A stretch of DNA of 32,000 bases, taken from positions 1-32,000 of the forward strand of contig JAFGTX010000296.1 of NCBI GenBank assembly GCA_016938815.1. Direction: 5' to 3'. Shown here piece by piece: positions 1 through 32,000 of the stretch (the first letter of the stretch is position 1; every line of letters starts with the position of its first letter). Origin of the DNA: Clostridia bacterium. GTDB taxonomy: Bacteria; Bacillota; Clostridia; Peptostreptococcales; Acidaminobacteraceae. The position numbers were made by a program, and so were the translations under genes. The notes beneath the pieces were generated by a model, which saw nothing but the letters and a program-made list of their open reading frames with translations, did not search any database and had not been told where the DNA came from.

Positions 1-504
1 GATACAGCACCTGAGGCTTGTCCTCAGTGTAAAGCACCAGCAGATCAGTTCATTGAGAAAGCTGATACTGAAATGACTTGGGCAGATGAACACTTCATTG
101 GTGTTGCTAAAGGCGTTGAAGAAGATATTATTGAAGCATTAAGAGCAAACTTCATGGGTGAGTGTACTGAAGTGGGTATGTACCTTGCTATGAGTAGACA
201 AGCAGATAGAGAAGGATTCCCAGAAGTAGCGGAAGCTTACAAGAGAATTGCTTTTGAAGAAGCAGAACATGCTGCAAAATTTGCTGAATTACTTGGTGAA
301 GTTGTTACTGATTCTACTAAGAAAAACATCCAAATGCGTGTAGATGCTGAGCATGGCGCTTGTATGGGTAAAAAAGAATTAGCAACATTAGCTAAACAAA
401 GAGGCTATGATGCTATTCATGACACAGTACATGAAATGTGTAAAGACGAAGCAAGACATGGTCAAGCCTTCAAAGGTCTTCTTGACAGATATTTTGCTAA
501 GTAA
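1..504 (+). CDS. Reverse rubrerythrin (N-terminal rubredoxin-like knuckle, C-terminal ferritin-like di-iron domain); 5' partial
   Basis: Frame 1 is open from base 1 ([17 protein letters not shown]...), giving a CxxC rubredoxin knuckle upstream of the listed Met at 73. It is followed by helices carrying EEAEHAAKF and DEARHGQAF (ExxH di-iron motifs). Stop at 502-504. Confidence 0.85.
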
Positions 505-522
505 TTTATAAAGGCACATTAA

Positions 523-556
523 AAGACGTCATCAGTTGATGATGTCTTTTTTTCAT
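523..556 (+). terminator. Intrinsic terminator after the rubrerythrin gene
   Basis: AAGACGTCATCA (523-534) pairs with TGATGATGTCTT (537-548) with one G-U pair, followed by a T-run. Confidence 0.6.
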
Positions 557-634
557 ATAAGGGTAGCACCTTGATAAAATGTTTCGGTACTATATAATAA
601 TACTGAAAGAATTTCTAAGAAGGAGGCATAATAG

Positions 635-925
635 ATGATCAAAGTCGTAGCAGATAAATATGTAAATGAGGAAAATAAGGCAGAATTTCTAAAGATTGCT
701 TCAGAATTAATTGTTGAAAGCAGAAAAGAAGAGGGCTGTATTTCATATGGTATTTTTGAGGATATTACAGACAGTTCCCATGTATCTTTTATTGAAGAGT
801 GGGCTGATGAAGAGGCTGTCTTGAGACATGGTCAATCGGAGCATTATAAAAAGCTGATTCCACTTCTTGGGCCACTGTGTTCTAAAAATGGCTCTATTTA
901 TCGCTACAAAACAATTGAAGACTAG
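635..925 (+). CDS. Antibiotic-biosynthesis-monooxygenase (ABM) domain protein, YgiN-like
   Basis: 96 aa with a single ferredoxin-like ABM pattern (ISYGIFEDITDSSHVSFIEEWADEEAVLRHGQSEHYKK). AAGGAGG lies 7 nt upstream of the ATG. Confidence 0.75.
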   Translation: MIKVVADKYVNEENKAEFLKIASELIVESRKEEGCISYGIFEDITDSSHVSFIEEWADEEAVLRHGQSEHYKKLIPLLGPLCSKNGSIYRYKTIED

Positions 926-938
926 ATAGAGGTGCCTT

Positions 939-1610
939 TTGATATTAGAAATCGATTATAGAATAAAACAACTTGAGATAGAAGCGTTGTTGACCTGCTA
1001 TCATTTGGAAGAAGTGAGGGGATATTGCGGTCATTGTAGTAATTATGGTAAAAACTATACTTGTCCGGAATTTGATTTTACAACAGAAGATTATTTAAAG
1101 GATTATCATTATGTGACTATTATTAGAACCCGCATTCCTTCGGATAGAATCAAAGCAAATTTGCAAACGCTAAAGCAAATGGATTTTCCCTCAACTGTCT
1201 TTGATAGATATGAAGGGGAATATAAGGATGACTGTGATAAGTGGCATAAAAAATTAAGCATGTTTATTTATGAGCAGGCAAAAGATATCATGACGGAAAG
1301 ATTGAACAATATGGAAGCGACATTTGAAGGTGGTTTAGGTCTTGTGCCAGGTTGCTGTACCGCATGTAAGGTCTGTTCCAAAGTCTTGGGTAAAGCTTGT
1401 CATAAGGAAGGCGCTTTAAGATACTCACTGGAAGCACTGGGATTCCTTGTTTCAGATGTCTATAAGTTGGCATTTGACGAAACTTTGCAGTGGACGGAAG
1501 ATTTGCTACCGGAAAGTTTTGGCACATGTAGTGCATTTCTCTCTAAGTCATTGTTGGATATAGAACTATTGCAAGCAGAATTGAAAGGCATGGTCATTCA
1601 GATTGGTTAG
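939..1610 (+). CDS. DUF2284-type predicted metal-binding protein
   Basis: Cys cluster YCGHCSNYGKNYTCPEF near the N-terminus and a second CCTACKVC cluster, as in DUF2284. The TTG start lies only 4 nt after AGAGGTG, so the start is uncertain. Confidence 0.6.
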   Translation: MILEIDYRIKQLEIEALLTCYHLEEVRGYCGHCSNYGKNYTCPEFDFTTEDYLKDYHYVTIIRTRIPSDRIKANLQTLKQMDFPSTVFDRYEGEYKDDCDKWHKKLSMFIYEQAKDIMTERLNNMEATFEGGLGLVPGCCTACKVCSKVLGKACHKEGALRYSLEALGFLVSDVYKLAFDETLQWTEDLLPESFGTCSAFLSKSLLDIELLQAELKGMVIQIG

Positions 1611-1620
1611 GGAGGACAAA

Positions 1621-2559
1621 ATGAGACGATTGATTATAGATACAGATACAGGCAGTGATGACGCGGTAGCCCTTATTATGGCTTTAAAATCGCCAGAGAT
1701 TACTATTGAGGCGATTACAACGGTGTCGGGCAATGTCCCTTTGATACAGGCGAGTCAAAATGCTTTGATGGCAATAGAGGTGACCAAACGAGCGACACCG
1801 CCTGTTTATGCTGGTGCAAATCAACCTCTGAAAAGACCGCTTATGACGGCAAGAGATGTGCATGGTCAAGACGGCATGGGGGATCAAGGGTTGATTCACC
1901 CAACTGGGCGCCTTGCTGAGGGCGATGCTGTGGACAAGATTATTGAGCTGGTAGAGCGTTATCCTGATGAAATTGAGATTATAACTATTGGGCCAGTTAC
2001 TAATATTGCAAAGGCCATTCTTAGAGCATCTGAGGTCATGAAAAGGGTAAAGCATATCTATGCCATGGCAACGGGTGGTTTTGGTCCTGGAAATATAACA
2101 CCAGTAGCGGAATTCAACGTCTATGTGGATGCTGAAGCTTTTGAGATTATGTTGAATTCAGGGATTGACATCACTATTGTAGGTTTTGATATTTGCCTTG
2201 GCGATGCCGCTTTCGACAAAGAAGAAATTGAGCATATCAGAAATTCAGGAAAGCCGGAGGCGGTTTTTGCTATTGAATGTAATCGCAGTAAAATAGACTG
2301 GAACCTAAAACGTTATAATCGGTACTGTATCAATTGGCCTGATCCTCTTGCCATGGCTGTAGCGCTTTGGGAGGATATTGTGGTTGAAAGTGTACCCGCT
2401 CACTGCTATACCTGCACAATCGAAGAGCCGGCATATGGGCAGGTGATTGTGGATACAAGTTTCTTTGGCAATAAGACCAAAGCCTTTAATGCCCAAGTGA
2501 TCAGAAGGATTGATTCGGCAAAGTACAAGGCTCGAGTGATTGATTTGTTAACAAAATAG
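1621..2559 (+). CDS. Inosine/uridine-preferring nucleoside hydrolase family protein
   Basis: N-terminal IIDTDTGSDDAVAL (DxDxxxDD Ca-binding signature of IUNH). I prefer the ATG at 1621 (GGAGGacaaaATG) over the track start at 1603. Confidence 0.85.
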   Translation: MRRLIIDTDTGSDDAVALIMALKSPEITIEAITTVSGNVPLIQASQNALMAIEVTKRATPPVYAGANQPLKRPLMTARDVHGQDGMGDQGLIHPTGRLAEGDAVDKIIELVERYPDEIEIITIGPVTNIAKAILRASEVMKRVKHIYAMATGGFGPGNITPVAEFNVYVDAEAFEIMLNSGIDITIVGFDICLGDAAFDKEEIEHIRNSGKPEAVFAIECNRSKIDWNLKRYNRYCINWPDPLAMAVALWEDIVVESVPAHCYTCTIEEPAYGQVIVDTSFFGNKTKAFNAQVIRRIDSAKYKARVIDLLTK

Positions 2560-2638
2560 TTGGTGATGAGTTGGACAAAGAAGCGCAAACAAGGATAGGA
2601 AGACTTGGTTTAATTGCTGTACCATCATCTATAAGGAG

Positions 2639-3514
2639 GTGAGAAAAATAGATTTCATACAAGATTTGCAAAGAGCTATCGATTATATGGAAAACCATAT
2701 TCTTCAGCCGATTACTTATGAAGATGTTGCAAGAGCACTCTATGTTTCCAGCTATCATTTCCATAGAAGTTTTAGTTTGGTGACAGGGATGACTGCCAAT
2801 GAATATATACGCAACAGAAGATTGTCTATGGCAGGTCAAGAACTGATCTTATCGGATTTAAAAGTAATCGATATGGCTTATAAGTACGGTTATGAGACGC
2901 CAGAAAGCTTTACCAAGGCATTTACAAGATTCCATGGTGTGACGCCAAATGTTGCGAGACGCTCAAGTGTTGAATTGAAATTATTTAATCGCCTTCTAAT
3001 CAAAATCAAATTGGAAGGTGGTATAGCGATGGAATACAGAATTGAGAAGAGAAAACCCTTTACCTTATTAGCGGCGGTTGAAGAGTTTCGGAATGAGTCT
3101 GTTTCTGAAGAGGGTAATACAGATATTCCGGATTTTTGGAAGCGATGTGGAGAAGCAGGTGTTTTTAGAGATTTAAAGAAGGAGACTGGTCAAGGAGATC
3201 TATATGGGGTCTGTGCGCCGATTTCAAAAGAAAGCGACTATTTCAAATACGGCATAGGCACTATTTTTCAGGGAACTGTTCCACTAGAGGGCTATAGTCT
3301 TTGGGAGGTAAAACCAAGTTTGTGGGCAGTATTTAAATGTATGGGTGAGAATCCTGACTGTATCGGTGACACGTGGCATCGCATTTTCTCAGAATTTTTA
3401 CCGGGATCAGACTATCAAATGTTGGATGATACAGATTTTGAACTTTATTCTGAAGACTTTGAAGCAGGGTGTTTTTGTGAGATTTGGATTCCTATTGAGA
3501 AGAAAGATAAATAG
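2639..3514 (+). CDS. AraC-family transcriptional regulator with C-terminal GyrI-like effector-binding domain
   Basis: N-terminal double HTH (YEDVARALYVSSYHFHRSFS...; ETPESFTKAFTRFHGVTP). The C-terminal ~160 aa look like a GyrI/SOUL-like fold. The GTG start overlaps the AAGGAGG site, so the exact start codon is uncertain. Confidence 0.85.
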   Translation: MRKIDFIQDLQRAIDYMENHILQPITYEDVARALYVSSYHFHRSFSLVTGMTANEYIRNRRLSMAGQELILSDLKVIDMAYKYGYETPESFTKAFTRFHGVTPNVARRSSVELKLFNRLLIKIKLEGGIAMEYRIEKRKPFTLLAAVEEFRNESVSEEGNTDIPDFWKRCGEAGVFRDLKKETGQGDLYGVCAPISKESDYFKYGIGTIFQGTVPLEGYSLWEVKPSLWAVFKCMGENPDCIGDTWHRIFSEFLPGSDYQMLDDTDFELYSEDFEAGCFCEIWIPIEKKDK

Positions 3515-3531
3515 TTCTCTAGAGATGGATT

Positions 3532-3562
3532 AGTCCGGCAATTTTTTTGCCGGACTTTTTTT
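3532..3562 (+). terminator. Intrinsic terminator between convergent genes
   Basis: AGTCCGGCA (3532-3540) pairs with TGCCGGACT (3548-3556), a perfect 9-bp stem followed by a T-run. Confidence 0.75.
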
Positions 3563-3598
3563 ATACATGTTTATATGGAATCGGTTTTGTACTTTATC

Positions 3599-4531
3599 CT
3601 AGATTTCTGTATATAGAATGGTATTTTCTGGTGTTTTAAAGGCTTTACGCTTTATAATCGGTAAACCGAGTTCATCAGAAAGTTCTCGGATGAGATCTTT
3701 GGCGGGCTTTTTCAATTTTTCGTGAATGACAAAGGCATCTATGCCGCCATCAATCGATTGGATGCATTTTTTAATGCTTGTCATACCTGCACCATCTACA
3801 TAAGTGTCATTTTCAATCCAGCGGCTGGGTAGAATGTGTGTTAAATTGACAGGATGCGTTGGGTGTAAGACTGCATCGGTAATAGTATTTTCAAAATGAA
3901 CACCACCGACATAGAGAACGGTTGGGTATTTTTTATCCTCGGCGAAAACATCCATAATGGCATCGGCGATGACTGTAACAGCTGTTGTGTTATTATAACT
4001 CTCACTGGTGCTGCCGATTTCTATATCCACAAGAGGCGCATGTAAGTCATTGAGCCAATCTACATGACCGCCATAGACGATACCAGACCAGTGGGTGGCT
4101 TCTGTAGTTACCGTGAAATCGTCAAGTTGAGCGGCGACCCTGTAATGTTCCAGTGCACGAGCTATGTTGGTTGCATAAATAGGTTTGCTAGGTGGAAAAT
4201 GAGCGGATGTTACATCGCCGACGGTATGAATGGCTAAAATTTTATCCGGTGCATTTTGACCACCATGCCAGTTGACCATGCCGATTAGTGAAACATCCTT
4301 CAGCTGATCCAGTACCGACTGATACCGAAATTGATCCTGGCAGAGCACGACGTTAGTTCTAATAAAGAGAAATTGATTGTTGTCGCTGTCTTTGTATTCA
4401 AGGACGGCATAATCATCAACTTGCCACTCCAATTCAGATAACTTGTATTTGTCTTGGATTGCTGCCATGACTTGTGGTGCGACCTCATCTCGTTCTGCGT
4501 TCATACACATAAAATACACTGCTGTTTGCAT
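3599..4531 (-). CDS. Archaeal/plant-type D-aminoacyl-tRNA deacylase (DTD2/DtdA, PF04414-like) homolog
   Basis: Blocks match my recollection of Pyrococcus DTD2: ILAIHTVGDV (cf. LTTHVTGNWG), TVTTEATHWSG...VDIEIGSTSESY (cf. CYEATHHGP...FIEIGSSEEEW), YVGGVHF (cf. GIGGGHY), LTHILPSRW (cf. FGHILPKYA) and the C-terminal LIRELSDELGLPIIK. AAGGGGG lies 6 nt upstream of the ATG. Confidence 0.7.
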   Translation of the reverse strand: MQTAVYFMCMNAERDEVAPQVMAAIQDKYKLSELEWQVDDYAVLEYKDSDNNQFLFIRTNVVLCQDQFRYQSVLDQLKDVSLIGMVNWHGGQNAPDKILAIHTVGDVTSAHFPPSKPIYATNIARALEHYRVAAQLDDFTVTTEATHWSGIVYGGHVDWLNDLHAPLVDIEIGSTSESYNNTTAVTVIADAIMDVFAEDKKYPTVLYVGGVHFENTITDAVLHPTHPVNLTHILPSRWIENDTYVDGAGMTSIKKCIQSIDGGIDAFVIHEKLKKPAKDLIRELSDELGLPIIKRKAFKTPENTILYTEI

Positions 4532-4555
4532 GTGAAACCCCCTTTATTTAAACTT

Positions 4556-5452
4556 CTATTTAACGGTTACTTGGTTACGACCGTTTTCTTTACTGATGTA
4601 TAAATTTTCATCTGCTTTTTTTATCAAGTTTGAAGCTGTATCTTCATCGTTTATGATGGCGCCACCAATGGATATGGTCACTTGCAAGCGCTCGTCGTTG
4701 TGGTTGATAGATGATTTTTCAGTTAACACACGAATTCGATTAAGAATCATATCCAGCTGACTTTCAGTGACGTTGGCAAAGATACCTAAAAATTCTTCAC
4801 CACCCCAACGTCCGATAATATCACCACTTCGTGTCATTGCACGAAAAACTTTGGCAACCATTTTTAAGACTTCATCACCGATATCATGGCCGTAGTTATC
4901 GTTGAAATTCTTGAATTTATCGATATCGAACATCGCCACACCAAAAGGTATTCCGAGCTCTCGGAAGGTGGCGAGTTGATTTTCGAGGCTGTTATCCAGA
5001 TACCGTCGATTAGGCAGTCCTGTCAATTGATCTTGATAGGCGATGATTTTTAGTTCATCTAGATCTTTTAGAAAGGCCGTTTGTGAAGACTCATCTGTAA
5101 ATGTTTCTACAGCACCGATGATTTCATCATGCTCATAAATAGGCATGATATGCACAGCAACCGGTACGCGGTGACCATCTTTGTGATGGAGATAAACCAG
5201 TGTATCTCTAATTTCTCCATCCGTTAGTGATTGGTGCAGTGGACAGCCAGCTTTGCAAAGTTCAGTTCCAGAGCTATCCACATGATTTAAGATATTGTCA
5301 TAGCAATGATGTCCTAACACTTCTGACGAAGAAAAGCCTGTAATTATTTCGGCAGCCTTATTCCAAAAAGTGATTTGTCGCGACTTATCGACGAAATAGA
5401 CACCGTCTTTGACGCCGTTTAGTATATATTGATAGATAGATTTTGAAGGCAT
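4556..5452 (-). CDS. PAS-domain diguanylate cyclase (GGDEF)
   Basis: N-terminal PAS domain (ITFWNKAAEIITGF). The C-terminal GGDEF domain has active site GGEEF and an RSGD I-site 5 residues upstream. Only 24 nt separate it from the downstream DTD2-like gene, so they are probably one operon. Confidence 0.9.
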   Translation of the reverse strand: MPSKSIYQYILNGVKDGVYFVDKSRQITFWNKAAEIITGFSSSEVLGHHCYDNILNHVDSSGTELCKAGCPLHQSLTDGEIRDTLVYLHHKDGHRVPVAVHIMPIYEHDEIIGAVETFTDESSQTAFLKDLDELKIIAYQDQLTGLPNRRYLDNSLENQLATFRELGIPFGVAMFDIDKFKNFNDNYGHDIGDEVLKMVAKVFRAMTRSGDIIGRWGGEEFLGIFANVTESQLDMILNRIRVLTEKSSINHNDERLQVTISIGGAIINDEDTASNLIKKADENLYISKENGRNQVTVK

Positions 5453-5590
5453 AGGAGACTCCTTTCGTTTATAATGCTTTTATTATATTATAGCCTTTTC
5501 ACAATAAATTAAAAACATTAATAGAAAAATGTGATACAATACATGAGTTAGGTTATAAATAAGGAAACTATAGAGTGAGCAGGGAGTAAC

Positions 5591-6730
5591 ATGAAAACAT
5601 TTGAAACATATGAATTGGAAGATAGATTGATTAGCGGCCTTAAAGCGGAAGGTATTGTTAGTCCAACGGAGATACAAGATAAAGCCATTCCACTTTTGAT
5701 GGCAAACAAAGATGTGATAGGGGAAGCGGTAACGGGAAGTGGCAAGACGCTGGCTTACCTTTTGCCTGCCTTCCAAAAGATAGATGAGAACAGTAAAGAC
5801 TTACATACTTTGGTCTTGGCACCGACCCATGAGTTGGTCATCCAGGTGAATAACGTCATCAAATCCCTTTCGGATGCTTCTGGGAAGACTGTGCGTTCGG
5901 TTGCTATTTTAGGTGAAGTTAACATTAAGAGACAGGTAGAAGCACTAAAGGCGAAACCGCATATCATCGTCGGTACACCGGGTCGTATTTTGGAATTGAT
6001 TGAAATGAAGAAGATCAAAGCTCATCAAGTGAAGACCATCGTTATAGATGAAGGCGACAAACTCCTTTCTGATGACAACATCAGTACGGTTCAGCGGGTC
6101 ATCAAGACAACCCTTCGCGACCGTCAATTGTGTATCTTTTCAGCATCGGTCAATGCCGTAGCCATTGAACGTGCAGAGGCGTTAATGAAAGAGCCTGCAC
6201 TGATACAGTTGAGTGAAGAAAAAGTGAATATGGATATCTCACATTATTGCATACTGACTGAGAAGCGTGACCGAATTAATACGCTAAGAAAAGTTATCCA
6301 TGCGGTGAATCCTAAAAAGGCCATTGTTTTCATTAATATGAATGAAATGGTGCAGGAAGTGGAATCCAAACTGCGTCATCATAAGATTCAGGCCGTAGGT
6401 ATTTTCGGTAACGCCAGAAAGGCAGATAGAAAACAGGCATTGGACGCTTTCAGAAGTGGCGAAGCCAATGTTTTGATTGCATCTGATCTTGTAGCAAGAG
6501 GGTTGGATTTACAGGATATCACCCATGTTATTAGCTTGGACGTACCACCAAATCTGAATGAATATGTGCATCGTGCCGGCAGAACCGGTAGAGCGGGTAA
6601 CAAAGGTGTGGCGATTTCCATTATTACAGAAAAGGATGTCAATGCACTGATGAAAATCGAAAAACAACATCATATCGAATTTGAAGTGAAGGAAGTGAGA
6701 CAGGGGAAACTTGTCGAGCCGAAACGCTAG
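5591..6730 (+). CDS. DEAD-box family ATP-dependent RNA helicase (short, YfmL-like size)
   Basis: Q motif (SPTEIQ), motif I AVTGSGKT, motif Ia LAPTHEL, motif II DEGD, motif III SAS, motif VI HRAGRTGRAG. Confidence 0.9.
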   Translation: MKTFETYELEDRLISGLKAEGIVSPTEIQDKAIPLLMANKDVIGEAVTGSGKTLAYLLPAFQKIDENSKDLHTLVLAPTHELVIQVNNVIKSLSDASGKTVRSVAILGEVNIKRQVEALKAKPHIIVGTPGRILELIEMKKIKAHQVKTIVIDEGDKLLSDDNISTVQRVIKTTLRDRQLCIFSASVNAVAIERAEALMKEPALIQLSEEKVNMDISHYCILTEKRDRINTLRKVIHAVNPKKAIVFINMNEMVQEVESKLRHHKIQAVGIFGNARKADRKQALDAFRSGEANVLIASDLVARGLDLQDITHVISLDVPPNLNEYVHRAGRTGRAGNKGVAISIITEKDVNALMKIEKQHHIEFEVKEVRQGKLVEPKR

Positions 6731-6738
6731 AATGATTG

Positions 6739-6765
6739 AAAGCCCACTGGATTCCAGTGGGCTTT
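6739..6765. terminator. Hairpin shared by convergent helicase and ligase genes
   Basis: AAAGCCCACTGG (6739-6750) pairs with CCAGTGGGCTTT (6754-6765), perfectly complementary, with T-rich flanks. Confidence 0.7.
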
Positions 6766-6772
6766 ACTTGTT

Positions 6773-8776
6773 TTATGCTTCAAAGAAACTTTCATGATTC
6801 ACGAAGAAGTCGAATTTCGCAGGAATTTCTTTTACTGTGTGACTGTCTTTGTCCTCATAATGTGCTTGGATCGATTCGAGGATATGATCCCATGACCAAA
6901 GGCTATCATCAAGGCCGAGGTAGTCCTTAACGTTTTCTGAGCTAGTTGGTACGACTGGATGAAGCAGTGTCAGACAGACCTTAACGCCGTAGAACATGTC
7001 AGCAAGGACTTGTAGGCGCATTGCGTTGTTATCTTCAGCATCGGCAATCTTCATTTCTCTTGACCAGTATTTACTTAGTTTTCTGATGACGTTGTCTAGT
7101 GTGATGATGACACGGTGGAATTCATGTTGTGCCATGTTGCGCTCGTATTCGTAAACGGCTTTTTCCATCATATCTGTGATTTCGTCGCTGATCGCGTTGG
7201 TTGGAATCGCCCAGTTATTGTATTTTTCGCTTGTGTAGAAGCATGAACGCACCATACGGTTAAATACCTTTGTCAGTAGGAAACCGTCTTTGAGTACTGG
7301 ATCTTCAGCTTTGTTGGTGAAAGTTTCATCCAGTGCCATCGGGTTGAAGCTGACGCTTCTCTTTGAAAGGCCAAGGCTTAGGAAATGCATTCTAAGTTGG
7401 TCGCTCGTATAGTAGTCTAGCAACTCGTGTGCCATAGGTGGCTTGATTGCACCTGAACTGCTGGCTTTTTCATTCATAAAGAGTATATGGTGGTTGGCAA
7501 CCAGTGTTGGGAAGTTCATCTCTGAAATATCCAGTGCACTCATGTCTTTTGATGCACTAGGGTTTTCAGAAGCATAGTAACCCATCAACATAGCCATTTC
7601 AGGTAAGCCGTAGAAATGGATATTGTCTTCGCCAATGAACTGATAGACCTTTGCTTCTGGGTCTGTCCACCATTTGGTCCATGAATCCTTGCTGCCAATC
7701 GAATCCAAATAGGTTTTCGTAAAGGAAATTGGTGCCCAAAGTGACTCAGGCCATACCCAGAAAGTCAAATCTTTCAAATCCTCTTTTTCAGGTACAGGCA
7801 CACCCCATTCGATGTTACCGGTCAATCTGAAAGGCGTGATGGTTTTACCTGAACGGTAACGCACATTGCTGCCGTCTAGCAGTTTCTTTGCAACGTCACG
7901 TTCATCAAGAGAATTGAAGTTGAATGTCACCGATGGTTTCTTTTCGATATCTTCTAATGTACCACCAAGAGAAGCGATGAAGTCTTCTGAAAGCGGTTCG
8001 AATTCTTTTCTTGTAATATGAATTGCCGGTGGCAATAAGAACTCTTCCAGTGTACGGATTACAAGAGGTCTTACACTTCTGTCATTTTTGAGGTTTTCAA
8101 CAAGGGCTTTCAAAGGCTCTGCGAAACGCTCCAAATCGAAGTACCAGTTGCTTGTATTTCTAAGCTCTGGTTTTTCTCCGGAAAGCACACTGATCGGATC
8201 GATCAAATCCTCCGGTGGGTATTGATGTCCTAAGTCGCATTCGTCTGCATAACCTTTTTCGGAAGGACAGCCTTCATAAGGACATTTACCAAGGACTTGA
8301 CGACCATTTAAATAGATGTCGTGAATTGGATCGTAGAATTGAGGACAGCTCAACTCTTTTAAGAAACCGTGGTCATAAAGGAGGTTGAAAACCTCTTCAG
8401 AAACCTTATTGTGCTTCTTGCCGCTGTCGCCAAAGGCAGAAGTGGCATAAAGACTAAGATTGACGTCATAGTTTTCTAAAGTTTGTTTTTGTCTTACGTG
8501 GAAATTGTGAACATAGTCTTCTACAGTGATGTCCACGTTCTCTTTTTCACAGTGGTTTTTATGGCTGGTGATAATCGGTGAACCGTAGCAGTCGGTTCCG
8601 GAAACAAAGATGACGTTGTCTTTGCCGATTCTATCCTTTAAAAATCTTGCATAAGTGTCGGCGTGTACGAATACACCACCGATGTGGCCGAAGTGCAAAT
8701 CCTTATTGCCATATGGCATACCGCCGGTGATGACGGCACGCTTTGGAAATTCAGGTCTTCTAATGTGTTTATTCAT
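6773..8776 (-). CDS. Class I aminoacyl-tRNA ligase of the methionyl-tRNA synthetase family (divergent; KMSKS replaced by KASSS)
   Basis: GGMPYGNKDLHFGHIGG (HIGH region), GTDCYGSPI (cf. MetRS GTDEHG / DDSHGTPI), zinc-knuckle-like CPYEGCPSEKGYADECDLGH, WVWPESLWAPISF (cf. YVWLDAPIGY), YQFIGEDNIHFY (cf. YHFIGKDIVYFH). I prefer the ATG at 8776 (GAGGGAGGaattaccATG) over the track start at 8809. Confidence 0.8.
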   Translation of the reverse strand: MNKHIRRPEFPKRAVITGGMPYGNKDLHFGHIGGVFVHADTYARFLKDRIGKDNVIFVSGTDCYGSPIITSHKNHCEKENVDITVEDYVHNFHVRQKQTLENYDVNLSLYATSAFGDSGKKHNKVSEEVFNLLYDHGFLKELSCPQFYDPIHDIYLNGRQVLGKCPYEGCPSEKGYADECDLGHQYPPEDLIDPISVLSGEKPELRNTSNWYFDLERFAEPLKALVENLKNDRSVRPLVIRTLEEFLLPPAIHITRKEFEPLSEDFIASLGGTLEDIEKKPSVTFNFNSLDERDVAKKLLDGSNVRYRSGKTITPFRLTGNIEWGVPVPEKEDLKDLTFWVWPESLWAPISFTKTYLDSIGSKDSWTKWWTDPEAKVYQFIGEDNIHFYGLPEMAMLMGYYASENPSASKDMSALDISEMNFPTLVANHHILFMNEKASSSGAIKPPMAHELLDYYTSDQLRMHFLSLGLSKRSVSFNPMALDETFTNKAEDPVLKDGFLLTKVFNRMVRSCFYTSEKYNNWAIPTNAISDEITDMMEKAVYEYERNMAQHEFHRVIITLDNVIRKLSKYWSREMKIADAEDNNAMRLQVLADMFYGVKVCLTLLHPVVPTSSENVKDYLGLDDSLWSWDHILESIQAHYEDKDSHTVKEIPAKFDFFVNHESFFEA

Positions 8777-8825
8777 GGTAATTCCTCCCTCATACTTATC
8801 TTTATCCATTACGACTTGTTTTTAC

Positions 8826-9079
8826 TCAATTAAAAAGCCCCTACAGTTATTAACCGTAGGGGCGAGATATCGCGGTGCCACCCTATTTTGCTTAAATAAA
8901 GCCTTGTCGAGTACAGTCATACTCTAGTCCTATAACGCGAACAGACGTCATTGTATCATTTGCAATCCACAATGAAGCTCCAAGTCTTGTTTCCCAAACC
9001 ATGGTACTACCCACTTTCACCAACATGGGTTCTCTGTAAGTCCATTTGAAAGGTACTTTTCTTTTCACAGCCTCTAATA
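8826..9079 (-). promoter_or_regulatory. T-box riboswitch leader with terminator/antiterminator
   Basis: Minus-strand reading: AGAGA box (9035-9031); distal-loop GUUGGUGAAA (9024-9015) closed by ACCCAU/GUGGGU; T-box sequence AAAUAGGGUGGCACCGCG (8888-8871); terminator GCCCCUACGG (8863-8854) pairing with CUGUAGGGGC (8846-8837) followed by UUUUU. The UAGGG of the T-box can pair with CCCUA of the terminator 5' arm, forming the antiterminator. Confidence 0.85.
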
Positions 9080-9085
9080 CCAAAG

Positions 9086-9114
9086 AGTATAAAGAACTAT
9101 CGGCCGAATGTCAA
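9086..9114 (-). promoter_or_regulatory. Sigma-A-type promoter for the T-box leader
   Basis: Minus strand: TTGACA (9114-9109), a 17-nt spacer, then TATACT (9091-9086). Confidence 0.6.
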
Positions 9115-9130
9115 GGTCGATTTCACCAGA

Positions 9131-10147
9131 CTATTTTTTAGCGATGAAAATATCTCGATTGACCGCTTGTTCCACCCAGTGTTCAAAGCCATCATAAGGT
9201 GCTTCTCTGAGTACTTTGTAACCTGTTTTTTCGAAGATCGCTTGTAAGGATTCATGCTTCAAGGTGAAGTTGTTGTAGGCAATCACCACAGTGCCACCTT
9301 TTTTCAGGACACGATGCCAAGCGAGGGCTGCACTTTCGAGAAGCTTTGTCATATCAATAGGCTGGCTTTTGGACGTACCGCTGTGCTGAACGCCATAAGG
9401 GATATCCGTCGCAATGACATGAAAAGAATCCTTCTTATAATAGTCGTTAACATCGAGGGTATTGCCGCTGGCAAATTGAACGATGCGACGATTCTTATTC
9501 TTGTAGTTTTCTGCTGTATCCGCCGTTTCGATGGTGTATTTGATACCTTTTTTCTGCTTATTGATGATGATGGTCTGATGGGATGCTTCGTGCTTGTATT
9601 TATGGTATTTCAGATAGCGTTTCATATATTTATCGATTTCTTCGCAATCTTTGCTGTTGATTTCAACACCAGACACGTTATAACCCATGATGAGGCCTTG
9701 ATAAAGTGTCGTGCCACGACCGCACATCGGGTCGAGGATGTTCAAAGGCTGATTGAAGTTTTTCGCAAAATCGCTGGAAAAGATGCCGACGTTGATCATC
9801 ATGGCCGTGAAGTCTTCGTTGGTTTTTCCGCTGTATTTGAGGATGCTTGAAAGATCCTCCTTAAAGTAAGAAGTTTTAGTGGTGTTGAGAGGTCTCAACA
9901 TGTCACCTAAGATCTCAAACAAGATGAAATTCGATGAAATTTGATGTAGTGCTTTGAGTACCATTTCATCAATAGGTGGCATTTCGAAACAGTAAAGTTC
10001 AACGCCGTTTATGACTTCATAGTTGTCATTTTCAATAGTGATGTTCAGCGCGTTTGCGATTACCGTCAACTCGCCGACTAATAGGTGTTTCGTTGCATCA
10101 AAGTAGCGTGTATTCTGATGCGGGTATCTCAGTATTCCGTATTTCAT
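9131..10147 (-). CDS. Class I SAM-dependent methyltransferase, UPF0020/RlmL-Trm11-like (probable RNA methylase)
   Basis: Motif I LDPMCGRGTT and motif IV ATDIPYG (DPPY-like), as in THUMP-associated m2G/m6A RNA methylases. GGAGG lies 5 nt upstream of the ATG. There is no adjacent nuclease or specificity gene. Confidence 0.7.
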   Translation of the reverse strand: MKYGILRYPHQNTRYFDATKHLLVGELTVIANALNITIENDNYEVINGVELYCFEMPPIDEMVLKALHQISSNFILFEILGDMLRPLNTTKTSYFKEDLSSILKYSGKTNEDFTAMMINVGIFSSDFAKNFNQPLNILDPMCGRGTTLYQGLIMGYNVSGVEINSKDCEEIDKYMKRYLKYHKYKHEASHQTIIINKQKKGIKYTIETADTAENYKNKNRRIVQFASGNTLDVNDYYKKDSFHVIATDIPYGVQHSGTSKSQPIDMTKLLESAALAWHRVLKKGGTVVIAYNNFTLKHESLQAIFEKTGYKVLREAPYDGFEHWVEQAVNRDIFIAKK

Positions 10148-10268
10148 TCATGCCTCCACAAGGTTAGTTTCAAATGAATTATACCACAGAATATTGAACA
10201 GGTAACACCTCTTTATGATATGATGTAATTTAAGAAGTTCAACATCAAAATGGCCTAGAGGTGAGCGT

Positions 10269-11645
10269 ATGAAAAAAGAATACATAGAAGCGTTTGAAAG
10301 CCTTATAAAGGAATTTGCACAGGTCTACAAGGCACAGGGTATTATCGTTGGTATTTTGGATGACAAGGACCTTTTATACCAAAGATCATTTGGATATAGA
10401 AATGTGGAGAAGGAGCAACCGATTGATGAAAATACGATTTTTGGAATTGCGTCCATTACGAAATCCTTTACGGTGATCCGTTTAATGCAACTGGCGGAAG
10501 CGGGCCTTATTGATTTGGAGACACCACTGGATGAACTTTATGAAGATTGGCAGTTGCCGAAGGAACATACGCCAAAGATCAAGCATCTTATGAGTCATGT
10601 TGCTGGATTTTACCCTCAGGAGCGTTTCTTGATGAAGGATGTGGCGGATGAATTGGGCCTTGAGGCAAGTGCTCTACATGAGTCCTTGGAACTTTCCAAA
10701 CGAGGCATTGATATGATCATCGCACGTTTAAATCAGTCCAAATTATTTATCGGACCGCCGGGGGAATATTTCAGTTACAGTAATTTCAGCTTTGGAATTT
10801 TAACGGATTTGGTCGAGCGATTTTCAGACGAAAGCAGTTATGCAGCGTCTGTGATGAATCACATCATAAAGCCTATGGGGCTTGAACATACTTTTTTTGA
10901 TTTTGAGCGTACGAAGAACGAATCGAATATCACAAGACTTTATACTGCAGAAAAGGATGGTGTAAAAGTAACTGACGACTATATGGATGCAGGATTTGTT
11001 TTGCTTGGTGGTGGCGCTATTAAGTCTACTTTAAAAGATTTGCTGACCTATACGCGGCTTTATCTGAACGATGGTGTTGTCAACGATGTTCGGATTTTGG
11101 AAAAGGCCTCTGTCGATGCCATGATGCAGGAAAGAATTGTCTACAAGGATGGTCAGGGATACGGTTATGCTCTGGTCACTGGCGATTTGGACGATATGCG
11201 CTATGTGGGACACAGTGGTGGCCTGACGGGTGTGTCCAGCTTTTTCGGATTCAACAAAACAAGTGGAAAAGGTGTCGTCGTCTTATGCAATACCGGCGGT
11301 GTACCGGCAACGGCCATCGGTATGGCAGCGCTACGCCTAGCTCATGACCTTTATCCGGATTACAAGACCTTCAACTATGTGGATGGTATTTGGTCCGATG
11401 ATGCGATCCAGAAAACACTGGGGACTTATATCAGTAAAGAGGGCGACCATGCAGAGGTAGTTTTAAGAGAGGGACAGGTTAAAATCATCGCAAACGGTGT
11501 TTTGAAAGATTGTCGTACGATTAGGGATGATCTGATGCTGATTGTAAGTGAGATGGAGGAAAGTCAGTGCAGAATCCTTAGAAATTCAGAAGACGAAGTC
11601 TATGCCCTTTATTTGGGATCAAGGATTATTCCCAAAGTAGGATAG
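10269..11645 (+). CDS. Serine hydrolase, beta-lactamase/PBP4*-like (class C fold)
   Basis: SxxK motif SITKSF, YxN motif YSN, and HSGG in place of the KTG box. Confidence 0.85.
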   Translation: MKKEYIEAFESLIKEFAQVYKAQGIIVGILDDKDLLYQRSFGYRNVEKEQPIDENTIFGIASITKSFTVIRLMQLAEAGLIDLETPLDELYEDWQLPKEHTPKIKHLMSHVAGFYPQERFLMKDVADELGLEASALHESLELSKRGIDMIIARLNQSKLFIGPPGEYFSYSNFSFGILTDLVERFSDESSYAASVMNHIIKPMGLEHTFFDFERTKNESNITRLYTAEKDGVKVTDDYMDAGFVLLGGGAIKSTLKDLLTYTRLYLNDGVVNDVRILEKASVDAMMQERIVYKDGQGYGYALVTGDLDDMRYVGHSGGLTGVSSFFGFNKTSGKGVVVLCNTGGVPATAIGMAALRLAHDLYPDYKTFNYVDGIWSDDAIQKTLGTYISKEGDHAEVVLREGQVKIIANGVLKDCRTIRDDLMLIVSEMEESQCRILRNSEDEVYALYLGSRIIPKVG

Positions 11646-11688
11646 GCTTGTTATAATAGACTTATCGAAAGTAAGGAGACTGGGTTAA

Positions 11689-11925
11689 ATGGCTAAAAAG
11701 AAGAAGGGTGTCGAGCTGCAAAAGGATGTATACGATCAATGTGTGGCGCATTTAAGACGCTATTTTGATACGGAGATGGACGAACCTATCGGGGCATTAC
11801 AGGCGAGTATGCTGCTGGATTATATACTTGAGCATTTGGCACCACATATGTACAATCAAGGGATTGCGGATATGCAAACCTACATGCGGGAACGGGTTGA
11901 GGATATGTTTGCCTATATGAAATAA
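11689..11925 (+). CDS. DUF2164-like small protein
   Basis: 78 aa. The pattern LRRYFDTEMDEPIGALQASMLLDYILEHLAPHMYNQGI resembles DUF2164. AAGGAG RBS. Confidence 0.55.
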   Translation: MAKKKKGVELQKDVYDQCVAHLRRYFDTEMDEPIGALQASMLLDYILEHLAPHMYNQGIADMQTYMRERVEDMFAYMK

Positions 11926-11947
11926 TGCGTGTAACCGGGGGAACCTT

Positions 11948-12637
11948 ATGAAAATCATCAATAGGAAATGGATTGCAAGCGGTATGGTCGCTATGACCTT
12001 ACTTGCCAGCGGTTGTCAGACCAAGGTGGCGATGCCGGATACGGTTGAAAGCCATTATATGGCAGCGGAAAAACTGGTAATCATGGCATCTTACGAGGAA
12101 GCATTGACTCAGTATGACGCTGCGATGGTCTGTCTGCAAACAGGGGATGCTGCACAGACAGCGAACGTTTCGAAGGGCATTTTGAACTTCAATATCGGTT
12201 ATTGCTATGAGCAGATTGGGGATTATGAACATGCCATCGAGTACTACACTGCGTCGGGTCAAGACCAAGAGTCTGCCATGCTGGCACGTGTTGCTCTAGG
12301 CGGCGTGTATTTCAAAATGAAAAATTATGAGGCAAGCAAGGCTTGTTATGAAGAAGCGATTGATTTAGAGGCGGATGCTTATGAAGCATACGTTAATTTA
12401 AGTGCGGTTTATTCCCTTGAAGAGAATGATGAATATGCCTTGTTCCTTTTGACTAAGGCGATCGATATAGATGGTGACAAACCGGATGCCTACGTGAATC
12501 GAGCCTATATTTATGCTTGCCTGGGCAATGAGAAAGAGATGAATGCGGACATTCAAAAGCTCAGGAATATGAATTTTGCTGGCTTGGATGTGTATGTGAA
12601 AATATTTAATGATACCTTACAGGAGGTTGAGCGTTGA
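11948..12637 (+). CDS. TPR-repeat lipoprotein
   Basis: Signal peptide with lipobox LLASGC, followed by several 34-aa TPR-like repeats (e.g. GYCYEQIGDYEHAIEYY, GGVYFKMKNYEASKACYEEAI). The stop overlaps the kinase start by 4 nt. Confidence 0.75.
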   Translation: MKIINRKWIASGMVAMTLLASGCQTKVAMPDTVESHYMAAEKLVIMASYEEALTQYDAAMVCLQTGDAAQTANVSKGILNFNIGYCYEQIGDYEHAIEYYTASGQDQESAMLARVALGGVYFKMKNYEASKACYEEAIDLEADAYEAYVNLSAVYSLEENDEYALFLLTKAIDIDGDKPDAYVNRAYIYACLGNEKEMNADIQKLRNMNFAGLDVYVKIFNDTLQEVER

Positions 12638-14619
12638 GAAAGCATTTGCGAATAGTGGTGATAGCTGTGCTGCTTAGTCTACTATGTCATCAAAGCGCCT
12701 TTATGGCGTCAACCGAATGGACCGAACGGTCGATTATAATCGCAGGAGATGAGTACTTTCCGCCCTTTGAATACGTAGACACCAATGGCGTATACAAAGG
12801 GTTTAATATCGATATCATGCATGCGATTGCCATTGAGATGGGGTTGGATATTAATATCGTCCCAATGCGCTGGCGTGATGCTCGTATTGCCTTAGAAGCA
12901 GGCCGGGTAGATGTGATTGAGGGTATTACTGAAACTGATGAAAGAAGAGAGCGCTTGCTGTTTTCAGAGCCTCATTTGGTCACCTCTCAAACGATTTTCA
13001 TTTCTAAGGATAATGATTATATCAAGTCATTGAAGGATTTGGAAGACAAGGTCGTGGCAGTGCAGGAAAATGACGTGTCCATAGACCTTTTATCGACCGT
13101 GCCTCATATCAAGATCGTGACGGAGTCTAATCAACTGCATGCACTGGAACTGCTCGTAGAAGGGAAGGCAGACGCCTATGTGGGCAACCGTGAAACCGGT
13201 CTTTATTCCATTCAGAAGTACGAGTACTACGATCGGGTTAAAGTAATCGGTTCGACGATGAACCAGAAAAATTACTGTATCGCAGTGACCAGAGAGAATG
13301 AAGAACTGCTGAACATTCTCAATGAAGGTCTTAGAATCATCAAGAAAAACGGTATTTACGATAAGATTTACAATAAGTGGTTTGGGGAAGAATTTGCTTC
13401 TCCTCAAGTGATTTTCAAGAAGTACATTTACATGTTTTTTGTAGCGGTATGCCTCTTGCTGGGTATCGTCTGGGTCAATATGCGGATGAACAAGAAACTG
13501 AGAGAAGAGGTGGACAAGCGGACGGAGGAGCTTAAGAACTCCGACTTGTTCAAGGAACACATCATCAACAGTATTTCTGATGGTTTGATTACCTTTGACA
13601 CCAAAGGGGTGGTACAATCCCTTAATAAAAATGTACTGGAGATTTTGCAGGTAGACCCTCACGAAGCCATTGGTCATTTGCTGGACATGATCGATTTTTT
13701 AAAATTTATCGACAGAAAACTGTTTAGAAAGGCTTTGATTGAAGGTGTGTCCTTTATACGCGAAGAATCCGAGATTACCATTCTCGGTCATAATCGGGTC
13801 ATAGAATACAATATTTTACCATTAAAGGATCGTGTAGGTGCCATTCAAGGTATTACAATCACATTCAACGATGTAACGGTGCAACGCAAGAACAGCGAAC
13901 AGATTAAGCGCCGCGACAAATTTGAATCCATAGGACGCCTCACTGCCAATATCGCTCACGAGATTCGCAATCCGCTGACGGCCATTAAGACCTATATCGA
14001 GCTGATTCCTCGGAAAATCAACAATAAGGATTTTCAGGAGCAACTGGTAAAGGATGTGCCTCAAGTCATCGGACGCTTAAATGAGATGATTACAGAGCTT
14101 TTAGAGTACGCAAGACCGAGGGAAGCGAACAAAACGGTATTTGCCTTAGATCGGCCGATTATTGAAGTCTTGAGTTTGGTGGAGGGGGAAATTAATAAGA
14201 ATGCCATTCACTTGGAAACCGAACTGAATCCGGACTGCCACGTTAAAATGGACAGTCAGCAATTCAAGCAAATTCTGATTAATCTCGTGATTAACAGTAT
14301 TCAGGCAATCAAAAACGTTGAGCAACCAACGTTGATCATTAAGACAGTCAAGGACGACGCTGCGTGCTTTATTGAAGTGACGGATAACGGCATCGGTATT
14401 TCAGAGGAGGATCAGGCAGTGATTTTTGAACCTTTTTTCACAAAAAAATCAACAGGAACAGGGCTGGGGCTTTCTATTGCCCAGCAGTTGGCAGAAGAAA
14501 ATGACGGTTATATGACCGTGGACAGCACAGTAAGCGTGGGGACAACCATGCGACTTTATTTACCTCAGTGGGAAGAGGCTTGTAGGGAGGAAAGTTATGG
14601 GAAAAATATTGATCATTGA
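12634..14619 (+). CDS. Sensor histidine kinase with extracytoplasmic family-3 solute-binding (amino-acid-binding type) domain, TM, PAS, HisKA and HATPase
   Basis: N-terminal SBP_bac_3-like region (FPPFEYVDTNGVYKGFNIDIMHAIA...ADAYVGN...YDKIYNKWFG), TM helix YIYMFFVAVCLLLGIVWV, H-box AHEIRNPL, N box LVINSIQA, G boxes DNGIGI and GTGLGL. TTG start. Confidence 0.9.
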   Translation: MRKHLRIVVIAVLLSLLCHQSAFMASTEWTERSIIIAGDEYFPPFEYVDTNGVYKGFNIDIMHAIAIEMGLDINIVPMRWRDARIALEAGRVDVIEGITETDERRERLLFSEPHLVTSQTIFISKDNDYIKSLKDLEDKVVAVQENDVSIDLLSTVPHIKIVTESNQLHALELLVEGKADAYVGNRETGLYSIQKYEYYDRVKVIGSTMNQKNYCIAVTRENEELLNILNEGLRIIKKNGIYDKIYNKWFGEEFASPQVIFKKYIYMFFVAVCLLLGIVWVNMRMNKKLREEVDKRTEELKNSDLFKEHIINSISDGLITFDTKGVVQSLNKNVLEILQVDPHEAIGHLLDMIDFLKFIDRKLFRKALIEGVSFIREESEITILGHNRVIEYNILPLKDRVGAIQGITITFNDVTVQRKNSEQIKRRDKFESIGRLTANIAHEIRNPLTAIKTYIELIPRKINNKDFQEQLVKDVPQVIGRLNEMITELLEYARPREANKTVFALDRPIIEVLSLVEGEINKNAIHLETELNPDCHVKMDSQQFKQILINLVINSIQAIKNVEQPTLIIKTVKDDAACFIEVTDNGIGISEEDQAVIFEPFFTKKSTGTGLGLSIAQQLAEENDGYMTVDSTVSVGTTMRLYLPQWEEACREESYGKNIDH

Positions 14620-15958
14620 TGATGAAAAAACGATTTGCACCTCTCTTCAATTTGCCTTTGAAGATGATTATCAGGTCTTTACGGCCAATAATGTTTACGA
14701 ACTGGAAAAGATGTTGGCAGAAGAGAATTTTGATGTGGTGCTGTTGGATTTGAAATTTGGTAATGTGAGCGGACTAGATCTTATTGGTCCAATCAAGCAG
14801 TGCAACAAGCACACCGCTGTAATCATGATGACTGCATACGCCAGTGTCGAATCGTCTATAGAGGCGATGAAGCGAGGAGTTTACGATTACATCATAAAAC
14901 CGATAGATATTACGAAGTTGACATTCTTGATCCACAAAGCGATGGACTTCAAGCGTTTGAATGAACGTGTTAGTTTGTTAGAAAAAGTGGCAGAGAAAAG
15001 GGAGCAAAATCCTCAAATTGTGGGCTCCTCAAAAAAGATGCAGGATATCTTCCATATTATCGATAAGGTGAAAGACATCGAAATGAACGTTTTGATAGAG
15101 GGACCTAGTGGTACGGGTAAGGAACTGGTGGCCAGAGAGATTCACTATCGTGGCAAGCGTAAGGACCAGCCTTTTGAGGTGGTGAATTGCGGTGCTATTC
15201 CGAGCACTTTGATAGAAAGTGAGCTTTTTGGTTATGAGAAGGGCGCTTTTACAGGTGCTGCGGCTAAAAGGAAAGGCATGTTCGAACTGGCCAACAGTGG
15301 CACTTTGTTCCTAGATGAAATCGGTGAGATGGATTTACACGCCCAAGTTAAACTTTTAAGGGTTCTGCAGACTATGGAAATCTTTCCGCTGGGTTCTGAG
15401 AAAAGTAAAAAAGTCGATGTGCGTATTATCGCTGCGACCAATAAAGACCTTAAGGAAGAGGTCAGAAAAGGCAATTTTAGAGAAGACCTCTATTTCAGAC
15501 TCAATGTCATCTCCATTGGCATGCCGTCCCTCAATCAGCGTATTGAAGATTTGCCACTGCTCATTGAGCATTTCATCCAAAAAACGGCACTGGATTTTGA
15601 TTTGCCAGTAAAGAGCGTAAGCCGTGAGGCATACAATGCCCTTGAACACTATGAGTTTCCCGGAAACGTCAGAGAACTTCAAAATATTATCGAGCGTTCA
15701 GTAGTATTTGCTAGCAACGATGTCATTGAACTGGCGGATTTACCTGAGATGATTACGGAGCATCAGATCCCACTGAATCGGTCGGCTAAAATTGTTCCTA
15801 TTACTATCGGTATTACGCTGGCTGAAGTGGAGCGTATCATGATTGAGGAAACCTTGGCGCATAATGAGGGCAATCGAAGAAAAACGGCGGAACAGCTAGG
15901 GATTAGCGAGCGTAACCTGCGCTATAAAATCAAAGAATATGCAGAGGATGAATTCTAA
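14597..15958 (+). CDS. NtrC-family sigma-54-dependent response regulator (REC + AAA+ + Fis-type HTH)
   Basis: Receiver domain (DVVLLDLKF), Walker A GPSGTGKE, the sigma-54 contact loop ESELFGYEKGAFTGA (GAFTGA), and a C-terminal HTH RRKTAEQLGISERNLRYKI. Overlaps the kinase gene by 23 nt. Confidence 0.92.
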   Translation: MGKILIIDDEKTICTSLQFAFEDDYQVFTANNVYELEKMLAEENFDVVLLDLKFGNVSGLDLIGPIKQCNKHTAVIMMTAYASVESSIEAMKRGVYDYIIKPIDITKLTFLIHKAMDFKRLNERVSLLEKVAEKREQNPQIVGSSKKMQDIFHIIDKVKDIEMNVLIEGPSGTGKELVAREIHYRGKRKDQPFEVVNCGAIPSTLIESELFGYEKGAFTGAAAKRKGMFELANSGTLFLDEIGEMDLHAQVKLLRVLQTMEIFPLGSEKSKKVDVRIIAATNKDLKEEVRKGNFREDLYFRLNVISIGMPSLNQRIEDLPLLIEHFIQKTALDFDLPVKSVSREAYNALEHYEFPGNVRELQNIIERSVVFASNDVIELADLPEMITEHQIPLNRSAKIVPITIGITLAEVERIMIEETLAHNEGNRRKTAEQLGISERNLRYKIKEYAEDEF

Positions 15959-15977
15959 AAAGAGGAAATATTTGCCT

Positions 15978-16004
15978 ACCCTGCAAAATTTGCAGGGTTT
16001 TTTA
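15978..16004 (+). terminator. Intrinsic terminator of the two-component operon
   Basis: ACCCTGCAAA-A-TTTGCAGGGT (15978-15998) followed by TTTTTTATT. Confidence 0.8.
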
Positions 16005-16082
16005 TTGTTTATAGAACAGCCATAGAGGGATAAACGTGTTTGAATTGTTGAAAAATAGCCATTCTTCATTCGTGAGATAAGT

Positions 16083-16098
16083 TGGCATTAAACTTGCT
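16083..16098 (+). promoter_or_regulatory. Sigma-54 (-24/-12) promoter
   Basis: TGGCAT TAAAC TTGCT compared with the consensus TGGCAC-N5-TTGCW, with exact GG-N10-GC spacing. It lies 125 nt downstream of the sigma-54 activator gene. Confidence 0.7.
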
Positions 16099-16108
16099 AT
16101 ATAATAGG

Positions 16109-16255
16109 ATGTTATGGTTGCGGTTATTCAAAACCCTAAATTAAAAGTTCTACTTCAATCTCCCTAGAACAGAATAACGCAACTGAAGTATAACGTCGCT
16201 TCCCCGAGCGATTGCAAAGGCTTGTTTCCCCGAACAAAGCCTTTGTTTATTTTTT
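16109..16255 (+). ncRNA. Candidate sigma-54-dependent small RNA with C-rich (UUCCCCGA) hairpin loops
   Basis: Bounded by the sigma-54 promoter and a strong terminator. Long stem 16116-16129 / 16172-16183. Hairpin CGCT/AGCG (16197-16210) with loop TCCCCG. Terminator stem 16215-16226 / 16233-16245 with loop TCCCCG, followed by TTTATTTTTT. The 5' end is predicted only from promoter geometry. Confidence 0.5.
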
Positions 16256-16294
16256 GGAGTACAAAAAAATTACAAGACTTCAACAAAATACTTG

Positions 16295-16323
16295 TTGACC
16301 GATGCTTGAAAAAGGTCTATACT
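16295..16323 (+). promoter_or_regulatory. Sigma-A-type promoter for the aro leader
   Basis: TTGACC (16295-16300), a 17-nt spacer, then TATACT (16318-16323). Confidence 0.65.
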
Positions 16324-16356
16324 TCTAATCAATATAAAAAGTGGAAGGTGTTCAAC

Positions 16357-16479
16357 ATGATGAACTTAGCAAATCAATTGACCACAACTGCATATGAGTA
16401 TTTTTATGGTTTTACTTGGGCTTACTATTTTAGCGCAGGTTATTCGTCATACAAAAAAATACTGGCAGTTTCTACTTAA
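16357..16479 (+). CDS. Aromatic-rich leader peptide (40 aa) of the aroF-tyrA operon
   Basis: GGAAGGTG lies 6 nt upstream of ATGATG. The peptide is MMNLANQLTTTAYEYFYGFTWAYYFSAGYSSYKKILAVST, with 7 Tyr, 3 Phe and 1 Trp among residues 13-32. It sits between a promoter and a terminator directly upstream of aromatic amino-acid biosynthesis genes. Confidence 0.55.
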   Translation: MMNLANQLTTTAYEYFYGFTWAYYFSAGYSSYKKILAVST

Positions 16480-16518
16480 GGGAAAAACCACAACAAATTA
16501 TACAGACGTATGAATTTT

Positions 16519-16555
16519 AGGAGTGTTCCGTTGGGACACTCCTTTTTCGATTTTT
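16519..16555 (+). terminator. Intrinsic terminator (putative attenuator) upstream of aroF
   Basis: AGGAGTGTTC (16519-16528) pairs with GGACACTCCT (16534-16543), followed by TTTTTCGATTTTT. It ends 17 nt before the aroF RBS. Confidence 0.75.
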
Positions 16556-16572
16556 GAGAGGGAGGAAGAACA

Positions 16573-17415
16573 ATGCAAAAGGGTATGGAGAAATTAATGA
16601 AAAATGCACCACTCGCAGTAAGAAAAGAAGGCATGACAGATACGATCATAGAAGTAAAAGGTGTGAAAATCGGTGGCGGTCATATCACCATGATGGCCGG
16701 TCCATGTTCCGTTGAATCAAGGGAGCAGATTATGGCAACGGCAGCGGAAGTCAAGGCTGCAGGTGCACAAATCCTAAGAGGTGGTGCATTCAAGCCGAGA
16801 ACCTCTCCATACTCATTCCAAGGTCTTGGTGAAGAAGGTCTCAAGCTGCTAAAAGAAGCGGGTGAAAAATACAACATGCCTGTGATTACTGAAGTCATGG
16901 AAATAGACACCTTCGACTTGGTAGAATCCTATGCAGACATTTTACAGATCGGGGCAAGAAACATGTCAAACTTCTCGCTTTTGAAAAGAGCAGGTAAGTC
17001 TAAAAAACCGATTTTGCTTAAACGTGGCATGTCTTCCACGATTGAAGAATTCCTGATGTCAGCAGAATACATCTTAGCGAATGGCAATCCTCAAGTTATC
17101 TTATGTGAACGCGGTATCCGTACTTTCGAAACGATGATGCGCAATACCTTAGACTTAGCATCGATTCCACTCATCAAAGAATTGAGCCATTTACCGATTA
17201 TCATTGATCCTTCTCATGGCACAGGCATTAGGGAACTTGTGGCACCTATGTCAAAGGCTGCCGTAGTCATCGGAGGAGACGGTCTTATGGTGGAAGTACA
17301 CCATAAACCGGAAGAGGCGTTATGTGATGGTCCTCAAAGTCTAACACCAGAAATATTCACAGCGTTGATGGCAGAGCTTAATGGTTTGTCCAACTTTTCG
17401 TTTAGCAGGGGGTAA
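16573..17415 (+). CDS. aroF: 3-deoxy-7-phosphoheptulonate (DAHP) synthase, class I-beta
   Basis: [29 protein letters not shown] and IIDPSHG motifs typical of the KDO8PS-like DAHP synthases. GGGAGGA RBS. Confidence 0.9.
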
Positions 17416-17419
17416 TGTT

Positions 17420-18268
17420 ATGGGGAAAGAGTTATCTAAAATAGCCATCATTGGCCTGGGACTTATTGGTGGTTCAATTACAAAAGCCTTGAAAGCTGCT
17501 GGCTTTAAGGGCGAAGTGGTCGGGATAGACTCGAATCTTACATCAGTAGCATACGGCCTTCAAAATGGTTTGATCACAAGTGGTGGTACGACGATCAATA
17601 ATCTGGTCATCGGTTCGGATCTGGTTATTGTTGCAACGCATTTGAGATTTTTCGAGGAGGTTGTACAGGACTTGTTGGCGTTGGATTCGTCTTTGCTTAT
17701 TACTGATGTGGGCAGCGTAAAAAAGTGTGAATTCATTCATGAATTGGTGGCAACCAAGAAACTTAATTTTATCGGTGGACATCCACTGGCAGGTTCTGAA
17801 AAGACAGGTATTGAAAATGGTAGTGCCAAACTCTTCGAAGACAAGCCATACTACATCATCCCGTACAAAAACAAAGTTTCAGATACGGCTAAAGTCTTGA
17901 GTTTTGTTGAGTTGATAGGTGCTAAGCCAATCATTATGGAAGAAGAAAAGCATGATGCGCTCATGTCCATGACCAGTCATGTGCCTCACTTGTTGGCTGC
18001 TCTACAGATGAATATCCTATTTGAGCATCAGTCAGAAGAAATCATAGAGCATATCGGTGAGGGCTTCAAGGATGCAACGAGGATCGCATCCAGCTGTCCT
18101 GATCTATGGTCGGATATCGTACTCTTTAACCGTGAAAAAATCCTTTCTCAGGTTGAACAACTGCAGTCTGAAATGAGCAAACTTACCGACCTACTTCAGC
18201 AAAACGACCGTAATCAAGTATACAACTACTTTAAGCAGGCTTCAAATTTTAGGAATCAATTAAGCTAG
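17420..18268 (+). CDS. tyrA: Prephenate dehydrogenase
   Basis: Rossmann motif IAIIGLGLIGGS, GGHPLAGSEKTG and the catalytic-region SHVPHLLA. I prefer the ATG at 17420 over the track start at 17381, which overlaps aroF. Confidence 0.85.
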   Translation: MGKELSKIAIIGLGLIGGSITKALKAAGFKGEVVGIDSNLTSVAYGLQNGLITSGGTTINNLVIGSDLVIVATHLRFFEEVVQDLLALDSSLLITDVGSVKKCEFIHELVATKKLNFIGGHPLAGSEKTGIENGSAKLFEDKPYYIIPYKNKVSDTAKVLSFVELIGAKPIIMEEEKHDALMSMTSHVPHLLAALQMNILFEHQSEEIIEHIGEGFKDATRIASSCPDLWSDIVLFNREKILSQVEQLQSEMSKLTDLLQQNDRNQVYNYFKQASNFRNQLS

Positions 18269-18384
18269 GATTAAAAATGTAAAGAATTCATTAATTATAA
18301 GAAATAAAATGCAAATCACAAGAATTTTCTGATATAATAGATACGTGAAAATGGTTTACATAATATTACTTATAGGAGGCATTA

Positions 18385-19344
18385 ATGGATCCAGTTACTC
18401 ACGGACTCATTGGACTTGGTATATCGGCATTTTCAGGTAATCCGGTAGCCCTTTCAAGTCCGGTTTCTCTAGGTTGTGCCATCGGTGCTATGGCCCCTGA
18501 TTTAGATGTAGTGATTCGTTTTGTAAAAGACGATTATGAATATATAAAAAAGCATAGAGGTGTTTCGCATAGCATACCGGCGCTTGTCGGTTTTGCCTTT
18601 GCTATTACCCTCGGTCTAAGCTTTTTTTTCCCGGATATGCGGTTCATGGAAGTCTTGTTTTGGAGTTTCATAGGTGGCGTTTCCCATACGGTATTCGACA
18701 TGATGAATTCCTATGGCGCTCGACTCTTGATGCGAAAAAGGAAAGTCAATTTGCTGACGCTTTACGATCCGATCATTTGGCTTTTGACCTTATTCCTAAT
18801 CTTCGACAGACAGACGTTGAATGGCAGTCATTTTGTGGCGCTGGGTGTGTTTACAGCTTATATAGGTGGACGGTACCTGCTTCGGGAACGTGCGCGCAAG
18901 AAAATCATCAACCATTATAAGTGCGACCATTTTGAAGACATTACAATATTGCCGGGTTTGAAGCTTTTCTATAAGTGGGATTACATCATTCGTACGAAGC
19001 ATTACAGCATCGTCGGTGATTACAATAGTTTGAACCAGAATTTCAAGGAAACAAAGCGTTTTAAAAAACTGGATCATGCGACTGAGGATTTGTTTTATCG
19101 CTCTGACATCGGCAGACAATTTAGGGATTGGTCTGCGAATTATCACCTTTTCAGGGTAGAGGATAAGGATAAGATTATTTTGAGAGCCGTCGATTTAAGG
19201 TACTATTTCAACAATGATTTTATGCATAAAGCATCTTTGGAAATTGACAAAACGACACATGTTATCGAGTCTTTCTTCCATCCTTATAAATTAGAAACAA
19301 GAATTCCCATAGTTGAGACTGTTTTAGTAAGCACAATTGCATAA
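18385..19344 (+). CDS. YdjM-like membrane-bound metal-dependent hydrolase (DUF457) with C-terminal extension
   Basis: MDPVTHGLIGLG N-terminus, several TM helices and a SHTVFD motif. TAGGAGG RBS. Confidence 0.7.
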   Translation: MDPVTHGLIGLGISAFSGNPVALSSPVSLGCAIGAMAPDLDVVIRFVKDDYEYIKKHRGVSHSIPALVGFAFAITLGLSFFFPDMRFMEVLFWSFIGGVSHTVFDMMNSYGARLLMRKRKVNLLTLYDPIIWLLTLFLIFDRQTLNGSHFVALGVFTAYIGGRYLLRERARKKIINHYKCDHFEDITILPGLKLFYKWDYIIRTKHYSIVGDYNSLNQNFKETKRFKKLDHATEDLFYRSDIGRQFRDWSANYHLFRVEDKDKIILRAVDLRYYFNNDFMHKASLEIDKTTHVIESFFHPYKLETRIPIVETVLVSTIA

Positions 19345-19364
19345 GGATGATTTTTGAGATCACT

Positions 19365-19391
19365 AGTGGGTCTCTTTTTTTTATGGAGGAC
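19365..19391 (+). terminator. Intrinsic terminator
   Basis: GAGATC (19365-19370) pairs with GGTCTC (19378-19383), followed by T8. Confidence 0.6.
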
Positions 19392-19440
19392 CCAGTTGTC
19401 ATTCTCTGCTTTCCAGTATAAGATAGAGAAAAGGAGTGGA

Positions 19441-19908
19441 ATGGATATGAACGACAAAACAGCCCATGACAAGGCGTTACTTTTAGATCAGCAATTGTGC
19501 TTTAGATTATACAAGGCTTCTCGCTTGATGATTCGCTTATATACGCCTCATCTGGATAAACTGGGATTGACCTATCCTCAGTATCTGGTTTTACTGGTGC
19601 TTTGGGAAAAGAAATCCATTGGTTTCAAGGAACTGGGTGAGCAGCTGCAGTTGAAAACAGGTACATTGACACCGGTAGTGCAACGTTTGATACACAGCGG
19701 CTACTTAAGCAAGGAAAAACATCCGGAAGACGATAGAAAGACGTGTATTGCCATTACTCAAGCGGGACTCGATTTGATTCCGGAAGCTAGAAAGATACCG
19801 AGAGAGTTGGCTAAGGCACTCAATCTGACTGAGGCAGAATTTTTAGATGCTATTGAAATGCTGGATGCACTCAATGAAAAATTGATGATTGCGGTATTTG
19901 ATGAATAA
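19441..19908 (+). CDS. ohrR: MarR-family organic hydroperoxide resistance regulator OhrR
   Basis: LDQQLCFRLYKASR (the sensing Cys context of OhrR), LTYPQYLVLLVLWE and TGTLTPVVQRL closely parallel B. subtilis OhrR. I prefer the ATG at 19441 (AAGGAGtggaATG) over the track start at 19354, which crosses the preceding terminator. Confidence 0.8.
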   Translation: MDMNDKTAHDKALLLDQQLCFRLYKASRLMIRLYTPHLDKLGLTYPQYLVLLVLWEKKSIGFKELGEQLQLKTGTLTPVVQRLIHSGYLSKEKHPEDDRKTCIAITQAGLDLIPEARKIPRELAKALNLTEAEFLDAIEMLDALNEKLMIAVFDE

Positions 19909-19911
19909 TGA

Positions 19912-19952
19912 GAACTGTGGTGGGCATATATGTCTTACCACAGTTTTTTTTT
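19912..19952 (+). terminator. Intrinsic terminator after ohrR
   Basis: AACTGTGGT (19912-19920) pairs with ACCACAGTT (19936-19944), followed by T10. Confidence 0.75.
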
Positions 19953-19976
19953 TATCAATTTTTTTGGTTACATTAC

Positions 19977-20005
19977 TTGACAAAGAAAAAAAACAAGGCT
20001 ATAAT
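19977..20005 (+). promoter_or_regulatory. Consensus sigma-A promoter of the glutathione peroxidase gene
   Basis: TTGACA (19977-19982), a 17-nt spacer, then TATAAT (20000-20005). Confidence 0.75.
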
Positions 20006-20034
20006 CAATCTTGTAAGATCAATCTTGCAAGATT
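20006..20034 (+). promoter_or_regulatory. Tandem palindromic operator (probable OhrR box)
   Basis: CAATCTTGTAAGAT (20006-20019) is followed immediately by CAATCTTGCAAGAT (20020-20033). The second contains the perfect palindrome AATCTTGCAAGATT (20021-20034). It abuts the -10 box. Confidence 0.6.
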
Positions 20035-20079
20035 TAAAAAAATACATAAATCTAATGTAAGAAATAGGAGGAATTTGAT

Positions 20080-20625
20080 ATGAGTATTTATAATTTTAGT
20101 TTTCGTGACACAGACGATGAAGTCGTTTCTTTAGAATCTTTTAAAGGTAAGGTGATGTTGATTGTCAACACAGCCAGCAAATGTGGTTTTACACCTCAAT
20201 ATGAAGGTTTGCAGGCCCTGTATGATCAATATAAGGATCAAGGCCTTGAAATTATAGGTTTTCCAAGCAATCAATTCTTAGAGCAGGAACCAGGCACCAA
20301 TGAAGAAATCAAAAGCTTTTGCCAATTGAACTATGGCGTTTCATTCCCACTTTCACAAAAAATCGATGTAAGAGGCAAGGATGCAGATCCACTATTCAAA
20401 TACTTGATCTCAGAAAAAGGATTTGAAGGCTTCAGCAGTAAAACAGAGGGTGGCAAGAAAATGCAAGGTTTCCTTTCTGAAAAATTGCCGCATCTATTAG
20501 ATGGCGATGAAATCAAATGGAACTTCACAAAATTCCTGATCGACAGAGAAGGCCATGTTGTTAAACGTTATGAATCTCCAATTGCGCCGGACGCAATCGT
20601 AGAGGATATTCAAAAGCTGTTGTAA
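20080..20625 (+). CDS. Glutathione peroxidase family protein (Cys-type, BsaA-like)
   Basis: [12 protein letters not shown] active-site context, GFPSNQF and WNFTKFLI signatures. Confidence 0.9.
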
Positions 20626-20643
20626 TTCAACAGCTTTTTTTTT
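20614..20643 (+). terminator. Intrinsic terminator overlapping the gpx stop codon
   Basis: AGCTGTTG (20614-20621) pairs with CAACAGCT (20627-20634), followed by T10. Confidence 0.75.
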
Positions 20644-20663
20644 GAAAAAAATTAGTAAATATA

Positions 20664-20716
20664 TTTACAAAGTTACGTAAAGCGATTATAATAAGGAGGA
20701 CGTAAACGAACGTTTA
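20664..20716 (+). promoter_or_regulatory. Sigma-A promoter with candidate operator palindromes for the HlyD/ABC-2/MarR operon
   Basis: TTTACA (20664-20669), a 17-nt spacer, then TATAAT (20687-20692). The palindrome TTACGTAA (20673-20680) lies in the spacer, and TAAACG-AA-CGTTTA (20703-20716) lies just downstream. The heptamer ACGTAAA occurs at 20675 and at 20700. Confidence 0.55.
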
Positions 20717-20766
20717 TTTTTTCTAAACAATAATGAACATCGGTTAATTTTAAGGAGGCTACTTAA

Positions 20767-21783
20767 GTGAACAAGAAAATTATGAATGTGATTGCAGGTG
20801 CTACAGCAATCTTGTTACTTTGTACAGGATGTACGACAAACGCAGCGGAGAAGCCATATTTTCAAGGCGTCATCGAATCTGAAGATGTAGATATCAATGC
20901 AAAAATACCTGGTCGCGTTTTAGAGGTGGCAATTGAAGAAGGCATGACTGTTGAAGCGGGCACATTGATTGCCAATATAGATGCAAAAGACATTGCGGCA
21001 AAACGTGAAGGTGTCGTAGCACAGTCAAAAGCGGCTGAAGCGGCTGTAGAAGCAGCAAAAGCTCAGCTTGAAGCGGCAAAAGCGGTACTGGATAAGGCTA
21101 AAGCTGGTGCGAGAAGTCAAGACATCGCTAAGGCGCAAGCATCTTATGACATTTATAAGAAAAATTACGATCGATTAAAAGAGCTTTATGACAATGGTGC
21201 GGTATCACTTGCACAAGTCGAAGAAGTGGAAACTGCGATGATTGTTGCAAAGGAAACTTTGAATATGGCTAAGGAAGGTGCTAGGGTACAAGATATCCAA
21301 GCGGCAACAGCTCAAGTTGCGGCGGCGACAAGTGGAGTGGTAGCAGCGGAAGAGAAATACGCACAAGCGATAGCAGGTATTAAAGAAGTTGATACTTATT
21401 TAGATGATGCGGGTATCGAGTCGCCATTATCGGGTATTGTCACTTTGCTTAATACCAGTGAAGGAGAAATGGTTTCGACAGGTATGAACATCGCGACTAT
21501 CACTAATTTAGACAACACTTGGGTGATGATCAATGTTGATGAAACCAAAATCGCAAAATTTGAAGAGGGTCAAAAGGTCAAAGTGACAACACTTGCTTAT
21601 GAAGATCAGAGCTTTGAAGGTACAGTTGTGAGAATCAATAAAAATGCAGATTTTGCTGTTAAAAAAGCAAGCAATGAAAATGGAGACTTCGATTTGGTAT
21701 CTTACGGCGTAAAAGTACAATTAGAAAATCCGGATCATTTGTTTAGACCGGGAATGACGGCGTTTGTGACACCTCAGGAGTAG
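20767..21783 (+). CDS. HlyD-family membrane-fusion / periplasmic-adaptor protein
   Basis: N-terminal signal/anchor, Ala-rich coiled coil (AEAAVEAAKAQLEAAKAVLDKAKAG), and barrel-sandwich motifs (INAKIPGRVLEV...IESPLSGIV). GTG start 9 nt after AAGGAGG. Confidence 0.85.
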   Translation: MNKKIMNVIAGATAILLLCTGCTTNAAEKPYFQGVIESEDVDINAKIPGRVLEVAIEEGMTVEAGTLIANIDAKDIAAKREGVVAQSKAAEAAVEAAKAQLEAAKAVLDKAKAGARSQDIAKAQASYDIYKKNYDRLKELYDNGAVSLAQVEEVETAMIVAKETLNMAKEGARVQDIQAATAQVAAATSGVVAAEEKYAQAIAGIKEVDTYLDDAGIESPLSGIVTLLNTSEGEMVSTGMNIATITNLDNTWVMINVDETKIAKFEEGQKVKVTTLAYEDQSFEGTVVRINKNADFAVKKASNENGDFDLVSYGVKVQLENPDHLFRPGMTAFVTPQE

Positions 21784-21791
21784 GGAGGCAC

Positions 21792-22913
21792 ATGATGAAA
21801 AAAGCTATAAAGCAGTGGCTTATGCCATTGATACTGATATTTATCATCCCCCACATTATTAATATAGGTGCTTGCTACATGATGAATGACAAGCAAATCA
21901 AAGACATTCCAATGGCGGTCTATATGGGAGATCAGACTGCTTTAACACGCCAAATCGTTCAAAGCTTTGAAGATACGGAAACTTTTCGCATTGTAAAGTA
22001 CGCCGATTCTGCCGATGAGGTGGAAGCGTCTATGGCTGTAGGTGAATCGGTCTATGGCCTTGTGATTCCGGAAGACTTTACAAAGGATTTGAAAAAATAC
22101 AAATCACCAACCATTTTAACTCTGATTGATGGTACACAGCTTTCATCAGCTGCTTTTACCAGAATTCAGGGCACAGAAATTCTATTGACGACAAAAATCG
22201 GTGGTATGATCAATGTCTTTCAAGCCAAGTTTGACTTAGCGACTGAAGACGCGCTTCATACAGCGGCACCGATCAGTATTACAACGAGACTTCTCGGCAA
22301 TCCGACGAGAAACTATATCAACTTCCTTTTACCGGGTATGATGGCATCTCTGATTCAAATAGGACTTGCGATGTCAACGGCGTCGATTGTCACAGTAGGT
22401 GAGCACCGTGGCTTGGATTTTGAAAAATGTTATTTCAAGCAAATGCTGTTATACGCAATGGCGGGAACCCTGTCTATTTTATTGATGGTGTTGGTTCAAA
22501 CGACATTCTTTGAAGTGCCATTCAGAGGGAATATTTTAGGCTTGATTCTTTTGACCTTTGCTTTTTGCAATGCGGTGGTTGCCCTAAGTATGTTCCTCTC
22601 GACAATAATAAAAAACAAGGTGTTTGCGACTCAAGTTGTAGCGGTATTCTTCATCCCAAGTTCGATCATTGGCGGCTATACGTGGCCACTTGTCGCGATG
22701 CCGTTGCCAATACAAAAATTGGCGACAATTATGCCATTTACCTACTACGGCGATTTCTTAAGGTCGTGGTTGTTGGAAGGGAATTATACGCAGTATAACC
22801 ACAGCCTAGTAACATTCGTATTGATGATTGCTATAGGTGCCGTGACAAGTTTGATGATGAATCGCCTATTGTCATCTAAGGTTGTGAAGGAGGCGATTGT
22901 ACTTGAAAATTAG
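21792..22913 (+). CDS. ABC-2-type transporter permease (YhhJ/YbhS-like) with large N-terminal extracytoplasmic loop
   Basis: One N-terminal TM helix, a ~150-aa loop, then 5 C-terminal TM helices. The start may be the second ATG at 21795, which has better spacing to GGGAGG. Confidence 0.8.
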   Translation: MMKKAIKQWLMPLILIFIIPHIINIGACYMMNDKQIKDIPMAVYMGDQTALTRQIVQSFEDTETFRIVKYADSADEVEASMAVGESVYGLVIPEDFTKDLKKYKSPTILTLIDGTQLSSAAFTRIQGTEILLTTKIGGMINVFQAKFDLATEDALHTAAPISITTRLLGNPTRNYINFLLPGMMASLIQIGLAMSTASIVTVGEHRGLDFEKCYFKQMLLYAMAGTLSILLMVLVQTTFFEVPFRGNILGLILLTFAFCNAVVALSMFLSTIIKNKVFATQVVAVFFIPSSIIGGYTWPLVAMPLPIQKLATIMPFTYYGDFLRSWLLEGNYTQYNHSLVTFVLMIAIGAVTSLMMNRLLSSKVVKEAIVLEN

Positions 22914-23997
22914 CAGATTCATTGAAGAAATAAAAAAATTCTTTGCAACACCTAAAAATATTGTGATTATGGTACTTGGACCCTTATTTTTCACATGTTT
23001 GTTTGGTTATGTCTATAGCAATGATTACTTGAATCGCGTGCCGATGGCCGTACTTGATATGGACCAAAGCAGTTTATCGCGTTCGTTGATTGATAAATTT
23101 GATGATAATGAACGTTATGAGCTGAATTATATAGTCAGTGACATGGGAGAATTGGAATCGGTCATAGAGAGTAAAGAGGCGGTGATTGGACTTTTTATCC
23201 CGCCGGATTTCGAGAAAGACATTAAAAGTAAAAAGGGCGCTACGGCAGCCATGATTATAGACGGTACCAACATTGCCATCGGTAACAATGCCATGGCAAC
23301 TGGATCGGAAATTTTAAATACCGTTAATGCAGGTATTACCATCAGTTTTCTTGAAGGGAAAAGTGTACCGCCGCGTTTGGCTTCCAATTATGCGCAGCTT
23401 TTTAAGATGAATTCGAGAACACTTTGGGATGAAAAATTGTCTTATAAAACTTATATATTGCCGGGGATGATTTTGGTTTTGGTGCAACAGCTTTTTTTAT
23501 CCATCTTTGTCGTGAATTATATTGAGGATCGAAGCAATTTGGTTGAAAAGTCTCTTTTGCATATTGTCATAGGGGCTGTAACTTACGGATTATGCTTTTT
23601 AACGTTGAAAAAGGTGTTGCATATTTCGCTATTAGGCAATGTATTCATTGCTTCTGGACTGGTATTCTTATATTTATGCTGCTTACTGGGCATTGCCATC
23701 ACCATTGGCAAAGTGCTTAATGACCGACTCAAGGCAACGCAATTTTGTATGATGATGTCCTTGCCATCATTCTTGACAGCAGGTTATGTGTGGCCAGCTT
23801 TTAAAATGCCAGTGCTTATAACGGGTGTTGTAAAGGCCTTGTGGCCATTGATTTATCTCGTATCGCCTTTAAGAGACTACATCATCAAGGGAGTATTCCC
23901 AGTAGGTTTCCAAACAACATTGCTTGGGCTTGTTATTTTTGGTATCCTATGGATGACGATTGGCGTGAAGGCGTTCAAAAAAACGGTGGAGGTATAG
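22903..23997 (+). CDS. ABC-2-type transporter permease, paralog of the preceding gene
   Basis: Same topology as the preceding gene, with shared blocks (PMAVLDMDQS cf. PMAVYMGDQT; IDGTN cf. IDGTQ; GYVWP cf. GYTWP). I prefer the TTG at 22903 (9 nt after AAGGAGG) over the track start at 22897. Confidence 0.8.
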   Translation: MKISRFIEEIKKFFATPKNIVIMVLGPLFFTCLFGYVYSNDYLNRVPMAVLDMDQSSLSRSLIDKFDDNERYELNYIVSDMGELESVIESKEAVIGLFIPPDFEKDIKSKKGATAAMIIDGTNIAIGNNAMATGSEILNTVNAGITISFLEGKSVPPRLASNYAQLFKMNSRTLWDEKLSYKTYILPGMILVLVQQLFLSIFVVNYIEDRSNLVEKSLLHIVIGAVTYGLCFLTLKKVLHISLLGNVFIASGLVFLYLCCLLGIAITIGKVLNDRLKATQFCMMMSLPSFLTAGYVWPAFKMPVLITGVVKALWPLIYLVSPLRDYIIKGVFPVGFQTTLLGLVIFGILWMTIGVKAFKKTVEV

Positions 23998-24489
23998 ATG
24001 TCTAAGAGCGTGAAGGAATTATCCTCATTTATGGATGCTTACAGTTTCATTGAATATTCATCGGGACAATCCATTATCAACTTATCACGAACGGTTGATC
24101 TCATGCGTTTTGTGTATAAGGAGTTCTATGATCAATTCAAGCTGTCGGAGCCGAAATTTCGCGTCTTGCTTCTTCTGAGTAAGGCGGAGGACGGTATTCC
24201 TCTTACGGATATTGGTAAGATGCTTTTGGTAAGCCGTGCGAACATGACAACCTTGATTGAACGTATGGTTCGTGATGGCAGCGTTGAAAAAAGAAGCAAC
24301 ACAGATGATAAACGCTCGATAAAGGCTTATCTGACCAAAGCGGGTGAAAAACTTCTGGAGGAAGCGGTGGACTCCCATAGAGAATTTAGTCTCCGTTTGG
24401 TTCGCGTATTATCAGAAGAAGAAAAAAATACCATGAATTGCTTGTTAACGAAAATTCAGATGGATGTTATTGACGGATTTAGCGAATAA
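23998..24489 (+). CDS. MarR-family transcriptional regulator
   Basis: Winged-HTH pattern FRVLLLLSKAEDGIPLTDIGKMLLVSRANMTTLIERMVRDGSVEKR..DDKRS. The ATG directly abuts the upstream stop codon. Confidence 0.85.
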   Translation: MSKSVKELSSFMDAYSFIEYSSGQSIINLSRTVDLMRFVYKEFYDQFKLSEPKFRVLLLLSKAEDGIPLTDIGKMLLVSRANMTTLIERMVRDGSVEKRSNTDDKRSIKAYLTKAGEKLLEEAVDSHREFSLRLVRVLSEEEKNTMNCLLTKIQMDVIDGFSE

Positions 24490-24503
24490 GTTATATGAAT
24501 CAG

Positions 24504-24533
24504 TAAAAAATAAGGGGTGACCCTTATTTTTTT
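24504..24533 (+). terminator. Intrinsic terminator after MarR
   Basis: ATAAGGG (24510-24516) pairs with CCCTTAT (24521-24527) around loop GTGA, flanked by A- and T-runs. Confidence 0.7.
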
Positions 24534-24687
24534 GCCTGCTGTTTCCTTTCACAATGTATTTTGTGGTAAAATAAGAGACGAAATGAGTCAAATTTATTTT
24601 TCCTAGCCTGCATAATAGTCAGAACGAATGGTATATTTTTTACCATAAATATAAAGATTCATACATAATGTGAAAGGTGTGATTTTA

Positions 24688-26493
24688 ATGAGAAAGAAAC
24701 TGCTATGTTCTTTCAGTGTCCTTGTATTGCTCTTCAACCTCTTGATACCTGCCTATGCGGATGGTGTACTGGCAAGTGGGGCGCCTGTTTCTGCACCAAC
24801 GATCAAAATACTGACACCTGAGGTCCAGGCTTGGGAAATGATCGAATTCAGCGTATCCAATGCGCCTATGACAGATAAGACTTGGGTAGGTTTATTTGAA
24901 TTCAAAGATCCAGCTTATGGACAGGAGTATTATTGGTCCAGCGGATATGAATCGAAAATCATGATCAAGAATCTCGGCAATACGCCGTATTTCGACACGC
25001 CGCGCAATGCCAATGAGACGCGATACGTCATCGCACTTATTGAGGGCTATGGGTATGATCTCACACCACTGGTTGTGAGTGAACCGATTCTGGTTCATGA
25101 ACGTTTCTATGGTCCGAACGCCTTTATTCCAGAAGAGCGTGAAGCTGCGCGTCAGTTTGAAACGCTTCTGAATAGAGACAAGAGCAACGGGACTTATGAC
25201 ATCAAAACCCAAATGAATAACGATTTTTTTAATCCTAATATTACAGATGATGAAATCGCTCGTTATCAGGCGTTTTTAAACAGCAATACGATCCATGAGT
25301 ATTTCTCAAAGAATATTCAGGATGCAGAGGGCAAATGGCAGTCCATCGGTCCATCACCGGAGTGGTACAGCTACGGCGACGAATATGAGTCAAACACAGA
25401 GGATTCATTTGATAGCCTTGGGGTTGATACTTATGAATCTGAGATTCCGGTGGTTATTATGAGCAATGTTAACGATGCATCTGCTTCAGGGAATCCTAGC
25501 GTCAAAACTGAATTTACGCTGAGTGTGCCACACAAAGTCACCTGTATAGAACTCAGGTATAGTCCCGTTACAGGCTATATGGCAGAATGGATTTCCCTTG
25601 TTGATTCAAATGGAAAAACTTATGGTCCATGGGAAGCTTTTTTGGATCTACCTTATGAAGATGAGGCCTTTTCACTTTGCTACGCAGATTTGCAAGCCGA
25701 TTTGCCTGCCGGAACCTACCACGTTCAGGTGACCCAGCCTTCAAAATGGTTGAGCAATGCTGAATCGGGAAATGCTGGAATGGCATTTATTGAAGGCACG
25801 ATGTCTGTCCCTTCATATGACACAAGCCAAACCTTTACACCACCTACGTATATTTATGAAAGAAGCAACAGTGAACCAGCTACGGGAAATCCTACAACTT
25901 CTACATTGATGGTTTTGAAACAGTCTTATATTATGACGGAAATTGAACTGCGCTACATGCCTGTGTCCGTTGTGACACAAGGATCTGTTTGGCTTGTTGA
26001 TTCAAAGGATCAAAAGTACGGTCCATGGCAGGGTAGTGTAGCCTTGCCATTTGAGACAGAAACTTTTTCTAGGTTTAAAATAAAAATGAATCAGTTCTTG
26101 CCCGCCGGTGCTTACCGCATTGAGGCAGACACGCCTTCAAAATGGTTGAATAACCAGATGTCGGACTACAAAGGCATGGCAGACGTTCTTGGTTTCCTTT
26201 ATGAAGATGCAACGCAACCTGAATCAGAGCTACTCACCACTGGACAATTTTATGGCATGACGTATACGGCTGAGGGTGATGCTCTTCCTAATGTCTTGGT
26301 TCAGTGCTATCAGAATGGTCATCTTGTTATGGCAATGAATTCTATGGAAAGATATTTCTATGCATTTGAACTGCCTGTTGGCGTTTATGATGTTGAATTC
26401 AGTAAAGCTGGCTATATTACTGAGACTCATCGTGGTGTAGAGCTTCATACAGATGAGTCTGTGCTACTCCAACCAAAACTGAAAAAGCAATAA
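24688..26493 (+). CDS. Secreted protein of unknown function with two internal ~105-aa repeats and a C-terminal carboxypeptidase-regulatory-like (CarboxypepD_reg) beta-sandwich
   Basis: Signal peptide MRKKLLCSFSVLVLLFNLLIPAYA|DG. Internal repeats as described in the next feature. C-terminal GDALPNVLVQCY...VGVYDVEFSKAGYITE. I prefer the ATG at 24688 over the GTG at 24670. Confidence 0.7.
   Translation: MRKKLLCSFSVLVLLFNLLIPAYADGVLASGAPVSAPTIKILTPEVQAWEMIEFSVSNAPMTDKTWVGLFEFKDPAYGQEYYWSSGYESKIMIKNLGNTPYFDTPRNANETRYVIALIEGYGYDLTPLVVSEPILVHERFYGPNAFIPEEREAARQFETLLNRDKSNGTYDIKTQMNNDFFNPNITDDEIARYQAFLNSNTIHEYFSKNIQDAEGKWQSIGPSPEWYSYGDEYESNTEDSFDSLGVDTYESEIPVVIMSNVNDASASGNPSVKTEFTLSVPHKVTCIELRYSPVTGYMAEWISLVDSNGKTYGPWEAFLDLPYEDEAFSLCYADLQADLPAGTYHVQVTQPSKWLSNAESGNAGMAFIEGTMSVPSYDTSQTFTPPTYIYERSNSEPATGNPTTSTLMVLKQSYIMTEIELRYMPVSVVTQGSVWLVDSKDQKYGPWQGSVALPFETETFSRFKIKMNQFLPAGAYRIEADTPSKWLNNQMSDYKGMADVLGFLYEDATQPESELLTTGQFYGMTYTAEGDALPNVLVQCYQNGHLVMAMNSMERYFYAFELPVGVYDVEFSKAGYITETHRGVELHTDESVLLQPKLKKQ
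25489..26195 (+). repeat. Tandem intragenic protein-level repeat (two copies, about 25489-25800 and 25885-26195)
   Basis: Shared pattern GNP(S/T)...T.IELRY.PV...W(I/L)..VDS....YGPW......P.E.E.FS....LPAG.Y......PSKWL.N..S...GMA. The copies are diverged at the DNA level. Confidence 0.7.
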
Positions 26494-26522
26494 AAACGGT
26501 TAATGCTATATTTTACGAAATC

Positions 26523-26560
26523 AGAAATACCCTGCAGGGCTCAATCTGCAGGGTATTTCT
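26523..26560. other. Perfect 15-bp inverted repeat hairpin without U-tract
   Basis: AGAAATACCCTGCAG (26523-26537), loop GGCTCAAT, then CTGCAGGGTATTTCT (26546-26560). It may act as the terminator of the secreted-protein gene, but it lacks a canonical T-run. Confidence 0.5.
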
Positions 26561-26623
26561 AATGTGCTAAGGGTAGGCGATTTGGGTATATAATATTCTA
26601 ATTGAAAAAAATGATTTTTTTTG

Positions 26624-26650
26624 GGAACTTTTTTAACAACAGGTCGTCTA
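26624..26650 (+). promoter_or_regulatory. ECF-type (autoregulatory) promoter
   Basis: GGAAC (26624-26628), a 16-nt spacer, then CGTCTAA (26645-26651). This is the classic GGAAC-N16-CGTC architecture, located upstream of an ECF sigma gene. Confidence 0.6.
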
Positions 26651-26700
26651 ATTGGTATGGATCACCAATCCAACATCTTTTCATGAAAGGAGTGAAAAAG

Positions 26701-27291
26701 TTGTCTGACAATGAAGCTTTGTTGCTCGAAAGAATAAAAAAAGGCGATATCACCAGTTTTGAACTGTTGATAGCCGATTATCAAGTTTACGCTTACAACA
26801 TTGCCTACCGCATGCTTGGCAATGAAGAAGATGCAAAAGACATCACGCAGGAAGCCTTGATCAAAGTGTACAAATCCATCAATAAGTTCAAGGGTACATC
26901 CAGTTTCTCGACATGGCTCTACCGCATTGTGATGAATACGTGCAAGGATGAGTTGAAGAAACGGAAAGAAGTGATGATTTCCCTTGATAAGGAAATAGAA
27001 ACGGGAGAGGGGACGATGGCAATGGAAATCGGAGACGAGCGGTTGAATCCTTCCAAAATCGTTGAAAAAAATGAAATCACCCATATGGTGCAGGATGCCA
27101 TTAGTCGATTGCCGGAGGATAACCGAATGGTCGTTGTGCTGAGAGATATTCAGGGGCTATCCTATGAAGAAATCAGCGAGGTCATCAAAGAACCGATTGG
27201 AACGGTCAAATCGCGGATCAACCGGGGCCGGAACATGTTAAAGAAAATATTGACGGAACAGAAACACTGGATTCTTTCCGAACCATATTAA
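26701..27291 (+). CDS. ECF-subfamily RNA polymerase sigma-70 factor
   Basis: Sigma-2 region (AYNIAYRMLGNEEDAKDITQEALIKVY, FSTWLYRIVMN) and sigma-4 region (LPEDNRMVVVLRDIQGLSYEEISEVIKEPIGTVKSRINRGR). I prefer the TTG at 26701 (AAAGGAGTGaaaaagTTG); the ATG at 26683 is an alternative. The track start at 26602 lies upstream of the ECF promoter. Confidence 0.85.
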   Translation: MSDNEALLLERIKKGDITSFELLIADYQVYAYNIAYRMLGNEEDAKDITQEALIKVYKSINKFKGTSSFSTWLYRIVMNTCKDELKKRKEVMISLDKEIETGEGTMAMEIGDERLNPSKIVEKNEITHMVQDAISRLPEDNRMVVVLRDIQGLSYEEISEVIKEPIGTVKSRINRGRNMLKKILTEQKHWILSEPY

Positions 27292-27310
27292 ATGAAAGGA
27301 GGATTGAAAG

Positions 27311-28657
27311 ATGAATTGTGAACGCTATGAAGAATTAATACATTTATATGTTGACCATAGATTGAATAAAAAGGAAACAGATGAATTGCTTTCTCATATG
27401 GCTACTTGTAAGCACTGTCAGGAGACTTACGAAGAGATAAGTGCCTTGAAGGAATTGTTAGGTGGGATGCAGATGAAAGAATTACCAAAAGGGTTCAAGG
27501 AAGATTTACGTATGAAATTAGTAGAAACTTCTCTCGAGTCCGAAGGTACATGGTTTGAAAAATTCAAAAACGGCGCATGGCGAGCGCCAAAAATGAAAAT
27601 GGCCGTTTCCATCGGTGCGGTGGCTATTGCAGCGATTCTTGTTCTAGGTAACAACGGTTTGGTGCCTAGCATGAATCAATTAAAACAGACCGATTACGAA
27701 ATGGCTTATGATGAAGCGATGGAAGAAACGGCAGATTTTGCCCTCGCTGAACCTATGATGGCGACGGAAAGTATGGCTATGAACGAGTCGGTTGCAGAGA
27801 TGCCACCGGAAGGCGCAGCACTGAAAGCTGTACGTAGTGCCGGTGGTGAAATGGCCACATATGGCGTGGCATCAGTGGAAACAGCAGATGTTGAAGCTTC
27901 AATGGACGACGGTGGCGGTGGCGCGGAGGTAACACAGCAATCAGAAGCAGATTTTACTGGCCGCTTGATTATCAAAACAGCCAACGTCAGTATGGATGTC
28001 GTAAGTTATGACGAAACCAGTGCAACCATTTCCAGAATGGTAGAAGAGATGGGTGGCTATATCAGTGATACCTCATCCTACTACTATCTGTATGATCGAT
28101 ATGATGATACGAAAAACAAGAAAAGCGGCTATATGAGTTTAAGAATCCCATATCAATTCTTTGATCAGTTTGTGAACCAAATGGGTGACTTAGGCGACGT
28201 AACCAACTTTTCAAGTAGTGCTAGCGATATTACAAAAGAATATAGAGATACCACGGCAGAAATGAAAAACCTTGAAGTTAGAGAGGAAAAGCTTAGAGAA
28301 ATCATGGGCAGGGCAGAGGCTATTGAGGATGTCATCGAAGTCGAGCGCGAACTCAGCCGAGTCAGAGGTGAAATCAACTATTACCAAAGCATGTTGACCA
28401 ATTGGGAAGATCTCGTACAGCTTTCTACAGTGACTATCAACATGACAGAAGTAGAAGAGTTGAAAGAACGTGTTCAGCCAGTGGACAAAGATATGTTCAC
28501 CAAGGCGAAAGAAGGTTTCATCTATACGATTAATCGTATGGTGGATTCAGCAGAATTGTTTATCATCTGGTTGATTGCGGCCTTGCCGGTACTCATTCCA
28601 GTAGTTGTTATAGGCGGTATCGTATTAAGAAAAATAATTAAGAGGTGGAAAAAATGA
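27311..28657 (+). CDS. Zinc-binding (ZAS-type) anti-sigma factor fused to a transmembrane helix and an extracytoplasmic DUF4349-like domain
   Basis: N-terminal Cys3 plus HMATCKHC (HxxxCxxC), TM helix AVSIGAVAIAAILVL, an Ala/Met/Glu-rich linker, a DUF4349-like region (IIKTANVSMDVVSYDETSATISRMVEEMGGYIS... with a coiled coil), and a C-terminal TM helix. Immediately downstream of the ECF sigma gene. Confidence 0.8.
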   Translation: MNCERYEELIHLYVDHRLNKKETDELLSHMATCKHCQETYEEISALKELLGGMQMKELPKGFKEDLRMKLVETSLESEGTWFEKFKNGAWRAPKMKMAVSIGAVAIAAILVLGNNGLVPSMNQLKQTDYEMAYDEAMEETADFALAEPMMATESMAMNESVAEMPPEGAALKAVRSAGGEMATYGVASVETADVEASMDDGGGGAEVTQQSEADFTGRLIIKTANVSMDVVSYDETSATISRMVEEMGGYISDTSSYYYLYDRYDDTKNKKSGYMSLRIPYQFFDQFVNQMGDLGDVTNFSSSASDITKEYRDTTAEMKNLEVREEKLREIMGRAEAIEDVIEVERELSRVRGEINYYQSMLTNWEDLVQLSTVTINMTEVEELKERVQPVDKDMFTKAKEGFIYTINRMVDSAELFIIWLIAALPVLIPVVVIGGIVLRKIIKRWKK

Positions 28658-29382
28658 AAAAATTTATAGTAGGTATTTGTGTATTAACCATGTTGGGATT
28701 AACATTTTTTACAGGTGGCAACGTGTTGCCGACCCAGTCATTTGCAGATGACGTTGCAACAGAGATGAGACTGGTAACGGTTCAAGGTGTGGGTGAAATT
28801 ACGGTGAAGCCGGATATGGCAACCATCAATATCGGCGTAGAAACTCAAGATAAGGATGCAGCCTTTGCACAAAAGGAAAACGCGCGTATTATGGATCAAG
28901 TCAGCAAGGCGATCAAAGCCCTTGGTATCACAGAGGACGAATTGCAAACTTCCCAGTACAACATTTACAAAAGCAGAAACTACGGCGATGAAAAACAAGA
29001 AGAATACTATGTGGTATCCAATACACTGACGGTGACTGTAAACAATATAGAACAAGTAGGCGATGTGATTGACGCGTCTTCTAACGCTGGTGCCAATAAA
29101 ATCAACAGCATCGACTTTGGCGTAAAAGACGAATCAAAATATTACCAAGAAGCACTTAAAAATGCCATGAACAGCGCAAAAGGCAAAGCCACAACGATTA
29201 TGGCAACCTTTGGCAAAAAGCCGGGAGCACCTTACAGTGTGGTAGAATCAGGTTATTACGGTGGCGTCGTGAGAGCTAACTACGCCATGGATATGGTTTC
29301 TGAAAAATCGGCGATCTCGACACCGATTGAAGCGGGTGACTTGACGATTACAGCTAACATTTCAGTACAGTACGATTACTAA
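28654..29382 (+). CDS. SIMPL/DUF541-domain secreted protein
   Basis: Signal peptide, then VQGVGEITVKPDMATINIGVET...YNIYKS...NKINSIDFGV...AGDLTITANISVQYD, typical of the SIMPL (26-kDa periplasmic antigen) family. The ATG at 28654 overlaps the anti-sigma stop codon (ATGA). Confidence 0.8.
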   Translation: MKKFIVGICVLTMLGLTFFTGGNVLPTQSFADDVATEMRLVTVQGVGEITVKPDMATINIGVETQDKDAAFAQKENARIMDQVSKAIKALGITEDELQTSQYNIYKSRNYGDEKQEEYYVVSNTLTVTVNNIEQVGDVIDASSNAGANKINSIDFGVKDESKYYQEALKNAMNSAKGKATTIMATFGKKPGAPYSVVESGYYGGVVRANYAMDMVSEKSAISTPIEAGDLTITANISVQYDY

Positions 29383-29400
29383 ATTTCATAAGTTATTTGA

Positions 29401-29433
29401 AGGGCCGAAGTGAATCTTTGGCCCTTTTTTTAT
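29401..29433 (+). terminator. Intrinsic terminator after the SIMPL gene
   Basis: AAGGGCCGAAG (29401-29411) pairs with CTTTGGCCCTT (29417-29427) with one G-U pair, followed by a T-run. Confidence 0.75.
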
Positions 29434-29505
29434 TAGTTTTGCGTATTTATAATCGCAAATCTGATAAAATGATAGTATCTGTGAAAAGCGTAAGGAGCGA
29501 TACTA

Positions 29506-32000
29506 ATGAAAGAAAAAATCATAATTATAGATGGAAACAGTTTGGTGAATCGGGCGTTTTATGCGATGCCTGCTTCACTTAAAGCGTTGGATGGCACACC
29601 TATTAACGGGGTGTTCGGTTTTCTCAGGATGCTGAACAAAGTCATTAACGACTATAAGCCGACTTATATCAGCGTTGCTTTTGATATGAAGGGACCTACC
29701 TTTAGACATAAGCAGTACGATGATTACAAAGGGACACGTGCAGGCATGCCGGATGACTTGGCAGTTCAAATGCCGATTTTGAAGGAAATGCTGGATTTGT
29801 TACAAATCCACAGAATGGAGTTGCAAGGCTACGAAGCGGACGACCTCATCGGCACGGTAGCGAAAAACTGTTCAGCCAACGGTATCGAAGTTGTCATCAT
29901 CACGGGTGATAAGGATGCTCTACAGTTGGTGGATGATAACATCAGCGTCCACATCACTAAAAAGGGTATCAGTGAAATTGTGCCTTATACAGACGATTTG
30001 GTCTTCGAAGAGTTTGGTATATCGCCACATCAGATCATCGACTTCAAGGGTCTTAGCGGTGACACATCGGACAACATTCCAGGTATCCCGAAGGTTGGAC
30101 CTAAGACGGCGACCAAGCTTTTGCAACAGCTGAAAACGGTAGAAGATGTCATCGAACGCAGCGATGAAATCGATAACAAACGCCTTAGAGGCTTAGTGGA
30201 AGAATATGCAGAGCAGGCGATTTTAAGCAAGCAGTTGGCGACGATTATGATCGACGTACCGGTGGAAATCAATATGGAAGCCATGAAACTAGGAGCGCCG
30301 GACCCGGTAGCCCTTGAAGAAGGCTTTATGCGTTATAATTTCAAGAATCTCATCAACGACTTCATGCCAAAGGAAGCGGATGGTACGGTTACCATTGCAG
30401 GCGAGGCAGTCGATGCGGATTTTGAAATGAAGACGGCGACTGCCTTGTCTGACATAGACGACTTGTACAAGCTGTGCGCGGATACAGGCAAGGTGGTTTA
30501 TCACTTGCTCTACGATAAGGATAATGTGCGCCGTATGGAACCTCTCTATGGATTTTTCACATGTTGTGGCAAGAAGGGCCTTGCTGTACCTTTTCGTGAA
30601 ATTGAAGGCGGTTTGCAGGCACTTAAGGCCCTTTTTGAAGATGAATTCATCAAGAAAGACGGCTATGAGACTAAGCGCGATTACATCGTCTTGAGAAATG
30701 CAGGGATTGCTCTCAACGGCCTTGAGTTTGACGGTTACATCGCTTCATATCTGGTACATCCGGATTGGAAGAACTATTCGGTGGCGGATGCCGTCGCAGA
30801 ATATTTCAACAAGCGTATTTTGACCAGAGAAGACCTTCTCGGCAAAGGTGTCAAAGAGAAGCGTTTCGATGAAACCGATAGAGGAGCAGTATTGGCATAT
30901 GGCAAGACCCATATCAAATCGATCTACGATATGACTGAAATTCTAGTGAAGCGCTTGGCGGAAGAGGGTCTTGAAAAACTTTACAAGGAAATAGAAATGC
31001 CGCTGATCGAAGTGTTGGCGGATATTGAATATGATGGATTTAACGTGGATACGGCGGTTCTTGAAACCTTGGACAGTGAATTGGTTGAAAAAATCGATTC
31101 CTTAGAAAAGGAGATTTACCACTTTACGAAAGAGCCGTTCAACATCAAGTCACCCAAGCAGTTGGGCGTCGTTTTATTCGAGGAATTGGCACTACCAACG
31201 GATAAAAAGACCAAGACCGGTTATTCGACCAGTCATGATGTGTTACTTAAGCTGCGCAGCAAGCATCCGATTATTGATCTGATCATCGAATACCGTGCTT
31301 ATACCAAACTTAAGTCGACTTATATCGACGGACTTCTTGCGGTTATCAATCCGGATACAGGGAGAATCCACACCAGCTTGAATCAGACGGTAGCGGTTAC
31401 AGGACGCCTTAGTTCTACAGAACCCAACCTGCAAAATATTCCGATTCGTCTGCCGCTGGGAAGGGAAATCAGAAAGATTTTCGTTCCAAGTGAAGGCTGT
31501 CAGCTGGTGGATGCGGACTATTCCCAAATTGAGCTCAGAATTCTGGCGCATATGTCGGAAGATGAAAACTTGAAGCGTGCCTTCATCGAGAAAATCGACG
31601 TTCACGCCATGACGGCATCCCAAGTCTTCGATTTGCCACTGGAGCAAGTGACGTCCCTAGAAAGAAGCCGTGCGAAGGAAGTCAATTTCGGTATCGTGTA
31701 CGGTATGAGTGATTACGGTTTGTCAGAAAACCTCAATATCACTCGGGCGGAAGCGAAGAAGTACATCGAGCAGTATTTTGAAAAATACAGTAGCGTGAAG
31801 CGTTTTATGGATGATACCATCGAGCAGTGTCGTAAGGAAGGCTATGTGACGACGCTTTTCGATAGAAAGCGTAATATTCCTGAAATCAATCACAAGAATT
31901 TCAACTTGAGATCCTTTGCAGAAAGAACGGCAATGAACACGCCAATCCAAGGTACAGCAGCGGACATTATGAAGATTGCCATGATTAAGGTGCATCAAGA
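29506..32000 (+). CDS. polA: DNA polymerase I (5'-3' exonuclease plus inactive-looking 3'-5' exo plus polymerase domains); 3' partial
   Basis: My own frame-1 translation from the ATG at 29506 (AGGAG 8 nt upstream) is open to the window end. It reads MKEKIIIIDGNSLVNRAFYAMP..., GDKDALQL, GDTSDNIPGIPKVGPKTA (5' nuclease/H3TH), then DYSQIELRILAH, RSRAKEVNFGIVYGMS and QGTAADIMK (motifs A, B, C). It is not in the supplied ORF track because no stop codon lies in the window. Confidence 0.95.
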   Translation, partial: MKEKIIIIDGNSLVNRAFYAMPASLKALDGTPINGVFGFLRMLNKVINDYKPTYISVAFDMKGPTFRHKQYDDYKGTRAGMPDDLAVQMPILKEMLDLLQIHRMELQGYEADDLIGTVAKNCSANGIEVVIITGDKDALQLVDDNISVHITKKGISEIVPYTDDLVFEEFGISPHQIIDFKGLSGDTSDNIPGIPKVGPKTATKLLQQLKTVEDVIERSDEIDNKRLRGLVEEYAEQAILSKQLATIMIDVPVEINMEAMKLGAPDPVALEEGFMRYNFKNLINDFMPKEADGTVTIAGEAVDADFEMKTATALSDIDDLYKLCADTGKVVYHLLYDKDNVRRMEPLYGFFTCCGKKGLAVPFREIEGGLQALKALFEDEFIKKDGYETKRDYIVLRNAGIALNGLEFDGYIASYLVHPDWKNYSVADAVAEYFNKRILTREDLLGKGVKEKRFDETDRGAVLAYGKTHIKSIYDMTEILVKRLAEEGLEKLYKEIEMPLIEVLADIEYDGFNVDTAVLETLDSELVEKIDSLEKEIYHFTKEPFNIKSPKQLGVVLFEELALPTDKKTKTGYSTSHDVLLKLRSKHPIIDLIIEYRAYTKLKSTYIDGLLAVINPDTGRIHTSLNQTVAVTGRLSSTEPNLQNIPIRLPLGREIRKIFVPSEGCQLVDADYSQIELRILAHMSEDENLKRAFIEKIDVHAMTASQVFDLPLEQVTSLERSRAKEVNFGIVYGMSDYGLSENLNITRAEAKKYIEQYFEKYSSVKRFMDDTIEQCRKEGYVTTLFDRKRNIPEINHKNFNLRSFAERTAMNTPIQGTAADIMKIAMIKVHQ

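Follow-up and report, generated by a model that had tools for sequence, protein, structure and literature searches.

A candidate sigma-54-dependent structured RNA with invariant C-rich motifs behind an NtrC-type activator gene in Clostridia

The sensor operon and the promoter behind it

The window (the whole 32-kb stretch of DNA that was analysed) carries on its + strand a sensor operon in which a gene for a TPR-repeat protein (11948..12637, assigned from the translation by Pfam TPR families) is followed by a gene for a sensor histidine kinase (12634..14619), whose translation contains an extracytoplasmic solute-binding domain (Pfam SBP_bac_3) together with PAS, HisKA and HATPase_c, and by a gene for an NtrC-type response regulator, or sigma-54 enhancer-binding protein (14597..15958). 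The N-terminus of the TPR protein, MKIINRKWIASGMVAMTLLASGC, resembles a lipoprotein signal peptide. The activator, described in an earlier note on this DNA as carrying the GAFTGA loop, is a 453-aa product that has this motif and the Pfam domains Response_reg, Sigma54_activat (7e-72) and HTH_8; GenBank MBN2899583.1, which stems from a 'Clostridia bacterium' MAG, has the identical sequence. A search of the genome collection with the activator protein gave only generic NtrC paralogues of at most 46% identity, because the conserved word FLDEIGEM dominated the search, and the loci obtained in this way (L001-L080) were rejected as orthologous loci.

The activator stop codon (15956-15958) is followed, beginning 125 nt downstream, by a sigma-54 type -24/-12 promoter sequence on the + strand, TGGCAT-TAAAC-TTGCT (TGGCATTAAACTTGCT, 16083-16098), in which an N10 spacer separates GG (16084-85) from GC (16096-97). 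This is the exact spacing that the earlier note had pointed out, and when the sequence was re-examined all the features it described were found in place. By itself the match is weak evidence, because occurrences of the consensus with at most one mismatch are not enriched in the window (4 observed vs 2.8 expected); the exact form TGGCAY-N5-TTGCW occurs twice in the 32 kb, the second time on the minus strand within the Met-tRNA synthetase coding sequence (7419-7434). The assignment is convincing because TGGCAY-N5-TTGC[TA] is invariant in all nine loci that carry the RNA described below (9/9) and stands in each of them at a fixed distance, 118-125 nt, past the activator stop. It is also compatible with the SigL consensus of C. 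difficile, TGGCA-N6-[AT]TGCT[AT] (PMC7438776). That the genome has rpoN is suggested only through the activator gene, which is intact and under selection.

Two tandem palindromes just past the activator gene, GAAATATTTGC (15965..15975, of the form GCA-W5-TGC) and GCAAAATTTGC (15983..15993), are candidate upstream activator sites to which no strand is assigned; they are centred 113 and 95 bp upstream of TGGC, within the range of about 80-150 bp upstream taken for such sites. The second lies inside a hairpin resembling the terminator of the activator gene (15978-15998, with a T-run). An A-rich box, TTGAAAAATAG (16048..16058, likewise unstranded), is conserved in the alignment between the palindromes and the promoter.

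Structure and conservation of the RNA

The segment behind the promoter is predicted from its fold, the alignment, RNAalifold and a covariance model to encode a non-coding RNA of about 148 nt (16108..16255, + strand), whose 5' start is placed about 12 nt past the -12 GC, where conservation resumes at UGUUAU. For the 148-nt segment a folding energy of -39.4 kcal/mol is predicted, with z = -4.68 relative to dinucleotide shuffles. Its long stem P1 (spanning 16116..16183) pairs GGTTGCGGTTATTC (16116-16129) with GAATAACGCAAC (16172-16183), with one bulge, and encloses the unpaired motif ACCCUAA (16133-16139) and an inner hairpin, GUUCUA/UAGAAC (16147-16152 / 16165-16170), with UCUCCCU (16159-16165) in its 12-nt loop; both motifs are invariant, each with a predicted unpaired probability of about 0.9, and where the inner stem is replaced by CUUCA/UGAAG (L085/L091) CUCCC is still in the loop. 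P1 is followed by hairpin 2, GUCGCUU-CCCC-GAGCGAU (16195..16212), which holds the octamer TTCCCCGA (16200-16207), and by an intrinsic terminator (16214..16255), a 14-bp bulged hairpin (16214-16246) with the loop UCCCCG and then UUUAUUUUUU, the tract TTTATTTTTT occupying 16246-16255. The terminator loop contains the second copy of the octamer (16226-16233), which has no other occurrence in the 32 kb. The U-tract is present in 7/9 homologues and degenerate in L082/L094, where a longer transcript is possible.

The earlier note had distinguished the same three elements (long stem, hairpin and terminator) and had seen the octamer in both loops, all of which was borne out. For the two TCCCCG loops that it described, the prediction is a CCCC tetraloop with a closing U.G pair, and the CCC and UCCC tracts that it placed within the long stem proved to be two further invariant unpaired motifs, ACCCUAA and UCUCCCU.

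Eight further distinct homologues were found in metagenomes, so that the comparative set, window included, comprises nine sequences of seven lineages in one clade, each of which follows the same lipoprotein(TPR)-kinase-activator operon, with orthologous activators of 80-92% protein identity. The covariance model scores 154-178 bits, with one match per RNA locus. Among nine stretches returned by a metagenome pattern scan only three were true homologues (L091, L094 and L096, the last being L082), the other six being rejected as chance matches in high-GC coding DNA, and no similarity to the RNA was found in plasmid and phage collections.

Between lineages, the RNA is 82% identical, the activator coding sequence 74%, the palindrome-promoter spacer 46% and the four-fold synonymous sites of the activator gene 31%, which is saturation. 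The 43 pairs of the five helices are kept in 96.9% of cells, vs 32-47% when the partners are slid; compensatory changes occur at eight pairs, four in P1 and four in the terminator, and the observed values were reached by 0/500 shuffles. RNAalifold recovers the same helices, and the U.G pairs are compatible with the + strand only. The four C-rich unpaired motifs are invariant, whereas adjacent stems vary; in hairpin 2, stem included, 17/18 positions are invariant across the nine sequences, the first base being G in the window and A elsewhere (a G.U vs an A-U pair). No ORF is conserved on either strand of the homologue alignment, the longest ORF is not kept (it shrinks to 12 codons in L082), and the small-peptide reading was rejected on these grounds. 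Because of the covariation, the U.G pairs confined to the + strand, the lack of a conserved ORF and a conservation far above that of neutral sites, a terminator-bounded non-coding RNA gene on the + strand is supported, and, as far as these sequence comparisons reach, strong purifying selection acts on a structured RNA that codes for no protein. The eight compensatory pairs and the missing ORF agree with the view of the earlier note that the segment is foldable and not a protein gene. In the ortholog alignment that it had suggested, the -24/-12 boxes are kept and the C-rich loops are invariant, and covariation, which it had sought in three stems, is found in P1 and the terminator, but hairpin 2 is essentially invariant. 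The Rfam scan that it had likewise suggested (4227 models) gave no match on 16083-16255 at the gathering score or at E <= 10, and nothing on the RNA in five homologous loci either; weak matches all lie on the terminator of the activator gene.

Relation to the activator and to known systems

Where the kinase-activator pair is more distantly related, as in Crassaminicella thermophila, a TAXI-TRAP transporter operon stands at the same position, behind the same promoter and palindromes, and the RNA-type loci are without a transporter at the promoter-proximal position. The 18-bp spacing of the tandem palindromes is constant in both types of loci, their centres being at -114/-96 in RNA loci and at -123/-105 in transporter loci. 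The TPR gene is confined to RNA-carrying loci (the window, L081, L082, L085, L088, L100 and L102) and did not turn up ahead of the kinase gene in L084, L086, L087, L098 and L104; L099 ends within the kinase gene and is uninformative in this respect. Since the same promoter and palindromes precede the TAXI-TRAP operon in distant homologues, the adjacent kinase/activator pair very likely has this RNA as its local output, as the earlier note had surmised, and the RNA appears to have taken the place of the TAXI-TRAP operon as the promoter-proximal output of these two-component systems. The descent of the RNA from a transporter leader was rejected, since the covariance model finds no RNA homology in transporter leaders. 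The assembly GCA_002919055.1 contains both the RNA-type L082 and the transporter-type L086, a co-occurrence that is no proof of paralogy in one genome because the assembly is a metagenome.

We consider it moderately probable that the RNA is a stand-alone sigma-54/activator-dependent sRNA that acts in trans by pairing with G-rich ribosome-binding sites. The membrane kinase would detect a solute outside the cell with its solute-binding domain, of the Venus-flytrap type, probably together with the TPR lipoprotein that the first gene of the operon encodes, and would phosphorylate the NtrC-type activator, which would bind the two tandem GCA-W5-TGC palindromes just past its own gene and promote open-complex formation by sigma-54 RNA polymerase at TGGCAT-N5-TTGCT; transcription would run from about 16108-16110 to the intrinsic terminator (16214-16255). 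The motifs ACCCUAA and AAUCUCCCU and the UYCCCCGR loops would then pair with G-rich Shine-Dalgarno regions, in the mode of the C-rich Firmicutes sRNAs (RsaE/RoxS, LhrC), and would lower the translation or stability of mRNAs encoded elsewhere in the genome. In this chain, we infer transcription, its sigma-54/activator dependence, the start site, the base-pairing mode, the targets and the signal.

Similar arrangements exist in other bacteria. The CrcZ gene of Pseudomonas reportedly lies directly after cbrAB and has a -24/-12 promoter requiring CbrB. In Pseudomonas aeruginosa, NrsZ is encoded directly after ntrBC, behind an activator-requiring -24/-12 promoter (PMC4253122). The likeness to both consists in an sRNA gene placed directly after the gene of an NtrC-family two-component activator and provided with a -24/-12 promoter; the hosts are Proteobacteria vs Clostridia here, neither has sequence or structure similarity to the present RNA (no Rfam match), and in place of the C-rich motifs found here CrcZ has A-rich ones that bind Hfq/Crc, while NrsZ is composed of three repeat modules that are processed. 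An sRNA is also the output of a phosphorelay sigma-54 activator in the GlmY/GlrK-QseG-GlrR system of Enterobacteria and in Vibrio, where the Qrr sRNAs are the output of LuxO, a sigma-54 activator, but these RNAs are unrelated in sequence to the one described here and GlmY acts by protein (RapZ) mimicry. The glrK-qseG-glrR operon encodes an accessory lipoprotein, to which the TPR lipoprotein-like gene corresponds by analogy only, the proteins not being homologous. The sigma-54 dependence of GlmY is cited in PMC3162934. In Desulfovibrio, the sigma-54 regulome includes four ncRNAs next to activator genes, predicted from conserved -24/-12 promoters and activator sites (PMC4641369); the phylum is another one and the RNAs are unrelated. 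The reconstruction of the Clostridiales sigma-54 regulon lists no RNA targets (PMC6615313), and no description of a sigma-54-dependent sRNA in Firmicutes was found in the searchable literature, in line with the statement in the earlier note that none was known from Clostridia-like members.

With RsaE/RoxS, LhrC and 6C the RNA shares several unpaired UCCC-type motifs in loops, single-stranded stretches and the terminator loop; such C-rich Gram-positive sRNAs act on G-rich ribosome-binding sites, and some of them are under two-component control, LhrC being controlled by LisRK (PMC4132741). Their promoters are of the sigma-70 type, in contrast to the -24/-12 promoter and enhancer-binding protein here. 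The RsaE/RoxS covariance model has no match in 16083-16255 (E <= 10) or in five homologous loci, and with respect to LhrC, 6C, CrcZ, NrsZ, GlmY and Qrr the RNA again matches none of the 4227 Rfam models. The C-rich motifs shared with RsaE/RoxS are a resemblance of design, not of descent.

Targets and alternative readings

A function of the C-rich motifs, all of them invariant and two highly accessible, as anti-Shine-Dalgarno seeds is plausible. The feedback on the TPR gene that the earlier note had considered, through GGGGAA in its ribosome-binding site, was not supported, this sequence being found in the window only and not conserved in six orthologous loci, and UAGGGAGG in the activator ribosome-binding site, which matches CUCCCUA, was rejected as a target for being window-specific. 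No conserved complementary site was found in the ribosome-binding regions of the TPR, kinase, activator, DAHP synthase and other neighbouring genes. In a duplex-energy scan of the ribosome-binding regions of all shared neighbouring genes in six lineages, DAHP synthase had the best average score, but pairing sites and registers differ between lineages; since any Shine-Dalgarno region pairs with a C-rich RNA, the score was rejected as evidence.

Two of the four C-rich motifs lie in predicted CCCC tetraloops, whose 4 nt offer little room for seed pairing, and the invariance of hairpin 2, despite saturated synonymous sites and in the presence of other stems that covary, is explained no less well by recognition of the whole hairpin, by a protein or through long pairing, than by a short seed. 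These poor seeds and this invariance, together with the repetition of the motif in two similar small hairpins, also suit a reading in which the same sigma-54/activator-driven RNA titrates an RNA-binding protein that recognises C-rich loops (UYCCCCGR hairpins, CUCCCU) instead of pairing with mRNAs, much as CrcZ titrates Hfq/Crc or CsrB titrates CsrA; crcZ lies directly downstream of cbrB and depends on RpoN and CbrB. We hold such sequestration to be unlikely, though deserving some weight: C-rich loops are not, to our knowledge, bound by any global regulator in bacteria, the two motifs with the highest accessibility sit in long single-stranded stretches and not in hairpin repeats, and C-rich or UCCC motifs in loops and terminator loops are typical of base-pairing sRNAs of Gram-positive bacteria, such as LhrC (PMC4132741) and 6C (PMC6486639). 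A shade less likely is its fuller form, in which the only dedicated promoter-proximal output of the pair would be an RNA that replaced the TAXI-TRAP operon and serves, in place of ordinary seed pairing, as a decoy for a new UYCCCCGR-hairpin-binding protein; if true, Gram-positive bacteria would have a version of CbrB-CrcZ of their own, with another protein as partner.

The genes that follow the RNA bear on the possibility that it is a cis-acting 5' leader, the sigma-54 promoter serving a WG_beta_rep gene and the terminator being conditionally read through. Such a gene lies on the same strand 60-230 nt past the terminator in four of the seven lineages (L082, L085, L088 and L100), and the degenerate U-tract of L082/L094 would be in keeping with read-through. 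In the other three (the window, L081 and L102/L103) it is absent, and the RNA is followed by an aromatic-amino-acid operon, beginning with a leader peptide and DAHP synthase, that has a leader and a sigma-70-like promoter (TTGACC-17-TATACT) of its own. In both contexts the RNA is conserved to the same degree, 7/9 sequences have a strong terminator (14 bp and a U-tract), RNAalifold shows no conserved alternative (antiterminator) pairing, and the GGATATAAAT box that is conserved in front of the WG gene may serve that gene as its -10 element. The downstream gene family thus not being constant, the RNA is, by gene order, linked to the activator gene and not to the downstream gene, and we regard a leader function as improbable.

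Lower still is the probability that the RNA is real but independent of sigma-54, arising from an overlapping sigma-70-type promoter or by read-through or processing of the operon transcript as a 3'-UTR-derived sRNA. A weak sigma-70-like match, TTGGCA-17-TAGGAT (9/12), does overlap the -24/-12 boxes in the window, and in L100 the hairpin past the activator gene keeps the palindrome of site 2 and lacks the T-run, which would allow read-through there. Against this, GG/GC and their spacing are invariant in the alignment of RNA loci while the -10-like sequence from -12 to +1 is free to vary, a hairpin of terminator type with a T-run stands between activator gene and promoter in most loci, the window among them, and related loci use the same promoter architecture for a transporter operon. 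That the segment is a functionless, decaying leftover of the leader and promoter region of a lost transporter operon, as the transporter-type promoter at the same place and the missing transporter might suggest, is very improbable and effectively refuted by the conservation data, namely the 82% identity against 31% at neutral sites and the compensatory changes, besides the lack of covariance-model similarity in transporter leaders.

In the preferred reading as a trans-acting sRNA, the RNA is a new family, without an Rfam match, of a functional kind that is already known, and its mechanism is one that was to be expected. Clostridia have many sigma-54 activators, and the targets reconstructed for sigma-54 in this class are all protein operons, of amino-acid, sugar and solvent metabolism (PMC6615313, PMC7438776); the sigma-54-dependent sRNAs described in the searchable literature all come from Gram-negative lineages. 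Since the clade is uncultured, the scope for experiments is limited. If confirmed, the RNA would be a well-defined, covariation-supported new family for Rfam, the circuit leading from a two-component system through sigma-54 to an sRNA would exist also in Firmicutes, and the local target of the activator would be swappable, a transporter operon giving way to a post-transcriptional regulator with promoter and enhancer retained.

A conserved RNA gene beside an activator gene

The NtrC-type activator gene (14597–15958, +; stop codon TAA at 15956–15958) is the last of an operon headed by a TPR protein gene (11948–12637, +) with a lipoprotein-type signal peptide (…TLLASGC), the end of which overlaps the start of the histidine kinase gene (12634–14619, +; extracytoplasmic SBP_bac_3, PAS, HisKA and HATPase). 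The activator (GenBank MBN2899583.1, from a 'Clostridia bacterium' MAG) is a 453-aa response regulator with receiver, Sigma54_activat (E = 7e-72), AAA-lid and HTH_8 domains and a GAFTGA motif. Past this gene lies the predicted RNA of about 148 nt (about 16108–16255, +), and the computed fold of segment 16109–16256 (−39.4 kcal/mol, z = −4.68) comprises a closing helix of the 5′ and 3′ ends, a long stem (16116–16129/16172–16183), an inner hairpin GUUCUA/UAGAAC, hairpin 2 (16195–16212) and a bulged terminator hairpin of 14 bp (within 16214–16255) followed by UUUAUUUUUU. The compact segment of long stem, hairpin and terminator described in the earlier note is thus upheld, as is the presence of TTCCCCGA in the loops of hairpin 2 and the terminator; these two occurrences are the only ones in the whole 32 kb.

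A protein search with the activator returned homologues graded from 92% to ~50% identity, with Crassaminicella, Caminicella, Acidaminobacter and Tindallia at about 60%; the encoding contigs of twelve homologues were examined, and a metagenome pattern scan gave two more loci. The RNA is present in the loci whose activators are 80–92% identical to that of the window (L081, L082/L096, L094, L085, L091, L088, L100/L101 and L102/L103), and nine distinct RNA sequences were aligned. Among the seven lineages whose activator gene is complete, identity is 31% at four-fold synonymous sites, which are saturated, 46% in the palindrome–promoter spacer and 74% in the activator coding sequence, and reaches 82% in the RNA. 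RNAalifold recovered the long stem, hairpin 2 and the terminator; in the five-helix structure of 43 pairs, 96.9% of the cells are standard pairs vs 32–47% when partners are slid by 1–3 columns, and none of 500 shuffles attained the observed pairing values. The covariation that the earlier note had proposed seeking in relatives, together with conserved −24/−12 boxes, is found in eight pairs with compensatory double changes (four each in the long stem and the terminator), and the promoter is kept. Several invariant U·G pairs would become A·C on the opposite strand, which assigns the RNA to the + strand. In L085 and L091, CUUCA/UGAAG substitutes for the inner hairpin, with CUCCC still in the loop. 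In agreement with the earlier view that this is not a protein gene, neither strand has a conserved ORF, and in L082 the maximum is 12 codons.

The covariance model built from the alignment finds exactly one copy in each RNA-type locus (154–178 bits) and none in the loci that carry a transporter operon instead or in three unrelated loci; an Rfam scan, also suggested in the earlier note, matched no family, either at the gathering score or with the cut-off relaxed to E ≤ 10, and no plasmid or phage similarity to the RNA was found. On comparative sequence evidence the non-coding RNA gene is genuine and conserved, and it makes up a new family of a known functional kind; we regard a functional, activator-linked gene as highly probable. 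In L082 (6665–6800) and L094, the RNA terminator lacks a U-tract and is followed by an insertion of ~130 nt. The inserted stretch has long inverted repeats rich in GC (AAAAAGGACAGGCCCAAAGGCGAGAG…CTCTCGCCTATGGGCCTGTCCTTTTT) and is perhaps a mobile or repetitive element of small size that supplies a substitute terminator.

Promoter and candidate activator sites

The promoter reported earlier, TGGCAT-TAAAC-TTGCT at 16083–16098, has the exact GG-N10-GC spacing and begins 125 nt past the stop codon of the GAFTGA-bearing activator, as verified in the sequence and by domain search; it agrees with the C. difficile SigL consensus TGGCA-N6-[AT]TGCT[AT] (PMC7438776). Sigma-54 promoter matches with at most one mismatch occur in the window at chance frequency, and a second exact TGGCAY-N5-TTGCW match (7419–7434, −), within the Met-tRNA synthetase coding sequence and with no palindromes near, is probably due to chance; the match alone is statistically unremarkable, so the case is built on comparative data. 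In the RNA-type loci, TGGCAY-N5-TTGC[TA] is present 118–125 nt past the activator stop, with the RNA homologue next to it. Between −12 and +1 the sequence is not conserved; conservation restarts at UGUUAU, about 12–13 nt past the −12 GC, the expected place of a sigma-54 start site. A sigma-54/activator-dependent promoter is accordingly predicted with very good comparative support.

Directly past the activator stop codon lie two 11-bp candidate activator sites, GCA-W5-TGC (15965–15975 and 15983–15993), the second forming the core of a terminator-like, T-run hairpin (15978–15998). The palindrome centres stand at −114/−96 relative to TGGC in RNA-type loci and at −123/−105 in transporter-type loci, with a spacing of 18 bp throughout, and Crassaminicella has the same pair; in L100 the T-run is gone and the palindrome retained, which suggests selection on the palindrome itself. 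Tandem sites at such a distance are expected of NtrC-type upstream activator sequences (see also PMC6615313), and the pair is predicted to serve as such. An A-rich box TTGAAAAATAG (window 16048–16058; L082 ~6447–6457; others), 25–35 bp 5′ of the −24 element, is also conserved in RNA-type loci and may represent a bend or an additional, third half-site for the activator; transporter-type loci have GAAATTTTCAGAAAA in common instead, immediately 5′ of TGGC.

Transporter-type loci and the downstream neighbourhood

In the loci with activators 60–77% identical to that of the window (L098, L086, L099, L087, L084 and L104, the last being Crassaminicella thermophila CP042243), a −24/−12 promoter and a short leader come after the activator gene and precede the operon of a TRAP-type transporter, TAXI (NMT1_3) plus fused DctM. 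The existence of these two classes suggests that the transporter was probably the ancestral local target of the activator, and that in one clade the RNA has apparently been swapped into its place. The TPR gene is confined to RNA-type loci, where it opens the operon wherever the contig extends far enough upstream; none was seen upstream of the kinase gene in L084, L086, L087, L098 or L104, and L099 ends within the kinase gene. By analogy with the lipoprotein QseG of the GlrK-QseG-GlrR-GlmY system, the TPR protein may be an extracytoplasmic kinase accessory. L084 (869–2917, −) and L087 (740–2815, −) also encode, divergently from the kinase gene and adjoining an M20 peptidase gene, a second, one-component sigma-54 activator of ~680–690 aa, so genomes with such loci hold several.

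A separate unit comes next after the RNA in the window, L081 and L102/L103; it has a promoter of sigma-70-like type (TTGACC-17-TATACT, 16295–16323), an aromatic-rich 40-aa leader ORF, a terminator, and DAHP synthase and prephenate dehydrogenase genes; in L082, L085, L088 and L100 a WG_beta_rep gene, and in two of them a glyoxalase gene too, is inserted before the DAHP synthase unit. The RNA moves with the activator gene and not with the downstream content, which argues against a leader of the next gene. The leader region itself (16295–16572; ORF 16357–16479, terminator 16519–16543) recurs, with ORFs at L081 6773–6895, L085 8716–8853, L088 8286–8408, L100 8298–8435 and L103 ~2150–2285; the conserved peptide of 40–45 aa is very rich in Tyr/Phe/Trp (MMNLANQLTTTAYEYFYGFTWAYYFSAGYSSYKKILAVST; 11–13 aromatic residues), and the ORF has its own promoter and RBS and a strong terminator immediately 5′ of the biosynthetic genes. 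It looks like a pheL/trpL-like ribosome-stalling attenuation leader peptide; the fold of 16395–16556 (z = −3.75) contains the terminator and no obvious antiterminator. Aromatic biosynthesis in Firmicutes is usually controlled by T-box or TRAP, and such attenuation, if true, would be unusual there. An ordinary T-box leader (8855–9077, −; RF00230, 108 bits) precedes the Met-tRNA synthetase-like gene (6773–8809, −).

Mode of action and known counterparts

Four C-rich motifs are invariant while the neighbouring stems vary: ACCCUAA in the long internal loop and AAUCUCCCU in a 12-nt hairpin loop (unpaired probability about 0.9 each), and UUCCCCGA and UYUCCCCGR, which cap hairpin 2 and the terminator, respectively. 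The Gram-positive C-rich sRNAs RsaE/RoxS, LhrC and 6C pair with Shine-Dalgarno regions; the RNA shares their motif design, although not their Rfam families, and this likeness favours a trans-acting, translation-repressing sRNA. The kinase would detect a solute and the RNA would be induced, to repress translation in trans by pairing of its C-rich motifs with Shine-Dalgarno sequences; the solute may be an amino acid or dicarboxylate, to judge by the kind of sensor domain and by the TAXI-TRAP partner that related systems have. No target emerged: the RBS of the activator and of the kinase gene have no conserved site, the neighbouring genes that the lineages share showed no consistent pairing site in a duplex scan, and the feedback once proposed through GGGGAA in the TPR gene RBS is not supported, as this motif is not conserved. 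Titration of a protein, instead of pairing with mRNAs, is a serious rival, as hairpin 2, its stem as well as its loop, is unchanged at 17 of 18 positions while neutral divergence is saturated, and the last two C-rich motifs are predicted as CCCC tetraloops. We regard the full mechanism, anti-Shine-Dalgarno pairing included, as slightly better than an even bet.

The closest architectural analogues are proteobacterial sRNAs encoded beside their sigma-54 activator. CrcZ lies 3′ of cbrB, GlmY is tied to glrK-qseG-glrR and Qrr to LuxO. As with CrcZ, and with NrsZ 3′ of ntrC (PMC4253122), the RNA adjoins the activator gene. Among the predicted members of the Desulfovibrio sigma-54 regulome are four ncRNAs (PMC4641369), and the sigma-54 regulon reconstruction in Clostridiales lists zero RNA targets (PMC6615313); no sigma-54-dependent sRNA of Firmicutes was found in the literature searched, in which subscription journals are thinly covered, and this is absence of evidence only. 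The RNA is probably the first of its kind for Firmicutes, and is also notable in that an sRNA has apparently taken over from a transporter operon.

Follow-up and report, generated by a model that had tools for sequence, protein, structure and literature searches.

A probable ribosome-mediated attenuator ahead of aroF-tyrA, one of a family of clostridial aro leaders

The DNA upstream of aroF-tyrA in the window (the whole stretch of 32,000 nucleotides analysed here) most likely encodes a ribosome-mediated leader-peptide transcription attenuator that controls these two genes and belongs to a clostridial family of aro leaders, a reading to which we give a probability of roughly 0.8. The first-pass annotation had proposed an attenuator that senses aromatic amino acids through the ribosome, and this proposal is now supported by homologous leaders in relatives and by an antiterminator that covaries at the level of the family. 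More broadly, the family may be an undescribed, regulon-wide attenuator of Clostridia in which one leader would sense the charging of Phe, Tyr and Trp tRNAs jointly and would govern aroF, aroB, aroK and pheA operons and even a LarA-like racemase with a transporter. The elements of the locus, in window coordinates, are as follows.

16295-16323, + strand: sigma-70-type promoter, with the -35 box TTGACC (16295-16300), a 17-nt spacer and TATACT (16318-16323), matching 10 of 12 consensus positions.
16339-16346, + strand: segment A, AAGUGGAA, overlapping the leader Shine-Dalgarno sequence (SD); 5' strand of the outer helix A:B.
16343-16350, + strand: leader SD, GGAAGGTG, 6 nt upstream of the ATG at 16357.
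16357-16479, + strand: leader ORF of 40 codons with the product MMNLANQLTTTAYEYFYGFTWAYYFSAGYSSYKKILAVST, from its translation and its match to the family DNA profile.
16386-16470, + strand: extended leader hairpin, with helices 16386-16391:16465-16470, 16397-16404:16456-16463 and 16405-16409:16447-16451.
16393-16452, + strand: regulatory codon core, codons 13-32, with 7 Tyr, 3 Phe and 1 Trp.
16414-16440, + strand: conserved apical hairpin within the codon core, with helices 16414-16418:16436-16440 and 16420-16422:16432-16434.
16470-16490, + strand: segment B, made up of UUCUACUU (16470-16477), the pairing partner of A, and, further 3', of UAAGGGAAAAACCA (16477-16490), which overlaps the stop codon and may be the 5' strand of the antiterminator.
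16498-16513, + strand: small spacer hairpin UUAUAC/GUAUGA between B and the terminator, from folding, with a counterpart at the equivalent site of L014, the closest relative of the window.
16519-16556, + strand: intrinsic terminator, with an 11-bp stem (16519-16529:16533-16543), the loop GUU and then a U-tract; its 5' arm and loop (16519-16532) are segment C.
16573-17415, + strand: DAHP (3-deoxy-7-phosphoheptulonate) synthase, type I-beta, short form (aroF); NCBIfam 449 bits against a cut-off of 335.
17381-18268, + strand: prephenate dehydrogenase (tyrA), second gene of the operon; model match at E 7e-64, below the curated cut-offs.

The promoter, the SD with its 40-codon ORF, the GC-rich hairpin and U-tract behind it and the succession of DAHP synthase and prephenate dehydrogenase had all been called in the first-pass annotation and are borne out by this inventory. 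The same is true of the aromatic bias. The six frames of the window contain 681 segments that run for at least 25 codons without a stop, and among these the highest aromatic density is that of residues 13-32 of the leader, 11 of 20 of them aromatic, the runner-up having 9 aromatic residues. A second aromatic-looking ORF at 19908-20060 was rejected, being the T-run of a terminator read as Phe codons.

The terminator reads AGGAGTGTTCC-GTT-GGGACACTCCT at 16519-16543, followed by TTTTTCGATTTTT. It begins 39 nt past the leader stop codon, has G-C at six of its 11 base pairs and is strong (-15 to -18 kcal/mol). The DAHP synthase that follows aligns over residues 7-274 to positions 64-331 of the 338-position profile, and thus lacks the ~60-residue N-terminal regulatory domain found in most relatives (PF18152 in those proteins).

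By sequence comparison, the window leader belongs to a large and apparently unannotated family of aro leaders found in Clostridia and related Firmicutes. The check proposed earlier, whether relatives keep the mini-ORF and its aromatic bias, had a positive outcome: among the 80 best DAHP-synthase loci of reference genomes, 21 have a homologous aromatic mini-ORF with a terminator, all of them in Clostridia, Negativicutes (for example Sporomusa) or Desulfotomaculum. A peptide profile finds 46 small proteins, one of them in C. difficile; gene callers, if they call such ORFs at all, label them 'hypothetical protein'. A DNA-pattern scan of metagenomes contributes ~100 additional loci; a search of a plasmid collection returned no match. 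An nhmmer search with a family DNA profile of 51 members, from which the window and L014 were excluded, gives a single match in the window, at 16336-16474 (55 bits, E 1.8e-16).

A terminator separates the leader ORF from the gene at 22 of 22 loci examined (window included), and in the enlarged set it is located 77-170 nt past the conserved Ser codon at 101 of 103 loci. DAHP synthase is found within 1.6 kb at 82 of 111 family loci, and the remaining loci either reach the contig end or stand ahead of pheA, aroK, aroB, or a LarA-like gene and transporter. Across the family, the leader precedes aroF operons, pheA, aroK and aroB-aroA-aroC. In the accepted picture, aromatic genes of Firmicutes are controlled by T-box, TRAP or repressors and leader peptides are rare. 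The arrangement seen here had accordingly been taken as rare and distinctive, which did not hold: given a family of more than 100 loci, clostridial aromatic operons usually have classical leader-peptide attenuation at their front end.

In C. difficile, the leader and terminator are located exactly in the aroF 5' UTR, with a promoter (TTGACA...TATAAT) at the equivalent place, a predicted terminator GAGAACUCAUUAGUGAGUUCUC-U6 and the segment B CUGGUGAG. Premature termination, left unexplained, has been reported in this 5' UTR (PMC8237595), and an aro-leader attenuator is probably its explanation. The family supplies a concrete mechanism for it, with nucleotides that can be tested.

In the proposed mechanism, transcription would start ~7 nt past the -10 box, and a ribosome would load at the leader SD and translate the 40-codon ORF, in the centre of which about half the codons are for Tyr, Phe or Trp. 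The leader RNA would have two alternative folds. By default, the two halves of the ORF would pair with each other through the outer helix A:B and the apical hairpin, the terminator C:D would form, and transcription would stop before aroF. When charged tRNA-Tyr, tRNA-Phe and tRNA-Trp are plentiful, the ribosome would reach the stop codon and cover segment B, so that the terminator would form as well. If any of the three charged tRNAs were scarce, the ribosome would stall in the aromatic core, hold the 5' arm open and leave B free, and free B would pair with C, that is, the 5' arm and loop of the terminator, before the 3' arm is made, giving read-through into aroF-tyrA. We infer both that stalling causes read-through and that Phe, Tyr and Trp are all sensed; a single leader reading three amino acids would be a natural example of such integration.

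Helix A:B is the anti-antiterminator. In the minimum free energy (MFE) fold of the window, segment A is paired with 16470-16477, and in the extended hairpin the U-rich, aromatic-codon 5' arm faces a 3' arm that holds the AAAAAA run of two Lys codons. RNAalifold on MAFFT alignments recovered the apical stem only. The variability of the A region prevented its alignment, and A:B and B:C were therefore examined with partners exchanged among loci; for both, complementarity is locus-specific and covaries across the family. For A:B, the partner-swap test gives a z of -17. The B:C duplex averages -10.9 kcal/mol in native pairings versus -8.4 with terminators swapped between loci (z -7.5; 0 of 2000 permutations), and the base beside AUGAG/CUCAU forms a standard pair at 22 of 22 loci (A-U at 13, C-G at 5, U-A at 3, G-U at 1). 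Segment B lies within the ORF at 41 of 55 loci and under the terminating ribosome at 13, so that it can be covered at 54 of 55. Segment A lies upstream of the aromatic codons, not on them, and we infer the means by which a stalled ribosome would prevent A:B.

A different helix had been suggested earlier, between UGGUUUU (16407-16413) and AAAACCA (16484-16490). The two segments are exact complements at these positions, but the pairing lacks comparative support: the helix is missing from the MFE folds of the window, is not conserved in L014 and was dropped. The antiterminator, which could not be defined by eye in the first-pass annotation, is visible at the family level through its covariation. 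In the window the pairing is weak (about -7 kcal/mol).

Thermodynamics alone does not produce a switch. The MFE fold of the window keeps the terminator for every 5' truncation, and refolding with ribosome-covered codons masked, a check proposed at the outset, failed to reproduce switching at the 55 loci, as the terminator wins at equilibrium under every mask. It follows that antitermination has to be kinetic. With transcripts cut at the loop of the terminator, its 5' arm is sequestered at 0.52 with a stalled ribosome versus 0.28 with the ribosome at the stop codon (p 7e-5), and for the window the corresponding values are 0.7 and 0.0. Untranslated RNA, at 0.48 versus 0.52 for the stalled state, behaves much like the latter, and the simple model therefore fails to reproduce 'superattenuation'.

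The weak pairing in the window deserves attention. Its best B:C duplex has -6.7 kcal/mol, which is worse than the shuffled mean of -9.5, and that of L014 has -5.0; the two are among the weakest in the family and no better than shuffles, and comparing them reveals no compensatory change that bears on B:C. The window copy could thus be a decayed, always-terminating relic, its antiterminator dead and a fixed low level of read-through feeding aroF-tyrA, and the strength of the terminator and the loss of the N-terminal regulatory domain from the DAHP synthase point in the same direction. We nevertheless consider this unlikely, for the ORF, SD, aromatic core, apical hairpin, B position and terminator are all intact. 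All are shared with L014, whose DAHP synthase is 85% identical, and the terminator stem is kept between the two through a compensatory change (GUG/CAC to GCG/CGC). The distance of B from the Ser codon (+46 to +59) is that of the covarying B segment of the family. Moreover, the weak B:C pairing is in the register of the family antiterminator, and it is lost in cut-transcript folding exactly when the ribosome is on the stop codon. For a working attenuator in the window, this weak pairing presumably suffices.

The apical hairpin is conserved as RNA. In the window, its strands ACUUG/GCU (Trp-Ala codons) pair with AGC/CAGGU (Ser-Ala-Gly codons) around a loop of Tyr and Phe codons. The family-typical hairpin pairs (Trp)-Gly codons with AGC-GCN-GGN (Ser-Ala-Gly) around a Phe/Tyr-codon loop, from which the window deviates in having GCU (Ala) instead of GGC and in being shifted by one base. 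Across the family, 92.9% of cells are paired and compensatory changes are present; the covariation score of 0.318, versus 0.226 in shuffles, was matched by 0 of 500 shuffles. In the peptide, the two strands of this hairpin read as the conserved 'WG…SAG' motif, and stem and peptide change together, to QS…SFG (L018, L084), QG…SVG (L023) and CS…SYS (L004). An RNA stem within a coding region can in this way yield a falsely 'conserved peptide'.

Whether the peptide contributes something of its own is a separate matter. The near-invariant nascent chain (aromatic-Ser-x-Gly-aromatic) might add pausing or arrest in the exit tunnel, and the leader would then be a hybrid that senses codons and peptide alike. 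In favour of such a contribution, the RNA stem does not fully explain the invariant Ser and Gly or the aromatics on either side, but the compensatory changes from WG…SAG to QS…SFG argue against a strict requirement for the peptide, and we regard the hybrid as quite improbable.

Conserved structure in the apical hairpin and the A:B helix would also suit a trans-acting factor (a protein, an uncharged tRNA or a small molecule) that binds the hairpin RNA and controls the terminator, the ORF being incidental; Firmicutes do usually run their amino-acid operons by T-box or RNA-binding proteins. This is very unlikely in view of the evidence for translation. An SD with an ATG in frame is present at 46 of 55 non-redundant family loci, while the two remaining frames have it at 3 and 1, and indels in the core are multiples of three. 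Phe and Tyr codons are freely interchanged among the leaders, whose core is 53% aromatic (28% Phe, 20% Tyr, 5% Trp), and the hairpin loop invariably consists of Phe/Tyr codons although its sequence varies. The stop codon, too, lies where a ribosome on it covers B at nearly every locus. Nor is a known RNA element apparent: no Rfam family matches the leader region at the gathering threshold in a scan of the whole window, and cmscan against Rfam gave no relevant match (Phe_leader, Trp_leader, leu/phe leader, T-box) for 16150-16650 with E up to 10, and none for the C. difficile leader with E up to 1.

The mini-ORF might instead encode a functional small hydrophobic protein, or a TnaC-like arrest peptide sensing free aromatic amino acids in the ribosome tunnel instead of being a simple hungry-codon sensor, as suggested by its strikingly conserved motif, [FY]xW-G-[FY]-Y-F-S-A-G-[YF]-F, and by the annotation of 46 such ORFs as hypothetical proteins. 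We find this highly improbable. The conserved non-aromatic residues are the strands of the RNA stem, which change together and alter the peptide, and in 108 of 129 cases the Ser codon is AGC. Neither the C-terminal part nor the length of the ORF (36-70 codons) is conserved, and scans of the leader peptides against Pfam and NCBIfam found nothing. The logic would also be wrong, as excess product would induce the biosynthetic operon. TRAP-type (G/U)AG repeats were rejected on reading the sequence, because the UAG triplets, which come from UUU-AGC junctions, are irregularly spaced by at least 6 nt and not by 2-3 nt.

No Rfam, Pfam or NCBIfam model matches the aro-leader family. Knowledge of the family could improve genome annotation and help in engineering aromatic production in Clostridia, and the leader could serve as a compact sensor of aromatic starvation.

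Among known systems, the T-box resembles the window leader in opposing a terminator to an antiterminator, and is the usual Firmicute sensor of tRNA charging before amino-acid genes. It differs in being untranslated and in binding uncharged tRNA directly, and the window leader region has no T-box match. A true T-box occurs elsewhere in the window (8855-9077, minus strand, 108 bits). The Lactococcus leu/phe leader, represented in Rfam, is a leader-peptide attenuator of a Firmicute. In the Bacillus cereus group, a 'regular' leader-peptide attenuator replaces the T-box as the his leader (Naville & Gautheret 2010, PMC2965389). Both serve other amino acids and other operons in a narrow taxonomic range, and by Rfam neither has sequence similarity to the window or C. 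difficile leader.

The uORFC-13-1 motif is a candidate upstream ORF of Acholeplasma aroF (Brewer et al. 2021, PMC8632094). As described there, it has an SD, a start codon, a Phe-encoding U-run and an extra base-paired substructure like the window leader, and lies just upstream of an intrinsic terminator, only ahead of aroF (PMC8632094). Compared by description, it differs in its restriction to Acholeplasma and environmental sequences, with 24 representatives, and in encoding 'at least one' Phe (PMC8632094). The aroR leader of Corynebacterium glutamicum, upstream of aroF, is likewise reported as an attenuator (Neshat et al. 2014, via PMC11802643). According to that summary, it is similar to the window in placing a leader-peptide attenuator with mixed aromatic codons (Phe-Tyr-Phe) before a DAHP-synthase operon, and ribosome stalling raises read-through there as we propose here (PMC11802643). 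It belongs to Actinobacteria, has a three-codon aromatic run versus about 11 of 20 codons in the window and, as summarized, was found to act on Phe limitation alone (PMC11802643). No sequence relationship is expected.

The logic of the window leader is that of pheL-pheA and trpL-trpEDCBA in E. coli, with a short ORF of cognate codons, 1:2, 2:3 and 3:4 helices and an intrinsic terminator, and the window contains three of the features by which trpL/pheL-type leaders are recognized: a translatable ORF with an SD, a cluster of cognate codons and a terminator before the first gene. A further one, an antiterminator that excludes the terminator and has its 5' strand under a ribosome at the stop codon, is seen across the family and has a weak candidate at the homologous place in the window. 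In the E. coli attenuators, too, the choice is a kinetic one, the terminator exceeding the antiterminator in stability. Whereas pheL and trpL each sense one amino acid, the window leader encodes three; its regulatory codons occupy a whole conserved hairpin, loop and both arms, and its outer 5' strand lies upstream of these codons, at or near the SD. The clostridial aro leaders are thus a new family of a known kind, not a new principle.

The leader region and the genes it precedes are laid out in the window as follows.

16295-16323, forward strand: promoter TTGACC-17 nt-TATACT, matching 10 of 12 consensus positions
16343-16350, forward strand: leader Shine-Dalgarno (SD) sequence GGAAGGTG, 6 nt 5' of the ATG at 16357
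16357-16479, forward strand: leader ORF, translated from the sequence as MMNLANQLTTTAYEYFYGFTWAYYFSAGYSSYKKILAVST
16519-16543 (stem), forward strand: intrinsic terminator, an 11-bp hairpin with a U-tract, beginning 39 nt past the leader stop codon
16573-17415, forward strand: DAHP synthase (aroF), first gene after the terminator
17381-18268, forward strand: prephenate dehydrogenase (tyrA), second gene after the terminator

The promoter, SD, ORF, aromatic bias, terminator and aroF-tyrA order are all present where the first-pass annotation had placed them, and the leader finding is real. Leader residues 13-32 include seven Tyr, three Phe and one Trp, an aromatic density that no other stop-free segment matches among the 681 counted across all six frames of the window (runner-up, 9/20). 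The second most aromatic 'ORF' (19908-20060, forward strand) is an artefact in which the T-run of a terminator hairpin is read as Phe codons; the promoter for a glutathione peroxidase gene follows that hairpin.

The leader is conserved. In a scan for DAHP synthase using one genome per species, 21 of the best 80 loci carry an aromatic-rich mini-ORF immediately upstream of the gene, with a common motif approximating [FY]-x-W-G-[FY]-Y-F-S-A-G-[YF]-F-x-x-K and an intrinsic terminator between mini-ORF and gene at each locus. All 21 hosts are Firmicutes (Tissierellaceae, Peptostreptococcaceae, Fusibacter, Serpentinicella, Anoxynatronum, Geosporobacter, Alkaliphilus, Clostridium, Caproiciproducens, Sporomusa and Desulfotomaculum). 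The closest relative of the window, L014, whose DAHP synthase is 85% identical, retains the leader ORF, the aromatic-codon core and the terminator, the stem of which differs by a compensatory change. Such conservation upstream of orthologous aroF genes was the check proposed with the original attenuator reading, which is supported by the mini-ORF, aromatic bias and terminator shared among relatives.

A profile search with the leader peptide recovered 46 small proteins, the annotated ones all labelled 'hypothetical protein', including Alkaliphilus metalliredigens Amet_0645 and one from C. difficile, where the leader ORF lies immediately 5' of aroF-aroB-aroA-aroC-pheA-aroE. A DNA-pattern scan of metagenomes added 120 loci, most with the leader ORF. 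Overall, leader-like ORFs occur at 111 loci, 82 of them within 1.6 kb of a DAHP synthase gene; the others either run into a contig end or have pheA, aroK, aroB-aroA-aroC, or a LarA-like racemase and symporter downstream. In this last arrangement (L137 and L191), the leader lies 5' of a racemase (Lar_N/LarA_C) and a sodium:solute symporter in place of a biosynthetic gene, a pair that may serve salvage of an aromatic 2-hydroxy acid. Tandem leader units precede a single DAHP synthase gene in Fusibacter (L004; 2266-2430, 2465-2731) and Desulfotomaculum (L023; 2121-2318, 2451-2567). A family DNA profile of 51 members, built with the window and L014 excluded, has a single match in the window, at 16336-16474 (E 1.8e-16).

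The coding pattern indicates that the leader ORF is translated. When counted 40-108 nt 5' of a conserved Ser codon, an SD-like core followed by ATG falls in the leader frame at 46 of 55 non-redundant loci, and in the remaining two frames at 3 and 1. Indels in the core are multiples of three in family alignments, and Phe and Tyr codons exchange freely. Phe accounts for 28% of the 22-codon family core, Tyr for 20% and Trp for 5%.

The same codons also pair. The Ser codon is AGC in 108 of 129 cases, and UGG-GGC-U (Trp-Gly codons) pairs with AGC-GCN-GG (Ser-Ala-Gly codons) around a loop of Phe/Tyr codons. In a locus set picked independently of the motif, 92.9% of cells in this apical hairpin are paired, and its covariation score exceeds all 500 shuffles. 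A change in one strand is matched by the other and alters the peptide accordingly: L018 has CAAAGCU/AGCUUUG and peptide QS…SFG, and L004 has CUGCAGCUA/UAGCUACAG and peptide CS…SYS. Judged from this covariation, what looks like a conserved peptide reflects an RNA stem. In the window fold, the apical hairpin caps a long imperfect hairpin, in which an A-rich Lys-Lys region pairs with U-rich aromatic codons.

16414-16422 with 16432-16440, forward strand: apical hairpin, from RNA folding
16339-16346 with 16470-16477, forward strand: outer helix A:B, from folding, linking the SD region to the ORF end

The first-pass annotation could define no clean antiterminator by eye, and a duplex search of the window alone likewise yielded none that was convincing. 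The best partner of the terminator 5' arm, UAAGGGAAAAACCA (16477-16490) with AGGAGUGUUCCGUU (16519-16532), reaches -6.7 kcal/mol, no better than shuffled sequence, and the window minimum-energy fold keeps the terminator under every 5' truncation. Across the family, segment B, 40-60 nt past the Ser codon, complements C, the 3' part of the terminator 5' arm and its loop (for example, CUAAUGAGU:ACUCAUUAG, GCAUGAG:CUCAUGU, AUAUGAG:CUCAUAU, UUCUAAGA:UCUUAGAA, AUACUUAAAGA:UCUUUAAGUA and AUAAAUUCAGACC:GGUCUGAGUUUA). Native B:C averages -10.9 kcal/mol versus -8.4 with terminators swapped among loci (z -7.5, 0/2000 permutations), and A:B averages -22.8 versus -14.6 with swapped partners (z -17); a reversed-B composition control gives p 0.009 and 4e-9, respectively. 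Among the 22 non-redundant AUGAG/CUCAU loci, the neighbouring position forms a standard pair without exception (A-U 13, C-G 5, U-A 3, G-U 1). Of 55 loci, 41 have B within the leader ORF, and another 13 have it where a ribosome at the stop codon would cover it. The weak B:C of the window keeps the family register and overlaps the leader stop codon. The window copy clearly belongs to the family; its antiterminator is unusually weak and its ORF short.

Leader-peptide attenuation is a textbook mechanism, and the leader has the anatomy of a classical attenuator. A:B and the inner leader hairpin would form the anti-antiterminator, B:C the antiterminator, and C:D the terminator, D being its 3' arm. 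When charged aromatic tRNAs are ample, the ribosome would reach the stop codon and cover B, allowing the terminator to form; a ribosome stalled in the core would leave the 5' arm open, and free B could capture C ahead of D synthesis. How the stalled ribosome blocks A:B we infer. Since equilibrium folding favours the terminator in every case, the outcome must depend on kinetics, as in E. coli trpL. For transcripts cut at the terminator loop, mean predicted sequestration of the 5' arm is 0.52 with a stalled ribosome versus 0.28 with a terminating one (p 7e-5), and 0.7 versus 0.0 in the window; untranslated RNA nearly matches the stalled state (0.48) in this crude model. These folding tests partially support attenuation.

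The DAHP synthase of the window is a short form (280 aa) that, like that of L014, lacks the N-terminal ferredoxin-like domain PF18152 (~60 residues) present in most relatives, C. difficile included. Because this domain is absent, the enzyme may have no allosteric feedback, in which case the leader would be the main control. Further elements lie nearby and beyond.

14597-15958: sigma-54-type response-regulator gene, 5' of the conserved non-coding unit
16083-16262, forward strand: conserved non-coding unit between the response-regulator gene and the aro leader
8855-9077, reverse strand: full-length T-box leader (108 bits) upstream of a 678-aa ORF (6773-8809)

The non-coding unit opens with a sigma-54-like promoter, TGGCAT-N5-TTGCT (canonical TGGCAC-N5-TTGCT in L014), continues for ~150 nt highly conserved with L014 and containing C-rich blocks CAAUCUCCC, GCUUCCCCGAGC and UUUCCCCGAA, and is closed by an intrinsic terminator. 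It has no Rfam match and looks like a sigma-54-dependent small RNA. Between it and the aro leader, L014 carries an insert of ~2 kb (635-2619) that is absent from the corresponding stretch of the window (16268-16278).

In other lineages, type I-beta DAHP synthase is preceded by aromatic mini-ORFs that are unrelated to the aro leader, each with a strong terminator behind it (L022, L054, L065, L027, L051, L053, L080, L072, L029 and L034). They encode runs of 5-6 Tyr in Christensenellaceae (L022) and Oscillospiraceae (L054) MAGs, NLNYWFSYYYFGG in Syntrophales/Syntrophaceae, FWWCWWWC in Desulfacinum and YSYNFFYFFYNFF in Deferribacter. The enzyme seems to have come under leader-peptide control on many separate occasions.

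The leader region has no Rfam family match even at E 10, the clostridial family has no matching model in Rfam, Pfam or NCBIfam, and we found no description of it in the openly accessible literature. It appears to be a new, large and unannotated family, and it would be unexpected on the assumption of T-box control in Firmicutes. Three previously described leaders or candidate leaders come close. 'Regular' his leaders have been reported in bacilli by Naville and Gautheret (PMC2965389). Compared by description only, the candidate uORF motif uORFC-13-1, reported only in Acholeplasma, resembles the aro leader in having Phe codons and a terminator upstream of aroF (PMC8632094). Fuchs et al. count aroF among the C. 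difficile genes whose 5' UTR shows premature termination of unexplained cause (PMC8237595); the aro leader and its terminator are located there and probably explain this published loose end. The kind of mechanism is already known, and no new principle is involved: in Corynebacterium glutamicum, the aroR leader (Phe-Tyr-Phe) regulates aroF through leader-peptide attenuation (Neshat 2014, as cited in PMC11802643), the same mechanism and target gene as proposed for the window leader.
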